From NCBI GenBank assembly GCA_965369995.1, contig CBDURO010000001.1:10260-74259 (forward strand): DNA of 64,000 bases, given 5' to 3'. The notes under the pieces are model-generated. The model had not been told where the DNA came from and ran no database searches. It worked only from the letters and a program-made list of their open reading frames with translations. A program made the translations under genes and the position numbers. Shown here piece after piece: positions 1-64,000 of the stretch; position 1 is the stretch's first letter; each line of letters begins with the position of its first letter. This DNA is from an uncultured bacterium (GTDB lineage Bacteria; Fidelibacterota; Marinisomatia; Marinisomatales; JAHJCW01).

Positions 1-2723
1 AAGTATTTAATAGCGTTTAGTACATCGCCTTTCGTGGTGATTATTCTACCTATTTTATTGCGTGCTTCATCAGATTCAATAGTTTTAGAGAAATTTTCAA
101 TTATATATTGATAATTCGATTTTGCAGAATCCATCTTATCCAATTTTTCTTGAGCTTTTCCTATACCCAAATATGCGGCGGCAGTTTCCTGTGAATTAGG
201 ATAATTTCTAATTGCTTTTCGAAAAGTTGCTTCTGCTTTACTATATTCATTTTGTAATGAATATATTTCACCAAGTTTAACAAGAGTATATGGAGCAATC
301 TGACTTTTTGGATAGTTCACATTAATTTTTTCATAATAAGAAATTGCATTACTTGTATTACCTTTCATAAGGTAAGCGTCGCCAAGTCCGAGAAAAGCAT
401 TTGCTGCAAGAGGATCATTAGAATAATTATTTACTATAATATTAAATTGATTAATAGCTTTGTCAGGTTGTTCCTTTACTAAGTATGAATCAGCATTTTT
501 CAGTAGCAATTCAACAGAAAATTTACTTTGTGGATTTTGGTTTACATAATTTTCAACCACTGAATTGGCTTCATCAATTTTACCAAGAATCAAATAGGAA
601 TCTTGAACACCTGTTACAGCATCGCCAATCACAGGACTATTTGGAAAATATGAAATGATATAATTATAATTTTTTATGGCATCTTCATAATTTTGCAAAT
701 TATAGTAGGCATTCCCCATATCAATATATGCATTATCAAGATGGTTACTATTTGGATAATTGTTTATCAATTGTCGATATAAAGTAATAGCATTTTCAGG
801 TTTATTCAATTGTCGCAAATTTAGCGATGCTACCTCAAATATTGCATCATCAGCAAATTCGTTTGACGGATAATTCTCGTAAATTGATTCAAATTCTTTA
901 ATCGCATTGTTACGACGATCCAGGTTTGATAAAGTACGAGCGATTTGAAAGGATGTTCTTATTTTCATTGCCTCATTCGGCTGATCACGTCTAAGAATTT
1001 GCTGAGCTGATTTATATGAAGATAGTGCGTTTTTGAAATCCTTTAAGATGAAATAACAATTTCCTGACTGATATGTTGCATCAAATTTATGCGGGCTATT
1101 TGGATATTGATTGAGTAATGCTGTAAAATCTTTACGGGCTGCTTCATAATCTTTTTGCGCGTACTTGGAATAGGCTCGTGCGTAAATTGCATCCATTCGT
1201 TTGGATGAACCGCTGTAATTTCGTAATAATTGTGTAAATGTATTTTCCGAATTTTTGTATTCCTTATCCTCATATTGACACTCTCCGAGCCAATATAGTG
1301 CTAAATCAACTAATTTGTGTTTAGGATTTGCATCAATAAAATTTTGGAATGTTACTTTAGCGGCATCTCTGTTACCCGATTTATACTGGCTCCACCCAAG
1401 TCGATATTTACTTTCCACAGCAAGCTCCGGATTGGAAGAATTAGTTATCATTTTTGCGTAAACTGCCTCGGCATCACTATAGCGTTCTAACTCTAATAAA
1501 CATTCGCCGGACATTTTAAGTGCTTGATCAAATACATCACTATTGGAATAAGACTTAGTTACTGACGCAAATTTTTGATAGGCAACTTGATAATTTTCTC
1601 TATCAAAATAGCCAAGACCAAGTTCATACAATGCATTATCGGCAAATTGGCTCTCAGACGCCACTGTTGCTAATTCTTCTAAAGTTATATCACCACGTTC
1701 GGGATGACCGGAATTTTTAAGAGATATTCCTAAAAGATATTTAGACTGATTCTGTAACTCGCCGGGACCAGTGTTTTGAACTAAGTTATCATAAATAATT
1801 ACTGCATCAGCAAATCGTTTCTCTTTTAAATATATCCAACCGAGTCCAATTCGTGCTTCGTTAACAAAGTCACTCTGCGGAAAATTTGAAATTACTGTTT
1901 GGAATTCGTTTATCGCTTGATTTAAGCGATGAGTTTCGTAATATGAATCGCCAAGAAAATAATGACCTGAGGATTGATACTGTTCACTCTCTTCTGACAT
2001 ATCTATTGAAGAGAGAATATCAATTGTAGCTTGATATTCCTTGTTTCTCCAATAACATTCACCTATTTTAAATTTAGCATCTGATATCAATTCGCTTTCC
2101 GGAAATAAATCTATTAGTGACTGAAATGCAGATATTGCTTTAGAGTAATTCTTATTCAATAAATTTGACCAACCGATCGAATAATAGGCATAATCTTTCA
2201 GGTCATCTTCGTTCGAATTAATCACTTGCGAGTAGTAATAAGCAGCATTATCGTAATCGGGGATTTCAAAATAACTTTCACCTGCCCAATAATTTGCCTT
2301 ATTTACCAACTCACTTTTTGGAAAATCATCGGCAATCTTTGTGAATTGTCCAGCTGCGTTAACAAAATTGTTCTCCTCGTAATAACTTTCCCCAACTAGA
2401 AAAACAGCATCATCAACCAAGGTGCTGAAAGGAAACTGCACCATGAATTCCTTTAAAATATTACGAACTTCCGGATATTTTTTGAGATAAAACTGACTTT
2501 TCCCTAATAAATAGTAGGCAGATTCACGCCATTCACTCGTTGGATATTTATACAAAAAGTCTTGCAAACGCAGCTCAGTTGATTGGTAAAGTCCATCTTC
2601 GAATAAACCTAATGCTATGAGATAATCATTGCGTTCATTATTGGAAACACCTTGCGCAAAGCTAGAGGACATCGTAAATAATATTACCGTAAAAATAGAT
2701 ATTAGATATTTATTAAACTTCAT
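1..2723 (-). CDS. Large TPR-repeat protein with N-terminal signal peptide (partial; 3' end runs off the left edge)
   Basis: Absent from the supplied ORF track because it has no in-window stop. My own reverse-complement reading puts the ATG at the complement of 2721-2723. The N-terminus MKFNKYLISIFTVILFTMSSSFAQG looks like a signal peptide. The frame appears open down to base 3, spot-checked at 1257-1379 (SGNRDAAKVTFQNFIDANPKHKLVDLALYWLGECQYEDKEY) and at 3-29 (GDVLNAIKY). The sequence is a long series of TPR-type A/Y/G/W-patterned repeats. Confidence 0.75.
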   Translation of the reverse strand, partial: MKFNKYLISIFTVILFTMSSSFAQGVSNNERNDYLIALGLFEDGLYQSTELRLQDFLYKYPTSEWRESAYYLLGKSQFYLKKYPEVRNILKEFMVQFPFSTLVDDAVFLVGESYYEENNFVNAAGQFTKIADDFPKSELVNKANYWAGESYFEIPDYDNAAYYYSQVINSNEDDLKDYAYYSIGWSNLLNKNYSKAISAFQSLIDLFPESELISDAKFKIGECYWRNKEYQATIDILSSIDMSEESEQYQSSGHYFLGDSYYETHRLNQAINEFQTVISNFPQSDFVNEARIGLGWIYLKEKRFADAVIIYDNLVQNTGPGELQNQSKYLLGISLKNSGHPERGDITLEELATVASESQFADNALYELGLGYFDRENYQVAYQKFASVTKSYSNSDVFDQALKMSGECLLELERYSDAEAVYAKMITNSSNPELAVESKYRLGWSQYKSGNRDAAKVTFQNFIDANPKHKLVDLALYWLGECQYEDKEYKNSENTFTQLLRNYSGSSKRMDAIYARAYSKYAQKDYEAARKDFTALLNQYPNSPHKFDATYQSGNCYFILKDFKNALSSYKSAQQILRRDQPNEAMKIRTSFQIARTLSNLDRRNNAIKEFESIYENYPSNEFADDAIFEVASLNLRQLNKPENAITLYRQLINNYPNSNHLDNAYIDMGNAYYNLQNYEDAIKNYNYIISYFPNSPVIGDAVTGVQDSYLILGKIDEANSVVENYVNQNPQSKFSVELLLKNADSYLVKEQPDKAINQFNIIVNNYSNDPLAANAFLGLGDAYLMKGNTSNAISYYEKINVNYPKSQIAPYTLVKLGEIYSLQNEYSKAEATFRKAIRNYPNSQETAAAYLGIGKAQEKLDKMDSAKSNYQYIIENFSKTIESDEARNKIGRIITTKGDVLNAIKY

Positions 2724-2835
2724 CTTGATAGGATTTTCTTTTTACAATGTGGTAATTTAAGAAAATATTTGATAATTCGGGTTCATTTTATGTGTTATTT
2801 CACGATAACAAAATGGGAAAGTTTCATTATAAAGA

Positions 2836-2985
2836 GGGATCAGGGGTCAGAGGTTGGGGAGCAGTAGCAGTAGCATCTTTAATTGATAGTCAATCGATAA
2901 TAGTAAATAGTCAATAATCAATTTCTCCGTGTCCTCTGCCTGTCCGCCGTAGCCTTGGCGTAGGAGGGTGGCAATTCAACTTTAA
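2836..2985 (+). repeat. Related repeat modules in the divergent TPR / porX-like spacer
   Basis: GGGATCAGGGGTCAGAGGTTGGGGAGCAGTAGCAGTAGCA is followed by six heptamers, AATTGAT AGTCAAT CGATAAT AGTAAAT AGTCAAT AATCAAT (2881-2922), and then a GC-rich tract with CGTAGC-type words (2923-2980). Confidence 0.45.
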
Positions 2986-3028
2986 TCAGACTAAATTCCG
3001 CTGCAATAAATATGAATAAATTTATAAA

Positions 3029-4585
3029 TTGAACAAAACACGCGGAAATATAATTTGGGTTGATGATGAAATAGATCATCTAAAACCGCATATAATATCT
3101 TTAGAGGATAAGGGGTATAAAGTTACACCAATATCCAACGGATGGGATGCTATAACAGCAGTGAAAACACATTCTTATGATTTGGTTCTTATGGATCATT
3201 TTATGCCCGGTATAGATGGTATTGAAACAGTGCGCCGAATAAAGGAAATTAAACCTGAATTACCTGTTATAATGATCACAAAAAGTGAAGAAGAATGGCT
3301 CATGGATGAAGCCATCTCTGAGCAAGTTGCTGAATATCTAATCAAACCGGTAAATCCTTCACAGATTTTTAGCGCATGTAAACGTGTCCTTGAAAAATCT
3401 CGTATTATTGATGAGAAAACGACGAGTGATTATTTAAAGGAATTTAGAGAAATCGAATCGAGAATTCAAGAATCCATGACAATCGATGATTGGTGGAATC
3501 TGTATAATAAATTAGTCGGTTGGCAGTTAAAATTTGATGCAAAACGTAAGTCTGAATTAACGGGAATATTGGATGAACAGATTCAATCTTGTAATCGTGA
3601 ATTTATTCATTTTATTGATAATGAGTATACTGGATGGTTGAAAAATGATGATCGTCCACCACTTTCTCCTGATATTTTACCGAGATTTTGTCTCCCAAAA
3701 CTTGAAAACAAAGAAAAGGTCTGTTTATTTGTTGTTGATTGTTTGCGATATGATCATTTAATGGCAATATTGCCACAAATTTCTCAGTATTTCGATATTC
3801 AAATGGATTATGCCGTTTCCATTTTACCAACTGCCACACCATTTGCAAGGAACGCTATATTTAGCGGTTTATACCCCGATGAAATGTTCACAAAATATCC
3901 TGAACAGAAAAAATTGATTGCGAATCACGAAGCACACCAAAATAAATTTGAAGCCGAATTTCTCCAGGATTTATTAAAACGCAATGGCTTAACAAATATT
4001 AGTTCTCATTATCACAAAATTTGGAAAGCCGAAGAAGGGCAGAGGTTTAATAATCGCTTAAGCGACTACATGAATCACGATTTGATAGCCGTTGTGATTA
4101 ATTTTATTGATTTACTGGCACACAAAAGATCTGAATCCAATATTATAAAAGAAATGGTACCGGATGAAACCGGCTATCGCCAAGCAGTACGAAATTGGTT
4201 TGAAAATTCATGGTTTTTTGAAAGCTTAATTCAACTCGCCGAGAGTGATTATCATGTAATTATTACAAGTGATCATGGTAGTGTTAGGGTGCAAAAGGGA
4301 GTGATGGTTGCTGCTGACAAAGAGGCATCATCAGGTGTTCGTTATAAATATGGTAGGAATCTTAATAGCAAAGATAAAAACGCCTTAGTTATTAAAAAAC
4401 CAAGTTTGTATCGGCTTCCTGATATTGGTTCGCAGTCGAGTTATTTAATCGCTAAAGGCGATGCATATTTTCTTTATCCAACGCAGCTTCATCAATACCA
4501 AACTGTTTTCAAGGATAGTTTCCAACATGGTGGCATTTCAATGGAAGAAATGTTAATTCCGGTTGCCACATTAAAAGGTAAATAA
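3029..4585 (+). CDS. PorX-like response regulator: CheY receiver fused to a PglZ / alkaline-phosphatase-superfamily domain
   Basis: 518 aa. Receiver motifs IIWVDDE, DLVLMDHFMPGIDGIE, ITKSEE and LIKP. C-terminal PglZ-type motifs FVVDCLRYDH, LPTATPFARNAIFSG and ITSDHGS. TTG start as in the ORF track. No adjacent histidine kinase. Confidence 0.8.
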   Translation: MNKTRGNIIWVDDEIDHLKPHIISLEDKGYKVTPISNGWDAITAVKTHSYDLVLMDHFMPGIDGIETVRRIKEIKPELPVIMITKSEEEWLMDEAISEQVAEYLIKPVNPSQIFSACKRVLEKSRIIDEKTTSDYLKEFREIESRIQESMTIDDWWNLYNKLVGWQLKFDAKRKSELTGILDEQIQSCNREFIHFIDNEYTGWLKNDDRPPLSPDILPRFCLPKLENKEKVCLFVVDCLRYDHLMAILPQISQYFDIQMDYAVSILPTATPFARNAIFSGLYPDEMFTKYPEQKKLIANHEAHQNKFEAEFLQDLLKRNGLTNISSHYHKIWKAEEGQRFNNRLSDYMNHDLIAVVINFIDLLAHKRSESNIIKEMVPDETGYRQAVRNWFENSWFFESLIQLAESDYHVIITSDHGSVRVQKGVMVAADKEASSGVRYKYGRNLNSKDKNALVIKKPSLYRLPDIGSQSSYLIAKGDAYFLYPTQLHQYQTVFKDSFQHGGISMEEMLIPVATLKGK

Positions 4586-5010
4586 TGTTGGGTACATTTA
4601 TAACTAAATCTCTGGAGGAAACAAAAAAATTAGCTGCAAAAATCGCAAATGAAGTTGCGATAGGTAATGTGACTGCCTTGATTGGTGATTTAGGTACAGG
4701 GAAAACAGTTTTTGCGCAAGGTTTCGCTAAAGCGATGGGTATTAAGGAAACGGTGGGGTCTCCTACATTTAAACTTATTAGTGAATATGAGGGTAAAAAA
4801 TCTTGGTTATATCATATTGATTGTTACAGACTAAAAAATGCACAACAATTTATAAATATAGGTGGGGAAGAATATTTAGCGCCTGACAAAGGTATTACTT
4901 TAATAGAATGGGCGGATATTATTAACGAAATCTTACCAAAAGGTGCAATTATAATTAAATTTAAACGAATATCCGGCAAGCCTAATCACCGAGAAATAAT
5001 TATAAGCTGA
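4585..5010 (+). CDS. tsaE: tRNA t6A37 biosynthesis ATPase TsaE
   Basis: 141 aa. Walker A GDLGTGKT, plus HIDCYRL and IEWAD motifs. TAATG overlap with the upstream stop. Confidence 0.9.
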   Translation: MLGTFITKSLEETKKLAAKIANEVAIGNVTALIGDLGTGKTVFAQGFAKAMGIKETVGSPTFKLISEYEGKKSWLYHIDCYRLKNAQQFINIGGEEYLAPDKGITLIEWADIINEILPKGAIIIKFKRISGKPNHREIIIS

Positions 5011-5015
5011 TTTCC

Positions 5016-5723
5016 ATGAAATTAATTGCGATAGAAACATCAACCGATATATGTAGCATTGCCTATATTCATAATGGAGCGTGTGAAAATATTATTGAAG
5101 AAAAAATTCCAAGGCAACATGCAGAGAAATTACCATTGTTTTACGATGAATTAGTAAAACTGACCGGATTGAGATTATCTGAAATAGATGCAATTGCTGT
5201 GTCAATTGGTCCGGGTTCTTTCACCGGATTAAGAATTGGTTTAAGTTATGCAAAAGGATTAGCTTGTGGTTACAAAAAACCGATTGTGCCGGTTCCAACA
5301 ATGCAATCTCTATTACATGGAAGTGGGATTGAAGTTGGAAATGTTGCGGTAGTAATGCGTTCGCATGGGGATAAGTATTTTGTCTGGAATCAGGTGTCAG
5401 GGATCATTGGTCAGGGTTCAGGAGGCAGTAGCAGTAAATATTCACGTATTCACGTGTTAACGTGCGAAAGTGTTAATGATTTAGGAATTGATTTGCCCAA
5501 TACCAAAATTATTTACTGGAACTGTGAAAAATTGTTTGGTGAAGTTGAAAAAATGCAAAATGTTATGCCCGTAAAACCTTCAGCTAAGTGGATAGGAGAG
5601 TTAGCCTATCAAAATTATAACAAATGGGTAGTTGAAAACCCATACAAATTGGTACCGGATTATGTATCGCCTTTTAAAATCGGAAATCTGAAATCTGAAA
5701 GAAGATTTATGAGAAGATGTTAA
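5016..5723 (+). CDS. tsaB: tRNA t6A37 biosynthesis protein TsaB (YeaZ family)
   Basis: 235 aa. N-terminal KLIAIETST and GPGSFTGLRIG motifs. The central variable region and the last ~14 codons are encoded by repeat-family-like DNA (see findings). Confidence 0.85.
   Translation: MKLIAIETSTDICSIAYIHNGACENIIEEKIPRQHAEKLPLFYDELVKLTGLRLSEIDAIAVSIGPGSFTGLRIGLSYAKGLACGYKKPIVPVPTMQSLLHGSGIEVGNVAVVMRSHGDKYFVWNQVSGIIGQGSGGSSSKYSRIHVLTCESVNDLGIDLPNTKIIYWNCEKLFGEVEKMQNVMPVKPSAKWIGELAYQNYNKWVVENPYKLVPDYVSPFKIGNLKSERRFMRRC
5388..5483 (+). repeat. Repeat-family-like module set inside the tsaB coding sequence
   Basis: ATCAGGTGTCAGGG...GCAGTAGCAGTA (5389-5436) parallels ATCAGGGGTCAGAGG...GCAGTAGCAGTA (2839-2872). 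It is followed by ATTCACGT ATTCACGT GTTAACGTG, which resembles the GTTAACGTG core. The reading frame is maintained throughout. Confidence 0.5.
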
Positions 5724-5935
5724 TGTATTCAGGTGTTAATTAGTTTAAGAATGGTTCTGTGAATGACGACTAATGACTACTTAATAATCATCAATGACAG
5801 CGCAGCGTATCCATTTTTACAACTTAACTCTTTTAACTTGGGACTTAAAACTTCTAAATAAATTTGTATATTCCCGGTCAATAAAAATTATAAAATATCA
5901 ATATTCAATAGTAAATAGACAATAGAAAATATTCA
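5682..5935 (+). repeat. Degenerate short-unit repeat modules at the tsaB 3' end and tsaB-accD spacer
   Basis: GGAAATCTGAAATCTGAAAG resembles AGAAATCAGAAATCTGAG of copy 1. AATGAC-type units lie at 5761-5800. A heptamer array CAATATT CAATAGT AAATAGA CAATAGA AAATATT lies at 5899-5933, and it shares AATAGTAAATAG with 2899-2910. Confidence 0.45.
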
Positions 5936-5942
5936 AATACAA

Positions 5943-6779
5943 ATGGCATGGTTTCACAGAAAAGACGAAAAATTTAAAGATTCACAAAAGAAATCTATTC
6001 CGGATGACTTATGGGTAAAATGTCCATCTTGTTCGGAAATATTATATAAACCGGAGTTGAAGAAAAATCATTCGGTTTGTCGTCATTGTAAACACCATTT
6101 CAGGATAAATTCAACCGAATATATTAAATTGATATTAGATGATGGAACAGAAAAGGAGGTTTTTGGTAATATCACTTCCGTAGATAAATTAAAGTTCAAA
6201 TCGGAAAGGAAATATACCGATCAGTTAAAAATAGCGAAAAATAAAACAAATGATTTAGAAGCAATCCGTTGTTTTGAAGGTAATATTAGTAAGATGCCCA
6301 TAATACTAGGTGTGATGAATTTTGAATTTATCGGTGGAAGCATGGGCTCTGTTGTAGGAGAAAAAGTTTCTCGCGCAATTAAGCTTGCTGATAAAAAGAA
6401 AGTACCTCTGATAATTGTATGTGCTTCCGGTGGTGCACGTATGCAGGAAGGAGTATTATCGCTGATGCAATTAGCGAAAACAAGTGCCAATCTTGCTAAA
6501 TTTATGGACAATGGTGGATTGTATATACCGTTATTAACTAATCCTACAACCGGTGGTGTGACAGCAAGTTACGGGATGTTAGGTGACATTAATCTCGCAG
6601 AACCAAAAGCTTTAATTGGATTTGCCGGACCAAGAGTTATTAAACAAACGATTAGTCAAGATTTACCTGAAGGATTCCAACGATCAGAATTTTTATTAGA
6701 AAAAGGATTTATTGATCTAATAGTACCACGTTCCGAATTAAAAGATACTTTAACAACTGTATTAAATACATTATTATGA
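5943..6779 (+). CDS. accD: Acetyl-CoA carboxylase carboxyltransferase beta subunit
   Basis: 278 aa. N-terminal C4 zinc ribbon CPSC...CRHC, plus GGSMG and SGGARMQEG carboxyltransferase motifs. Confidence 0.93.
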   Translation: MAWFHRKDEKFKDSQKKSIPDDLWVKCPSCSEILYKPELKKNHSVCRHCKHHFRINSTEYIKLILDDGTEKEVFGNITSVDKLKFKSERKYTDQLKIAKNKTNDLEAIRCFEGNISKMPIILGVMNFEFIGGSMGSVVGEKVSRAIKLADKKKVPLIIVCASGGARMQEGVLSLMQLAKTSANLAKFMDNGGLYIPLLTNPTTGGVTASYGMLGDINLAEPKALIGFAGPRVIKQTISQDLPEGFQRSEFLLEKGFIDLIVPRSELKDTLTTVLNTLL

Positions 6780-7537
6780 ACAAACGCCCAAATATACTTG
6801 TCACGAACGATGATGGAATTTTTGCACCCGGTATTTATGCTCTGTGGGAGGCAATGCAAGAAATCGGTGATGTAACAGTAGTAGCACCCGACACAGAAAA
6901 AAGCGCCGTAGGACATGCAATTACCATAACAGATCCGATAAGAGTGGAACAAATTCATAGAAAGAATGGATTTGAAGGATTTGCAGTTAAAGGTACACCG
7001 GCAGATTGTGTAAAAATTGCGGGTCGATCATTAATGAAAACACCTCCTGATATTGTAGTCTCGGGAATTAATTCAGGTGCAAATGTCGGAAGTAATATTA
7101 TTTACTCAGGAACAGTATCGGCTGCAACAGAAGGAACAATACTTGGCATTCCCTCAATAGCGATTAGTTTAAATTCCATAAGGGGTGGCGATATGACTGC
7201 ATCGCAAAAAGTTGCGAAAATTGTAGTCAAAAAGGTACTTGAAAATGGATTGCCCATGGGAGTTTTACTAAACGTGAACGTACCTAATATTCCAGAAGAA
7301 TCCATCAAAGGATATCGTATTACGAAACAAGGGAAATTAGTTTTTAAGGATCAATTTGAAAAACGCGAAGACCCACGTGGAAAGTTTTACTATTGGATGA
7401 AGGGTGAAAATGTTAATGATACTAACAACGATACTGACGGATATGCTATTCAAAACGATTTTGTGAGTATAACACCAATACATTATCAGCTAACTAATGA
7501 ATCGTTTTTAAAGACACTTAAAAGTTGGGAATTTTAG
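6776..7537 (+). CDS. surE: 5'/3'-nucleotidase SurE
   Basis: 253 aa. ILVTNDDGI and SGINSGAN motifs. ATGA overlap with accD. Confidence 0.92.
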   Translation: MNKRPNILVTNDDGIFAPGIYALWEAMQEIGDVTVVAPDTEKSAVGHAITITDPIRVEQIHRKNGFEGFAVKGTPADCVKIAGRSLMKTPPDIVVSGINSGANVGSNIIYSGTVSAATEGTILGIPSIAISLNSIRGGDMTASQKVAKIVVKKVLENGLPMGVLLNVNVPNIPEESIKGYRITKQGKLVFKDQFEKREDPRGKFYYWMKGENVNDTNNDTDGYAIQNDFVSITPIHYQLTNESFLKTLKSWEF

Positions 7538-9093
7538 TGGATTCACACCATAATCAGGGGGTTGTAATACTTGATTTTGGTTCGCAATATACTCGGTTAA
7601 TTGCACGTCGGATACGTGAGCAAAATATTTTTTCTGAAATATTACCTTCGAATACTAGAAGTGATAAAATTCGCAGACATAATCCAAAAGCACTCATTTT
7701 GTCAGGTGGTCCTTCTAGTGTATATTCTAAATCTGCCCCAAAACATGATGAATCAATTTTCGATTTAGACATACCTATTCTCGGTATCTGTTATGGTTTA
7801 CATTTGCTAGTGCAGCATTATGGCGGAAAAATCGACACTTCTGATATTAAGGAATATGGATTTGATGAAATAAGAATTGGCATTAAATCTGATTTATTCG
7901 ATACTATTCCTAGTACAACTAAAGTATGGATGAGCCATGCCGATAAAGTATCTGAATTACCAAAAAATTGGGAAATAACCGCTGAATCATCTAATGGAAT
8001 TGTGGCAAGTTTAGAGAGTAAATCTGAAAAACGATATGCAACACAATTTCATCCGGAAGTGGATCACACAGAGAAAGGGAAAGAAATATTATCAAATTTT
8101 TTATTCAAAATAGCAAAATGTAATCCAACTTGGACACCCGATAATGTTATCAGTGAAAAAATCGCTGAAATACAACAAACCGTAGGCAAATCGGGGAAAG
8201 TGTTAACAGCTGTTAGTGGCGGTGTAGATTCATCGGTTGTTGCAGCACTATTAAATAAAGCTATTGGCAACAGAGCGATATCAGTAATCATAGATCATGG
8301 GATGCTAAGGAAAAATGAAGCCCAAAATTGTATAAAATCACTCAAAGAACACCTTGGTGTAAATATACAATTATTTGATGAATCGGAAATATTCTTAAAA
8401 CGTCTCAAAGGCGTTAAAAATCCTGAGAAGAAAAGAAAAATTATAGGTGAACAATTTATAAGATCCTTTGAAAAAATAGCTAAAAGAATTGGTCATACAG
8501 ATTATTTAGCTCAAGGAACTTTATATACAGATGTGATTGAAAGTGGTGGACTTGGGATCACAAATGCAGCACAAGTAATTAAAAGTCATCATAATGTTGG
8601 TGGGCTTCCTAAAAATATGGAATTAAAACTAATTGAACCTTTAAGAGAATTGTTCAAGGATGAAGTGAGAAAAATCGGTATAGAATTAGGATTGTCTGAT
8701 AAACTTTTAAAACGTCATCCATTTCCCGGACCCGGACTAGCGGTAAGAATTCTTGGTTCAATTACTCAAAAACGAGTAAAGATGTTACAGGAAGCTGATG
8801 ATATCTTTATTAGTATTTTACAGGAAGAAGGTATTTATGATGATATCTGGCAGGCTTTTGCGGTGCTAATACCGGTTAAAACAGTGGGAGTGATGGGAGA
8901 CAACAGAACGTATGAAAATCTCATAGGTTTGCGAGCAGTTACGAGTTTGGATGGTATGACCGCAGACTGGTCTCGGATACCGGACAAAATATTGTCAAAA
9001 ATTTCAAATAAGATAGTAAATTCTGTAAGCGGTATTAATCGCGTTGTATATGATATAACATCAAAACCGCCCGGAACTATCGAATGGGAATAA
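7525..9093 (+). CDS. guaA: GMP synthase (glutamine-hydrolysing)
   Basis: 522 aa. Glutamine amidotransferase motifs (LDFGSQYT, GICYG, HPE), ATP-pyrophosphatase P-loop SGGVDSSV, and C-terminal GTIEWE. The start is uncertain: TTG at 7525 or GTG at 7537, the latter overlapping the surE TAG. Confidence 0.93.
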   Translation: MGILVDSHHNQGVVILDFGSQYTRLIARRIREQNIFSEILPSNTRSDKIRRHNPKALILSGGPSSVYSKSAPKHDESIFDLDIPILGICYGLHLLVQHYGGKIDTSDIKEYGFDEIRIGIKSDLFDTIPSTTKVWMSHADKVSELPKNWEITAESSNGIVASLESKSEKRYATQFHPEVDHTEKGKEILSNFLFKIAKCNPTWTPDNVISEKIAEIQQTVGKSGKVLTAVSGGVDSSVVAALLNKAIGNRAISVIIDHGMLRKNEAQNCIKSLKEHLGVNIQLFDESEIFLKRLKGVKNPEKKRKIIGEQFIRSFEKIAKRIGHTDYLAQGTLYTDVIESGGLGITNAAQVIKSHHNVGGLPKNMELKLIEPLRELFKDEVRKIGIELGLSDKLLKRHPFPGPGLAVRILGSITQKRVKMLQEADDIFISILQEEGIYDDIWQAFAVLIPVKTVGVMGDNRTYENLIGLRAVTSLDGMTADWSRIPDKILSKISNKIVNSVSGINRVVYDITSKPPGTIEWE

Positions 9094-9109
9094 TTTATAA
9101 AGGAAATAT

Positions 9110-10954
9110 ATGTGTGGTATAGTTGGATATTGGGGTAATAAAAATTCCGTCCCAATCTTAATAAAAGGATTGAAACGTTTAGAATATCGCGGTTACGATT
9201 CCGCCGGGATAGCGGTGATTGATAATAACAATAATCTAAATTATTTAAAACGTTCAGGAAAAGTAAAAGTATTGGAAGATGCCATTGATGGTTCTGTTAT
9301 TAAAGGTAACATCGGTATTGCCCACACTAGATGGGCAACACACGGCATCCCTAATGATATTAATGCTCATCCTCAAATGGATGTAACCGAATCTATTGCT
9401 TTGATTCATAATGGAATAATCGAAAATCATTCAACTTTACGAGAAATATTAATAAATGAAGGTGTAAAATTTAAAAGTGAGACAGATACTGAGGTAGTTG
9501 TTCAATTGATCTCCTCAATTTATAATCATAACGGATTATCATTGGAAGAAGCGGTGAGGGCGGCACTTCAGAAAGTAGTTGGCGCATACGGTATAGTACT
9601 AATTAGCAAGGATGAACCTGATAAGTTAATTGCTGCAAAATTTGGTAGTCCTTTGGTTATTGGGATTGGAGAAAATGAATATTTTGTCGCAAGCGATGCA
9701 GCACCTATCATTGATTATACGCGAAAGGTTGTTTATCTTGATGAAGGTGAAATGGCTATTATTTCTGGTGGCGAGTTAACTATTAAAAAGATTTTTAATA
9801 ATAAATTAGTATCGAAGAAAATAACTAAGGTGGATTGGTCTGTTGAACAAATAGAAAAAGGTAATTATCCACATTACATGCTTAAAGAAATACATGAGCA
9901 GGAACGGACAGTGATAGACACAATGAGGGGTCGTTTAAGAGTTGAAGAAGGTACTGCATTCTTGGGTGGGATACAGGACTTTCTACCAAGGATTGAGTCA
10001 GCTCGTCGATATTATATCACGGCTTGTGGAACATCATGGCATGCAGGAATGATTGGAAAATATCTGCTTGAGGAATTTGCCGGTATTCCCGTTCATGTAG
10101 AATATGCATCTGAATTTCGGTATCGTGAAACGATTGTTGGACCTGATACAGTGGTTATTGCCATTAGTCAATCCGGTGAAACTGCGGATACACTTGCTGC
10201 TATTCGTAAAGCCCGCGATAAAGGTGCCTTGACGATGGGTATTTGTAACGTTGTTGGTAGTTCCATCTCCCGTGAAACCGATTGTGGAGTTTATACTCAT
10301 GCCGGTCCTGAAATAGGTGTTGCTTCAACTAAGGCATTTACTGCTCAAGTTACAATATTGTCAATGTTTGCATTAATGTTGGGGAGACGTAAGGGTAGAT
10401 TGTCAAAATCACAGGGACAAGAAATAACCAGATCAATGAATAAGTTAGGACAATACATCAAAGAAGTCTTGGCAGATGATGAGCAATTGAAAGTAGTTGC
10501 CAAAGATACTCAAAATGTAAACAACTATCTCTATCTAGGTCGTGGATTAAATTATCCGGTTGCTCTTGAGGGTGCATTAAAATTAAAGGAAATTTCTTAT
10601 ATCCATGCAGAAGGCTACCCTGCAGCAGAAATGAAACATGGACCGATTGCACTCATTGACGAGAATATGCCGGTAGTATTTATAGCTCCTCAAGACAAAA
10701 CATATGAGAAGATTTTATCAAATATTGAACAAGTTAAGGCTAGAAAAGGTATTACAATAGTTATTACGGATAAGCATTCAAAAGAAATAGAAAAATTGTC
10801 TGATTATTTGATTGTTATTCCGAGTACTCATGCCTATATATTTCCAATCCTAGTTTCAATACCATTACAATTGTTAGCTTACCATTTGGCTGTTTTAAGA
10901 GGATGTAATATTGACCAACCGCGCAACTTGGCCAAAAGCGTTACCGTTGAATAA
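9110..10954 (+). CDS. glmS: Glutamine--fructose-6-phosphate aminotransferase
   Basis: 614 aa. N-terminal MCGIVGY (Ntn cysteine), two SIS domains, C-terminal KSVTVE. Confidence 0.96.
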   Translation: MCGIVGYWGNKNSVPILIKGLKRLEYRGYDSAGIAVIDNNNNLNYLKRSGKVKVLEDAIDGSVIKGNIGIAHTRWATHGIPNDINAHPQMDVTESIALIHNGIIENHSTLREILINEGVKFKSETDTEVVVQLISSIYNHNGLSLEEAVRAALQKVVGAYGIVLISKDEPDKLIAAKFGSPLVIGIGENEYFVASDAAPIIDYTRKVVYLDEGEMAIISGGELTIKKIFNNKLVSKKITKVDWSVEQIEKGNYPHYMLKEIHEQERTVIDTMRGRLRVEEGTAFLGGIQDFLPRIESARRYYITACGTSWHAGMIGKYLLEEFAGIPVHVEYASEFRYRETIVGPDTVVIAISQSGETADTLAAIRKARDKGALTMGICNVVGSSISRETDCGVYTHAGPEIGVASTKAFTAQVTILSMFALMLGRRKGRLSKSQGQEITRSMNKLGQYIKEVLADDEQLKVVAKDTQNVNNYLYLGRGLNYPVALEGALKLKEISYIHAEGYPAAEMKHGPIALIDENMPVVFIAPQDKTYEKILSNIEQVKARKGITIVITDKHSKEIEKLSDYLIVIPSTHAYIFPILVSIPLQLLAYHLAVLRGCNIDQPRNLAKSVTVE

Positions 10955-12806
10955 TTTGCTGAAATATTTTCTAATTTTCCTGATAACTTTTCCAATATTT
11001 GGACAAGTAAGTGATAAAACCTATTCGCGTTCTAATTCTACATTTAAAAGTGCAGTAGAGCAATACAATAAAGGTAATTATAAAGATGCAGAACTAATCC
11101 TTGAAAAGATATCTCCTGTCGAAAAAGGTTATTTTAGTGAGGAACTCGCTTTTTTTTCGATGCGGGTTAAATACCGTTTGAATGATTATTTTGCATGTAG
11201 AGAAATTGGTAAGTCGTTATTGAGTGAACATCCAAATAGTGTATATATACCCAATATTTTAATTGTTTTTGGTGATATTTTTATCGCTGAAGGATTGTAT
11301 GAAGCAGCATTTCGTACTTACCTTAAAGCATTTAGGACTAATGATGATAAGCATTATCAAACTAATATAGTAAAACGTATTTTTCTATCGTTGCAATTTG
11401 GAATATCTCCAAATATTCCTGAAGAATTATTATCCATCGAAATTGACCAAGATTTGATCCAGATATTATTGTTATCTAAGGTACATACTGAATTATTTGC
11501 CGGTCAACAATCAAAAGCTGCAACTACACTATCTCAAATAGATTTTAAAGAATTATCAGAAATAAATCATGATTATTATTCAAAACTAAAGGATAAATTG
11601 TCTGACAATTTAACAGGTTATGCAATAGTTGGTGTTGTTTTACCTCTCACTGGTAAAGATGCAAAAATTGGAAGGGAATTTCTTGATGGACTAAAGTATG
11701 CCGAAGCAAACAATTATTCGAATGATATAGGATTATCTTTTATAGTTTATGACAATATGGGAGATCAGTTAAAAACATTAGAAGCATTTCTAGCTATAAC
11801 TAATAACCCAAACGTTGTGGCTGCAATCGGACCGATTTCTACAGATAATTCTATAATTGCAGGAAGCATCGCTGAAACTAGCGGAATACCATTGATTATA
11901 CCAACGACTGCTATTAACGGTTTATCGGAAATTTCCGATAATATATTCATGATGAATTCTGATTTAAAAATACGCGGGGAATTAGCAGGACAAATTATCG
12001 CCGAAATGCTTGAAGTGAAGAATATCGCAGTTCTTGCACCAGCAGATAAATTTGGCAAGAGTTTAGTTGACGCATTTACAAATAAATTAAAATCTTATAA
12101 TAAAGTGCCAAAAATAATTGAATGGTATTCCGGAATACCGATGAATTTAGACCGACAATTTAAGTCAATTAGAGCGACAGCTTGGGAATTGTCCGACACT
12201 ACTGATTATTGGAAATCGGCTGATACTACTGCTTCCTTGGATTTACTGAATACAACAATTGATTCCATATTTGCTGAACAGATATTCGAAGAAGAAGGAA
12301 TGACTGCGGACGATTCATCAAAAGTTATTCTTAATTCAATTGACGCAATTTATATGCCAATTCACCCCGATCATTTAGATTATGTTGGAGCACAATATCC
12401 AGCATATAATTTAGATGCTATAGTCGTTGGAAACGATAATTGGGCAGATTTGGAAATATTAAGGAAAGAAAATATTGGACCTCATTTTGCGGGATTAGTT
12501 GTGATATCAAATTATAATAACCATCAAATAGATTTACTGAACAATAATTTTGATAATAAACATACCGGTTATTTTTATCAAGCAATTGATTGCTATAACC
12601 TATTAACAAAATCATTAACAGAGGCAAGTGCTTCAAATAAATCTTTATTGCAAATATTATCAAATATAGATGATTTTAGCGGATTATTCGGTACATATAA
12701 TTTTACTGAACGTGGTAATCATGTTAATTCTACCTTAAACATTTTACAATTTGACGGATATAAATTTGATGAATATATTGATCCAAATCAACTTATTCAA
12801 TATTAA
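10911..12806 (+). CDS. TPR-like N-domain fused to a type-1 periplasmic-binding-fold domain (LpoA/LppC-like or Leu/Ile/Val-binding-like envelope protein)
   Basis: 631 aa. Hydrophobic N-terminal segment LLKYFLIFLITFPIFGQ, a helical-repeat N-half, then IVGVVLPLTGKDAKIGREFLDGLKYA and a PBP1-like remainder. The in-frame TTG at 10956, just after the glmS stop, is a likelier start than TTG at 10911. Confidence 0.55.
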   Translation: MTNRATWPKALPLNNLLKYFLIFLITFPIFGQVSDKTYSRSNSTFKSAVEQYNKGNYKDAELILEKISPVEKGYFSEELAFFSMRVKYRLNDYFACREIGKSLLSEHPNSVYIPNILIVFGDIFIAEGLYEAAFRTYLKAFRTNDDKHYQTNIVKRIFLSLQFGISPNIPEELLSIEIDQDLIQILLLSKVHTELFAGQQSKAATTLSQIDFKELSEINHDYYSKLKDKLSDNLTGYAIVGVVLPLTGKDAKIGREFLDGLKYAEANNYSNDIGLSFIVYDNMGDQLKTLEAFLAITNNPNVVAAIGPISTDNSIIAGSIAETSGIPLIIPTTAINGLSEISDNIFMMNSDLKIRGELAGQIIAEMLEVKNIAVLAPADKFGKSLVDAFTNKLKSYNKVPKIIEWYSGIPMNLDRQFKSIRATAWELSDTTDYWKSADTTASLDLLNTTIDSIFAEQIFEEEGMTADDSSKVILNSIDAIYMPIHPDHLDYVGAQYPAYNLDAIVVGNDNWADLEILRKENIGPHFAGLVVISNYNNHQIDLLNNNFDNKHTGYFYQAIDCYNLLTKSLTEASASNKSLLQILSNIDDFSGLFGTYNFTERGNHVNSTLNILQFDGYKFDEYIDPNQLIQY

Positions 12807-12808
12807 TA

Positions 12809-13507
12809 ATGTTAATAAATTTGTGGTCTGATTACTCACCTAAATTTTCAGAAAAATTTATAATAGCCGGTTTGACAAATCAGTATTATCCTTTTTCATC
12901 TGAAAATGATAGAGTAGAATTCGCTAAAATATTAAAGTTAGATTATAGAAATATTGTTATTCCTGAGCAGCTCCATTCTAACAATGTGGTTTGCTGTACT
13001 AAAGCTGGAAATATTATTGGTACTGATGGAATAGTTACAAATAAGAAAGATTTAATATTATCAATTCAGGTAGCGGATTGTATTCCTATTTATCTTTTTG
13101 ATAAACAAAATTATAATATCGGCTTAATACATGCCGGGTGGCGTGGGGTAATAGCCGGTATTATTGAAAACAGTATAAAACAAATGAAAGAGTTGGATTC
13201 AAAACCAATTGATATAGAAGTTTTGCTTGGTCCATCTATTAGACAATGTTGTTTTGAAGTTGGTTCCGAGGTTGGAAAATTATTTAATGGTAAATTTAAA
13301 AAAATCGGCAAAAGTGATAGAACGCATTTAGACTTGCAAAGTGCTGTTATTGACAAATTAATAAATATGAATATTCAATATAAAAATATTATTGATATCA
13401 AAGAATGTACAAGTTGCTCAGCTCAATATCACTCCTTTCGAAGAGACGGTGACAAAGCCGGTAGAATGATTGCTATGATGGGGTGGCGCCAGAAATCAGA
13501 AATCTGA
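12809..13507 (+). CDS. pgeF: PgeF/YfiH family (DUF152) purine-nucleoside phosphorylase / peptidoglycan editing factor
   Basis: 232 aa. QLHSNNVV, VADCIPI and HAGWRG motifs typical of the family. The stop codon lies inside repeat copy 1. Confidence 0.8.
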   Translation: MLINLWSDYSPKFSEKFIIAGLTNQYYPFSSENDRVEFAKILKLDYRNIVIPEQLHSNNVVCCTKAGNIIGTDGIVTNKKDLILSIQVADCIPIYLFDKQNYNIGLIHAGWRGVIAGIIENSIKQMKELDSKPIDIEVLLGPSIRQCCFEVGSEVGKLFNGKFKKIGKSDRTHLDLQSAVIDKLINMNIQYKNIIDIKECTSCSAQYHSFRRDGDKAGRMIAMMGWRQKSEI

Positions 13508-13680
13508 GATTAGAAATTAGGGATTGAAAATATCAGTGGTAGTTGCAGGATTTTAAGAGGGAGAAAAGGTGAGAGGGAGCATTGGGGAATTGGATTAATG
13601 GAGTTAATGGGTTAACGTGTTCACAACTCACGTTTTTTCAATTAATGACAATTAATGACCACTAATAAGTACCAATAACA
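13491..13680 (+). repeat. Mosaic intergenic repeat element, copy 1 (unclassified family)
   Basis: Collinear with 39323-39480. Shared blocks are GATTAGAAATTAG, ATTGGGGAATTG, TAATGGAGTT, the exact 31-mer ATGGGTTAACGTGTTCACAACTCACGTTTTT (13607-13637 = 39417-39447) and CAATTAATGACA. The core forms the hairpin AACGTG-N9-CACGTT followed by a T-run. Confidence 0.85.
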
Positions 13681-13753
13681 CCAGATATATTAACCTTTAA
13701 TCTTCAAAAACACATAAAATCCATATAAATTTCATTCAAATTAAACAGTAAAT

Positions 13754-14518
13754 ATGACAATTTTTGAAGCAGCACTATTAGGAATAATACAAGGACTCAC
13801 TGAGTTTTTGCCAATCAGTAGTTCCGGTCATCTTGTGATTGGACAGAAAATGCTCGGCATATTCGTAGCGGGAAATGTATTTGAAGTTGTCGTTCATTTG
13901 GGAACACTTGGCAGTGTTTTAATTGTATTTTGGTCTGACATTATGCAATTAATTAAATCACTTAAATCTGCAACTACTCAAAAGTATATTATCGCCATAG
14001 CGATTGGTACACTACCGGCTGTTATAATTGGATTATTATTCAAAGATATTATATCAGAAGCATTTGAAAATATCAGGGTCGTGGCAATAACATTAATGAT
14101 TACAGGAATAATTTTGCTGACCACAAGATTTATTAAAACAAAACTGAAGGACATATCAATTAGTCGTGGTTTGCTAATTGGTATCGCTCAAGCGATGGCG
14201 ATTGCACCGGGCATTTCTAGATCCGGCATTACAATTAGTTTAGGAATGCATCTCGGTATAGCACCGGATAAGGCTGCCAAATTTTCATTCTTACTTGCAG
14301 TTCCGGCAATTGCCGGAGCCGGATTATTGACAGGATTAGATTTAATTGAATCAAGTGAACCAACATTACCGTGGTCTGTTCTTATTGTTGGATTTTTAAG
14401 TTCCTTGCTAGTAGGTTGGATTTCCTTAAAGTGGTTACTTGGGTTAATTAGATCAGGTAAATTTCACTGGTTTGGAGTTTATTGTATATTCGTGGGAATA
14501 CTAAGTTGGATAATCTAG
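13754..14518 (+). CDS. uppP: Undecaprenyl-diphosphate phosphatase
   Basis: 254 aa polytopic membrane protein. GLTEFLPISSSGHL and PGISRSG motifs of BacA/UppP. Confidence 0.92.
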   Translation: MTIFEAALLGIIQGLTEFLPISSSGHLVIGQKMLGIFVAGNVFEVVVHLGTLGSVLIVFWSDIMQLIKSLKSATTQKYIIAIAIGTLPAVIIGLLFKDIISEAFENIRVVAITLMITGIILLTTRFIKTKLKDISISRGLLIGIAQAMAIAPGISRSGITISLGMHLGIAPDKAAKFSFLLAVPAIAGAGLLTGLDLIESSEPTLPWSVLIVGFLSSLLVGWISLKWLLGLIRSGKFHWFGVYCIFVGILSWII

Positions 14519-14519
14519 C

Positions 14520-15956
14520 ATGACTATAACCGGTATAGTATTTATTATATATCTTGCAATTCTGATTGGTGTTGGCATTGCTACTTTTCGATTTAATAAA
14601 ACTCAGGAAGATTATTTATTAGCAGGTCGCAAATTGGGACCGTGGGTTGTAGCATTTTCCGAGAGGGCATCTGGTGAATCTGCATGGTTGATATTGGCTT
14701 TACCGGGAGCAGCAATTGCAATCGGATTGGGTGAAATTTGGGCGGTTATTGGAATAATTAGTGGTATCATTTTATCATGGTTCATAATTGCAAATAGGTT
14801 ACGCCAAGAAACCGCTAAATATGATGCACTTACAATCCCTCAATATTTACATAGAAAATATCAAGATAAAACAAATATTATAAGATTGTTTTCGTCATTT
14901 ATTATAGTTTTCTTTTTTGCTTTTTATGTTTCCGCACAATTTCACGCATCCGGAAAAATTCTTAATTCGATATTTGGACTAAATCCAATAACCGGAATCA
15001 CAATTGGTGCTTTAATTATTGTTTTGTATACTTTGATGGGTGGGTTTTTTGCTGTAGCGTGGACTGATCTAATCCAAGGGATTATAATGATTTGCACACT
15101 TGTTCTTTTGCCAATTGTTGGATTTATTGAATTAAAAGAAGCGGGAATTTCAGTTACGCAAAGTGTAATTAATGCAAGCGGTAATCAATCATCACTTACA
15201 ATGGGCTTAACAGGTTGGGCGGCAGTTTCCTTAATAGTCGGAGGACTTAGTTGGGGACTGGGTTATTTTGGTCAACCGCATCTTATCATTCGATATATGT
15301 CGATTCGTAGTGCTGATGAGATCAAAACAGCACGAAAAATTGCCACAGCGTGGGCAATTCCGGGAGTAACTGGAGCCTTCTTAATAGGGATAGTCGCTTT
15401 GGCGATGTTTGGGGAGGGATTTTTTCCAGATGTCGAGCAAGCGATGCCGTATTTAGCGATGCATTTACTTCCTGGATGGATAGCGGGAATTATGATTTCC
15501 GGAGCAGTAGCAGCTATGATGTCCACCGCTGACAGCCAACTTTTAGTATCCACGTCGGCTATTACAGTTGATTTTTATAATCGATTCCTAAAGCGTAAAA
15601 TTGATGATAAATCAATGGTTCGTTTGAGCAGAGTAGTAACGATTGGATTTGGTGTATTTGCTTATTTAATTGCAATTATTTCTCAATTAACCGGTAAAAC
15701 GATTTTTGGTGTTGTAAGCTATGCCTGGAGTGGACTTGGTTCATCATTCGGACCTGCGCTAATTTTAACATTATGGTGGAAAGGAACAACAAGGCGTGGG
15801 GTTATTGCCGGTATTTTGATGGGTGCAATATCAACAATTATTTGGGCAAATATTAGTGTTTTACAGTCTGCCATTAGCGAGCGATTTGTCAGCTTTATTT
15901 TGGCATTTATGGCTGTTGTATTAGTTAGTTTATTAGATAAATCGAAATCTGAATGA
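14520..15956 (+). CDS. Sodium:solute symporter family transporter (PutP/PanF-like)
   Basis: 478 aa with about 13 predicted TM segments. SSS-type N-terminus (YLLAGRKLGPWV) and an AWTDLIQG motif. Confidence 0.8.
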   Translation: MTITGIVFIIYLAILIGVGIATFRFNKTQEDYLLAGRKLGPWVVAFSERASGESAWLILALPGAAIAIGLGEIWAVIGIISGIILSWFIIANRLRQETAKYDALTIPQYLHRKYQDKTNIIRLFSSFIIVFFFAFYVSAQFHASGKILNSIFGLNPITGITIGALIIVLYTLMGGFFAVAWTDLIQGIIMICTLVLLPIVGFIELKEAGISVTQSVINASGNQSSLTMGLTGWAAVSLIVGGLSWGLGYFGQPHLIIRYMSIRSADEIKTARKIATAWAIPGVTGAFLIGIVALAMFGEGFFPDVEQAMPYLAMHLLPGWIAGIMISGAVAAMMSTADSQLLVSTSAITVDFYNRFLKRKIDDKSMVRLSRVVTIGFGVFAYLIAIISQLTGKTIFGVVSYAWSGLGSSFGPALILTLWWKGTTRRGVIAGILMGAISTIIWANISVLQSAISERFVSFILAFMAVVLVSLLDKSKSE

Positions 15957-16942
15957 ATCCATCCATCACACAACTAATGAATTCTTTGAAAAACAGTGGA
16001 GTTGAACCTGTTTATTTATTACACGGAACAGATAAGTTTTTGCAACGATTCTTATCGGAAAAAATAGCTGATACATTTTTTCAAAATTCTAAATCAGATA
16101 AAACATTATTAATACCGGATGATATGAAAGGTCCGGAAATAATTGAAAATATTACAGCTACCGATTTATTCAGCAGTAAAAAAATGTTCATTATGTTGGA
16201 ACCCCAAAAAATTAGCGGACAAAGCCGCAAAGAATTTTTGTCATATTGTGATAAGCCGATTCAATCAAATTGTTTGGTTATAGTTTTAGAGGAATTCGGT
16301 AAAAATGTTGCGATGGTAAGAGAATTAACTAATCGTTTTACAGCAATAAATGTTAGTTCTCCATTCGAAAATGATATGAAAAAATGGGCTCAATACTTCT
16401 TAAGAGAGAAAGATATAAAAGCGAATACGGGAATATTAAACACGATTGTAGAAATGGCCGGCGACTCAGTTGGACATATAGCCAATGAGATTGATAAAAT
16501 AAGCATATTATTGGATGAGGGTCAGGAATTAACCGACGATTTAGTTCTACAATTTTCAGGATGGAAAAGGCAACATCAACGTTGGGAATTTTTCAAATAT
16601 TTAGGGAATAAGGATTTAGAGAAGTCATTAAAAATTGGTTTATCACTTATCACCCAAAATGAAACGATGCTGACATTAATTTATCCTCTGACTGCTTTCT
16701 TTCAAGAATTGTTATTTGCTAAGATATCACCGGAGGTAGTCCCGGGTCGAGGAGGATATGTACCCTTATCAAATAGTATTGTGAAAAATCTACCCAATTA
16801 CGTTAAAAGATACTCAAGAAAAGAGGTAGAGTTAGCATTAAAATTACTTGGTGAAATTGATGTTAGAAGTAAAACAACAACTGTTTCTGATGAATCAGAA
16901 ATGACTAAATTCCTCTTTAATTTATTAGACAATAATGATTAA
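15953..16942 (+). CDS. holA: DNA polymerase III delta subunit
   Basis: 329 aa. N-terminal VYLLHGTDKFL pattern and the overall size and helical C-half of HolA. ATGA overlap with the upstream gene. Sequence conservation in this family is weak. Confidence 0.6.
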   Translation: MNPSITQLMNSLKNSGVEPVYLLHGTDKFLQRFLSEKIADTFFQNSKSDKTLLIPDDMKGPEIIENITATDLFSSKKMFIMLEPQKISGQSRKEFLSYCDKPIQSNCLVIVLEEFGKNVAMVRELTNRFTAINVSSPFENDMKKWAQYFLREKDIKANTGILNTIVEMAGDSVGHIANEIDKISILLDEGQELTDDLVLQFSGWKRQHQRWEFFKYLGNKDLEKSLKIGLSLITQNETMLTLIYPLTAFFQELLFAKISPEVVPGRGGYVPLSNSIVKNLPNYVKRYSRKEVELALKLLGEIDVRSKTTTVSDESEMTKFLFNLLDNND

Positions 16943-17507
16943 TAAATACCGCTATACTGATGAAGAACTCATCGCCCGTTTCCAAAAGGGCGACGAAAAT
17001 GCCTACACGGAACTCGTTAATCGTTACCGGGATAGATTGATGACTTTTGTCTATCGTTTTGTTAATGATATGGAACAAGCGGAAGATATTGTTCAGGATG
17101 CGTTAGTAAAAGTATATACACATAAACATTATTATAAAGAAGTTGCCAAATTTTCTACTTGGGTTTATACAATTGCAGGGAACTTAGCAAAGACCGAATT
17201 ACGTAAAAGAAAACGAAGACAAACTTCGTCTTTGAGTACATTAGGATTGGATGATAAGGATTATGAATTACCGTCGGTTGAATTAGAAACAGGCGAGTAT
17301 ATTCAGGGGGAATACACCGAAAAAAAAATACAAGAAGCCATACAATCTTTACCGCTACATTTTAGGACTGTAATAATTTTACGTGATATTCAGGAACTTT
17401 CTTATGAGGAAATTAGTAATATCGTTAGTGTCCCTCTGGGAACGGTGAAATCTAGAATAAATCGTGCGAGATTGCAATTGCAAGAAGCACTTAAGGAGTA
17501 TAAATAG
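16935..17507 (+). CDS. ECF-type RNA polymerase sigma-70 family factor
   Basis: 190 aa. Region 2 (DIVQDALVKVY, FSTWVYTIAGN) and region 4 HTH (LSYEEISNIVSVPLGTVKSRINRARLQL). Confidence 0.9.
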   Translation: MINKYRYTDEELIARFQKGDENAYTELVNRYRDRLMTFVYRFVNDMEQAEDIVQDALVKVYTHKHYYKEVAKFSTWVYTIAGNLAKTELRKRKRRQTSSLSTLGLDDKDYELPSVELETGEYIQGEYTEKKIQEAIQSLPLHFRTVIILRDIQELSYEEISNIVSVPLGTVKSRINRARLQLQEALKEYK

Positions 17508-17522
17508 GAGCGTAGCCTATCG

Positions 17523-18074
17523 ATGGATCGTTATCAGTTAGAAGGTTATATATCAGATTATATTGAAAATAGTTTAAGTATCGCTAAACGTAAAGAATTT
17601 GAACAGTATTTAGCGAAACATCCCGAATCGAAAGAGCAAGTAGAAGCAGTTCGTTCAACAATATTACATTTAAAGAATTTACCTGGGGTAAAAACACCCA
17701 ATGATTTTATGGTAAAATTGCAGCAGCGCGTTGCTAAACAACGCGACGTAGTTCCGGTTGCACAAAAAAGACGTAAGCCATTGATCTTCGGTTTCACACC
17801 GCTAACTGCCGGTATGATGTCACTTGTGGTTTTGGCAATTGTATTTGTTGGCTACGAATTAATGCCAAGTGGAACGTCTAGTCCTATCGCAATTCCGCCG
17901 CAAATAACCACAAATAATGTAATGTCCGTTCCTGTGAATCCCACTCCTATGACACCGATAAATACCGAATCGGCAATTGCCGAAGTGGAGGAAGACAGCT
18001 CTATAATTGAAAAAGATTTGCAGCAAATTAGTCCTGAACTTGAGGATAAAATAAACTATGTGAGAACACAGTAA
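17523..18074 (+). CDS. Putative anti-sigma factor (single-pass membrane protein)
   Basis: 183 aa directly downstream of the ECF sigma gene. Helical N-terminal domain, one TM segment (LTAGMMSLVVLAIVFVGY) and a Pro/Thr-rich exterior tail. The call rests on position and architecture only. Confidence 0.5.
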   Translation: MDRYQLEGYISDYIENSLSIAKRKEFEQYLAKHPESKEQVEAVRSTILHLKNLPGVKTPNDFMVKLQQRVAKQRDVVPVAQKRRKPLIFGFTPLTAGMMSLVVLAIVFVGYELMPSGTSSPIAIPPQITTNNVMSVPVNPTPMTPINTESAIAEVEEDSSIIEKDLQQISPELEDKINYVRTQ

Positions 18075-18097
18075 GTTTTACAATCTATCTTTGATTA

Positions 18098-18133
18098 TCC
18101 CTGTTGTTTATGTAAGTTTGAATAACAGGGATT
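18098..18133 (+). promoter_or_regulatory. Perfect 9-bp stem-loop between the anti-sigma and GGDEF genes
   Basis: ATCCCTGTT (18098-18106) pairs with AACAGGGAT (18125-18133) around an 18-nt loop. No T-run follows, so it could be an atypical terminator or a regulatory hairpin. Confidence 0.35.
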
Positions 18134-18145
18134 TCCACATCTAAA

Positions 18146-19825
18146 ATGCGTTTAATTAATAAAAATATAAGATTAATATTCATACTGCTAATCTTAGCTA
18201 TTGTATTATTTTGTTTGCTATTTTTTAAGATCGGAGTTGGAATAGTATTTATTAATTTAATAATAGCCGGAATTATTACCGTTTTAGTATTTTTATTATG
18301 GGGATTGTTCAATAAAGAAAAAGTAAAAAAAATAAAACTGAGCTTAGATTTACCGAACTCAAAATTAAACGAAAACCCCAGAATTCCCTTCAATAAAACT
18401 TTAAAGTTAATTGGTGAACAGTTAAATACATTTAAACCGTCATTTAAGTTTGCAATATATCTAGTTGACCCTGAAAGCAATGGTTTTGTCTTACAAGATA
18501 ATTCGGTTGAATATTTTTCCAATTTAATAAATATTAAAAATAAAATTTTCCATAAGATCTTTAGCGAAGATCAAACTTTGTTAGTTAAACCGAATGAATA
18601 TCAAGATGAATGGACAGAGCTTTTTGCGGATATTGAAACTAATGAATCAAATTGTCTGTTAGGTTCAAAAATCAGTTATAAAAAATCCCCGATTGGCTGC
18701 TTATTTGCTTTTATTGATGATGTTAGAAGAGTTGATTCTAACGACCAAATAATTGTCCGACAATTTGCCGATCAAGTCACGCTGTCATTATCATTGATTG
18801 ATAATATTGAATCTCTTCAGAAACATCACACCATACAGGAAAAAATAAATTCATTAGTTAACACTGCAAATATTTCAGAAAATAAATCAGTTATTTATGA
18901 AAAAGCGGTGGAAATTTGCCAATCTATATTTAAATACGATAAATTGACAATTATGGTCAGCTATCAAGATATTGATCATGCACGAATTGATTTTGTTGAT
19001 GGATATTCGCTTGATATCAGTAGGGATGAAGTATTTTCGCTCAAGAATTCGATTTTTACAAATGTGATACAGGATAATCAAATTATTAATTCTAAAGATA
19101 TTAATAAAGATTTTGGTAAACGATATAGATTTTATGAAGATGAAAAAACTAAACGGAGTATCTCATCGGTACTTGCTGTTCCAATTATTATCAATCAAGA
19201 TGTTTCAGGTTGTATTGCATTAGAAAGATTTGAGGAAAAGGAATATTCTGCGATAAATCTTTTTTATCTTGAAAAGATTGCACAAATGCTAAATGTTTTA
19301 CTGCAATGGCAATCAGAATACCATAAGATGTATTTAAATACTACCCATGATAATCTTACAGGGTTATTAAATTATCGAGCATTTTTAGATCGCTTAGACG
19401 TTGAAATAAATCGTGCTTTGAGAACTGATCAATCTTTAGTGATAATTATCGTGGATGTTGATAAATTTAAAAGAATCAATGATACTTTTGGCCATCCAAT
19501 TGGCAATATTGCTTTAAGGAAAATAGCTGATTTAATTTCTTCAAGTGTAAGAAATATTGATGTCGTAGCACGGTACGGTGGAGAAGAATTTATTATTGCT
19601 GTTTCTAATTCCCAAAAAACCAGCGCTGAACAAATTGTAGAACGTATCGTTAGCAATGTTGCAAATAATATTTTTATTTTCAACGATCAAAGAATAAAAA
19701 TTACTGTGAGCGCAGGAATGGCAGAATTTCCTAAGGATTCTGACCAAGTACAAAAACTTATTGAGGCTGCCGATAAAGCTATGTACGCAGCTAAGAAACA
19801 TGGTGGTAACACATTTAGTATTTAA
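18146..19825 (+). CDS. Membrane-anchored GAF-GGDEF diguanylate cyclase
   Basis: 559 aa. Two N-terminal TM helices and GAF-like central regions. C-terminal GGDEF domain with DVDKFKRINDTFGH and an intact RYGGEEF active site. Confidence 0.88.
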   Translation: MRLINKNIRLIFILLILAIVLFCLLFFKIGVGIVFINLIIAGIITVLVFLLWGLFNKEKVKKIKLSLDLPNSKLNENPRIPFNKTLKLIGEQLNTFKPSFKFAIYLVDPESNGFVLQDNSVEYFSNLINIKNKIFHKIFSEDQTLLVKPNEYQDEWTELFADIETNESNCLLGSKISYKKSPIGCLFAFIDDVRRVDSNDQIIVRQFADQVTLSLSLIDNIESLQKHHTIQEKINSLVNTANISENKSVIYEKAVEICQSIFKYDKLTIMVSYQDIDHARIDFVDGYSLDISRDEVFSLKNSIFTNVIQDNQIINSKDINKDFGKRYRFYEDEKTKRSISSVLAVPIIINQDVSGCIALERFEEKEYSAINLFYLEKIAQMLNVLLQWQSEYHKMYLNTTHDNLTGLLNYRAFLDRLDVEINRALRTDQSLVIIIVDVDKFKRINDTFGHPIGNIALRKIADLISSSVRNIDVVARYGGEEFIIAVSNSQKTSAEQIVERIVSNVANNIFIFNDQRIKITVSAGMAEFPKDSDQVQKLIEAADKAMYAAKKHGGNTFSI

Positions 19826-19855
19826 ATATTAATTTAACAGATAGGAAAATTCAGA

Positions 19856-21487
19856 TTGAAAAGATACAATAAAAGCACAGGATACATTTTTTGGATATTA
19901 TTTATAAATATAATATTTATATTTAATTGTAGTCAATTACCGACTGTACAGCAAGATAATTCTCGGAATATGGTAAATGAAACTAATTCAGAATTCAGTG
20001 GATTGGGGCAAATCAATACTGAAGCTTTACAGCATATCATGGATGGTCAATTATATTTAGATCAAGGTGATTTTGCGATGGCTATTGTTGAATTGCAAGA
20101 AGCTCAACGATTAGAGACGAATGTAAGTTCTATCTATGTTTTATTGGCGGAATGTTATTGGAATTTGAATAAACCGGAAAGATCTATGGAATATTTGGAA
20201 ACCGCAATAGAAATTGATCCAAATGATACTGACGTCCGGGAAGTAATAGCCGAACAGCATTTTCGACTTCAGGATTTTTCAAAATCAGAGCAACAATATA
20301 AATTATTATTAGAATTAAATCCCGAAAGTGAAGACTATTTATTCGCACTCGGTGATCTTGCAAAAATTCAAAAAAAGCATGATCAAGCAATTGATTACTA
20401 CAAAAATGTTTATGAGATAAATAATAATACTATCCAAGCTTTAGAATTGGCAGCTGATTTATCACATCGCTTGGGAAAGTTTAATGAAGCCGATATATTA
20501 TATCGAAAATTATTAAAAGCAGATAGCTTAAATGTAAATTATTTAGGTGCTTATGCTGATATAAACGTTCAATTAAATAATCCTAAAGAAGCTATCGAGT
20601 TAGTCAAAACGATTATTGCCATTGAGGGTTCATCTATAGACAATTTAATTCAATTAGGAGTTTTGTATAACGAGCTTGAAAAATATGATGAGGCAATAGA
20701 AATTTTTCAGGAAATATTGCAAGAAGACAGCACTAACACTACCGGTTTACATTTTTTGTCAACAATACATCGTGAAAACAAGGAATATAAAAAAGCTCAA
20801 TTGTACGCCGATAAAATGATAATTGCTTTTCCGGAAAATCCGCAGGGCATTATAAATAGTGTACTAATAGCGCTTGATCAGGATGACAGCGAAAAAGCTA
20901 TAACAATATTGTCTCCCGCCGCTGCCGATTTCCCTGACGAATATTCTATTCATTATTTGCTTGGTATGAGTTATAATCTTGCGGAGAATTATAAAATGGC
21001 AGCAGTTTTCCTTGATAATGCCCGGCAAATTGCTCCTAATTCACGGAATACTTTGCATTTGTTGGCAATCGTTAACGATAATCTTAATAATTGGACTATC
21101 TCAGATGGAATATATCAACAACTAATTCAAACCGATAGCACTGATGCACAAGCTTTTAATAATTACGCTTATAGTTTAATTGAAAGGGGTGATAAAATTG
21201 AATTATCCAAAAAATATTCCCGCCGCGCGATTGAATTAGCACCGAATCAAGCAGCCTATCTTGATACTTATGGCTGGATATTATTCAAAACTGGGAATAC
21301 CAAAGAAGCTCATAAATATATTGAGAAATCGTTGAAAATTGATAATGAAAATGCAGAAGTATTAGAGCATATGGGTGATATATTAATTAAGATGAAAAAG
21401 AAGACCGAAGCGAAAGAATTTTATCAAAAAGCATTATCATTTGACCCGAAAAACCAACAACTCATTGAAAAATTAAGTGATTTTTAG
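19856..21487 (+). CDS. TPR-repeat lipoprotein
   Basis: 543 aa. Signal peptide ending in a lipobox-like FIFNCS, then TPR repeats throughout. TTG start. Confidence 0.8.
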   Translation: MKRYNKSTGYIFWILFINIIFIFNCSQLPTVQQDNSRNMVNETNSEFSGLGQINTEALQHIMDGQLYLDQGDFAMAIVELQEAQRLETNVSSIYVLLAECYWNLNKPERSMEYLETAIEIDPNDTDVREVIAEQHFRLQDFSKSEQQYKLLLELNPESEDYLFALGDLAKIQKKHDQAIDYYKNVYEINNNTIQALELAADLSHRLGKFNEADILYRKLLKADSLNVNYLGAYADINVQLNNPKEAIELVKTIIAIEGSSIDNLIQLGVLYNELEKYDEAIEIFQEILQEDSTNTTGLHFLSTIHRENKEYKKAQLYADKMIIAFPENPQGIINSVLIALDQDDSEKAITILSPAAADFPDEYSIHYLLGMSYNLAENYKMAAVFLDNARQIAPNSRNTLHLLAIVNDNLNNWTISDGIYQQLIQTDSTDAQAFNNYAYSLIERGDKIELSKKYSRRAIELAPNQAAYLDTYGWILFKTGNTKEAHKYIEKSLKIDNENAEVLEHMGDILIKMKKKTEAKEFYQKALSFDPKNQQLIEKLSDF

Positions 21488-22097
21488 ATTATCAATTTTA
21501 CTGATTGCAAACATACTCGTTGTTATCAGTTGTAGTCAAGCACCTGAAATTGTAATTGATGAAATAGTTGATTTGTCCTATGATGAATTAAAACAACAAT
21601 ACATTACTTGTAAAGGCAAGGGAGTAATGACTGCTCAAGGAAAACTGCCATGGAAATTAAATTATTCTTTCACAACTCAAAACGATAGTTCCTTCATTCA
21701 ATTTAGAGACATTTTCAGCAGAAGAGTACTTTTTGTTCAAGCTTTGCCAAGTGAAATAACAATTTGGGATATGCAGAAAAACCTTCAATATGATTCTGAT
21801 ATTGGCAATGTGATACCAATTTTTAATATTTTGAAATCTTATGACATTGCTCAAATATTATGGGGAGAAATTCCGAAAAGATATCATATATCAAATAAAG
21901 AATCAGGTTTTGAAAGGGATTTAAACTTAGTAAATTTTGAATCAACTGTAACACAATTAGGAATGGTATTGGATAAGGTAATATTTAAGTTAGATTCTAT
22001 TGATACAAAAGTCGAATTCAAAATATTTGGAAGAGATTATGGTGAAGCAAATCTTGATTTATCGAAGGGAATCCCTAAACAAGTGCCATTAAATTAA
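21477..22097 (+). CDS. LolB-like / DUF4292-type outer-membrane lipoprotein
   Basis: 206 aa. Lipoprotein signal LVVISCSQ. Its size and its position after a TPR protein match what is common in Bacteroidota. No catalytic motifs seen. Confidence 0.45.
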   Translation: MIFRLSILLIANILVVISCSQAPEIVIDEIVDLSYDELKQQYITCKGKGVMTAQGKLPWKLNYSFTTQNDSSFIQFRDIFSRRVLFVQALPSEITIWDMQKNLQYDSDIGNVIPIFNILKSYDIAQILWGEIPKRYHISNKESGFERDLNLVNFESTVTQLGMVLDKVIFKLDSIDTKVEFKIFGRDYGEANLDLSKGIPKQVPLN

Positions 22098-22098
22098 T

Positions 22099-23031
22099 AT
22101 GAATAAATCTTTATCAGTTGTAATCCCAACCTATAATGAGCTAGAATCACTTACTGAATTAATTACAGCTTTAAAAGATGTACTAAAATCACATAATAAA
22201 TGGGAAGTATTATTCATAGATGACGGTTCAACTGATGATTCGATAGGATTTCTTACAGAAATTGTTACTAGTGAATCAAATTTCAAATTAATTCAATTAC
22301 ATCGTAATTATGGTAAATCGGCTGCCTTGGCGGAAGGATTCAAAGTGGCTACAGGAGATTATATTATTACAATGGATGCAGATTTACAAGATGATCCGAA
22401 AGAAATACCCAATCTAATTTCCAAGTTGGAGGAAGGATATGATTTGGTTACCGGTTGGAAAAAAACTCGAAAGGACCCTTGGACTAAACGGTTTCCATCA
22501 AAAATTGCTAATTTCGTAACAGGATTAATCACTGGTGTAAAAGTTCATGATATGAATTGTGGCTTGAAAATATATCGTCGAGCTGTAGTAAAATCAATAG
22601 ATATTTATGGAGGACGACATCGGTATATACCTGCTTTAGCCGGGCAAAAAAGATTTCGGATTGCTGAAATTCCCGTACAACATCATAAAAGACAATATGG
22701 TGTAACAAAATATGGCGGATCGCGTCTTTTTCATGGATTTTTTGATCTAATTACAATTCTCTTTTTGAATCGCTACACACAAAAACCTTTACATTTATTT
22801 GGCTTGTTTGGTTTATCCTGCCTTGCACTATCATTTATTAGTGAATTATATGTAGTTTTTTTAAAGATATTTTATAGTCATCCATTTCAAAAACATTTTG
22901 CGATGATGTTATTTGGCGTTATGTTATTCGTATTAGGATTATGGTTTTTCTCAATTGGATTAATCGGGGAGATGGTTGCTCAAACAACTCAAGATCGCGA
23001 AGACCGCGTGAAGCAAATACTTGGTAGTTAG
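22099..23031 (+). CDS. GT2 polyprenol-phosphate glycosyltransferase (GtrB/CsbB/ArnC/DPM1-like)
   Basis: 310 aa. SVVIPTYNE, FIDDGSTDDS and MDADLQDDP motifs, plus two C-terminal TM helices (LHLFGLFGLSCLALSF; MMLFGVMLFVLGLWFFSIGLIGE). That combination is typical of lipid-carrier-charging GT2 enzymes. Confidence 0.8.
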   Translation: MNKSLSVVIPTYNELESLTELITALKDVLKSHNKWEVLFIDDGSTDDSIGFLTEIVTSESNFKLIQLHRNYGKSAALAEGFKVATGDYIITMDADLQDDPKEIPNLISKLEEGYDLVTGWKKTRKDPWTKRFPSKIANFVTGLITGVKVHDMNCGLKIYRRAVVKSIDIYGGRHRYIPALAGQKRFRIAEIPVQHHKRQYGVTKYGGSRLFHGFFDLITILFLNRYTQKPLHLFGLFGLSCLALSFISELYVVFLKIFYSHPFQKHFAMMLFGVMLFVLGLWFFSIGLIGEMVAQTTQDREDRVKQILGS

Positions 23032-23058
23032 TTTTTTCCAGAATCCGATTTTAAATCG

Positions 23059-24177
23059 ATGCGTATAACACTTATAGGACCTTTTCCGCCATTCCGCGGC
23101 GGAATTTCCGATTTTAACTCAGCACTATTTAATGAATTGAATAAAACACATAGTTTACAGATAATTAATTATTCTACACAGTATCTAAAAATTCTTTTCC
23201 CCGGGAAAACACAATACAAAGATAATGTTGATGAGTCTCATAAAAGTGAACGAATATTAAGTTCAATCAATCCGTTTACATGGAGTAAAACTGCTAATAA
23301 AATTATCGAATTCCAACCTAACATTGTTGTTGTTCATTATTGGATGCCGTTTTTTGCACCTGCACTTCGAAAAATTGCTGTATCATTAAAGAAAAAAATA
23401 GATGCCAAAATAATAGCAATTTGTCACAATCTAATTCCGCATGAAAACCATTTTTTTTATCAACATTTCACAAAAACTTTTTTATATAAAATTGATCGAT
23501 TTGTAGTAATGTCAGAATCCGTTAAATCGGATTTATTAAAAATCATACCGAATGCAAAATTTAGATTAACACCGCATCCTATTTATAATATTTTTGGAAA
23601 TACTATTGATAAGAAAATTGCGAGACAAAATCTTGATATTAAAGCTAAGAATGTGATCTTATATTTTGGCTTGATTCGTGAATATAAAGGATTAGATATT
23701 TTATTAAATAGTATTCCAAAAATCAAACAGGAACTCAATGATTTTATTGTAATTGTAGTAGGTGAATGTTACGAGAAAACAGAAAAATATTATGATATTA
23801 TTGAAAATTTAAAAATACAAGATTCAGTTGATTTAAGATTAAAATTCATTCCTGATAATGAAATTTTGGAATATTTTTCAGCAGCTGATGTTGTGGCATT
23901 ACCATATCGCACTGCAACACAAAGTGGAATAACACAAATTGCTTATAATTTTAACAGACCTGTGATAGTTAGCGATGTTGGCGGATTGGCAGAAATTGTG
24001 CCAAATGGAAAAACCGGTTATGTCGTAAAACCTGACTCAAATGAATTCGCAAAAGCGATTATCAACTATTTTAAAGATAATAAATTTGAAGAATTTTCTA
24101 AAAATATTAAGGTTCATAAGCAATTATTTTCATGGGAAAAATTTGTAGATAACTTAATGGAATTAGCATCGGAATGA
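23059..24177 (+). CDS. Glycosyltransferase family 4 (GT-B)
   Basis: 372 aa. C-terminal GT1/GT4 signature region ADVVALPYRTATQSGITQIAYNFNRPVIVSDVGGLAEIV. Confidence 0.8.
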   Translation: MRITLIGPFPPFRGGISDFNSALFNELNKTHSLQIINYSTQYLKILFPGKTQYKDNVDESHKSERILSSINPFTWSKTANKIIEFQPNIVVVHYWMPFFAPALRKIAVSLKKKIDAKIIAICHNLIPHENHFFYQHFTKTFLYKIDRFVVMSESVKSDLLKIIPNAKFRLTPHPIYNIFGNTIDKKIARQNLDIKAKNVILYFGLIREYKGLDILLNSIPKIKQELNDFIVIVVGECYEKTEKYYDIIENLKIQDSVDLRLKFIPDNEILEYFSAADVVALPYRTATQSGITQIAYNFNRPVIVSDVGGLAEIVPNGKTGYVVKPDSNEFAKAIINYFKDNKFEEFSKNIKVHKQLFSWEKFVDNLMELASE

Positions 24178-25010
24178 ATCCTTTAGTTTATATAATTATT
24201 CTGAATTGGAATGGCAAGGATCTCACGATGGATTGCTTAAAATCATTAACGAAAGTTCAATATGATAATTATAAAATATTGGTTGTGGATAACGGATCAA
24301 ACGATAATTCAGTAGATATAATTAAGAAAGAATATCCCAATGTAGAAATTCTACAGTTAGATTATAATATTGGTTATGCGGCTGGCAACAATGCGGGATT
24401 TGATTTCCTAAAAAGTCAGAAACCTGATTATATAATATTTTTGAATAATGATACAATTGTTGATAAAAACTTTATTGAACCGCTTGTTAAGCCATTAGTT
24501 GATAATTCTGAGATAGGTCAAACAGTGCCTAAAATATTCTATGCGAAAGACCAAAACAGAATTTGGTATGCCGGTGGAAAGGTTAATTTATGGTTAGGCC
24601 AAATTTATCATAGTGGAATAAGGAAAAACGATAGTAGTAGATATTCCAAATCCCAATATACTGATTATGCAACCGGTTGTTGTTTTTGTATGCGCTATGG
24701 TGATTATTATGAACTTGGCGGATTTGACACATCATTTCCAATGTACTGTGAAGATGTAGATTTGTCGTTAAGAATTCGAGCTAGAGGAAAAAATATTTCA
24801 TACGTACCAAATTCAAATATTTGGCATAAAATTTCTGCTTCTATTGGTGGAGAATTGTCAAATATGAAACTTAAAAGGAAGTTACGTGGGTTTAAAATAT
24901 TATTTGGTAAGCATGCAAATTTTCTGCAGAAGATTACAATTATATTGTCTCGGATTATATCAATTCCGTATCGATTATTAAAATTTATTTATTTAATCAT
25001 AAAGAAATAA
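24174..25010 (+). CDS. Glycosyltransferase family 2
   Basis: 278 aa. IIILNWNG, VVDNGSNDNS, FLNNDT and CEDVDLSLR motifs. ATGA overlap with the upstream gene. Confidence 0.85.
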   Translation: MNPLVYIIILNWNGKDLTMDCLKSLTKVQYDNYKILVVDNGSNDNSVDIIKKEYPNVEILQLDYNIGYAAGNNAGFDFLKSQKPDYIIFLNNDTIVDKNFIEPLVKPLVDNSEIGQTVPKIFYAKDQNRIWYAGGKVNLWLGQIYHSGIRKNDSSRYSKSQYTDYATGCCFCMRYGDYYELGGFDTSFPMYCEDVDLSLRIRARGKNISYVPNSNIWHKISASIGGELSNMKLKRKLRGFKILFGKHANFLQKITIILSRIISIPYRLLKFIYLIIKK

Positions 25011-25011
25011 A

Positions 25012-25914
25012 ATGATTCAACTAATAAAAAATCGATTACAAAGAATTAAAGTAAATTTTAAACGTTTTGGATTGCTTAACACTGTAAAATATTTGATACA
25101 AAACGCAATTATAAAACGACCTGTTAATCAAATCAATTATTATCTAAAAAGGAAACAATATCCGCAGAATATAATTTTTATTACATCACTACCAAAAAGT
25201 GGATCAACGTGGTTATCAAATATGTGTTCAGGTTTATATGGATTTGATTTGTTTGCCCCGATCAAATGGAATACATATATTGCGAAAGAATGGGATGATT
25301 CACGTTGGGATTTAGAAACAGATATTTTTAAAGAATTCAGAAATAAGTTAGTGGTTATTCGTGGTCACACTTGGGCGATACCTAAAAATTTAAATGTATT
25401 AAAGAAATCTAATCTAAAATATATCATTGGCGTACGCGATCCTCGCGATAAATTAATTTCCGAATATTGGCATAGTAGGAATTTCCCAAAACATTGGGCG
25501 CATGACCAGGCACAAAAGCTTTCAATAAATGAATTTATTACGTATAAATTGGAATCCGGTGAATTTGAAAAAGAAACCTTAAACTGGATTAGAAATTGGT
25601 TGAAAAATCGTGATTTAACAAAATCAATAATTATTCGATATGAAGATATGTTAAATAATCCAAATACAGTTCTTGAAAAAATATTTAACTTTTTAGGTTT
25701 CAAAATTGAGCAGAAGAAAATAGAAAATATTATTGAAATAAATAGTTTTGATAAAATTACAGGTCGTAAACGTGGTAAAAACGATGATACAAAATTCGTT
25801 CGTAAGGGTGTGTCGGGTGAATGGGAAACTGCTTTTAGCAAGGAACAAAAGTCGTTTTTCAGTAAAATTGGTGAAGATGTAATTGAAAAACTGGGATACA
25901 CGCCTACAATCTAA
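25012..25914 (+). CDS. PAPS-dependent sulfotransferase (Sulfotransfer_1-like)
   Basis: 300 aa. 5'-phosphosulfate-binding loop PKSGSTW, 3'-phosphate-binding RDPRDKLISEYWH, and C-terminal RKGVSGEWETAF (the RKGxxGxW motif). Confidence 0.8.
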   Translation: MIQLIKNRLQRIKVNFKRFGLLNTVKYLIQNAIIKRPVNQINYYLKRKQYPQNIIFITSLPKSGSTWLSNMCSGLYGFDLFAPIKWNTYIAKEWDDSRWDLETDIFKEFRNKLVVIRGHTWAIPKNLNVLKKSNLKYIIGVRDPRDKLISEYWHSRNFPKHWAHDQAQKLSINEFITYKLESGEFEKETLNWIRNWLKNRDLTKSIIIRYEDMLNNPNTVLEKIFNFLGFKIEQKKIENIIEINSFDKITGRKRGKNDDTKFVRKGVSGEWETAFSKEQKSFFSKIGEDVIEKLGYTPTI

Positions 25915-25915
25915 T

Positions 25916-27445
25916 ATGAGTAATAAAAACTTTACCCCTGCTCAAAAAATTGCCAAGGAATCTACAATCTCATTTGTAGGATTGGGTTACGGTCAGTTTG
26001 TTAGATACTTATTTACTGCATTACTGGCTCGCTTGGTCGGGGTACAATATCTTGGTATTTATTCGTTAGGTAATTCCATAACCAATATAGCCGGTGTAAT
26101 CAGTAAAGCAGGTACCGATGTCGGATTAATGCGTTATATCAGTAGGCGCGATATTATAAAAGATCGAGAATCGATAAAAAATGATATTAAATCAGCATTG
26201 AAAATGGGACTCGTTTTCTCGATTATAATCATGTTAGCTCAAATAATGTTATCAAGATGGTTGGTAGAAAATGTGTTTGAAGCATCATCGTTATTGAGAA
26301 TTGTGTTAATAATTTATGCTGTGTCGATACCGTTTACGGCTCTAATGACGATAGCGACATTTGCCACACAAGGATTCCAATTACTTAAATATAAAGTCTT
26401 TGTGGAATACATTCTAAATCCAACAGTATTAATAGTTTCTATGATATTTATGTATTTTGCTTTTTCAAGTGAATTGGCAATAATTCTGCCAACATTATTG
26501 ACTGGAATCGCCGGCTTTACGGTTGCGAATTATTTCCTTAAGAAAATTGCAGGCGTCAATATTCTAAATATCGGGAATATCAATTTCAATAAAAAGATAC
26601 TTACTTATTCTTTACCAATAATGTTTACTATGATATTAGGTTCGCTTTTACATTGGATGGACATATTGATGTTGGGATATTTTACTAATACCGAGACTGT
26701 TGGATTATATCACCCGGCAGTAAGAACAGCCGGGTTACAGCAATCAATTTTAATTGCATTTGCAGGAATTTTTGCTCCGATGTTTTCAAAATATTTTGCT
26801 CAAGATAATTTTACCGGCATGCACCATATTTATAAATTAGTAACGAGATGGATACTTACTTTAGTGATTCCTGTTTTTATTTTAATTATTCTTTTTTCTA
26901 CAAAAATTATGCTTCTTTTTGGAGCAGATTTTATACAATCATCAGAGGCACTGATAATTTTATCGATTGGCACATCAATTTTTGCAATATTCGGAGTTAG
27001 CAGCACGGCATTGGTTGTATCGGGTTATCAAAAATTAAATTTAGTTAATGCTTTATCAGCGACAATTCTGAATATTTGTCTGAATATAATTTTAATACCA
27101 AAATATGGAATTATGGGTGCAGCGTGGGCAACCTTATCATCAATGACGTTTATTGCTATGGTACGCATAATAGAGACTCGAATTTTTCTAAAAATTAATC
27201 CATTTAATGTAAAAGTATTAAAACCAATCCTGGCTGGAATTATTACCTATGGAATTTTACAATACATTAAACCGAATTTAATGGTGTATCATACAGTCAT
27301 AACTTTGATATTATCGATTATAATAATTTTTGCTGTTTATGGTGTACTGTTATTACTATTTAAATTTGATAAAGATGACAAAGATTTTCTACGCTCACTA
27401 AATTTTCTTAAAAACATGGTAATAAAACCAACTGTTCGGAAATAA
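25916..27445 (+). CDS. Wzx-type polysaccharide flippase (MOP superfamily)
   Basis: About 509 aa with 12-14 TM segments. Typical polysaccharide-biosynthesis-protein organisation. I prefer the ATG at 25916, just after the sulfotransferase stop, over the track's TTG at 25883. Confidence 0.7.
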   Translation: MSNKNFTPAQKIAKESTISFVGLGYGQFVRYLFTALLARLVGVQYLGIYSLGNSITNIAGVISKAGTDVGLMRYISRRDIIKDRESIKNDIKSALKMGLVFSIIIMLAQIMLSRWLVENVFEASSLLRIVLIIYAVSIPFTALMTIATFATQGFQLLKYKVFVEYILNPTVLIVSMIFMYFAFSSELAIILPTLLTGIAGFTVANYFLKKIAGVNILNIGNINFNKKILTYSLPIMFTMILGSLLHWMDILMLGYFTNTETVGLYHPAVRTAGLQQSILIAFAGIFAPMFSKYFAQDNFTGMHHIYKLVTRWILTLVIPVFILIILFSTKIMLLFGADFIQSSEALIILSIGTSIFAIFGVSSTALVVSGYQKLNLVNALSATILNICLNIILIPKYGIMGAAWATLSSMTFIAMVRIIETRIFLKINPFNVKVLKPILAGIITYGILQYIKPNLMVYHTVITLILSIIIIFAVYGVLLLLFKFDKDDKDFLRSLNFLKNMVIKPTVRK

Positions 27446-27446
27446 T

Positions 27447-29801
27447 ATGTTATCAAAAAAACAATTAATTACAGTTCCCATTTTATTAGTGTTATTGTGC
27501 ATCATTTTTTATCCGGTAATTTTCCAAGGAAAAATATTTAGCTCGCCTGATTCACTAAATCCAAAAGCTGCTGCAATCATTTTAAGTGAAACACAAAAGG
27601 AAATTGGCGAGTATCCTCTTTGGCAACCTTGGATTTTTAGCGGCATGCCGACAGCCGAGTCATTCACAAACACAAGCAACTTATATTTTTTACAATACGT
27701 TTTCCAATTACTGCATATTCCTACGATCATTATACATTTATTACATTTTTTATTTGCCGGTTTAGGAATGTATATATTATTGCGCTACCTTAAAATATCG
27801 CAAATTGTTGCGATAATTAGTGGAGCTGGCTTTATGTTGATGCCATATTTGGTAACAATGGAAGTATTTGGTCATGGCAGCCAAGCGATGACAGCAGCAT
27901 ACATACCTTGGGCGTTTTGGGCAGCTCTCAAATTATTTGATAAACAAAGGATTTTGGATGCCGGAATGTTGGCAATCATTCTTGGTCTGCAACTTCAGCG
28001 AGCTCATGTGCAAATTGCTTATTACACATGGATGTTAATAGGAGCTTTATTCTTATTTAAATTAATATTGTATCTTATAGACAAAGAACTTCGCAATAAA
28101 GCGATTAAAGGAAGCGTTCTATTCGTTGTCGCTATTATTTTAGCACTTGGTATTGCTGCATTAGTCTATTTACCGAGTTTACAGTATTCCTCTGAATCAA
28201 TTAGGTCAGTTGGCCAACCCGGTTCAGCAAGCTATGATTATGCTACAAGTTGGTCATTTCATCCCAAGGAAATTCTTACATTTTTCATTCCATCTGCATA
28301 TGGTTTTGGAGGTCAAACATATTGGGGCAAAATGCCTTTTACCGATTATCCGAATTATATGGGTATAGTTTTTTTATTATTAGCTGTGTTTGCTATAATA
28401 AAAAAACGAAATGCTGTTGTATGGTTTTTAGCAGGAACAACCCTAATTGCTCTGCTAATTTCATTTGGACGACATTTTGGTATTGTATATAATTTATTTT
28501 ACGATTTTATTCCATACTTCAGCAAATTTCGGATACCAAGTATGATATTAATTATCGTTCAGTTCAATACCGTAATATTAGCTTGCTTCGGATTAGAACA
28601 ACTTGTTGAACGTAATTGGAAAGACATACCAAAATGGTTTTGGTGGATTGCAGGTAGCGCAGGTTTTATTATATTGATGCTACTTTTTGGCAGCGGTTGG
28701 TTAAAAGAAATAGTCTCAAACGGTTTCACACAGCCTCGTACACAAGATTCACGTTTTGTTGAAGTGATAAATAATTTAAGATGGAAAATGTGGATTAAAG
28801 ATGCTTGGTTAATGATATTATTTACCATAGGGTTGCTTGCTGCTTTTTTCCTTTTTATGAAAGATAATATTTCTAAAGTTATATTCATTGTAATAATTGG
28901 CGCATTAGCGCTTATTGATTTAGGAATAGTCAATTATAAAATAGTACAACCCGAACCAAATTCTGGAAGAGTTTCCCAACTTGTTAGTAAAAAAGCTATT
29001 GAGAGATACTTTCAACACGATAAAATAACCAAGTTCTTAACTGAAGATGAAACAGCTTACCGAGTTTACCCCATTGGTACCCTATTTGGTGAATCAAGAT
29101 TACAAGCCTTTGGAATTCAATCGGTAGGTGGTTATCATCCGGCAAAATTGGCTATCTACAATAGATTCTTATCTAAAACAAATAATATAAGTACATTGCC
29201 GCTAATGCGAATGATGAATATCCGTTATATACTTAGTCCACAAGTGGTAAATCATCCCGATTTAGAGAAAGTATTTATTGACAAAATGCAAACCGGTTCA
29301 GGTAAAATTACGATATGGGTTTATCGCATTTCACACAGTATCCCGCGTGCTTGGTTCGTCGATAAAGTTGAAGTTGTTAACGAAAACGATTTATGGCAAA
29401 ATCTATTAAATGAATCGTTTGATCCTGCACAAATTGCGTTTATTAATGAACCGCTTACTGAAGTAATCACCAAAGGCGATAAAATCTTGGAATATGAATC
29501 ATCAATTCATCATATTAAGCTGAAAACCACCTCTCAAAATGCAGGATTTCTTGCAATAAGTGAAGTTCACTATCCATTAAGATGGAAAGCAAAGATTGAT
29601 GGTAAACCGATCAAAACATATGAAACAAATGGTATAATTCGCGGAATAGAAGTTCCTGTTGGAGAACATATAATTGAATTTGAGTATGATAAATCAGTGT
29701 TTCATAAAGGAATATTAATATCAATTTCATCATTTATCTTAGCAATTGGTATTATAGCATTTGGACTGATTAGGAATAAAAAGACTAATGAACTGGTATA
29801 A
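27447..29801 (+). CDS. YfhO-family polytopic membrane protein (GT-C-type glycosyltransferase candidate)
   Basis: 784 aa. Many N-terminal TM helices, a large C-terminal extracytoplasmic domain and a final TM anchor, which is the size and topology of YfhO proteins. Confidence 0.55.
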   Translation: MLSKKQLITVPILLVLLCIIFYPVIFQGKIFSSPDSLNPKAAAIILSETQKEIGEYPLWQPWIFSGMPTAESFTNTSNLYFLQYVFQLLHIPTIIIHLLHFLFAGLGMYILLRYLKISQIVAIISGAGFMLMPYLVTMEVFGHGSQAMTAAYIPWAFWAALKLFDKQRILDAGMLAIILGLQLQRAHVQIAYYTWMLIGALFLFKLILYLIDKELRNKAIKGSVLFVVAIILALGIAALVYLPSLQYSSESIRSVGQPGSASYDYATSWSFHPKEILTFFIPSAYGFGGQTYWGKMPFTDYPNYMGIVFLLLAVFAIIKKRNAVVWFLAGTTLIALLISFGRHFGIVYNLFYDFIPYFSKFRIPSMILIIVQFNTVILACFGLEQLVERNWKDIPKWFWWIAGSAGFIILMLLFGSGWLKEIVSNGFTQPRTQDSRFVEVINNLRWKMWIKDAWLMILFTIGLLAAFFLFMKDNISKVIFIVIIGALALIDLGIVNYKIVQPEPNSGRVSQLVSKKAIERYFQHDKITKFLTEDETAYRVYPIGTLFGESRLQAFGIQSVGGYHPAKLAIYNRFLSKTNNISTLPLMRMMNIRYILSPQVVNHPDLEKVFIDKMQTGSGKITIWVYRISHSIPRAWFVDKVEVVNENDLWQNLLNESFDPAQIAFINEPLTEVITKGDKILEYESSIHHIKLKTTSQNAGFLAISEVHYPLRWKAKIDGKPIKTYETNGIIRGIEVPVGEHIIEFEYDKSVFHKGILISISSFILAIGIIAFGLIRNKKTNELV

Positions 29802-30951
29802 ATATTCAGTAAATATAAAAGCCGGGTTATTTATTCTTGGAATATTTCTTGTTTCTGCATTTGTACTTTTTACACAGAAGATCGTAAGAGATCTACGAGA
29901 TGATAATCGAGAAATTGTGCAGTTATATGCTGAAATAATAGCCGGAGTTGCAACAAGCGAAAATGATGAAAATTTAAATTTCATATTTGAAAATATCATT
30001 CAAAAAGTACAATTTCCACTAATTCAATCTGATGCGGAAATGAAGCCGATATCTTGGAGAAATTTACCGGATAATGTCAATTCTGAAGCCGGAGCTTTAC
30101 GGTATCAAAAAACCATGGATCACCAAAATGATCCTATTCCACTTGTTTATAAAAATCCTGATTCGAATGAAACAATTATATTCGGTTATCTGCATTTTGG
30201 AGATTCACGACTAATCAATCGATTGATATGGTTACCTTATTTGCAAATCGGATTAGTTGGTTTATTTATATTATTGGGATTTATCGGTTTTTCGGTAATT
30301 AGGAATAGCGAGAAAAGACATATTTGGGCGGGAATGGCACGTGAAACGGCACATCAATTGGGTACGCCTGTATCAGCTTTATTAGGCTGGGTTGACTTAT
30401 TGAAAACTAATCCGAATCGTTCAAAATCTATAGTGAAAGATATGGACATGGATTTAGCTCGCTTGCAGGAGATAAGTAGTCGCTTTAGCGATATGGGTAC
30501 CGCACCTAAATTTGAAAAATTAGATTTAGTTGAATTAATACAATCAATAATAAAATATCTGCAACATCGAGTTTCTGGAGTTGAAATCCGATTGACTTTT
30601 GATGATTCAGTGCAATATACAGTTAACGGTAATAAAAAATTATTAAGTTGGGCGATTGAGAATCTTGTGAAAAACGGAATTGATGCATCAAAGAATGTTG
30701 GGGGGAAAATCAATATAAATTTAAAAAAAGAGAAAAACCGATTTATTATAGATATAATAGATTTTGGTATGGGGATTCCTAAGAGAGATTGGAAGAATAT
30801 TTTTAGACCAGGATTCAGTACAAAAAAATACGGTTGGGGGTTAGGGTTATCTTTGACAAAAAGAATTGTTATGGATTTCCATAAAGGTAAGATTTTTGTT
30901 AAAGAATCTGTGATTGATTCCGGTACAACGATAAGTATAATCCTTAGATAA
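29788..30951 (+). CDS. Sensor histidine kinase (two TM segments, HisKA + HATPase_c)
   Basis: 387 aa. H-box ARETAHQLGTPVSALLGW, N-box ENLVKNGIDA, and G-boxes DFGMGI and GWGLGL. The start overlaps the yfhO-like stop by 14 nt. Confidence 0.85.
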   Translation: MNWYKYSVNIKAGLFILGIFLVSAFVLFTQKIVRDLRDDNREIVQLYAEIIAGVATSENDENLNFIFENIIQKVQFPLIQSDAEMKPISWRNLPDNVNSEAGALRYQKTMDHQNDPIPLVYKNPDSNETIIFGYLHFGDSRLINRLIWLPYLQIGLVGLFILLGFIGFSVIRNSEKRHIWAGMARETAHQLGTPVSALLGWVDLLKTNPNRSKSIVKDMDMDLARLQEISSRFSDMGTAPKFEKLDLVELIQSIIKYLQHRVSGVEIRLTFDDSVQYTVNGNKKLLSWAIENLVKNGIDASKNVGGKININLKKEKNRFIIDIIDFGMGIPKRDWKNIFRPGFSTKKYGWGLGLSLTKRIVMDFHKGKIFVKESVIDSGTTISIILR

Positions 30952-30975
30952 GATTGTAGAATTACATCTTATCTA
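30945..30975. promoter_or_regulatory. Perfect 10-bp AT-rich palindrome spanning the kinase stop codon
   Basis: TAGATAAGAT (30945-30954) pairs with ATCTTATCTA (30966-30975) around an 11-nt loop. No T-run follows, so terminator function is doubtful. Confidence 0.3.
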
Positions 30976-31028
30976 ATCGTAAATTCCGCGCTAAATTTTA
31001 ACTAATATATACTAAATAGGATAATTAT

Positions 31029-32741
31029 ATGACAACTTCATTGATAGAACCACACGGTGGCGAATTATGTAATTTATTTGTTTCTGAGGAACGTCAAAAA
31101 GAGCTGAAGAGTTTATTAATTAATGACGAATCATGGACTCTGACAGATAGACAAGTTTGCGATTTAGAATTAATTCTAAATGGTGGTTTTTCTCCGTTGA
31201 AAGGATTTTTTAATAAAAAAGACTATGATTCTGTAGTAAAAAATATGCGTTTGGCTGATGAAACTTTGTGGCCAATGCCAATTACACTTGATATAACCCA
31301 AGAGATTTCTGATAAACTTTCGCAAGGCGATAAGTTAGTACTGCGTGATAAAGAAGGATTTCCATTAGCAATTTTGCATATTGAAGATATTTGGAAACCG
31401 GATTTAAAAGCAGAAGCTCAATCTGTTTTTGGTACAGTTGATGATACACATCCGGCAGTAAATTATCTTTTGAATTTTACTAACCCTGTATATGTTGGTG
31501 GCACTTTAGAAGGCATGACATCCCCAAAGCATTATGATTATCAAGGACTTAGGCATACACCATCGGAGTTGCGTGAACAATTTTCAAAACGTGGTTGGGA
31601 AAATATTGTAGCGTTTCAAACTAGAAATCCAATGCATCGTGCTCATGTTGAATTAACGATGCGCGCTGCCAATGAAATTGGTGCTAATGTGTTAATTCAT
31701 CCGGTTGTCGGTTTAACTAAACCTGGAGATGTTGATCATTATACTCGGGTTAGATGTTATGAAAAAGTACTGCCAAAATATCCGCATGGAACAGTATTAT
31801 TAAGCTTGCTTCCTTTAGCAATGAGGATGGGCGGTCCGAGAGAAGCATTATGGCATGCAATTATCCGTAAAAATTATGGCTGTAATTTCTTAATTGTTGG
31901 ACGTGACCATGCCGGTCCCGGAAATGATAAGGACGGAAACCCATTTTATGGTCCATATGATGCACAAGATTTGTTAAAAGAGCATGAGAATGAACTCGGA
32001 ATAAAAATGGTTCCATTTAAATTGATGGTTTATATGGTGGATCGTGCGGAATATCGTCCTAATGATGAAGTACCGGAAGACGCAAAAATTCTAAGTATAT
32101 CCGGTACAGAATTACGACGCAGATTAGATAAAGGTTTAGAGATTCCGGAATGGTTTTCATATCCGGAAGTTGTTGAAGAGCTTAGAGTAACTAGACCTTC
32201 ACTAAATAAACGGGGTTTCTCAGTCTTTTTTACCGGACTTTCCGGTTCCGGAAAGTCAACATTGGCAAATGGATTGATGGTAAAACTATTAGAAGATGGT
32301 AGACGACCGGTAACGTTATTGGATGGTGATATCGTTCGTACCCATCTATCTAGCGAGCTTGGCTTTTCAAAAGAACATCGTTCAATTAATATACAAAGGA
32401 TTGGTTATGTTGCGAGTGAAATAACCAAAAATTTTGGTATAGCAATCTGTGCTCCTATTGCTCCGTACAAAGCTGATCGACAAGTAGTAAGAAAAATTAT
32501 TTCACATTATGGTGGATTTATTGAAGTGTACGTAAATACATCTTTAGAAGTATGTGAAAGACGTGATGTAAAAGGGTTGTATGCCAAAGCACGTCAGGGT
32601 ATTGTGAAAGAGTTTACCGGAATCAGTGATCCATATGAAAAGCCGGAGAATGCCGAAATTGTTATTAATTCAGAGGATACTGATCCCGAAATATTAGTAC
32701 AGGATATTTTACTTAAAATTGAACAATTAGGTTATATCTAA
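31029..32741 (+). CDS. sat/cysC: Bifunctional sulfate adenylyltransferase / adenylylsulfate kinase (PAPS synthase; Sat N-terminal, CysC C-terminal)
   Basis: 570 aa. ATP-sulfurylase motifs QTRNPMHRAHVEL and VGRDHAGPG. The APS-kinase domain has an intact P-loop GLSGSGKST and LDGDIVR. Confidence 0.92.
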   Translation: MTTSLIEPHGGELCNLFVSEERQKELKSLLINDESWTLTDRQVCDLELILNGGFSPLKGFFNKKDYDSVVKNMRLADETLWPMPITLDITQEISDKLSQGDKLVLRDKEGFPLAILHIEDIWKPDLKAEAQSVFGTVDDTHPAVNYLLNFTNPVYVGGTLEGMTSPKHYDYQGLRHTPSELREQFSKRGWENIVAFQTRNPMHRAHVELTMRAANEIGANVLIHPVVGLTKPGDVDHYTRVRCYEKVLPKYPHGTVLLSLLPLAMRMGGPREALWHAIIRKNYGCNFLIVGRDHAGPGNDKDGNPFYGPYDAQDLLKEHENELGIKMVPFKLMVYMVDRAEYRPNDEVPEDAKILSISGTELRRRLDKGLEIPEWFSYPEVVEELRVTRPSLNKRGFSVFFTGLSGSGKSTLANGLMVKLLEDGRRPVTLLDGDIVRTHLSSELGFSKEHRSINIQRIGYVASEITKNFGIAICAPIAPYKADRQVVRKIISHYGGFIEVYVNTSLEVCERRDVKGLYAKARQGIVKEFTGISDPYEKPENAEIVINSEDTDPEILVQDILLKIEQLGYI

Positions 32742-32748
32742 AAGTATG

Positions 32749-32784
32749 AAAAACCCTCAAGGTTTAACAAACCTTGAGGGTTTT
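32749..32784. terminator. Bidirectional rho-independent terminator between convergent sat/cysC and mpg
   Basis: A-run, then CCCTCAAGG (32754-32762), a 9-nt loop, CCTTGAGGG (32772-32780) and a T-run. The last codons and stop of the minus-strand mpg gene lie inside the hairpin. Confidence 0.8.
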
Positions 32785-33458
32785 GTTATAATACAATAAT
32801 TTATTTCCGATTGATTCTTTCTTACTGTTAATGGATTGTTAGTACAATATTTAACATAATCGAAATCGATAAATCGATATAATAAATGTTCGTCGCGACC
32901 TGTTGGAATACCAAGTCTTTTAGCGTTAATGATTTTATTAGGTCGAATACTAACATCTTCAATGAAAAATTGATTTAAATCAAATTGTTTTTGATCCCAT
33001 TCTTTCACGGTTATACCTAACGATCTACAAAGCAATGTTTGTCCCGAACATAGCTTCATCGGTGAGCGAGGAGATCTTTCACTATTTGTCGGATTGTTTG
33101 ATTGCATAATTTTTGTCATATTTTCAGGACTCATGTTATCAAGATAAGGAATCCCTGATTTTATCAGAACGGCATTTCCTTTTCCTTTGCATGAAATATT
33201 TAATGAATCTTTCCCACGGGCATAGTACATATAAATTGTTCCAGGTGGCATAAATAATGCTCTTCGTTTGTGTGTGTATCCTAATGAAGCATGACTACCT
33301 TTTTCATTAATATAATATGCTTCAGTTTCAATTATTTGTGCTGAGAGCCAATTTTCACCGAATTTATTTCGGATGATTTTTCCTAACAAACTTTCTGCAA
33401 CTTTACTCGCATCACGATTAAAGAATGAAGTTTGTAATATATTTTGTTTCTTTGTCAT
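32757..33458 (-). CDS. mpg: DNA-3-methyladenine glycosylase (MPG/AAG family)
   Basis: 233 aa. IIETEAY, SHA, MPPGTIYMYYARG and LNISC motifs of the family. Confidence 0.85.
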   Translation of the reverse strand: MTKKQNILQTSFFNRDASKVAESLLGKIIRNKFGENWLSAQIIETEAYYINEKGSHASLGYTHKRRALFMPPGTIYMYYARGKDSLNISCKGKGNAVLIKSGIPYLDNMSPENMTKIMQSNNPTNSERSPRSPMKLCSGQTLLCRSLGITVKEWDQKQFDLNQFFIEDVSIRPNKIINAKRLGIPTGRDEHLLYRFIDFDYVKYCTNNPLTVRKNQSEINYCIITKPSRFVKP

Positions 33459-33539
33459 AAAAACAACATCTAATAATGTTGCCTTTGAGATTAAACTAAA
33501 AACAGGGTAATTTTCAATATTAATAAAAAGGAGAATAAC

Positions 33540-33875
33540 TTGGATATTATTTATGCATCAACTCAAGGAAATGGCGGTAGCGGAGGAATGCTTTCAATAT
33601 TGCCTTTTGTCTTGATAATGTTGATTTTATATTTTTTAATGATACGTCCGCAAGCCAAACGGCAAAAAGAAAAGAGGACAATGATGGAAGCCCTTAAAAA
33701 AGGAGATCGCATTGTAACGATTGGAGGTGTACACGGAACAGTTGTAGGATTAAAAAATCAAGGTAAAATCGTTGTAATAAAGGTTGACAAAAATACAAAT
33801 TTAACTGTTATTAAAAGTTCAATTGCTGGTTTAGCCGAATCAGTTACCGAAGAAGATACAAAGATTGAAGCTTAA
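33540..33875 (+). CDS. yajC: Preprotein translocase subunit YajC
   Basis: 111 aa. One TM segment (LPFVLIMLILYFLMIRPQAKRQKE) followed by KKGDRIVTIGGVHGTV. An AAGGAG sequence lies 6 nt upstream of the TTG start. Confidence 0.88.
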   Translation: MDIIYASTQGNGGSGGMLSILPFVLIMLILYFLMIRPQAKRQKEKRTMMEALKKGDRIVTIGGVHGTVVGLKNQGKIVVIKVDKNTNLTVIKSSIAGLAESVTEEDTKIEA

Positions 33876-33879
33876 ATAA

Positions 33880-34431
33880 ATGTCAATTTTTGAAATTGTA
33901 AAATATGGTGATCCGCGGTTGCGAAAAGTATGCAAAACAGTAAAAGATTTTTCTGTATTAACAGACATTGTCACCAATATGTACGATTCCATGTATGAAG
34001 CTGAAGGAATCGGTTTGGCGGCTAACCAAATTGGTATCGATCTAAATTTATTTATCATTGATATTACACACGCGGATGAGGTTACCAAATCAGCCGAATT
34101 TGTAAACGGTAAAATCGTTGATTCACATGGGGAATCAACAATTTCAGAAGGTTGTTTATCTATTCCAGGGGTGGAATTTGAAATTAAACGTCCGGAATTC
34201 ATTATTTTGCAATATCAAAAAATTGATGGTTCGAAACATGAGCAAGAATTTGACGGTTTATATGCAAGAGTTATTCAACATGAAATAGATCATCTAAATG
34301 GAAAATTGATTATTGACCATGTAAGTTCAATCGCGAAATTACGTTATAAGTCTCAGTTGAAAGAAATAAAGGAGAATGCGGATTATCACTATTCTGATCT
34401 ATTAGAACGTAGCGGTGCAACCCTATTATAA
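33880..34431 (+). CDS. def: Peptide deformylase
   Basis: 183 aa. GIGLAANQIG, EGCLSIPG and HEIDHLNG motifs. Confidence 0.96.
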   Translation: MSIFEIVKYGDPRLRKVCKTVKDFSVLTDIVTNMYDSMYEAEGIGLAANQIGIDLNLFIIDITHADEVTKSAEFVNGKIVDSHGESTISEGCLSIPGVEFEIKRPEFIILQYQKIDGSKHEQEFDGLYARVIQHEIDHLNGKLIIDHVSSIAKLRYKSQLKEIKENADYHYSDLLERSGATLL

Positions 34432-34467
34432 AATATTTTTATAGTGAGTTTTAAGGTTAGTTAAATC

Positions 34468-35400
34468 ATGCGTATTATTTTTATGGGTAATCCGGATTTT
34501 GCAGTACCAAGTCTGCAGCGTATTTCTAAATCGTCACATAAAATAATCGCTGTTGTTTCAAATCTGCCTAAACGGATTGGTCGAGGAAATAAAATAAAAG
34601 AAACTGTTGTCGGTATTGCCGCTAAAGCGATGGAGATCCCGTTGCTCCAACCTCCCAAATTAAATGATAAACAGTTCTTACAATACTTATCGTGGATGAA
34701 ACCGGATATTTTTGTGGTAGTTGCCTATAAAATATTATCTGACAGATTGCTTTCTATACCAAAATATGGGGCAATTAACTTACATCCATCACTATTACCA
34801 AAATATCGTGGTGCTGCACCGATTCAATGGTCACTTATTAACGGTGACTTACAGACTGCCGTAACAACAATTTTGCTATCTAAACAAATTGATTCCGGTG
34901 AAATATTATTGCAAGAAATTGTTGATATTGGTGATGAAGATAATTACGGAACGCTCGCTAGTCGGTTAAGTGAAATTGGAGCTGACTTAGTTATCAAAAC
35001 ACTTAATGGAATTGAAGAAGGTAATTTAAAAGGAACTTCTCAGGACGAATCTAAAGTTACCTTAGCACCTAAGATTAAATCTGATGATTATAAAATTAAT
35101 TGGACAAAACCGGCATTTGAAATTCACAATTTAATCCGAGCGTTTTCTCCAGCTCCGGGTGCCTTTACAACATTTAATAGTAAACGTATTAAGATTTTTT
35201 CCTCGTCAATGTTAAATAAATCATCAGATAATAACAAATGTGGAGAAATTGTAATTTATAGTAAAAATCAACTTGTAATACAAACCGGTAAAGGTTTGTT
35301 AGAAATTGGAGAAGTGCAACTTGAGGGTAAGAAACGAATGAAAGTTGAAGAATTTTTACGCGGTACAAAGTTACAATTCAAAATGATGCTTGGAGATTAA
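34468..35400 (+). CDS. fmt: Methionyl-tRNA formyltransferase
   Basis: 310 aa. MRIIFMG, INLHPSLLPKYRGAAPIQW, and the C-terminal beta-barrel domain. Confidence 0.95.
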   Translation: MRIIFMGNPDFAVPSLQRISKSSHKIIAVVSNLPKRIGRGNKIKETVVGIAAKAMEIPLLQPPKLNDKQFLQYLSWMKPDIFVVVAYKILSDRLLSIPKYGAINLHPSLLPKYRGAAPIQWSLINGDLQTAVTTILLSKQIDSGEILLQEIVDIGDEDNYGTLASRLSEIGADLVIKTLNGIEEGNLKGTSQDESKVTLAPKIKSDDYKINWTKPAFEIHNLIRAFSPAPGAFTTFNSKRIKIFSSSMLNKSSDNNKCGEIVIYSKNQLVIQTGKGLLEIGEVQLEGKKRMKVEEFLRGTKLQFKMMLGD

Positions 35401-36713
35401 TGAAATCTGTACGCGAGCAAGTTGTAGAAATAATCGATATATTTTATAATACAACTCTCGATTTAAAAACGATTCACAATAATTATTTTAAACAAAATAA
35501 TGTTAACACATTAGATCGAAATCGTATAGTTGTATTGTCGAAAGAAATACTACGCTGGAAAGGAAGAATAGATTTCTTTTTAAAAAATCATCTCGATCAT
35601 CCAATTAATAAACTTCAACCACAATTATTGGTTATTCTGGAACTCGCAACCTATGAATTGATATTTGATAGCAAGGTTCCTGATTATGCTGCAATTAATA
35701 GTGCGGTCGATTTAACAAAACAGAAATTAAATAAGAAGACTAGCGGTTTAGTGAATGCAGTATTAAGAAAAATTAATTCTGCTGATACCAATACAAAACC
35801 TAAACAAATAAAAGATTTTGAATGGTATTCATTTCCCAATTGGTTATTTGAAAAATGGCTAAAACAATTTGGTGAAACTCGTACTCATCAATTATGTGAT
35901 TACTTTAATTCTCCTGTTCCTCTTACAATTAGAAGAAATGCTTTTAAAATTAATCATGACAGTTTTATTGAAAAAATCGAAGATGATGCTATCAAACTGT
36001 CCCAGACTGAGAGCTCCGATTGTTTCTACAATGTTAAATCAGGTGGAACACGATTATTAAATCATCCACTTTTTCTAAAAGGTCTTTTCTCTTTTCAAGA
36101 TAGAGGTGCCGGTGCTATTGTGGAAGTTTTGGACCCACAACCAAATGAAGTAATATTGGATGTATGTTGCGCTCCCGGAACCAAGACAAATTATATTAGT
36201 GAACTTATGCAAAATACAAGGAAAATATACGCAAGTGATATTAATATAGATCGAATCGATGTTGCAAAAAAAGATGAAGTTCGGTTAAAAAATAAAAATA
36301 TCATTTGGGAACAAAAGGATGCTACGAAAGATACATTTCCCATGGCTGATAGAGTTTTAGTTGATGCACCTTGTACCGGAACAGGTGTCATTGGGCGCAG
36401 ACCGGACATTAAATGGAGACGTAAACTGAAGCATCTAAAAAGAGTGGTTGAATTACAAATATCAATACTAAATCATGTATATAAATTTGTTAAGCAAGGC
36501 GGAGTCTTGGTGTATGCAACATGTTCGTTGGAAGAGGAAGAAAATTGGCAAGTTGTGGAAGCGTTTCTTAAATTACTAGATGATTTCAAAGTTGTATCAA
36601 TTGAAAATCCCCGATTAACAAATTTAATTGATGAAAAAGGTGCACTTAAAATATTTCCTTCGGAGAATCAAATGGACGGGATGTTTGCCGTAAAAATGAT
36701 TAGAGAAAGATGA
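35400..36713 (+). CDS. rsmB: 16S rRNA (cytosine967-C5)-methyltransferase RsmB/Sun
   Basis: 437 aa. NusB-like N-domain, SAM-binding site DVCCAPGTKT, and catalytic DAPCTGTG and YATCS motifs. TAATG overlap with fmt. Confidence 0.88.
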   Translation: MKSVREQVVEIIDIFYNTTLDLKTIHNNYFKQNNVNTLDRNRIVVLSKEILRWKGRIDFFLKNHLDHPINKLQPQLLVILELATYELIFDSKVPDYAAINSAVDLTKQKLNKKTSGLVNAVLRKINSADTNTKPKQIKDFEWYSFPNWLFEKWLKQFGETRTHQLCDYFNSPVPLTIRRNAFKINHDSFIEKIEDDAIKLSQTESSDCFYNVKSGGTRLLNHPLFLKGLFSFQDRGAGAIVEVLDPQPNEVILDVCCAPGTKTNYISELMQNTRKIYASDINIDRIDVAKKDEVRLKNKNIIWEQKDATKDTFPMADRVLVDAPCTGTGVIGRRPDIKWRRKLKHLKRVVELQISILNHVYKFVKQGGVLVYATCSLEEEENWQVVEAFLKLLDDFKVVSIENPRLTNLIDEKGALKIFPSENQMDGMFAVKMIRER

Positions 36714-37465
36714 AAAAAATATTAAAACACATTATAGCAATTGGTATTATCACAGTTATAATAATCATTTTATTTGAATTAATTATTATGCCGTTTTATG
36801 TTCGTCATGGTAAGAGCAAAGAATTGATTGACGTTACGTCCATGGATATAAAATCTGCTATGATAATGATTAGAACTTCCGGATTTAAAGGCGTAGTAAC
36901 TGATACTATTTATACTAGTGAAGTTAAGCCAAATATCGTGTTAGATCAACATCCTAAGCCGGGCGCTGTTGTAAAAAAGGGTAGAACAGTAAGACTTAAA
37001 ATATCGCTATCCGAAAAATTAGTATTAGTACCAAATATCGTAGGGCAATCGCAGCGAAGCGCGGAATTATTATTAAATAAGGTTGGTTTAAAGGTTGGGG
37101 CTATTTCAAAAGAATATAGTGTAACCCATCCAAATGGTGTAGTAGTTAACCAAATGCCCGATAGCACCGAAACACTTCCAAGAGGATATAGTGTAAGAGT
37201 GATAATCAGCAAGGGACGATCTCCCAATGATATACAAGTTCCAAGTTTGTTTGGTTTAAGTAAGGTAGCCGCAGAATTAGAGTTGCGAAAAATCGGTTTG
37301 AGAATCGGTAAAGTGCATTATAAACAAAATGAAGATTTGATTCCATATACCGTTCTTGATCAATCTATCAAGGCAGGTACTATTTTAGAAAATTCTCAAA
37401 GTATTGATATAACGGTGAGTGTACTTGACTTACAGGATATATTCGAACAAATGATAGATAAATAA
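36710..37465 (+). CDS. Membrane-anchored protein with three PASTA domains and no kinase or PBP domain
   Basis: 251 aa. N-terminal TM helix followed by three repeats of about 65 aa of the PASTA pattern (for example VPNIVGQSQRSAELLLNKVGLKVG and VPSLFGLSKVAAELELRKIGLRIG). Confidence 0.7.
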   Translation: MKKILKHIIAIGIITVIIIILFELIIMPFYVRHGKSKELIDVTSMDIKSAMIMIRTSGFKGVVTDTIYTSEVKPNIVLDQHPKPGAVVKKGRTVRLKISLSEKLVLVPNIVGQSQRSAELLLNKVGLKVGAISKEYSVTHPNGVVVNQMPDSTETLPRGYSVRVIISKGRSPNDIQVPSLFGLSKVAAELELRKIGLRIGKVHYKQNEDLIPYTVLDQSIKAGTILENSQSIDITVSVLDLQDIFEQMIDK

Positions 37466-37471
37466 CGCTTT

Positions 37472-38056
37472 ATGCGACAAGAATTATTACGGAAAACTAT
37501 TCATTTAAGTGCTAATTCCTTAATTCCATTAGCATATCTGTTTTTAAATATTCCAAAAATTTGGATGGCTATATTAATTGGTATTGCTTCAGTCGTGTTT
37601 GTCATGATTGATATTAGACGAACCCGGAATAGTTGGCTATCAAAGATATTTGCAAAATTATTTAACAGCATGCTTAGATCACACGAGCTTGAAGGGAAAT
37701 TAACCGGTGCAAGTTACGTTTTAATCGGGTCTTTTATTTCAATTGCAATTTTTCCGAAAGAGATTGCGGTCTTGGCATTATTATTTACCGCTATTGGCGA
37801 TACTGCCGCAGCATTATATGGCAGAAAATTTGGTAAGCTTAGAATTTGGAACAAAACATTGGAAGGTTCTATAGCCGGTTTAATTGCATGTACAATAATT
37901 GCATTATTTTTTCCTCAGATTCCGAATATTATAAAATTCAGCGGAGCATTTGCAGCAATGTTCATTGAACTGTTACCAATTAATATAGATGATAATTTGC
38001 GAATCCCACTTTTTTCGGGAATAGTTATGTATATTATATCTAATTTGATTATATGA
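37472..38056 (+). CDS. Polyprenol/diacylglycerol kinase-type CTP-dependent membrane enzyme (SEC59/DGK1/VTE5-CdsA superfamily)
   Basis: 194 aa with 5-6 TM segments. GDTAAALYGRKFGK motif. Confidence 0.55.
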   Translation: MRQELLRKTIHLSANSLIPLAYLFLNIPKIWMAILIGIASVVFVMIDIRRTRNSWLSKIFAKLFNSMLRSHELEGKLTGASYVLIGSFISIAIFPKEIAVLALLFTAIGDTAAALYGRKFGKLRIWNKTLEGSIAGLIACTIIALFFPQIPNIIKFSGAFAAMFIELLPINIDDNLRIPLFSGIVMYIISNLII

Positions 38057-39330
38057 TTGATCGACAAGGATCAAATAAGGTAGAACGCGCTATATTGGTT
38101 GGAGTTATTCATGGCAAACTTGATGAACTCATTATAGATGAACATCTTGATGAAATGGAATTGCTTGCTGATACCGCTGGAGCTGATGTTGTTGGACGTG
38201 TTACACAGCGCTTAAATAAAATTAATCCCGCCTATTTTGTTGGCAAAGGCAAAGCCGAACAAATTATGAATCAAGCCAAAGAGTTGGGGGTTTCCCTAGT
38301 CATTTTTGATGAGGACTTAAGTCCGGCTCAAACTAAGAATTTCCAATCGCTTAGCGAAAATATAAAAGTTATCGATCGCAGCGCCTTAATTTTGGACATA
38401 TTTCAAAAACATGCCAAAACTAAAGAAGCAAAAACTCAAGTAGAATTAGCGCATTTACAGTATTTATTACCGCGTCTTACAAGAATGTGGACGCATTTGG
38501 AACGGCAAATGGGAGGAATCGGAACAAGAGCAGGAGCAGGGGAAAAACAGATTGAAGTTGACCGCAGATTAATTGGACAAAGGATTGCTAAGCTGAAAAA
38601 AGAGTTAACCAAAATTGAAAAGGAAAGGAAAACACAAAGTCAGCGGCGAAAAGATCAATTTCGTGTATCATTAGTTGGTTATACAAATGCCGGTAAATCA
38701 ACATTAATGAACGCCATCACCGGGGCTAATATGTATATCCGTGATCAATTATTTGCTACCCTCGATACAACTATACGGTCGACAGTGATAGATAGTGAAC
38801 ATGAGATTTTATTAAGTGATACAGTCGGATTCATCCGCAAACTTCCACATCATTTAGTTGCAAGTTTCAGAAGTACCTTACAAGAAGTGTTGGAAGCCGA
38901 TTTAATTTTAATTGTATTGGATGTATCATCTCCACAGGTATTAGAACATCTTAATACAATTACCGAAGTATTAACAGAGCTTGGAGCTGACAAGAATACA
39001 TCGCTAATCGTATTAAACAAAATTGACACTATTGAAGAGGATGGCAGGATAGCCTATTTAAAACGAAAATTTCCAAATGGTATATTAATTTCAGCAAAAA
39101 ATCATTTGCGAATTGATAATTTGCTTGAATCAATTAAAAAAATAATTGATCGAGGATTTACTACAACCGATGTCCATTTTTCCTTTGAACAAGCTAAAGA
39201 AACAGCCGAAGCCCAGAAAGGTGTAACTATTTTAGAACGTGAGTATGATGAGAATGGTGTACATTTAAAAATTCGTGGACCTGTTAAACGTATCAATCAA
39301 ATTTTAAGAAAGCAAGGGAGTAGGGATTAG
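38053..39330 (+). CDS. hflX: GTPase HflX
   Basis: 425 aa. HflX N-domain, then G1 GYTNAGKST, G3 DTVGF and G4 NKID. The stop codon lies inside repeat copy 2. Confidence 0.95.
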   Translation: MIDRQGSNKVERAILVGVIHGKLDELIIDEHLDEMELLADTAGADVVGRVTQRLNKINPAYFVGKGKAEQIMNQAKELGVSLVIFDEDLSPAQTKNFQSLSENIKVIDRSALILDIFQKHAKTKEAKTQVELAHLQYLLPRLTRMWTHLERQMGGIGTRAGAGEKQIEVDRRLIGQRIAKLKKELTKIEKERKTQSQRRKDQFRVSLVGYTNAGKSTLMNAITGANMYIRDQLFATLDTTIRSTVIDSEHEILLSDTVGFIRKLPHHLVASFRSTLQEVLEADLILIVLDVSSPQVLEHLNTITEVLTELGADKNTSLIVLNKIDTIEEDGRIAYLKRKFPNGILISAKNHLRIDNLLESIKKIIDRGFTTTDVHFSFEQAKETAEAQKGVTILEREYDENGVHLKIRGPVKRINQILRKQGSRD

Positions 39331-39510
39331 AAATTAGTGGCAGATTGCAGGAGCTTGAAAAGGAGAAGAGGTGATGGGGAGTATTGGGGAATTGAAGTGT
39401 TAGAGTAATGGAGTTGATGGGTTAACGTGTTCACAACTCACGTTTTTACAATTAATGACAACCTAATAACTACTTAATGACTGTTATTTACTGCGTAGCG
39501 AATGACACTA
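39323..39510 (+). repeat. Mosaic intergenic repeat element, copy 2
   Basis: See copy 1. It begins at GGGATTAG, which contains the hflX TAG stop. It also shares the exact 20-mer TTTTTACAATTAATGACAAC (39443-39462) with 47087-47106. Confidence 0.85.
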
Positions 39511-39638
39511 ATTTTAAGAATGGTAGAAAGATTGAATGATTGGTTGAAAAAAAGCATATTCTACGTTTTAAATATTTGCGTTTCACACATCACTGATATT
39601 CCATCATCCATAAACCCTCAACCACCAAACATAATTTA

Positions 39639-39796
39639 TCCGTACCAGGCGTTTTTCAGGACCGCTAATGATTAACGGTGGACGCCTCCCGATTGCAGCA
39701 AACTTCCCTGACGAGAGGGCATGTTTTTTGTAAGCGAAGTACAGCTTCCTATTGATTATTACTTGTAGATCCTAAAAAAACTAATCCTGGTACGGA
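39639..39796. other. 158-bp element bounded by inverted repeats between convergent genes (candidate structured sRNA or MITE)
   Basis: Perfect 11-bp inverted repeat TCCGTACCAGG (39639-39649) / CCTGGTACGGA (39786-39796). It can be extended by GTTTTT/AAAAAC (39651-56 / 39776-81) and AGGA/TCCT (39658-61 / 39770-73). Internal hairpins are AGGCGT...ACGCCT (39647-52 / 39682-87) and ACCG-N11-CGGT. The element is visibly more GC-rich than its flanks, has no ORF, and matches no RNA family that I recognise. Confidence 0.4.
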
Positions 39797-39867
39797 AATT
39801 GTTAAAAAGCTTAACAAAAATTAGTACAAAAAGTGAGACAAATCAATTCTAATCGAATTATTCATTG

Positions 39868-41097
39868 CTATTTTTGGTTTGGATACAAATTTTTCTCACC
39901 CTCACTCTTGGCAACTACAACTGCCCCAATGCTGTCACTTGTGATGTTAACAACTGTGCGGTACATATCAAGCGGGCGGTCAACAGCAAGCATTGTACCG
40001 ACTATTATTGCCGCACCGGGGTGGTTGCCTAAACCAACAGCATCTAAAACAATGAATATCATTACCAATCCGGCTGATGGAATCGCTGCTGCGCCAACAG
40101 AAGCCAAAAAAGCGACTATGACAATAATGAATTGCTGTGTGAAAGATAGATCAAATCCGAGAGCTTGCGATATGAATAGCACTCCGGCGCATTCATAAAG
40201 AGCAGTACCATCCATATTAATTGTAGCTCCAAGCGGCAACACAAAACTTGATATTTTATTGGAAACACCGGCGTTTGTCTCAACACAATTCATGGTGACA
40301 GGCAAAGTGGCTCCTGAGGAACTTGTAGAGAAAGCGGTTGCCATCGCAGATGCGATGGCACGATAATGTTTTATTGGATTTATTCGTGTAAACAATAAGA
40401 AAATAATGGGGAGCACAACAAATGCATGTAATGTTAATCCAACAGCAATTGTGACAATGTACCAGGCGACACCTTTAAATAATTCAAAACCGGTTGTTGC
40501 TACTGCGGTGCTGATCAATCCAAAAACGCCAATCGGCAGGAATTTGATAACCGCTTGTGTTAATAGCATCATGGCTTGGAAGCCGGCATTAAAAAATTGT
40601 TTAAGGAAACTGCGCTGTTTATCAGGCAATCTTGGAATGACGCTGCCAAAAACAATGCACCAAAATATAACTCCCAAAATATCGCCGTTAACTGCGGCGG
40701 CGAAAGGATTTAATGGGATCATCCGTATAATAATTTCTAATGGAGAACTTGGTGTTGATAGCGATTCCGGATCAAATTCTGTGGCAACCGCGCCAAGATC
40801 AATTCCAACTCCGGGTTTAATTAAATTTGCAAGTGTAAGTCCAATTACTATCGCTAAAAGCGATGTGAGCAAGTAATATCCAAAAGTTTTTGCACCAACT
40901 CTGCCAATATTTTTACCGAGATTTATTACACCGGTTGTTATTGAGAATATTATTAGGGGAACAATAATCATTCTTAATAGCCGCATGAATATTGTACCGA
41001 GTGGTTTTGCGATTAATGCTTGTTCTTTGAAAATCAACGCCAAAACGATACCAAGTACCATTGCGATTAGAACTTGCCAGTAGAGTTTTATTTTCAT
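39868..41097 (-). CDS. Dicarboxylate/amino acid:cation symporter (DAACS, GltP/DctA-like)
   Basis: About 409 aa. SSSGATLP and NMDGTALY motifs. I prefer the ATG at 41097 (MKIKLYWQVLIAMVLG...) over the track's TTG at 41136. Confidence 0.88.
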   Translation of the reverse strand: MKIKLYWQVLIAMVLGIVLALIFKEQALIAKPLGTIFMRLLRMIIVPLIIFSITTGVINLGKNIGRVGAKTFGYYLLTSLLAIVIGLTLANLIKPGVGIDLGAVATEFDPESLSTPSSPLEIIIRMIPLNPFAAAVNGDILGVIFWCIVFGSVIPRLPDKQRSFLKQFFNAGFQAMMLLTQAVIKFLPIGVFGLISTAVATTGFELFKGVAWYIVTIAVGLTLHAFVVLPIIFLLFTRINPIKHYRAIASAMATAFSTSSSGATLPVTMNCVETNAGVSNKISSFVLPLGATINMDGTALYECAGVLFISQALGFDLSFTQQFIIVIVAFLASVGAAAIPSAGLVMIFIVLDAVGLGNHPGAAIIVGTMLAVDRPLDMYRTVVNITSDSIGAVVVAKSEGEKNLYPNQK

Positions 41098-41199
41098 AGA
41101 AAAAAAATTAGCCACGAAAAGGCATAAAAGACACAAAAATCTATAAAAAGAAATAGTCTTTTCCAGCTAACTTTAAATTATTCAGATTAATTTCTACAA

Positions 41200-41239
41200 C
41201 CCCTCTTTCCCCTCCTAATTTAGGAGGGGATGAAAGGGG
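41200..41239. promoter_or_regulatory. Two-tier GC-rich palindrome in the divergent DAACS / SSS promoter region
   Basis: CCCCT (41200-04) cttt CCCCTCCT (41209-16) aattt AGGAGGGG (41222-29) atgaa AGGGG (41235-39). The inner stem is 8 bp and perfect, and the outer stem is 5 bp. Confidence 0.5.
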
Positions 41240-41299
41240 ATGTATGAGATGATTTTTATTGGTATGGATGACTAAATTCACATTATTTATGAGGAAGCA

Positions 41300-42730
41300 A
41301 TGGCATATATTTATGTAATCGGAATTTATTTAGCGATATTGGTAGGAGTAAGTTTTTATAAAAGCCGCTCGGTAAAAACTCAAGAAGATTTTATGGTAGC
41401 AGGCAGAGTTGTTCCCTGGTATCTGTTGGTTGGTACTCTAGTGTGTACGTGGATCGGATCAGGTAGTTTATTCGGTGGAGCAGGTCGTGCTTACCGTGAA
41501 GGTTTTTCTGCGTTATGGATGAGTGCCGGTGCTTGGGTTGGTATCGCAATAGTTTACTTTTTAGCAGGTAAAGTACGTAAAATTGCCCAATTCACGGTTC
41601 CCGATATCCTTGAAAAGCGTTATCATCCATCGGCACGGTTGCTTGGCACCATCGCAATAATTATTGCGTATTTAACAATTGCAAGTTATCAATTCATCGG
41701 TGGTGGCCGATTATTAAATTTACTATTTCCTGATTTGGACCCCGTGTACGCAAAAGCGATTATCGCCGGATTGGTTGTCCTATACACTGTAATGGCGGGC
41801 ATGATGTCCATTGTTGCGATTGATATAGTAAATGGATTAATGATAATAATAAGTATGTTAATTGCCGCACCGCTTGCACTAAAGGGAGCCGGAGGTTGGG
41901 CTGAACTAACTGCAACTTTACCTTCCACTCATTTTGATGTTTTTGGCCGATTAGGATTACTGCCTGCTTTAGGATTGTTTTTTCCCACCTTTTTTCTATT
42001 ATTAGGTGAAAGCAGTATTTATCAAAAATTCTTTTCCGCGAAGGATGCAAAATCCGCTCGGAAAGCAGTAATTGGGATGATAGTCGGAGTACTTATCATA
42101 GAAACTTTAATGGCAGCCACAGCAATTTTTGGTAGTGGTATTTATTGGAATGATCCAAGTTTTGTGGGTAATGGAGAGACAATTTTATTACAAATTGCAC
42201 GATATAATCTACCAATGGTAGCGGGATTATTATTGTTAACAGGCGCTGTTGCAATAATCTTTTCAACGGCTAATACATTTTTAATGGTACCATCTACTAA
42301 TTTAGCTCGTGACGTATATCAACGATTCATTAATCCCAATATTAGTGAAAAGGGAATAATACGATTCCAGCGTATAATGATAGTTTTATTAGCGTTGGTC
42401 GCTTATATTGTGTCATCCTTTTTTACCAGTATTTTGGATATGGCATTATACGCTTATACAATGGTTGGAGCAGCAGTAACGCCGGCATTATTAGCTGCTT
42501 TTTTATGGAAAAGAGTTACCGTTGCGGGAGGTGTTTCGTCAATTGCAGCCGGTATGATTGTAACATTAGTTTTTGGAATTTTAAATTCAGCTGGTATATC
42601 AAATCTTAGTTATGATTATATTATTTATCCGGCTGCCGGAGCATCTATTTTCATCCTGATAGTTGTAAGTCTATTAACACTTCATTCACCGGAAGAAAAA
42701 TGGAAGCCATTTATGGAGAGTGGAGATTAA
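41300..42730 (+). CDS. Sodium:solute symporter family transporter (second paralogue)
   Basis: 476 aa with about 13 TM segments. SSS N-terminal pattern FMVAGRVVPWYLLVGTL. Confidence 0.8.
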   Translation: MAYIYVIGIYLAILVGVSFYKSRSVKTQEDFMVAGRVVPWYLLVGTLVCTWIGSGSLFGGAGRAYREGFSALWMSAGAWVGIAIVYFLAGKVRKIAQFTVPDILEKRYHPSARLLGTIAIIIAYLTIASYQFIGGGRLLNLLFPDLDPVYAKAIIAGLVVLYTVMAGMMSIVAIDIVNGLMIIISMLIAAPLALKGAGGWAELTATLPSTHFDVFGRLGLLPALGLFFPTFFLLLGESSIYQKFFSAKDAKSARKAVIGMIVGVLIIETLMAATAIFGSGIYWNDPSFVGNGETILLQIARYNLPMVAGLLLLTGAVAIIFSTANTFLMVPSTNLARDVYQRFINPNISEKGIIRFQRIMIVLLALVAYIVSSFFTSILDMALYAYTMVGAAVTPALLAAFLWKRVTVAGGVSSIAAGMIVTLVFGILNSAGISNLSYDYIIYPAAGASIFILIVVSLLTLHSPEEKWKPFMESGD

Positions 42731-42864
42731 TAAATCAAAAATATTAAATATTATTAAGATAATATAGTCCTATTTCATTTTTATTTGTTTATTTATCACC
42801 GTAATTTTAATTATTGCAAGGATATTAAAAACGACATTTTCGGACAATCAAGACAGTTAATCAA

Positions 42865-44181
42865 GTGAAATTCCCCACGTTCAAAAGCGGTATTCATCCT
42901 ATAGATTTTAAGTATTATACCGAATCACTTAAAATTGAATCATTACCAATTCCAACGGAAGTTTTTATCCCGTTACAACAACACATTGGTGCTCCATGCA
43001 AAGCTGTTGTAGAAATTGGTGAGGAAGTGCGGATCGGACAAGTTATTGGCACTGTGGATGCCTATGTTTCAAGTCCGGTACATGCTACAATTAGCGGTAA
43101 AGTAAAGGCAATTGGTAAATTTGCTTATCCTACCGGAGGTCGAACAGAGATGGTGCATATAATAGCATCTGATGAGGAAGAACCCAATGGAGTTTATACT
43201 GAAGTTGATTGGATAAATTTGCCAATTGATGAAATAAAAAGTAGAATTAAGAATGCCGGTATTGTTGGACTTGGCGGTGCGGCGTTTCCAACTCATGTAA
43301 AATTAAGCCCACCGGAAGATAAACCAATCGACACCTTTATTTTAAATGGTTGCGAATGCGAACCATTTCTGACAGCCGACCATAGATTGATGTTGGAAAC
43401 ACCCGATGAAATTCTAAAAGGTATGGCTATAATAATGAAGGTCCTTGGAGTTAAGAAAGGATATGTCGGAATTGAATCTAATAAGCCCGATGCTATTGAA
43501 TCAATGCAAAAAGCAGTTAGCAAATACGGATTTGAAATAGTAACTGTAAAAACAAAATATCCGCAAGGTGCTGAGAAAATGCTGATTAGAGCAATCAAGA
43601 AACGAAAAGTACCAACAGGTGGCTTGCCTATGGATGTGGGCGTTGTAGTACAAAATGTTGGCACTGCTGCTGCAGTCGCAAATGCGGTATCTTACGAAAA
43701 ACCATTAACTCAAAGAATAGTAACGGTTACAGGAAATGGAATAAAAGAACCAAAAAATTTATTAGTAACAATTGGAACAAGATTTAGCGATGTTATAGAA
43801 TATTGCGGCGGTCTTGTTGATGAAACCGCCCAAGTGTTTATGGGTGGCCCTATGATGGGCATTGCCCAATATGATCTATCTGTACCGGTAATAAAAGCAA
43901 CAAGTGGAATTGTTTGTACCACGGATTATAAACAAATCGAGCCGATAGCTTGTATTGGGTGTGGGAGTTGTGTAAAATCTTGTCCAATGTTTTTAATGCC
44001 TACCCGATTAGCGCATTTATCGTTAATGCGACATTGGTCAAATGCTGACAAGATGGGAATTATGAATTGCATCGAATGTGGTTCCTGTGCTTATGTATGT
44101 CCTTCTTCCATTCCTTTAGTGCAGTGGATTAGAGTAGGTAAACAAAAAGTTTATGAAATACAATGTGATTTGGTGGTTTAA
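42865..44181 (+). CDS. rnfC: Rnf electron-transport complex subunit C
   Basis: 438 aa. GLGGAAFPTHVKL, NGCECEP, and two 4Fe-4S motifs CIGCGSCVKSCP and CIECGSCAYVCP. GTG start. Confidence 0.93.
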   Translation: MKFPTFKSGIHPIDFKYYTESLKIESLPIPTEVFIPLQQHIGAPCKAVVEIGEEVRIGQVIGTVDAYVSSPVHATISGKVKAIGKFAYPTGGRTEMVHIIASDEEEPNGVYTEVDWINLPIDEIKSRIKNAGIVGLGGAAFPTHVKLSPPEDKPIDTFILNGCECEPFLTADHRLMLETPDEILKGMAIIMKVLGVKKGYVGIESNKPDAIESMQKAVSKYGFEIVTVKTKYPQGAEKMLIRAIKKRKVPTGGLPMDVGVVVQNVGTAAAVANAVSYEKPLTQRIVTVTGNGIKEPKNLLVTIGTRFSDVIEYCGGLVDETAQVFMGGPMMGIAQYDLSVPVIKATSGIVCTTDYKQIEPIACIGCGSCVKSCPMFLMPTRLAHLSLMRHWSNADKMGIMNCIECGSCAYVCPSSIPLVQWIRVGKQKVYEIQCDLVV

Positions 44182-44183
44182 TT

Positions 44184-45233
44184 GTGAATGATAAAATAAA
44201 AGAACACGAAAACACAATAACTGAAAAAAAGGTTATTCCTAAAAAGAAACCTGACCCGCGTAGCAAGTTAGCAAAACCGGAACGTATGCTCATTCTCAAT
44301 TCGAGTCCGCATTTACATACTACTAAATCTGTAAATAAAATTATGTGGTCTGTTATAATTGCATTAATTCCCGCAATGGCGATGTCGTTTTACTACTTTG
44401 GAATTCGTACAGCGTGGATGATATTAACCTGTGTAGTGGCTTCATTGATTACAGAAATTGTAATGAATTTAATGAAGCGTGAAAAAGTTACAATTTTTGA
44501 TGGTAGTGCAATAATAACCGGTATTTTATTAGCTTTGACTTTGCCACCTTCATTTAGATTATCAAGCGCAGCTTTGGGGGCTATTGTAGCAATATCTCTT
44601 GGGAAACATATTTTTGGTGGTTTAGGGTATAATATTTTTAATCCGGCTCTATTAGGTCGCGCATTCTTACAAGCGAGTTTTCCGGTAGCTATTACAACAT
44701 GGTCTAATCCAATTACAGTAAAATATTCTACTATTGATGCAGTATCTACCGCTACACCGTTGGGAGCATTTAAATTTGAAAAAATCTTAACTGACTATTC
44801 AGATTTGTTTACTGGAAATATTAGTGGAAGTTTAGGTGAAACTTCTGCAATTGCCATTTTATTAGGTGGTATATTTCTACTAATATTAAAAAATGCTGAT
44901 TGGAGAATCCCACTTAGCTTCCTCGGAAGTGTAGCCGTTTTTAGCGGAATATTTTGGTTGATTGATCCTTTGCAATATCCGGATCCATTATTCCATCTGT
45001 TATCAGGTGGATTGATGTTAGGTGCATTTTTTATGGCAACTGATATGGTTACGTCACCAATCACGCCAAAAGGTTCGTGGATATTTGGCGCGGGTGCAGG
45101 ATTCTTGCTAGTAATAATTCGCTTATTTGGAGGCTTGCCGGAGGGAGTAATGTATTCAATATTATTGATGAATGGTGTTACTCCTTTGATAAATCGCTAT
45201 ACGCGTCCAAAAATATTTGGAGAACCGCGTTAA
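44184..45233 (+). CDS. rnfD: Rnf complex subunit D
   Basis: 349 aa polytopic membrane protein. NQR2/RnfD signature GGLMLGAFFMATDMVTSP (flavinylated Thr region). Confidence 0.93.
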   Translation: MNDKIKEHENTITEKKVIPKKKPDPRSKLAKPERMLILNSSPHLHTTKSVNKIMWSVIIALIPAMAMSFYYFGIRTAWMILTCVVASLITEIVMNLMKREKVTIFDGSAIITGILLALTLPPSFRLSSAALGAIVAISLGKHIFGGLGYNIFNPALLGRAFLQASFPVAITTWSNPITVKYSTIDAVSTATPLGAFKFEKILTDYSDLFTGNISGSLGETSAIAILLGGIFLLILKNADWRIPLSFLGSVAVFSGIFWLIDPLQYPDPLFHLLSGGLMLGAFFMATDMVTSPITPKGSWIFGAGAGFLLVIIRLFGGLPEGVMYSILLMNGVTPLINRYTRPKIFGEPR

Positions 45234-45820
45234 TGAATAAAACTGCTAAAATGGTCATCGTTTTAACGGTAATAACAGCTTTGTCAGGTGCGATTTTATC
45301 TACTTGGGATGGAGTTACAAAGCCGAAGATTGAATACCATAAGTTACAAGCATTGAAAGCGGCAATATCTGATGTGTTACCTCCCTATGATAATTATGAA
45401 GAGAAGGATATTAACGGATATAAAGTTTATATAGGAAAAATTGATGACAGTACGCAACCTGTAGGAATAGCTTTTAAAGTTGAAGGAAGCGGATTTCAGG
45501 GGAATATTTCAATAATGGTAGGGGTTGATCCAAGTTTTACATCAATAACAGGCATTAAGGTTCTTGAACAAATCGAAACTCCCGGATTAGGAACTAAAAT
45601 AGTAGAAGATCCATCCAATAAATCAAATATATTTTGGTTTCCCGAACAGTTTACTGATGTAGTTATTGAACCGGAAATTGTAGTGTTAAAAAACAAAATA
45701 CCACAAAAACCTAATGAAGTTCAGGCAATATCCGGTGCAACAATTTCTTCGAAAGCTGTAGTAAGAATTCTAAATGATAATATTCAAAATCTTAAAGAAT
45801 CATATAAATCTGTAAACTAG
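45233..45820 (+). CDS. rnfG: Rnf complex subunit G (FMN-binding)
   Basis: About 195 aa starting MNKTAKMVIVLTVITALSGAILS. FMN-attachment motif ISGATISSKAV. The ATG at 45233 overlaps the rnfD stop (TAATG). The track's upstream extension from 45077 lies inside rnfD and is rejected. Confidence 0.9.
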   Translation: MNKTAKMVIVLTVITALSGAILSTWDGVTKPKIEYHKLQALKAAISDVLPPYDNYEEKDINGYKVYIGKIDDSTQPVGIAFKVEGSGFQGNISIMVGVDPSFTSITGIKVLEQIETPGLGTKIVEDPSNKSNIFWFPEQFTDVVIEPEIVVLKNKIPQKPNEVQAISGATISSKAVVRILNDNIQNLKESYKSVN

Positions 45821-45822
45821 AT

Positions 45823-46437
45823 ATGGCTAAAAAATCAATATCATTAAGTAAAGAATTTTTAAAGGGCTTATGGGATGAAAACCCTGTCCTGCGGATGCTT
45901 TTGGGACTTTGTCCAACGTTGGCTGTTACAAATTCTGCAATCAATGGATTAGCGATGGGGCTTGCTACAACCTTTGTATTGTTAAGCTCGAGCGTTATTA
46001 TATCACTTTTGCGAAAAGTGATTCCACATCAAGTAAGAATTGCCGGCTACATTGTAATTATCGCAACATTTGTAACTGTAGCGGATAGATATATGGCGGC
46101 ATTTTTACCGGAAATAAGTAAGGCATTGGGTCCTTATGTGCCATTAATTGTTGTCAACTGCGTTATATTGGGAAGGCAAGAGGCATTTGCCTCTAAAAAT
46201 GGTGTTGGGCGTTCAATAATTGATGCACTAGGGATGGGATCAGGATTTATTTTAGTACTGTTAGTATTGGGAAGTATTCGTGAATTATTAGGCTCAGCTA
46301 CTATTTTTAATTTACAGATTTTAGGTGATTGGTTTAATCCATGGATGATCATGATATTACCACCAGGAGCGTTTTTAACTTTAGGTTTATTAATTGGATT
46401 AGGTAATTGGTTGAATGAAAGGAAGGTTAAAATATGA
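45823..46437 (+). CDS. rnfE: Rnf complex subunit E
   Basis: 204 aa. NPVLRMLLGLCPTLAVT motif. Polytopic. Confidence 0.92.
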   Translation: MAKKSISLSKEFLKGLWDENPVLRMLLGLCPTLAVTNSAINGLAMGLATTFVLLSSSVIISLLRKVIPHQVRIAGYIVIIATFVTVADRYMAAFLPEISKALGPYVPLIVVNCVILGRQEAFASKNGVGRSIIDALGMGSGFILVLLVLGSIRELLGSATIFNLQILGDWFNPWMIMILPPGAFLTLGLLIGLGNWLNERKVKI

Positions 46438-47012
46438 ACCTATTACTATTATTCATCTCAGCAGCAATCGTAAATAATTTTGTTCTTACATATTTTTTAG
46501 GAATCTGCCCATTTGTTGGGGTTTCCAAAAGAGTTTCATCGGCGGTAAGTATGGGTTTGGCTGTAATGTTTGTAATGACAATAACAGCTGCAGTGACATG
46601 GTTGATTTACCATTTATTACTTGTACCATATCACATCGAAATTCTAGAATACGTATCTTTTATTTTAGTGATTGCCTCCCTTGTTCAATTAGTAGAAATG
46701 TTTATTAAGAAGGTCAGCAAACCGTTATATGATACATTAGGTATTTATTTACCGCTAATCACAACTAATTGTGCGATACTTGGGTTGGCATTATTCTCAG
46801 TTCTAAGAGATTACAGTTTCGCTGAAAGCATGGTTTTCGGTGTTGGCGCCGGTGCCGGATTTACTTTAGCATTGGTGATTATGGCAGGAATCCGTGAAGA
46901 GTTAGAACTCTCAAATATTCCTAAACCTTTTAAAGGAGCAGGAATAACAATGATAGTGGCAGGAAGTTTAGCATTGGCATTTATGGGATTTGCCGGATTG
47001 ATTTCAATGTGA
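46434..47012 (+). CDS. rnfA: Rnf complex subunit A
   Basis: 192 aa. FLGICPFVGVS motif. Polytopic. ATGA overlap with rnfE. Confidence 0.92.
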   Translation: MNLLLLFISAAIVNNFVLTYFLGICPFVGVSKRVSSAVSMGLAVMFVMTITAAVTWLIYHLLLVPYHIEILEYVSFILVIASLVQLVEMFIKKVSKPLYDTLGIYLPLITTNCAILGLALFSVLRDYSFAESMVFGVGAGAGFTLALVIMAGIREELELSNIPKPFKGAGITMIVAGSLALAFMGFAGLISM

Positions 47013-47106
47013 CCTAAGTTGATGAGTTTATGAGTATAATAGTTTATGAGTCGGACAATTGGAGTTGTGGATAAATCGAGAAGTATATTTTTACAATTAA
47101 TGACAA
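47013..47106 (+). repeat. Partial or divergent copy of the same repeat family in the rnfA-rnfB spacer
   Basis: GGAGTTGTGG resembles GGAGTTGATGG of copy 2, and the exact 20-mer TTTTTACAATTAATGACAAC is present. A different 17-nt centre replaces the hairpin core. An internal GTTTATGAGT duplication is also present. Confidence 0.6.
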
Positions 47107-47174
47107 CACAATGTTTTATTTTAAAAAAAATAGATTTTTTCAGTGTAATCTGTGAAATTTATGGTTAAACAATA

Positions 47175-48017
47175 ATGGAAATAAATACATTAATAATTGC
47201 AATCGCAAGTATGGGCGGGTTGGGGTTGCTATTTTCTGCGGGATTATCTCTTGCAGAAAAGAAATTTTATGTCGAAGAAGACCCGCGCATCGAAAAAATT
47301 CTCAATGAGTTACCTGGAGCAAATTGTGGTGGATGTGGATTCCCTGGTTGTGCTAAGTTTGCTGAGGTTATTGTAGCCGGTGAAGCGGAAATTAATGGAT
47401 GTCCCGTTAGCGATGATGAAGTAAGGATAGCCATAGGAGAAGTTTTAGGTGTGGATGTGGATTCCGGCGAAAAACAAATCGCTCGCTTGATGTGCCAGGG
47501 TGGTAATTACGAAACTGCCAAAAAAGCGGAATACGCAGGAATAAAATCGTGTTTAGGTGCCTCTTACTTTGGTGGTGGTGAAAAAATGTGTGAATACGCC
47601 TGCTTGGGTTTTGGTGAATGTGTGGATGCCTGTAGTTTTGATGCAATGTACATGAACGAAAATGGTTTACCGGTTATAATTGATGATAAGTGTACCGGCT
47701 GCGGAAAATGTGCGGAAGTTTGTCCACAAAATATAATTGAGATGCATCCGGAAAGTCATAAATTATTTGTATTTTGTAAGAATCTTGATGGAGCCAAAAC
47801 AGCTCGGAAAGTATGTACTAAAGCCTGCATCGCTTGTGGAATTTGTGTACGAAATGTTGAAGAAGGACAGATGTTGATGGAAGATAATTTAGCTCATGTC
47901 AATTATGAGATTTTCGGCAAGGAAGCAAAACTGCCAACTGATAAATGCCCCACTGATTGTTTAGCTATAATTGGTCAACCGGTTATAGATGAACCGGCAG
48001 AAAAAGTAGAAGCCTAA
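47175..48017 (+). CDS. rnfB: Rnf complex subunit B (polyferredoxin type)
   Basis: 280 aa. N-terminal TM helix, CGGCGFPGC cluster motif, and several CxxCxxCxxxCP ferredoxin motifs. Confidence 0.9.
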   Translation: MEINTLIIAIASMGGLGLLFSAGLSLAEKKFYVEEDPRIEKILNELPGANCGGCGFPGCAKFAEVIVAGEAEINGCPVSDDEVRIAIGEVLGVDVDSGEKQIARLMCQGGNYETAKKAEYAGIKSCLGASYFGGGEKMCEYACLGFGECVDACSFDAMYMNENGLPVIIDDKCTGCGKCAEVCPQNIIEMHPESHKLFVFCKNLDGAKTARKVCTKACIACGICVRNVEEGQMLMEDNLAHVNYEIFGKEAKLPTDKCPTDCLAIIGQPVIDEPAEKVEA

Positions 48018-48018
48018 T

Positions 48019-48447
48019 TTGTCCAATCAAGTATCTGACACCGGGATAATCACTAAAATTGATGGCAATTATGCTACAATTATTATAGAGGTAACTGATA
48101 GCTGTAAAGACTGCGGAATCCGATTTCTATGTTCTCCCGGATCTGATAAAGAAAAAACGATTACATTAGAAAATATAATTAATGCAATAATTGGAGATAG
48201 AGTAGCAATTACCGAAACATCCAATATTTTATTAAAATTATCATTTTTGCAATATGGTTTACCATTGATTGGATTTCTACTTGGAATAATAATTGCTACA
48301 CAATTCAATATTAATTTACAACCTGTTGAATTGTATCAATTTTTATGTGGATTGATCGGGCTAGGAATAGCCGGAGTGATATCTTATTTGATTATTAAAG
48401 GGATGGCGAAGAAACCGGGTAAGTTTTTTGCGTTTAAGAAAATTTGA
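48019..48447 (+). CDS. RseC/MucC-family (SoxR-reducing-system-type) membrane protein
   Basis: 142 aa. Soluble N-domain with a CKDC...C Cys cluster and two C-terminal TM helices. It sits immediately after rnfB. TTG start. Confidence 0.6.
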   Translation: MSNQVSDTGIITKIDGNYATIIIEVTDSCKDCGIRFLCSPGSDKEKTITLENIINAIIGDRVAITETSNILLKLSFLQYGLPLIGFLLGIIIATQFNINLQPVELYQFLCGLIGLGIAGVISYLIIKGMAKKPGKFFAFKKI

Positions 48448-48450
48448 TAA

Positions 48451-49068
48451 TTAAACTGTATCTGCATGAGGTGGAGTAGATATATTAGAAGCGGTTTCAT
48501 TGGGACGTAATTCGCGTCTATAATATTCAAAAATCCTTCCCGAATTTTGCCAATTTTCTATCCGACTTATAATCTTGATATTAGGAGAATAAAGGGAATT
48601 TGATCCAACCTGAACATGTCCTGTTATAAAGCGGATGGACCCTCGTTTTTTTGCCCAATTTAAATATACTCTTTTCAGCATTTTAGCGTAACCGTTCCCT
48701 TTATATTGTGCCATTATTACGAAGGCGTAGGTATAGAGTGTGTTATATTTCCCGAAATTTTCGTCCATTCTCGCCCATGGTTCTGAACTGAGTTCTTCTA
48801 TCGGTACGCCAACGATGTAGCCAATAATGTCACCGCGGTAGCGAGCAATGAACGGCAAAGAACTCTTCTTATTAAAATATTTGTGGATTGTTGCCTTAGT
48901 AAGGATGGCTTTTTCACCATATTCTTGAGCTAAATGCTTGGAAATTTCGATTAGAGTAGAGAAATCATTTTCTCCAACGTGTTCCAATAGTTCAATTTGG
49001 AAAACACCGCTAGAAGCGATTACCCGTGTAATTGAGTCTTTTTTTGATGCAAATTCGAGCTGTTCCAT
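48451..49068 (-). CDS. GNAT-family N-acetyltransferase
   Basis: 205 aa. Acetyl-CoA-binding-type segment FVIMAQYKGNGYAKMLKRVYLNWAKKRG. Confidence 0.6.
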   Translation of the reverse strand: MEQLEFASKKDSITRVIASSGVFQIELLEHVGENDFSTLIEISKHLAQEYGEKAILTKATIHKYFNKKSSLPFIARYRGDIIGYIVGVPIEELSSEPWARMDENFGKYNTLYTYAFVIMAQYKGNGYAKMLKRVYLNWAKKRGSIRFITGHVQVGSNSLYSPNIKIISRIENWQNSGRIFEYYRRELRPNETASNISTPPHADTV

Positions 49069-49164
49069 CCGGTAAAGTTACAAATTACATTATAAATAAT
49101 TATATTGATATTCGCACTAAGTTGCACTTTGTGGTAAAATATTGAAGAAGTAAATTCTGTGCTT

Positions 49165-49971
49165 ATGAAATCGTTTACAACGCACTTATCCGAACAAATC
49201 ACAAAGAAAAAGTCCCATCTCTGTGTTGGATTGGATATTAGTCCTGAGGGACTTGGAAATAAAAATGCAAAGATAGCCGATCTAATTAATCATTCCCTAA
49301 AAGTTATTGATGCTACGATTGATCTTGCTGTATGCTATAAACCGAATTTAGCATTTTTTGAGCGATGGGGTGCCGATGGTTTTAAATGGTTAGAGAAGAT
49401 TATTGGATATATCGGAAATAACAGCATAATTATTGCCGACGGTAAACGTGGAGATATAGGAAATACTGCCAAACAATATGCAATTAGTATATTTGATTAT
49501 TTCGGATTTGATGCTGTTACTATAAATCCTTATATGGGTAGCGACAGTATCAAACCTTTTATAGAAAATCCTGAAAAGGGTATTTTTATTTTATGCCGTA
49601 CTTCAAATCCATCTGCAAAAGATATACAGGATTTAAGAATTGGTAAACAGGAAGTATATGAAAAAGTTGCAAAATTAGCTGTTAAACTAAATAAAAATAA
49701 TAATATTGGATTAGTAGTTGGCGCTACCATTCCATCGGAAATCTGTAAAATTCGCAAAATTACTCCCAAATTACCATTTTTAATTCCCGGTATTGGTGCA
49801 CAAGGTGGCGATTTAGAAAAAAGTATGCAATACGGAAATGATAATGGAGTTGCCATTATTAATATATCAAGAGGAATTAGTTTTACGGGAAACATGAGTC
49901 TTAAAGCAATCAAAGCTGCTGCACAAAATTACGTAGAAAAAATGCGGGGAATAGTAAATGGACAAAAATGA
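49165..49971 (+). CDS. pyrF: Orotidine-5'-phosphate decarboxylase (type 2)
   Basis: About 268 aa. [16 protein letters not shown] and PGIGAQGG motifs. I prefer the ATG at 49165 to the GTG at 49159. Confidence 0.88.
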
Positions 49972-50533
49972 TATTTTAGAAATATTTCGTTCCACAGGAG
50001 CATTATTGGAAGGACATTTTGTGCTTACATCGGGAAGGCACAGTGAAACATATTTCCAATGTGCTAAAGTTTTGCAATATCCGGAATATTTAACTTTATT
50101 CGGCAGGATCATAGCTGATCATTTTGAAGATGATAAAATTGATGTCGTTATTTCTCCTGCTATTGGTGGAATTGTTATTGGAACAGATGTCGGTCGCCAA
50201 TTAGGCGTGAAGACAATTTTTACTGAAAGGAAAGATGGCACAATGAAATTACGTAGGGGTTTTACTATTGAAAAAGGGGAGCGGGTTTTAGTAGTAGAAG
50301 ATGTGCTCACTACCGGCGGTTCCATAAATGAAGTAATCGAGATTGTAAAAGAAAATAAAGGGAAAATTGCCGGAGTGGGAGTAGTTGTGGATCGCAGTGG
50401 CGGAAATATTAAATTACATAAAGATCAAGTGGCAGTTTTGGAACATAAAACTATCAGTTTTGCTGAGAGCGACATTCCGGGACATCTTGCTGAAATTCCC
50501 GTTCAAAAACCCGGAAGTAGAAATATTTGTTAA
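49958..50533 (+). CDS. pyrE: Orotate phosphoribosyltransferase
   Basis: 191 aa. [11 protein letters not shown] and the PRPP-binding site [13 protein letters not shown]. Confidence 0.92.
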
Positions 50534-50549
50534 TATATTAAGAAATTAG

Positions 50550-51458
50550 ATGTCAAAGTTAAAAATAGGATTAGCATTAGGTGGCGGTGGTGCACGTGGA
50601 GCAGCTCATATTGGAGTTCTGAAAGTTTTACATAATAACGGTATTATTCCCGATATTATCGGCGGCACAAGCGCCGGTGCTTTAATAGGTGCTATGTATG
50701 CCGCTACTCAAGATCCAGATTGGATTGATAAAAGATTCAAGGAGTTTTTGAGTAGCGATGTTTATGCAGAATTGGGTGTTGGTCGGCTACAATCAGATCA
50801 GAATCCTGAATCCGTAATTGGACAAGTAACAAAATTTGTTCAAGATAGATTGGTATTTGCGATGGCTTTAACTCGTACATCAATAATAAAAAAAGACCGT
50901 TTAGTAAAAGCTTTTAACTATTTAATACCGGTAAAAACATTTGAAGAACTGAAAATACCACTTGATGTATATGCAACTGATTTACAATCAGGTGAGACTA
51001 TTTGTTATAATTCCGGTGATTTAATAAATGCAGTAACTCAGAGTGGCTCAATACCTGGTTTTGTAGAACCCACCAAAAATAATGACAAATTAATTGTAGA
51101 TGCAGGTGTTAGCGCACCACTCCCTGTTCGTGAACTTAAAGAAAAAGCTAATTTTGTAATTGGTGTTGATATTTCTCGTGGTGCTCCTAAACAACCAATG
51201 AAAAAAGTAAATATTATTGAGATTATTACAAGAGCTGAACGTATTACATCGCAATACTATACTGATATGCTAGCGAAAGAATCTGATTTTTTGATCCGTC
51301 CGGATGTTCTTGGTTTGCATTGGTCTGCGTTTAGCAAATGCGATATATTAGTGGAAAATGGAATAGATGCAGCTAAGAAAAAAATTGTTGAATTGAAGGA
51401 AACGATTAAATATCGAAAAAGTTTGCGTTACCGATTGTTCCATTTGTCATCTAACTGA
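50550..51458 (+). CDS. Patatin-like phospholipase
   Basis: 302 aa. Oxyanion GGGGARG, nucleophile elbow GTSAGA, and catalytic Asp in DAGV. Confidence 0.85.
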   Translation: MSKLKIGLALGGGGARGAAHIGVLKVLHNNGIIPDIIGGTSAGALIGAMYAATQDPDWIDKRFKEFLSSDVYAELGVGRLQSDQNPESVIGQVTKFVQDRLVFAMALTRTSIIKKDRLVKAFNYLIPVKTFEELKIPLDVYATDLQSGETICYNSGDLINAVTQSGSIPGFVEPTKNNDKLIVDAGVSAPLPVRELKEKANFVIGVDISRGAPKQPMKKVNIIEIITRAERITSQYYTDMLAKESDFLIRPDVLGLHWSAFSKCDILVENGIDAAKKKIVELKETIKYRKSLRYRLFHLSSN

Positions 51459-51507
51459 CTATAATCTGTTACTTATATCTTTAATTTGTGAGTAATAAAA
51501 ATATATT

Positions 51508-53388
51508 ATGAGTATGAAAAAACTATTTATTGGGATATTATTATTGTCAACATCGCTCTTGTTTGGGCAGTTCGAAGACCCTGTATTAGTCTCGGCTTCG
51601 GTTAGAGAAAATGTCCGAGCTGGTGAAGTGATTGAGGTACAAGTCATATTTTCTATTGATAGAGGATGGCATATTTACGGAATGGAAGAGATTGAAAACG
51701 GTCCAATTCCTACTTCCGTTCAAATAGTTGGTAAGGCGATAGAAAGACAAGGAATTATTGTTGAACCGGAACCAATCGTGTCTTACGATGAAGGTTTTGA
51801 AATGGATATACCACATCATGAAGGCCGTACAATTTTTATTGTTCCAATTAAGCTGAAAGAAAATATTGAATCTGGAGAAATTTTACTAACAACTAAAACA
51901 ACCTATCAGTCTTGCAATAATACAATTTGTTATCCTCCAATTGATCAATCAGTTGAATTCGATGTAATCGTTGAACCGGGTGAACCTCGGTCAGACCGAT
52001 TGAATTTAGCGGAAGAATCAGAAATAGAAGTAAAAACGAATGAATTGACAACTTTAGATAATGCTATAGCAAAAGGATTTTGGTCATTTATATTATTGGC
52101 GGCATCTATGGGATTCTTAGCTTTGTTAACACCGTGCGTTTTTCCAATGATACCGATCACCGTTTCATTTTTTACTCAACAAGGTGAAACTTCTGGAAAG
52201 AAACCGATAAAAAATGCTTTAGTATATGCTCTCGGTATCATTACCACATTCACTTTATTAGGATTTTTATTAGCTGTGTTTTTGGGTGCCTCCGGTGCTA
52301 ATCAATTAGCTTCTAGTCCGTGGGTGAATTTATTTATTGGGGCTTTATTTGTATTTTTTGCTTTATCATTATTTGGTATGTATGAAATTCAAGTACCGGA
52401 AAAATTGCGCAGTTTTTCGATGCATCAGGAAAAACGTTCCGGCTATGTTGGCATACTATTTATGGCATTAACATTTACATTGGCATCTTTTACTTGTACT
52501 GTTCAATTCGTCGGATTATTATTAGTTGCAGCCGCGCAAGGACAGTGGTTTTGGCCAATGCTCGGTATGATAGTATTCAGCACAGCTTTTACCTTACCAT
52601 TTTTCTTTTTAGCGATGTTTCCGCAATATCTTGCAAAGTTACCAAAATCCGGAGGTTGGTTGAACGCTGTGAAGGTTGTTTTAGGATTCCTTGTATTTGC
52701 TGTGGCTTTCAAATTTCTTGGAAATGTTGATTTAGTGTGGGGCTGGGGAATATTTACTCACAATGTTGTTTTGGCTATTTGGACAGTTTCGATGATTTTC
52801 ACCGGAATTTATTTGTTAGGAAAAATAAGATTGCCACATGATTCTCCGATTGAATCAATAGGCGTAGGGCGGATGATACTCAGTTTATTTTTCATAGTGT
52901 TTGGATTATATCTTGGTAGCGGTTTGCTCGGTAGACCGATAAATGGAACAATTAAATCATATCTGCCGCCGAAAGTAGAATCAGAATCTGGTATTGTGAT
53001 GACCGGCAAGGACACCATCGTGGAGGCACATAAGTGGTTTTCTGAAATGGAAGATGCCATTGCCGAAGCAAAGCGGACCGGCAAACTGATTTTTCTCAGT
53101 TTTTCCGGTTATACGTGCACAAATTGTCATTGGATGGATGCGAATATTTTATCTCTACCGGAAGTGAGAAATTTATTGAAACAATTTGTTTTAGTAAAGT
53201 TATACACTGATGGTGGAAAAAACCATCGTGAAAAGCGGCAATATGAAATTGACCGATTTGGTACAGCCGCCCAACCATTTTATGTAATATTAGATGGAAC
53301 GGAATTAGAACTTGCATGTTTTCCTGGGATGACGCGCAATGTAAACGAATTTGTAGAATTTTTGAATAAAGGAATAAATAAAGGATAA
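51508..53388 (+). CDS. dsbD: Thiol:disulfide interchange protein DsbD (three-domain form)
   Basis: 626 aa. Signal peptide, nDsbD-like domain with CNNTICYPP, CcdA-type TM core with TPCVFPMIP and SFTCT, and a C-terminal thioredoxin domain with CTNC. Confidence 0.82.
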   Translation: MSMKKLFIGILLLSTSLLFGQFEDPVLVSASVRENVRAGEVIEVQVIFSIDRGWHIYGMEEIENGPIPTSVQIVGKAIERQGIIVEPEPIVSYDEGFEMDIPHHEGRTIFIVPIKLKENIESGEILLTTKTTYQSCNNTICYPPIDQSVEFDVIVEPGEPRSDRLNLAEESEIEVKTNELTTLDNAIAKGFWSFILLAASMGFLALLTPCVFPMIPITVSFFTQQGETSGKKPIKNALVYALGIITTFTLLGFLLAVFLGASGANQLASSPWVNLFIGALFVFFALSLFGMYEIQVPEKLRSFSMHQEKRSGYVGILFMALTFTLASFTCTVQFVGLLLVAAAQGQWFWPMLGMIVFSTAFTLPFFFLAMFPQYLAKLPKSGGWLNAVKVVLGFLVFAVAFKFLGNVDLVWGWGIFTHNVVLAIWTVSMIFTGIYLLGKIRLPHDSPIESIGVGRMILSLFFIVFGLYLGSGLLGRPINGTIKSYLPPKVESESGIVMTGKDTIVEAHKWFSEMEDAIAEAKRTGKLIFLSFSGYTCTNCHWMDANILSLPEVRNLLKQFVLVKLYTDGGKNHREKRQYEIDRFGTAAQPFYVILDGTELELACFPGMTRNVNEFVEFLNKGINKG

Positions 53389-53391
53389 AAT

Positions 53392-54024
53392 ATGCGTAAA
53401 TCATCATTAATATTATTTATAGGTAGTCTACTAATAATATCCGGATGTAGTGCTAAAGAAGATTTGAGAGAACAGAAATCGGAAATTGGCAACCAAAAAG
53501 TTAAAGAGGAAAATCTTGCAAGTACAAGTTTAACAGAGAAAGAATTGAAAACGGTAAATGCCACTAAAAAAAATCGTAGCAACGAAATAAAAGCCCCTGA
53601 TTTTAAATTAGCTACTATTAGTGGCGAAGAATTCTATCTGTCTGATTATAAAGGAAAAGTTGTAATGCTCAATTTTTGGGCTACTTGGTGTGCGCCTTGC
53701 CGGGAAGAAATACCAGACCTCGTAAACCTACAAGCAAAATATAATAAAGATGGTTTAGAAATTGTCGGAATTACACTTAATTCCGGTTCAGTTGCGAAAA
53801 TTCAAAAGTTCGTTGACAAAAAACAAATAAATTATACCATTTTAACTGGTTTTGGCAATAACGAAACACATGCAGTTAATAATTTGTATAGCCAAGCTGT
53901 TGGACAGCGATTATCTACTGTCCCCACAACGTTGCTTATTGATAGAGAAGGCTATATCGTTAAGGGGTATTTAGGAGCGCGTTCAGAAGAGGTGTTTTAT
54001 AACGATATAAAAGAATATTTATAA
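53392..54024 (+). CDS. TlpA/ResA-like periplasmic thioredoxin lipoprotein
   Basis: 210 aa. Lipobox IISGCS. Active site WATWCAPC. Confidence 0.85.
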   Translation: MRKSSLILFIGSLLIISGCSAKEDLREQKSEIGNQKVKEENLASTSLTEKELKTVNATKKNRSNEIKAPDFKLATISGEEFYLSDYKGKVVMLNFWATWCAPCREEIPDLVNLQAKYNKDGLEIVGITLNSGSVAKIQKFVDKKQINYTILTGFGNNETHAVNNLYSQAVGQRLSTVPTTLLIDREGYIVKGYLGARSEEVFYNDIKEYL

Positions 54025-54045
54025 GCTCAATTTTAATTGAAAATG

Positions 54046-54079
54046 AAAAAGCCCCCCCATGCATCAGGCGGGCCTTTTT
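54046..54079 (+). terminator. Rho-independent terminator after the tlpA-like gene
   Basis: A-run, GC-rich imperfect stem GCCCCCC / GGCGGGC (one mismatch) with a 9-nt loop, then TTTTT. Confidence 0.7.
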
Positions 54080-54140
54080 ATATTTGAAACTTTTATAAAT
54101 TATTAGCATAGAACTGTAAGAAATATCTAGGAGAGACTTA

Positions 54141-55532
54141 ATGCAAAGACGTTTATTTATATCAATAATTTTATTAATAGGATTATTATCAGCACAGAAT
54201 TCTATTGTTAAACAATTTAGTTCAGCTATTGCCGATGTCGTTGAAAAAGCTAATCCTGCTGTTGTAACAATTACAGCGGAAAAAGTAATAAAAATTGATG
54301 ATCAATTTCGACAATTTGGCGATTTTCCATTTTTTCATCCACAATTACCAGATCAAGAATATTCCAGTCAGGCGCTCGGTTCAGGAGTGATTGTAGATGC
54401 TAAAAAGGGTTATGTTCTCACAAACAATCATGTGGTTGAGAATGCCAAACAAATCAAAATCAAACTGATTGATAAACGTGTAATTCCAGCAAAAATTGTA
54501 GGTACGGATCCAAAGTCAGATATAGCAGTTTTGCAAATTGATGTTAATAACATCCAACAAATTCCTCTCGGTGATTCTGATAAATTGCGCGTAGGTGAAT
54601 GGGTGTTAGCAGTCGGTAGTCCTTTCTCTGCAAATTTAAGTCATACTGTTACAGCCGGAATTGTTAGTGCTTTAGGACGTAGTTATGTAATGCCAGGGAA
54701 TGGCGATCATTATGAAAATTTTATTCAAACAGATGCTGCAATCAATCCAGGAAATAGTGGTGGTGCCCTACTTAATCTTGACGGCGAATTAGTTGGAATT
54801 AATACCGCGATTGCTACGGGCGGAATGGAAAGATCTAATCGCGGCGTTGGATTTGCTATTCCATCTAATATGATAAAAAAGGTTATGAATGACTTAATCG
54901 AAAAAGGATATGTAGTACGCTCATGGCTTGGTGTTTACATTCAGCCTGTCGATGATAAGACTGCTCGTGCGTTAGATTTATCAAATCGCGATGGCGCTCT
55001 TGTAAGTGAGATTGTTCCGAACAGTCCGGCTGATAATGCAGGTATGCAAATTCAGGATGTAATCATAGAGTTTGATGGGGAAAAAATAACAAACCCATCA
55101 CACTTGAAAAATGTTGTATCATCAACACCTCCCGGGAAACGCAGCAAATTAATTATTGTTAGAGATGGTAATCGGAAGACGATCAATATTATTTTGGAAG
55201 AGCTTGAGCAAAAATCGCAAATATTTGCGACAAACAATAATACTAATATGAGTTTAGGGATTGAGGTTCGAAATATCTCTAGTTCATTAGCAGAAAGATA
55301 TGAAATCGATCCAGAGAGTACCGGTGTTTTGGTAACTGATATTGATAAAAAAAGTAATGCATATGAAGCAGGCATTAGAACTGGAGATATCATTACTCGC
55401 GTTGGTACAAAAAAGGTTACTTCTATCAAAATTTTTAGAAACCTTGTAGAAGATTTAAAGGAGCAAGATTCCTTGTTATTACTCATAAAACGAGGTGAAA
55501 GATCTAGTTATTTTGCATTTGAAATTGATTAA
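54141..55532 (+). CDS. htrA: HtrA/DegP/DegQ-family periplasmic serine protease with two PDZ domains
   Basis: 463 aa. Signal peptide, catalytic TNNHV...D...GNSGGAL, and two PDZ domains. Confidence 0.92.
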   Translation: MQRRLFISIILLIGLLSAQNSIVKQFSSAIADVVEKANPAVVTITAEKVIKIDDQFRQFGDFPFFHPQLPDQEYSSQALGSGVIVDAKKGYVLTNNHVVENAKQIKIKLIDKRVIPAKIVGTDPKSDIAVLQIDVNNIQQIPLGDSDKLRVGEWVLAVGSPFSANLSHTVTAGIVSALGRSYVMPGNGDHYENFIQTDAAINPGNSGGALLNLDGELVGINTAIATGGMERSNRGVGFAIPSNMIKKVMNDLIEKGYVVRSWLGVYIQPVDDKTARALDLSNRDGALVSEIVPNSPADNAGMQIQDVIIEFDGEKITNPSHLKNVVSSTPPGKRSKLIIVRDGNRKTINIILEELEQKSQIFATNNNTNMSLGIEVRNISSSLAERYEIDPESTGVLVTDIDKKSNAYEAGIRTGDIITRVGTKKVTSIKIFRNLVEDLKEQDSLLLLIKRGERSSYFAFEID

Positions 55533-55538
55533 TAATTA

Positions 55539-56393
55539 GGGTAAAGTCCCAGTTTAGCCACTAATGTTGATAAATTACACATATGAAAAAGCAGTTAAAG
55601 TGTTTACGTTGTGGTTGTCAAAAACTTTACTCTGTCCGAAGAGAAAAGAAGCGTTGCAGCAGTTGTGGTTACGAATGGAAACCGGACAAATTACCTTTGC
55701 ACTTAACCCGGAAAGAATGGTCCAGAATTTTACACTGGTTTTTAAGAGGTTTACCAGTGGTTGCGATCGCACAGGAAACAGGGATTGAACGTAAGCGGAT
55801 ATTACGCGCTTTAACCTATGTAAGAATGACATTTCAGAAAGATATTCCGGATGTTTTTTCAGGTACTGTTGAGGTTGATGAAACTTATATTGGAGGACAG
55901 TGGAAAAACAAAAGACACAGTGCAAAAGCAGGTGGCAGTAAGCGCGGTCGAGGGACTTCCAAGACACCTGTATTTGGTATTTTATGCCGTGGTGGAAAGG
56001 TATGGGCACAAGTAGTCCCTGATGTAGAAGCAAAGACATTATTACCTCTGATCTCCCGACGGGTAGAAAGGGGAAGCACGGTATGCTCTGACACATGGAA
56101 AAGTTATACCGGGGTAGCGGCTAATGGTTATGTTCACCGCTTGGTAAAACATAGTGAAGGTGAGTATAGTGATGGTAAAGGAAACCATATTAACGGCCTT
56201 GAAGGGTTCTGGGGATATCTTAAAAGAAGATTGGCTGCCAAAGGTGGAATCAGGAAGAAAAGATTGCCATTGTACTTGGCTGAATATGTTTGGAAGTATA
56301 ATCATAGAAATGATAGTATTCAATTACAGAAAAAACTCATTCTTAAACAACTTGAAAAGTAACATGTTTAGTGGCTCTTTTGGGACTTTACCC
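55539..56393 (+). mobile_element. IS1595-family insertion sequence (855 bp)
   Basis: Terminal inverted repeats GGGTAAAGTCCCAgtttAGCCACTAA (left, 55539-55564) and the complement of 56368-56393 match at 22 of 26 positions (13 + 9 exact). A 7-bp direct repeat ATAATTA flanks the element (55532-55538 and 56394-56400). It carries a single transposase ORF and is visibly more GC-rich than its surroundings. Confidence 0.85.
55583..56362 (+). CDS. IS1595/ISXO2-like DDE transposase with N-terminal zinc ribbon
   Basis: 259 aa. CLRCGC...CSSCG zinc ribbon, then VEVDETYIGG, VCSDTWKSY and NHINGLEGFWGYLKRRL, the DDE_Tnp_IS1595 pattern. Confidence 0.88.
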   Translation: MKKQLKCLRCGCQKLYSVRREKKRCSSCGYEWKPDKLPLHLTRKEWSRILHWFLRGLPVVAIAQETGIERKRILRALTYVRMTFQKDIPDVFSGTVEVDETYIGGQWKNKRHSAKAGGSKRGRGTSKTPVFGILCRGGKVWAQVVPDVEAKTLLPLISRRVERGSTVCSDTWKSYTGVAANGYVHRLVKHSEGEYSDGKGNHINGLEGFWGYLKRRLAAKGGIRKKRLPLYLAEYVWKYNHRNDSIQLQKKLILKQLEK

Positions 56394-56413
56394 ATAATTA
56401 ATTGATATGGAAT

Positions 56414-56444
56414 AAAAAACCCCCGTTATTTGCGGGGGTTTTTT
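56414..56444 (+). terminator. Rho-independent terminator, probably the original htrA terminator displaced by the IS
   Basis: A-run, CCCCCG (56420-25), 7-nt loop, CGGGGG (56433-38), then TTTTTT. Confidence 0.8.
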
Positions 56445-56544
56445 ATTAATAAACAAATTACTGTAATCGTTGGAAAAATTTTGTATTTGAACTAACTTCG
56501 ACGTCTAAAAAATTTAGAGAAAGATTCGACAAATTACATATTCA

Positions 56545-59500
56545 ATGGCAATAAAGAAGGTTAATGCAAAGGTTGATTTTATAGCTTTAGAGCATAAAAT
56601 CATGGAATTTTGGGAAACCAATAAAATTTTCCAAAAGCGCGTGAAATTAAATAAAGGTAAACCGCGTTGGAGTTTTATTGATGGTCCTATTACAGCTAAT
56701 AATCCAATGGGTGTTCATCATGCTTGGGGCAGAACATTGAAAGACCTATACCTTCGGTACAATGCCATGACCGGACATGAAGTACGCTATCAAAACGGAT
56801 TTGATTGTCAAGGATTGTGGGTTGAAATTGAAGTTGAAAGAGAACTTGGATTCAAATCAAAACGTGATGTTGAACGATACGGAATTGAGAAATTTGTGAA
56901 CCTTTGTAAAGAACGAGTTTATAAATACGCCGGAGTAATTGCAGAACAATCAAAACGACTGGGATATTGGATGGATTGGGAAAACTCTTATTTTACAATG
57001 TCCGATGAAAATAATTATACAATTTGGTCGTTTTTAAAAAAGCTGTTTGAGCAAGGTAAAATTTACCGTGGTAATGACGTAGTTCCATGGTCAGGTCGTT
57101 CAGGTACAGCTTATTCGCAGATGGAAATTATCGAGGGGCGTAAACTTGTCGCACACGATTCTGTTTTTGTTCGTTTTCCATTAAAAAATAGAGATAATGA
57201 ATATTTATTGATATGGACTACAACACCTTGGACTTTAACATCTAATGTTGCAGTTGCTGTAAATGTTAATCTGGATTATGTAAAATTACAGGCGGTAGAT
57301 GGTTCCATTTACTATTTTGCTGAAGATAACTTAGAATTCCAACGTCTTGAAAAACAATTTGGCGTTAAAAAACAATGGGTTGATGGTGTTCCTAAACTCA
57401 AGACCATAGATCAAATTTTTAAAGAGCGTGGTGGATATACTGTTTTAGATACGATTAAGGGATCAGAGATAATTGGATGGGAGTATGAAGGTCCATTCGA
57501 TTATCTGGAAGCTCAAAGCAAACCCGGCGGATTTCCAATTGTTAAAGATGAACTGAAAAATCAAGGTATCAATGGTCATAAGTGCCACAAAGTAATTGAT
57601 GGTGGTAAGGATGGAATCGGTAACGATATAGTGGTAGCGGGCGAAGGTACAGGTATTGTACACATCGCACCGGGGTGTGGTGACATTGACCATAAAATTG
57701 GTAAAAAGCTTGGTTTAGTTAATATTGCTCCTTTGAATGAGGAATCTAAATTCATTAATGGTTTTGGTTGGCTTTCCGGTTTGACGGCAACTGAACAGGA
57801 GACAACAGACAAAATAATATCAGATTTGCGGGATAGAAAAATACTAGTACATACTGAAAAATATCCTCATATATATCCGCATTGTTGGCGTTCAGGCGAC
57901 GAATTAGTTTTCCGTATTGTTGATGAATGGTACATTAATATGGATTGGCGGGATAATATCAAAAAGATTGTTGATAATATTAATTGGATTCCGGAGTGGG
58001 GAAAAGAGCGGGAACATGAATGGCTCGATAATATGGGCGATTGGATGATATCGAAACAACGTTTTTGGGGTCTTGCTTTACCAATCTGGACGTTTGAAGA
58101 TGATTCTTTTTATGTGGTCGGTTCCAAAGAAGAATTGCAAGAATTAGCAGTTGAAGGTTGGGATTATTTTGACGGGCATAGTCCGCATCGTCCTTGGATT
58201 GATAAAGTAAAAATTAAACATCCTGAAAGTGGATTAATCGGTACCCGAATTCTTGATGTAGGTAATCCATGGTTAGATGCCGGAATTGTTACATATTCAA
58301 CAATAAAATATAATGAAGACCGATCTTATTGGGAGAAATGGTTTCCAGCAGAATTTATCACCGAGTGCTTCCCTGGCCAATTCCGCAATTGGTTCTATTC
58401 GCTCTTGGCGATGTCGACAGTAATGGAGAATAAAGCGCCTTTCAAAACTTTGTTAGGTCATGCTCTTGTCAGAGATTCTAAGGGTAAAGAAATGCATAAA
58501 TCTGCTGGCAATGCTATTTGGTTTAATGATGCCGCTGATGAAATGGGTGTTGATGTTATGCGGTGGCTTTTTATTAATCATAATGTGGAAAATAATCTAA
58601 ATTTTGGTTATGAAGCTGGCAATGAAATAAGGAAAAAAATTATTACGTTGTGGAATTCTTATTCTTTCTTTGCTACTTACGCTGCAGTCGATGGATTTAA
58701 TCCTCTAAAATCTAAGATTGAAGAAAGTGATTTAACAATTATGGATCGTTGGATAAGAGCAAAATTACATCAACTTATCAAAGATATACGTTCATCGTTT
58801 GAAATATATAGACTGGATAAGTCAATGCGGAAAGTCGAGCTGTTTATAGAAGACTTGTCCAATTGGTATATTCGTAGAAATCGACGTCGTTTTTGGAAAA
58901 GTGAAGATGATTCTGACAAACAGGCTGCTTATCATACGCTATATGATGTCTTATTAACACTAACAAAATTGTTAGCTCCGGTAATGCCGTTCATAACCGA
59001 TGAAATGTATAAAAATTTAGTAGTCAATATTGATGATTCAACTCTGAAAAGTGTACACTTATGTGATTATCCGGAAGTTGTATCAAAGTATATTGATAAT
59101 GATTTGATTAAGCAAGTTGATGCGTTGAAAAAAGTTGTGGAATTAGGACGATCTGCCCGGAATAAAGCTGACCTGAAAATCAGACAACCATTACAAAGTT
59201 TGTTTTATGTTGTAAATGATGATAATTTATCCAAGTTTCTAAATGATAATAAGTCTGTTATTTTAGATGAATTAAATGTAAAAGAGATAATGCGCGTAAC
59301 TAATTCTGAAGAATTATTAACTCCTAGTGTAAAACCGAATCTTGCAATAGTAGGAAAAACATTTGGAAATGCGATACCATCAATACGAAAAGCACTTGGT
59401 GAAATGAATGTAAATGATATTATTAATCAGATACAAGGCAATGGAGAAATAGTGTTAAATACAGATTCCGGTGACATAACATTAAAACAAGAACATATTT

Positions 59501-59856
59501 TGATAGAAACATCATCAGCTGAAGGATTAATAACTGCGCAAGATGAAGGATTTACTGTTGCCTTATCTACCGTATTAAATGATGAACTAATTCAAGAAGG
59601 ACTTGTAAGAGATTTAATACGCCAAGTACAAATCATGAGGAAAAATGCTGATTTTGCTGTAGAGGATCGTATTAAAGTATATGGTGAATTTGATGGTAAA
59701 TTAGAAGAAGCACTAAACGCATATAAAGATTATTTTTGTAATGAAACATTAACAGTAAATATCGAACTAAATGGTTCGGAAATAGAATATTCTGATACAA
59801 TTAAAATTCAAGGTGAAAAAATTACTCTGGGTATATCCCGGACAATTAAAGATTAA
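56545..59856 (+). CDS. ileS: Isoleucine--tRNA ligase (long, type-2-like form)
   Basis: 1103 aa. HIGH-type MGVHHAWGRT, CP1 editing domain, KMSKS-type KMHKSAGN, and a long C-terminal extension. Confidence 0.96.
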   Translation: MAIKKVNAKVDFIALEHKIMEFWETNKIFQKRVKLNKGKPRWSFIDGPITANNPMGVHHAWGRTLKDLYLRYNAMTGHEVRYQNGFDCQGLWVEIEVERELGFKSKRDVERYGIEKFVNLCKERVYKYAGVIAEQSKRLGYWMDWENSYFTMSDENNYTIWSFLKKLFEQGKIYRGNDVVPWSGRSGTAYSQMEIIEGRKLVAHDSVFVRFPLKNRDNEYLLIWTTTPWTLTSNVAVAVNVNLDYVKLQAVDGSIYYFAEDNLEFQRLEKQFGVKKQWVDGVPKLKTIDQIFKERGGYTVLDTIKGSEIIGWEYEGPFDYLEAQSKPGGFPIVKDELKNQGINGHKCHKVIDGGKDGIGNDIVVAGEGTGIVHIAPGCGDIDHKIGKKLGLVNIAPLNEESKFINGFGWLSGLTATEQETTDKIISDLRDRKILVHTEKYPHIYPHCWRSGDELVFRIVDEWYINMDWRDNIKKIVDNINWIPEWGKEREHEWLDNMGDWMISKQRFWGLALPIWTFEDDSFYVVGSKEELQELAVEGWDYFDGHSPHRPWIDKVKIKHPESGLIGTRILDVGNPWLDAGIVTYSTIKYNEDRSYWEKWFPAEFITECFPGQFRNWFYSLLAMSTVMENKAPFKTLLGHALVRDSKGKEMHKSAGNAIWFNDAADEMGVDVMRWLFINHNVENNLNFGYEAGNEIRKKIITLWNSYSFFATYAAVDGFNPLKSKIEESDLTIMDRWIRAKLHQLIKDIRSSFEIYRLDKSMRKVELFIEDLSNWYIRRNRRRFWKSEDDSDKQAAYHTLYDVLLTLTKLLAPVMPFITDEMYKNLVVNIDDSTLKSVHLCDYPEVVSKYIDNDLIKQVDALKKVVELGRSARNKADLKIRQPLQSLFYVVNDDNLSKFLNDNKSVILDELNVKEIMRVTNSEELLTPSVKPNLAIVGKTFGNAIPSIRKALGEMNVNDIINQIQGNGEIVLNTDSGDITLKQEHILIETSSAEGLITAQDEGFTVALSTVLNDELIQEGLVRDLIRQVQIMRKNADFAVEDRIKVYGEFDGKLEEALNAYKDYFCNETLTVNIELNGSEIEYSDTIKIQGEKITLGISRTIKD

Positions 59857-59865
59857 GAGGAAGTT

Positions 59866-60294
59866 ATGACAACCCCTAAAAAATATACTAAATCTAAACT
59901 AAATAAATTTAGAAAATTAATCCAAAAAGAAATTGATATCGTCCACCAAGATATGGATGAATTAAAGGAAGGTGTTCTTGATAGCGGTAAGGCTAGTGAA
60001 AGCTATGTCCCGGATTCGGTTTACAGCGTACACATGGCAGATGCCGGAACTGATGCTCATGAAAAAGAGAAAAATTTCCAATTTATGGTACGTGAAAACA
60101 GTTATTATCAAAACTTGGTAAGCGCTTTAAAACGGATTGATAACGGTACATACGGAATTTGTAAGCAATGCGTAGAAGAACCGAAAAACTTGTGTTCTAC
60201 ATGCCCATTAATTCCTGAAGACCGCCTTATGGCGGTGCCGATTGCAACGATGTGTGTTGAGTGCAAAGAGAAGGAGAAAATGGGTCTGCTGTGA
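59866..60294 (+). CDS. TraR/DksA-family C4 zinc-finger protein
   Basis: 142 aa. Coiled-coil N-half and C-terminal CKQC...CVEC finger. The ileS-traR/dksA-lspA order is common in Bacteroidota. Confidence 0.72.
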   Translation: MTTPKKYTKSKLNKFRKLIQKEIDIVHQDMDELKEGVLDSGKASESYVPDSVYSVHMADAGTDAHEKEKNFQFMVRENSYYQNLVSALKRIDNGTYGICKQCVEEPKNLCSTCPLIPEDRLMAVPIATMCVECKEKEKMGLL

Positions 60295-60767
60295 TTGTTT
60301 TAACAATTAGTATTATAATAGTAATTATTGATCAGATTTCTAAATATTTAATTCGCTCTACGATGGAGTTACACGAGACGATTCCGGTAATCAGGGATTT
60401 TTTCTATTTAACTTATGTCTCTAATGATGGAATGGTATTTGGCATCAATTTCCCTTGGAGTATGTACTTTTTAGCTACCGCTTCCTTTCTGTTGACAATT
60501 TTTCTTATCGGTTACTTATGGTATGAACGGAAAGGACATATTCTTTTGCGAATTTCTCTATCACTCATTATCGCCGGAGCGATTGGTAACTTTATTGATC
60601 GCGTTATGTTTAAAGAAGTTGTAGATATGTTCGATTTCATTTTTTGGGGATACCATTGGTACATTTTTAATGTTGCAGATTCAGCTGTAACTGTCGGAAT
60701 GATTTTATATTTAACTTATTCATTCTTTTTACAACCAAAAAAACAGACCGCTAAATCAGTCATTTGA
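60261..60767 (+). CDS. lspA: Lipoprotein signal peptidase II
   Basis: 168 aa with four TM segments. IIDQISKYL, NFIDR and FNVADS motifs. The start is GTG at 60261 or GTG at 60291 (GTGA overlap with the upstream stop). Confidence 0.9.
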   Translation: MQREGENGSAVIVLTISIIIVIIDQISKYLIRSTMELHETIPVIRDFFYLTYVSNDGMVFGINFPWSMYFLATASFLLTIFLIGYLWYERKGHILLRISLSLIIAGAIGNFIDRVMFKEVVDMFDFIFWGYHWYIFNVADSAVTVGMILYLTYSFFLQPKKQTAKSVI

Positions 60768-61729
60768 AAAACGATATCGTAATCGTTGATAAATCCGGGA
60801 TTCGTCTCGATAAATTCTTGGCGGACAATATTGACGAATTTTCCCGTTCCCAATTACAAAAATATATAAAAAACGGTAATATTACTGTAAATGGAGAGAT
60901 TAAACCGGTAAAATATCGCTTAAACCTAGATGATAAGATTCATATTAATATTTCTGATGAGATTTACGACAATGATTTTGTAGAACCTCAAGATATCCCG
61001 ATTGATATTATTTTTGAAGATGATGATATTATTGTAATTAATAAACAATCCGGTATGATAGTGCATCCCGGGACGAGTAATAAAGACGGAACACTGGCTA
61101 ATGCTTTAGCATATTATTGTGCGCAATTATCTGATATCAATGGACCGATACGTCCGGGTATCGTTCATCGATTAGATAAAGGTACTTCAGGAATTATTGT
61201 TGTTGCCAAAACAAATTATGCCCACATGAAATTAGCGGAACAGTTTTCAAACAGACTTGTAAAAAAAGTATATTACGGTATTACTTGGGGAAATTGGAAA
61301 GAAGAAGAAGGATTGATAGATCAACCAATAGCAAGAAAACGGAATGATCCGACATCATTTATTGTTAATGTAACCGGTAAGGAAGCTCAAACTAATTATC
61401 AAGTCATAAAAGAATCGCAATATTTTAGTCATGTTAATTACTTTCCGAAAACAGGACGTACTCATCAGATACGAGTTCATTCAGCATTTGTGGGAAACCC
61501 GATTATCGGAGATACAAAATATGGTGGAGGATTGTCTCGCATTAAAGGGTACATACCTGAAATCTCAAAAAAAATGGAATTGTTATTTAAAATAGTGCAG
61601 CGCCATATTTTGCATGCACAAAAAATTTCCTTTATACATCCTCGTAATAAAAAGGAGATAAACTTTGAATCTGATTTGCCGGATGATATACAAAATATTA
61701 TTAATACAATTGACACGTTAAATGTCTGA
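60764..61729 (+). CDS. rluD: RluA-family 23S rRNA pseudouridine synthase (RluD-like)
   Basis: 321 aa. N-terminal S4 domain and catalytic HRLDKGTSG. Confidence 0.9.
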   Translation: MKNDIVIVDKSGIRLDKFLADNIDEFSRSQLQKYIKNGNITVNGEIKPVKYRLNLDDKIHINISDEIYDNDFVEPQDIPIDIIFEDDDIIVINKQSGMIVHPGTSNKDGTLANALAYYCAQLSDINGPIRPGIVHRLDKGTSGIIVVAKTNYAHMKLAEQFSNRLVKKVYYGITWGNWKEEEGLIDQPIARKRNDPTSFIVNVTGKEAQTNYQVIKESQYFSHVNYFPKTGRTHQIRVHSAFVGNPIIGDTKYGGGLSRIKGYIPEISKKMELLFKIVQRHILHAQKISFIHPRNKKEINFESDLPDDIQNIINTIDTLNV

Positions 61730-62636
61730 TAATTTTAAACAATATATTGATGATTTCCTTTCCTATTTGGAAAAGGAAAGAGGATATTCTTCGCATACTT
61801 GTGTTTCATATATTCATGATTTACATAGATTTAATGACTTTCTAATAGAATATACAGGATCCTCTGATATTTTAGCAGAGAGCATAGATAAACAAGCGAT
61901 CAGACATTTTTTAGGTAAGGAATTTGAAGAGGATTTCTCTTCTAAAACGGTTGGAAGAAGATTGGCATCAATTAAATCATTTTTTAAATATTTAGTAAAA
62001 GCAGAAGTTGTTAATAATAATCCTGCTCTATATGTCAAAACTCCAAAAACTTCAAAACCCCTTCCAAACTTTATTGATGAAAAAATGATTGATGAACTTA
62101 TGAACGCTCCTCCAAGAAATACTATTACAGGGCTTAGAGATAGAGCTATACTGGAATTATTTTATAGTACCGGGATACGCTTAAGTGAACTGATTAATAT
62201 TAATTTCAGAAATATAGATTTCAATAATAATCTTATAAGAGTTGTAGGGAAAGGGAATAAAGAAAGATTAATCCCCTTCGGTAATCGGGCAATGAAGGCA
62301 ATTGAAAATTATCTTGAAAAAAGTGGCAGATCATTAAAAACTACTGACATAGATATTCCTCTATTTGTAAATTCAAAAGGTGAACGCATATCACAAAGGA
62401 CAGTTCAACGTAGTGTAAGTATGTATTTACGTTTAGTAACAGAAGGGGAACATCTTGGTCCTCATACCTTACGTCATTCATTTGCAACCCATTTATTAGA
62501 TCGCGGAGCAGACTTACGAGCAGTTAAAGACTTATTAGGACACAGTAGTTTGTCATCAACACAGATCTATACCCATGTGCAACCGGAAAGGATGAAAAAA
62601 ATATATAAAAAAGCGCATCCTCATGGAGATAATTAA
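61722..62636 (+). CDS. XerC/XerD-type tyrosine recombinase
   Basis: 304 aa. SAM-like N-domain. Catalytic residues in ELFYSTGIRLSEL, HTLRHSFATHLL and GHSSLSSTQIYTH. Confidence 0.9.
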   Translation: MSDNFKQYIDDFLSYLEKERGYSSHTCVSYIHDLHRFNDFLIEYTGSSDILAESIDKQAIRHFLGKEFEEDFSSKTVGRRLASIKSFFKYLVKAEVVNNNPALYVKTPKTSKPLPNFIDEKMIDELMNAPPRNTITGLRDRAILELFYSTGIRLSELININFRNIDFNNNLIRVVGKGNKERLIPFGNRAMKAIENYLEKSGRSLKTTDIDIPLFVNSKGERISQRTVQRSVSMYLRLVTEGEHLGPHTLRHSFATHLLDRGADLRAVKDLLGHSSLSSTQIYTHVQPERMKKIYKKAHPHGDN

Positions 62637-62668
62637 ATCAATAAAATCAAAAAAATAAGGAGTTTAAA

Positions 62669-62959
62669 TTGAACATTGAATTTACCTCGCGTCATTTTAA
62701 AGCACCTGATAATTTAAAAAACTACGCTATTAGTGAAGTTCAAAAAATCATTAAAGTTTACGATAGAGCTATACGATGTCAAATTTTATTATTCCATGAG
62801 AATGATCAATATACTACTGAATTAAATTTATCTATACCAAGCCATAAGCTAAATGTAAAAGAATCAACCGATAACATCACTAAATCAATTGACCTTGCTG
62901 TTGCAAAAATGATTACCCGAGTAAAAAAAATAAAGGGTAAACAAAATAACCATCATTAA
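62669..62959 (+). CDS. hpf: Ribosome hibernation-promoting factor / RaiA family (short form)
   Basis: 96 aa. MNIEFTSRHFKAPDNLKNYAISEVQKI pattern. AAGGAG upstream of the TTG start. Confidence 0.7.
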   Translation: MNIEFTSRHFKAPDNLKNYAISEVQKIIKVYDRAIRCQILLFHENDQYTTELNLSIPSHKLNVKESTDNITKSIDLAVAKMITRVKKIKGKQNNHH

Positions 62960-62972
62960 AAATTAGAAAAAT

Positions 62973-63887
62973 TTGAAAGCAATCATTCCTGTAGCTGGGT
63001 ATGGCACCCGATTAAAACCGCATACGGAGCGGTATCAAAAAACTCTTTTACCATTAGCAGGTAAACCTGCTTTAGATTTTATACTGAAACCACTATTTGA
63101 TTCAGGGATTGATGAGTTGGTATTTATAGTAGGTCATCTGAAAGAACAAGTAATTGATCATATGAAAAAATATGATGGTAAATTTTCATTTATCGAACAA
63201 AAAAAACGATTAGGTTTAGGACATGCAATCTTAACTGGTCTAAAAAATACTAACGAACCGGTTTTAGTGCAACTTGGCGATACAATTTTCGATTTAGATT
63301 ATAACGAGTTTTGCTCTTCTACAGAAAATATTATTGGTGTTGATGAAGTTGATGATCCATCACGTTTTGGCATAGTGGAATTAAAAGATGGAAAAGTGGT
63401 TAATTTTTTTGAAAAACATCCGAATCCACCGAGTAATTTAGCTATTAGCGGATTATATTATTTCAATAATGAAGGAAAATTAAAATCGGCAATTGAAGAA
63501 TTAATAAAACGCAACATTAAAACTAACAATGAATACCAAATTACTGATGCTTTGCAGCTAATGGTTAAACAAGGTGAAAATTTCAGTGTATTCCCAACAC
63601 CGAACTATTATGATGTAGGTGTCCCTGAAGCTATCTTGTATTCCAATCGCAAATTGTTAAGTTCTAATCATCAGGATTTTCCATCATCAAAAATAATTGA
63701 ACCGGTATTCATTGGTAATAATTGTGAAATTGATAATTCCATAATTGGACCATATGTCACAATTATGAATAGTTGTAATATTTATAATTCTAAAATAGAG
63801 GATAGTATAATTTTAGAAGATTCAAATATTACTGATAGGCAAATTATCGGCAAGATTGCTGCTAAAGATGGTTTGGAAGCTTGTTAA
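62973..63887 (+). CDS. Sugar-phosphate nucleotidyltransferase with C-terminal left-handed beta-helix
   Basis: 304 aa. KAIIPVAGYGTRLKP (GxGTRxxP) and C-terminal hexapeptide-like repeats. The sugar specificity cannot be determined by eye. Confidence 0.78.
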   Translation: MKAIIPVAGYGTRLKPHTERYQKTLLPLAGKPALDFILKPLFDSGIDELVFIVGHLKEQVIDHMKKYDGKFSFIEQKKRLGLGHAILTGLKNTNEPVLVQLGDTIFDLDYNEFCSSTENIIGVDEVDDPSRFGIVELKDGKVVNFFEKHPNPPSNLAISGLYYFNNEGKLKSAIEELIKRNIKTNNEYQITDALQLMVKQGENFSVFPTPNYYDVGVPEAILYSNRKLLSSNHQDFPSSKIIEPVFIGNNCEIDNSIIGPYVTIMNSCNIYNSKIEDSIILEDSNITDRQIIGKIAAKDGLEAC

Positions 63888-63975
63888 TATTTTAAATATT
63901 AATTTTAATTATATGGTCTGATTTACCTTTTTTTGTAACTTAAAAGTTCGTTAACTTAATTATTATGGAGATTTT

Positions 63976-64000
63976 ATGAGTCGGTATTTATTTACATCTG
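63976..64000 (+). CDS. metK: Start of S-adenosylmethionine synthetase (partial, 8 codons)
   Basis: ATG preceded by GGAG. MSRYLFTS matches the conserved MetK N-terminus (xxLFTSESV...). Only 25 nt lie in the window. Confidence 0.4.

Follow-up and report, generated by a model that had tools for sequence, protein, structure and literature searches.

Repeat cassettes overlapping the ends of tsaB, pgeF and hflX in an uncultured Marinimicrobia (SAR406) bacterium: a probable mosaic intergenic family

The DNA analysed here, a stretch of 64,000 nt referred to as the window, comes from the genome of an uncultured Marinimicrobia (SAR406) bacterium. Three of its genes, all on the + strand, are tsaB (5016-5723, stop TAA at 5721-5723), pgeF (12809-13507, stop TGA at 13505-13507) and hflX (38053-39330, stop TAG at 39328-39330), each named by an NCBIfam profile that scored above its cutoff. 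All three run at their 3′ ends into short tandem repeats that belong to longer cassettes in the spacers downstream. These ~64 kb were compared with ~60 kb from close relatives. Scanning genome contigs with TsaB as the query yielded three useful Marinimicrobia loci, and scanning metagenome contigs with HflX yielded mostly distant HflX loci, the useful ones among the matches listed being L012-L015. Moreover, protein tails were tallied in 120 homologues each of TsaB, PgeF and HflX.

At hflX the stop codon lies within the first block of the repeat (GGGATTAG, 39323-39330), as the initial annotation had stated. A degenerate heptamer tract (GAAAGCA AGGGAGT AGGGATT AGAAATT; 39308..39335, + strand) encodes the final seven HflX codons (RKQGSRD) together with the stop, and a stop is reached in all three frames within 10 codons. 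Homology to L012 and L098, empty sites where HflX ends ...QILNSV*, stops at 39307 and picks up again at ~39640 (CCGTACCAGGCG), and in this hflX-ssrS region 332 nt of the window stand in for 56 nt in L012 or 86 nt in L098. Within them lies cassette copy 2, which continues with the junction block AGTGGCAGATTGCAGGAG and a G-rich, C-poor tract (39336..39418, + strand; 40% G, 3% C) that aligns with copy 1, has a 7-8 nt periodicity and carries GGA/GGAG motifs. There follow an exact 29-nt core of octamer-like units (GGGTTAACGTGTTCACAACTCACGTTTTT; 39419..39447, + strand), present twice in the window and never in shuffles, in which a weak 6-bp stem precedes a T-run (39443-39447; 13633-13638 in copy 1), and a TAATGAC-type array of 10-11 nt units that extends to the 3′ edge of the copy (39448..39512, + strand; TRF reports 39452-39482 with period 11). 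The rest of the spacer (39513..39639, + strand) is lineage-specific and missing from the empty sites. The G-rich module is also present in L096, L097 and L094, and the junction CACGTTTTTACAATTAATGAC of copy 2 is found again at 13629, at 47084 and in L005, L096 and L097. In the hflX relative L092 (P0135) a clean (GAAATCG)n array begins at the matching point and gives the tail RNRKSEIGGRKSEI*.

The pgeF stop adjoins AGAAATC AGAAATC (13491-13504), the opening of copy 1, again as first read. The whole heptamer array of this copy (.. AGAAATC AGAAATC TGAGATT AGAAATT AGGGATT; 13488..13526, + strand) encodes PgeF residues 227-232 (RQKSEI) and the stop. Homology to the empty site L099 ends at 13487; PgeF there ends ...GWQAG* (DNA ...TGG CAA GCG GGT TAA), with 33 nt to uppP. 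The body of copy 1 (13527..13680, + strand) comprises the junction block, the G-rich tract, the 29-nt core (13609-13637) and TAATGAC decamers (13639-13666). A homologous TAGGGATT block lies 12 nt past the pgeF stop in copy 1 and contains the hflX stop in copy 2. The two stops fall in different units of the heptamer array.

The tsaB frame reads through GGAAATCTGAAATCTGAAAG (5682-5701) to the C-terminus ...IGNLKSERRFMRRC*, which also agrees with the first reading. The first unit of its 3′ heptamer array (AAAATCG GAAATCT GAAATCT GAAAG..; 5676..5723 with the read-through tail, + strand) is formed by the native codons K-I-G, and residues 224-235 (NLKSERRFMRRC) and the stop TAA lie beyond the native end. 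Most of the 120 homologues and the empty sites L007/L008 have that native end, ...PFKIG*, and DNA homology to L007/L008 stops after the G223 codon at 5684. Downstream, the cassette body (5724..5800, + strand) consists of octamer-like GTGTTAAT.. units and a TAATGAC array. Orthologous cassettes in L005, L097 and L096 have 7-9 heptamers, then GTGTTCAGGTGTTAACGATTCACGTTTTAACAA, then a TAATG array; the spacer holds one cassette in the window, two in L096 and at least two in L097.

The initial annotation proposed that an element had inserted into gene ends and replaced the native termini. Replacement is borne out: the repeat-free orthologues of all three proteins end differently, and homology breaks off after 39307, 13487 and 5684, 0-1 codon from the first heptamer and matching the element edge. 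Clean insertion is not, because the entire spacer differs between filled and empty sites in all three gene comparisons, and a target-site duplication is therefore unreadable. These comparisons show that cassettes fill entire 3′ spacers, as far as the final codon under functional constraint in the gene before them, and that they replace its native stop together with 0-3 terminal codons.

Single-unit changes account for further variation at these ends. The sister-strain contigs L003 and L004 carry one extra 7-nt unit in the tsaB array and stop inside it (GNLKSES*), and the 7-nt indel turns this tail into GNLKSERRFMRRC*. The odd RRFMRRC tail of the window is thus explained by a 7-nt unit indel relative to a 93%-identical strain; the atypical basic tail previously remarked upon is real, but it is a frameshift from one lost unit and not sequence encoded by the element as such. 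Over 1,688 nt at 92.8% identity, the window and L003 differ by this indel in the tsaB heptamers and by a 13-nt indel in another array, upstream of accD. Between L005 and L097 (98.5% identical over 3,060 nt) the sole internal indel is 14 nt. Each array closes all three frames within 13 codons, and the ORF therefore always ends a few codons on. Moreover, the arrays lie past the family-profile ends of TsaB and PgeF. Comparison of near-identical strains shows that whole units are gained and lost in the arrays, shifting the frame of the extreme C-terminus only. The native 3′ ends of tsaB and hflX (AAAATTGGA and CAAATTTTAAATT) are already heptamer-like, so expansion in situ is inseparable from import of a cassette.

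The exact 29-nt core, which 100 shuffles never reproduced, is shared by the two main copies, as is a 76-nt block in which they are 87% identical. Read along the sense strand of the gene upstream, the modules keep one order across the copies, and seven types can be listed. Heptamers (GAAATCN and variants) come first, followed by a GTGGCAG/GCAGTA junction block, the G-rich, C-poor tract with its 7-8 nt period, octamers (GTGTTAAC, GTGTTCAC), a T-run, TAATGAC-type decamers and sometimes, in relatives, a GC hairpin. Ordered motif types sit 3′ of pgeF, tsaB, hflX and the ORF at 46434-47012; directly behind the stop of the last, and without overlap, is a partial cassette of (AGTTTATG)n octamers and then TTTTTACAATTAATGACAAC (47013..47110, + strand). 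A related cassette upstream of porX (2836..2975, + strand) has GGGATCA GGGGTCA GAGGTTG heptamers, then GCAGTA hexamers, TAGTCAAT arrays and a GC-rich block, and in L006 an orthologous array precedes porX. TRF assigns a period of 7 to 5677-5700 and 13490-13517, the heptamer units seen are GAAATCN, GAAGTCN and GGGATCA, and up to nine units occur in relatives. In L094, L096 (two cassettes), L097 and L005 the heptamers are physically joined to the remaining cassette, which confirms their linkage to the core beyond the two main copies and sets them apart from unrelated low-complexity sequence. The exact 23-nt core gave no match in the genome-contig or metagenome-contig collections, the source lineage lying outside both.

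Cassette-like sequence also occurs inside a gene. An in-frame tract spanning about codons 123-154 of tsaB (5381..5476, + strand) runs from heptamers (GGAATCA GGTGTCA GGGATCA..) through GCAGTAGCAGTA to octamers (TATTCACG twice, GTGTTAACGTG), the same module order as in the intergenic cassettes. Local alignments of this tract with those cassettes scored 42, 44 and 30, with 0/500 shuffles as high, and the match scoring 44 is to the porX cassette (79% identity over 38 nt). The 3′ third of the tract (IHVLTCESVNDL) is a positional homologue of native sequence. The tract is confined to the closest relatives (P0001-P0007), among which its length changes by +6 to +18 codons, and AlphaFold gives pLDDT <50 at TsaB residues 128-140, so the internal loop is predicted to be disordered. 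Cassette modules are also tolerated in frame within a TsaB surface loop.

Taken together, these data are probably best explained by a family of mosaic repeat cassettes in intergenic DNA, confined to a single Marinimicrobia (SAR406) subclade, a reading we hold with reasonable though not high confidence. Under this explanation the predicted tails and loop would be neutral or near-neutral by-products of repeat dynamics at the DNA level and not selected peptides. Slipped-strand mispairing may act within arrays, and ectopic recombination, template switching or some form of strand-specific mobilisation may act between loci. Having no stable structure and a C-poor sense strand, the cassettes could be transcriptionally tolerable in operons such as pgeF-uppP and tsaB-accD. 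Cassettes are present behind tsaB in species with ~70% TsaB identity, K/R-S/T-E-I type tails end 15/120 PgeF homologues, and KSEI tails occur on PgeF of relatives at 74-95% identity; the tsaB cassettes and the KSEI tails of PgeF mark the cassettes as old residents of orthologous sites.

A different emphasis would make the cassette mainly a selected functional element of the 3′ UTR or intercistronic spacer, with the stop overlap a positional side effect. Candidate roles are a GGA/GGAG-rich platform for proteins or the ribosome, or an insulator with a Rho-resistant sense strand and a Rho-loading, C-rich antisense strand. One argument comes from pgeF, where the cassette at 13519-13640 is 95.1% identical to its orthologue in L094 against 67.5-84.6% at third codon positions of the flanking genes (Fisher p = 0.003 to 2e-10), and cassette plus remaining spacer are 95-97% identical between the genomes compared; such high conservation argues that this cassette is not simply junk. 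Moreover, cassettes are kept at orthologous loci, and those of the window, L005, L094, L096 and L097 always lie on the + strand, in the sense direction of the gene before them. Their composition is extreme (36-40% G, 3% C), and copy 2 has seven GGA motifs per 119 nt against ~2 expected from the window-wide + strand frequency. However, the constraint is uneven, since at larger distance the tsaB cassette has diverged about like synonymous sites (68% identical versus 52-69%). Many close relatives do well without a cassette at these sites, cassette number and module content vary freely, and no conserved secondary structure accompanies the cassettes. Rfam 15 gave no gathering-level match in the window and no credible match at E<=1 over any cassette. 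We consider a mainly functional element possible but rather doubtful; the constraint on the cassette body nevertheless hints that it may have a role at the DNA or RNA level. A bolder synthesis, which we judge unlikely, would be an undescribed, strand-specific, non-palindromic class of Marinimicrobia element that spreads between gene ends without terminal inverted repeats, for example by single-strand transposition or by template switching seeded at heptamer microhomology. It would be constrained as a functional 3′-UTR/intercistronic RNA or DNA module, and as a side effect it would keep reshaping essential proteins at their termini and in their loops.

The initial annotation had likened the repeat to small palindromic elements, and an RPE- or MITE-like mobile element that had entered gene 3′ ends and replaced the termini would account for presence/absence polymorphism at orthologous sites (empty in L012 and L098 for hflX, L099 for pgeF and L007/L008 for tsaB) and for breakpoints at the element edge. 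The contigs of relatives end within the element, as expected of multi-copy DNA, and the in-frame tsaB tract in a predicted-disordered loop resembles RPEs, which insert in frame in unrelated housekeeping genes where the surface peptide is tolerated (PMC10969869). The sequence itself is nevertheless not palindromic. No long or terminal inverted repeats were found, just internal inverted matches of 10-12 nt (AAATTAGTGGCA / TGACACTAATTT), none of them at element ends. Folds of the whole elements (326 nt and 269 nt) did not surpass those of shuffled sequence (z +0.91 and -0.68). The 6-bp core stem, with a 9-nt loop, reaches -5 to -7 kcal/mol (-5.5 kcal/mol, z -0.17, for the copy at 39419..39447) and is missing from orthologous cassettes. 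Against such an element also stand the change of the whole spacer in place of a clean insertion, persistence at the same locus across species with 70-85% protein identity, and tail differences that unit-wise slippage explains. We therefore regard an RPE- or MITE-like insertion as improbable, and the likeness holds for the outcome only. Like RPEs, the cassettes enter unrelated ORFs in frame as peptides predicted to be tolerated (the tsaB tract and three tails); unlike them, they form no palindrome of ~100-150 bp with a stable hairpin, belong to a different phylum, and are mostly intergenic, touching the last codons only, with one internal case seen. Of the hallmarks of MITEs, presence/absence polymorphism is found and terminal inverted repeats are not.

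The core also fails simple terminator criteria, and a simple promoter/terminator scan of the three spacers identified no terminator; with neither core nor whole-element folds exceeding shuffles, both a palindrome and a terminator were abandoned as explanations. An integron attC site was rejected by reasoning alone, the genes being syntenic housekeeping genes and the R′/R″ core being absent. An antisense 35-aa ORF in the cassette, searched against 1.84 billion representative proteins, matched two proteins, one of 1,667 aa (in 25 stretches) and one of 1,499 aa, long sequences that were judged unrelated, and the ORF is thus no proxy for cassette copy number.

The same ...KSEI* tail appears on relatives of TsaB, PgeF and HflX (KSE[IV]-type tails in 5/120, 15/120 and 1/120 homologues, respectively), as would a convergently acquired peptide signal for sorting, degradation or interaction. 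Selection for such a tag is very hard to credit and was rejected, as the heptamer DNA by itself dictates the tail. Any clean (GAAATCT)n array reads AAA TCT GAA ATC in the four codons that precede its in-array TGA, hence the recurrence of the tail on three unrelated proteins, and the heptamers run on past the stop. Moreover, among proteins that share at least 90% identity the tails differ freely (KSES, KSEV, GIGD, K and RRFMRRC, with five TsaB and five PgeF variants in such clusters), most orthologues have no such tail, and that of the window's TsaB is predicted to be disordered (pLDDT <50 at residues 226-235). Chance low complexity or metagenome mis-assembly is scarcely conceivable and is refuted, even though AT-rich genomes are rich in short tandem tracts and TAATGAC by itself is not enriched in the window, where arrays alone are meaningful, by the shared exact core, by a module order constant across loci and genomes, by identical junctions and by heptamer arrays of at least three units being essentially restricted, in 650 kb of DNA, to close relatives and to these sites. 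The hflX-cassette junction is identical in independent assemblies and the identical 235-aa TsaB is recorded from five contigs (NCBI, Logan and ENA; exact copies of the window's proteins lie on a contig of up to 137 kb), so the overlap of cassette and gene is not an assembly artefact.

Cyanobacterial STRRs are heptanucleotide arrays with units such as CCCCAGT, BOX elements follow an A-Bn-C plan, and REP/BIME elements are built of GC-rich imperfect palindromes of 20-40 nt in alternating orientation and are associated with a RAYT (REP-associated tyrosine transposase, a Y1 transposase). The cassettes share tandem heptanucleotides with STRRs but differ in their Marinimicrobia host and in their units. 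Staphylococcal STAR elements are lineage-specific, interspersed direct-repeat arrays that are intergenic and locus-specific and that expand and contract (PMC3532100). Lineage-specific intergenic arrays are thus common to STRRs, STARs and the present family, whereas here the heptamers open a longer cassette of ordered modules and systematically abut or overlap stops. BIMEs and BOX elements are mosaics of modules with variable internal unit number in transcribed extragenic regions after genes (PMC2817692). Like enterobacterial BIMEs, the cassettes combine several motif types in extragenic DNA 3′ of genes; unlike REP/BIMEs, their modules keep a single orientation and the sole stem has 6 bp. The initial annotation held that embedding in coding ends is known for a few elements only, which proved too narrow: ERIC, the pneumococcal BOX/RUP/SPRITE and the betaproteobacterial BRE are multi-copy intergenic repeats that are read in frame with their neighbours, extending 3′ ends or lying within coding regions (PMC3184786). 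The cassettes are likewise multi-copy, intergenic and fused in frame to gene ends, but where ERIC, BOX and BRE are palindromic or stem-loop repeats of fixed sequence, these are tandem arrays of 7, 8 and 10 nt with no significant fold and with tails altered by slippage. Extension of gene 3′ ends by repeats is therefore a known effect, of which this is a new example, whilst the repeat family and its architecture appear undescribed; a literature search on intergenic repeats in Marinimicrobia gave nothing relevant. As in the simple-sequence contingency loci of phase variation, a non-triplet repeat lies inside an ORF and unit indels shift the frame. Unlike those loci, the present arrays do not switch a gene on or off; the genes serve housekeeping functions, a stop follows within 13 codons in every frame, and the shift alters nothing but residues past the functional protein.

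With an empty-site control for each of three genes, these data suggest that the dynamics of intergenic repeats set the ends of housekeeping proteins in an abundant uncultured ocean phylum. Should the hinted constraint prove genuine, SAR406 genomes may contain in these cassettes a regulatory or structural element that has gone unrecognised. By supplying a stop in each frame, heptamers of this design would render a slippage-prone repeat harmless at a gene end. For the annotation of metagenome-assembled Marinimicrobia genomes, C-terminal differences among proteins, "KSEI" tails and the variable TsaB loop are better read as repeat-derived than as functional divergence. Lastly, short-read assemblies are broken by the cassettes at these loci.

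The window (34% G+C, with nearly all genes on the + strand) encodes PorX, TsaE/TsaB, AccD, PgeF, UppP and HflX, as identified with NCBIfam, and exact copies of its proteins were found on contigs of up to 137 kb in NCBI, ENA and Logan assemblies. Source names of homologues and of the one named related genome assign it to Candidatus Marinimicrobia/Neomarinimicrobiota (SAR406). The initial annotation proposed that copies of a repeat element supply the stops or C-terminal tails of three of its genes, and the underlying observation is real. The stop of hflX (38053-39330; TAG at 39328-39330) lies within GGGATTAG, the first block of the element, that of pgeF (12809-13507; TGA at 13505-13507) directly follows two AGAAATC units, and tsaB (5016-5723) reads through a related tract, GGAAATCTGAAATCTGAAAG, to an atypical terminus, ...IGNLKSERRFMRRC. 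The core of the interpretation also holds, with the mechanism re-assigned.

Comparison with orthologues supports the proposal for all three proteins. The native terminus of PgeF is ...GRMIAM[MI]GW plus 0-3 residues. At an empty site, that is, an orthologous gene end without the cassette (L099, 79% identical), PgeF ends in GWQAG; homology to the window stops at 13487, and uppP follows after 33 nt vs 246 nt in the window. Tails ending in [LRQG][KRN][ST]EI were found in 15/120 PgeF homologues, one of which carries two such motifs (FLRSEVGGPKSEI), and clusters at ≥90% identity display five tails. HflX is conserved to ...KRINQI[LIV] and variable beyond, its commonest terminus being N[LS][VI]. At the empty hflX sites of L098 (protein 96% identical) and L012 (90%), TTTTAA is separated from the next conserved element by 86 and 56 nt respectively, vs 332 nt in the window, where homology stops at 39307 and resumes at ~39640. 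P0135, an HflX 91% identical, ends in RNRKSEIGGRKSEI, and its DNA, (GAAATCG)3 GAGGTCG GAAATCT GAGATCT, begins at the same breakpoint. Lastly, most of 120 TsaB homologues are ~216 aa long with the terminus ...PDYVSPFKIG; cassette-free relatives end in ...PFKIG, and extensions (GNLKSES, GNRKSEV, GSLKSEV, GSLKSEI and GSLKSEVLNH) are restricted to the closest relatives. The 3′ DNA of tsaB in two relatives (L007 and L008) is AAAATTGG(A/G)TGA.

In two sister-strain contigs (L003 and L004; 92.8% identity to the window) the tsaB heptamer array is longer by one 7-nt unit and itself contains the TGA at which the gene stops; apart from this, the sole internal indel is of 13 nt and falls in another array, upstream of accD. 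Because this unit is absent from the window, the frame is changed and read to a TAA at 5721, giving the atypical basic tail. Identity between L005 and L097 is 98.5% over 3 kb, and their single internal indel is of 14 nt (two units), again in the tsaB heptamer array. TsaB clusters at ≥90% identity have five different tails. In (GAAATCT)n every reading frame runs to an in-array TGA, always preceded by the codons AAA TCT GAA ATC. That three unrelated proteins share the KSEI tail therefore follows from the DNA, and a selected KSEI peptide can be rejected. In each array of the window, all three frames meet a stop within 13 codons.

The start codons of accD and porX are closely preceded by arrays of the type AATAGTAAATAG(A/T)CAATA (5895-5938 and 2880-2925), which are kept in relatives (L006:85-200) and are the site of the 13-nt indel; these repeats may be linked to a promoter or leader.

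Downstream of pgeF and hflX, the two copies have in common an exact 29-nt core (0 in 100 shuffles) and a 76-nt block at 87% identity, their alignment running from TAGGGATT onward, and are true repeats. Each copy is a string of short tandem arrays and not one single unit: heptamers (GAAATCN and variants), a junction block, (A)GTGGCAG..GCAG, a G-rich, C-poor tract (36-40% G, 3% C, period 7-8 nt), octamers (GGGTTAAC, GTGTTCAC and AACTCACG), a T-run and TAATGAC-type units of 10-11 nt. Related pieces lie 3′ of the tsaB stop (5724-5800), upstream of porX (2836-2975), after the ORF at 46434-47012 (47013-47110) and within tsaB (5381-5476). Relatives show identical module order and orientation at matching loci, and heptamers and core are linked there too, which removes one ground on which the proposal of the initial annotation could have failed. 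The pgeF spacer contains a single cassette in L094, a tandem pair in L096 and at least two in L097; after tsaB in L005 and L097, 7-9 heptamers are succeeded by GTGTTCAGGTGTTAACGATTCACGTTTTAACAA and TAATG arrays.

The hflX relatives on L002, L092 and L093 come from independent short-read contigs, and all three contigs end inside the cassette, 3 to 81 nt past the stop, consistent with multi-copy DNA that breaks assemblies. In relatives, cassettes are closed by a GC-rich module, CTACTCCGCCGG..CCGGCGGATAC (L096:8221-8285, L097:10836-10860 and, inverted, L006:1-45), a stem-loop of -11 to -22 kcal/mol that occurs in both orientations; a related motif, CGCCAAGGC, lies upstream of porX at 2940-2965.

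Cassette-like sequence is also found in frame. Codons ~123-154 of tsaB comprise heptamers, then GCAGTAGCAGTA, then octamers including GTGTTAACGTG, a tract confined to seven TsaB proteins (P0001-P0007) and differing in length by +6 to +18 codons. Its alignment scores against intergenic cassettes (42 for L096, 44 for window 2820-2930 and 30 for the cassette downstream of tsaB in L097) exceed all of 500 shuffles. The AlphaFold model of TsaB has a confident fold (mean pLDDT 83), with pLDDT <50 only at residues 128-140 and the tail, 226-235. By position, the tract's 3′ third (IHVLTCESVNDL) is the homologue of native IQVLELNGINDI; only the 5′ part is clearly extra.

The element had been likened to small palindromic elements such as RPEs. 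The effect on proteins is similar, but the defining structural features are absent: no terminal inverted repeats were found in the element, its fold is not significant and the core stem is weak and not conserved, and on structure the palindromic (RPE/MITE) reading therefore fails. A search of the cassettes against Rfam matched no family, and no terminator-like site was found in the cassette spacers; the empty hflX site in L098 contains a strong hairpin (-35 kcal/mol, z -5.3).

Within the divergent gltP/SSF spacer, positions 41196-41240 hold a nested G/C hairpin, CCCCTCTTTCCCCTCCTAATTTAGGAGGGGATGAAAGGGG, that resembles the terminator-like hairpin after hflX in L098 (L098:3605-3665), and the two may represent a second small dispersed hairpin family. 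In a PgeF relative (L095:3975-4075; 85% identical, tail GFGRGVEN) the spacer is of another kind, a purine-rich GGTAGAG GAGTAGAG..AGAGGTGAGGTG tract followed by its near-complement, CTTCTCACTTCTCA..TCACCTCTT, and seems to be a variant able to form a hairpin, again one overlapping the stop. A probable 6S RNA gene (ssrS; 39633-39801, - strand) is convergent with hflX. Its match to RF00013 spans the whole model but scores 33.1 bits, short of the gathering threshold of 46.4 (E = 5e-5 with 601 nt searched). The sequence is also conserved downstream of hflX in L012-L015 and L098, and has 48 pairs, 18 with compensatory changes (RNAalifold, 4 sequences). Since its orthologues in relatives were not reported by Rfam at E≤0.01, Marinimicrobia 6S seems ill covered by the model.

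When the window is compared with L094, identity is 95.1% in the pgeF cassette and 97.3% in the remaining spacer, vs 89.6% in pgeF and 83.8% in uppP (third codon positions 84.6% and 67.5%; Fisher p = 0.003 to 2e-10). The TAATGAC array is just 65% identical, with indels, and at the greater distance of L097 the tsaB cassette is 68% identical vs 52-69% for third positions. These identities suggest sequence constraint on the cassettes, though an uneven one. Arrays gain and lose whole units, the number of cassettes per spacer differs, and cassettes fill the spacer up to the last constrained codon, each frame closing soon. We infer that slipped-strand mispairing acts within arrays and that ectopic recombination, template switching or some form of strand-specific mobilisation acts between loci. 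Heptamer-like sequence is already present at the native ends of tsaB and hflX, and could seed either expansion in situ or copying mediated by microhomology. On this view the protein tails and the tsaB loop would be tolerated by-products. The cassette body possibly has a DNA- or RNA-level role: its GGA/GGAG-rich sequence might serve as a platform, or the shortage of C on its sense strand might keep Rho from loading within operons.

Cyanobacterial STRR heptamers are one parallel to these cassettes. Repeats that lengthen gene 3′ ends or lie in frame inside genes include ERIC, BOX/RUP, BRE and RPE (PMC3184786; PMC10969869), and in STAR elements, interspersed direct-repeat arrays grow and shrink at fixed loci (PMC3532100). 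Repeat-made gene ends are already known, and what differs is the cassette family and its architecture. Three features set this family apart: its arrays are ordered and of several periods, it lacks palindromy, and it adjoins gene ends with a heptamer module that has a stop in every frame. We found no description of this family in the literature on Marinimicrobia intergenic repeats.

In the window, guaA and glmS are separated by 16 nt (9094-9109), vs ~220 nt in two relatives (L096:3453-3675 and L097:6109-6331), whose longer spacer consists of (ACGAATNAA)n and TCTCAC(C/T)T arrays. The TCTCAC(C/T)T arrays resemble the G-rich cassette tract in reverse complement, and array invasion of spacers seems general in this clade.
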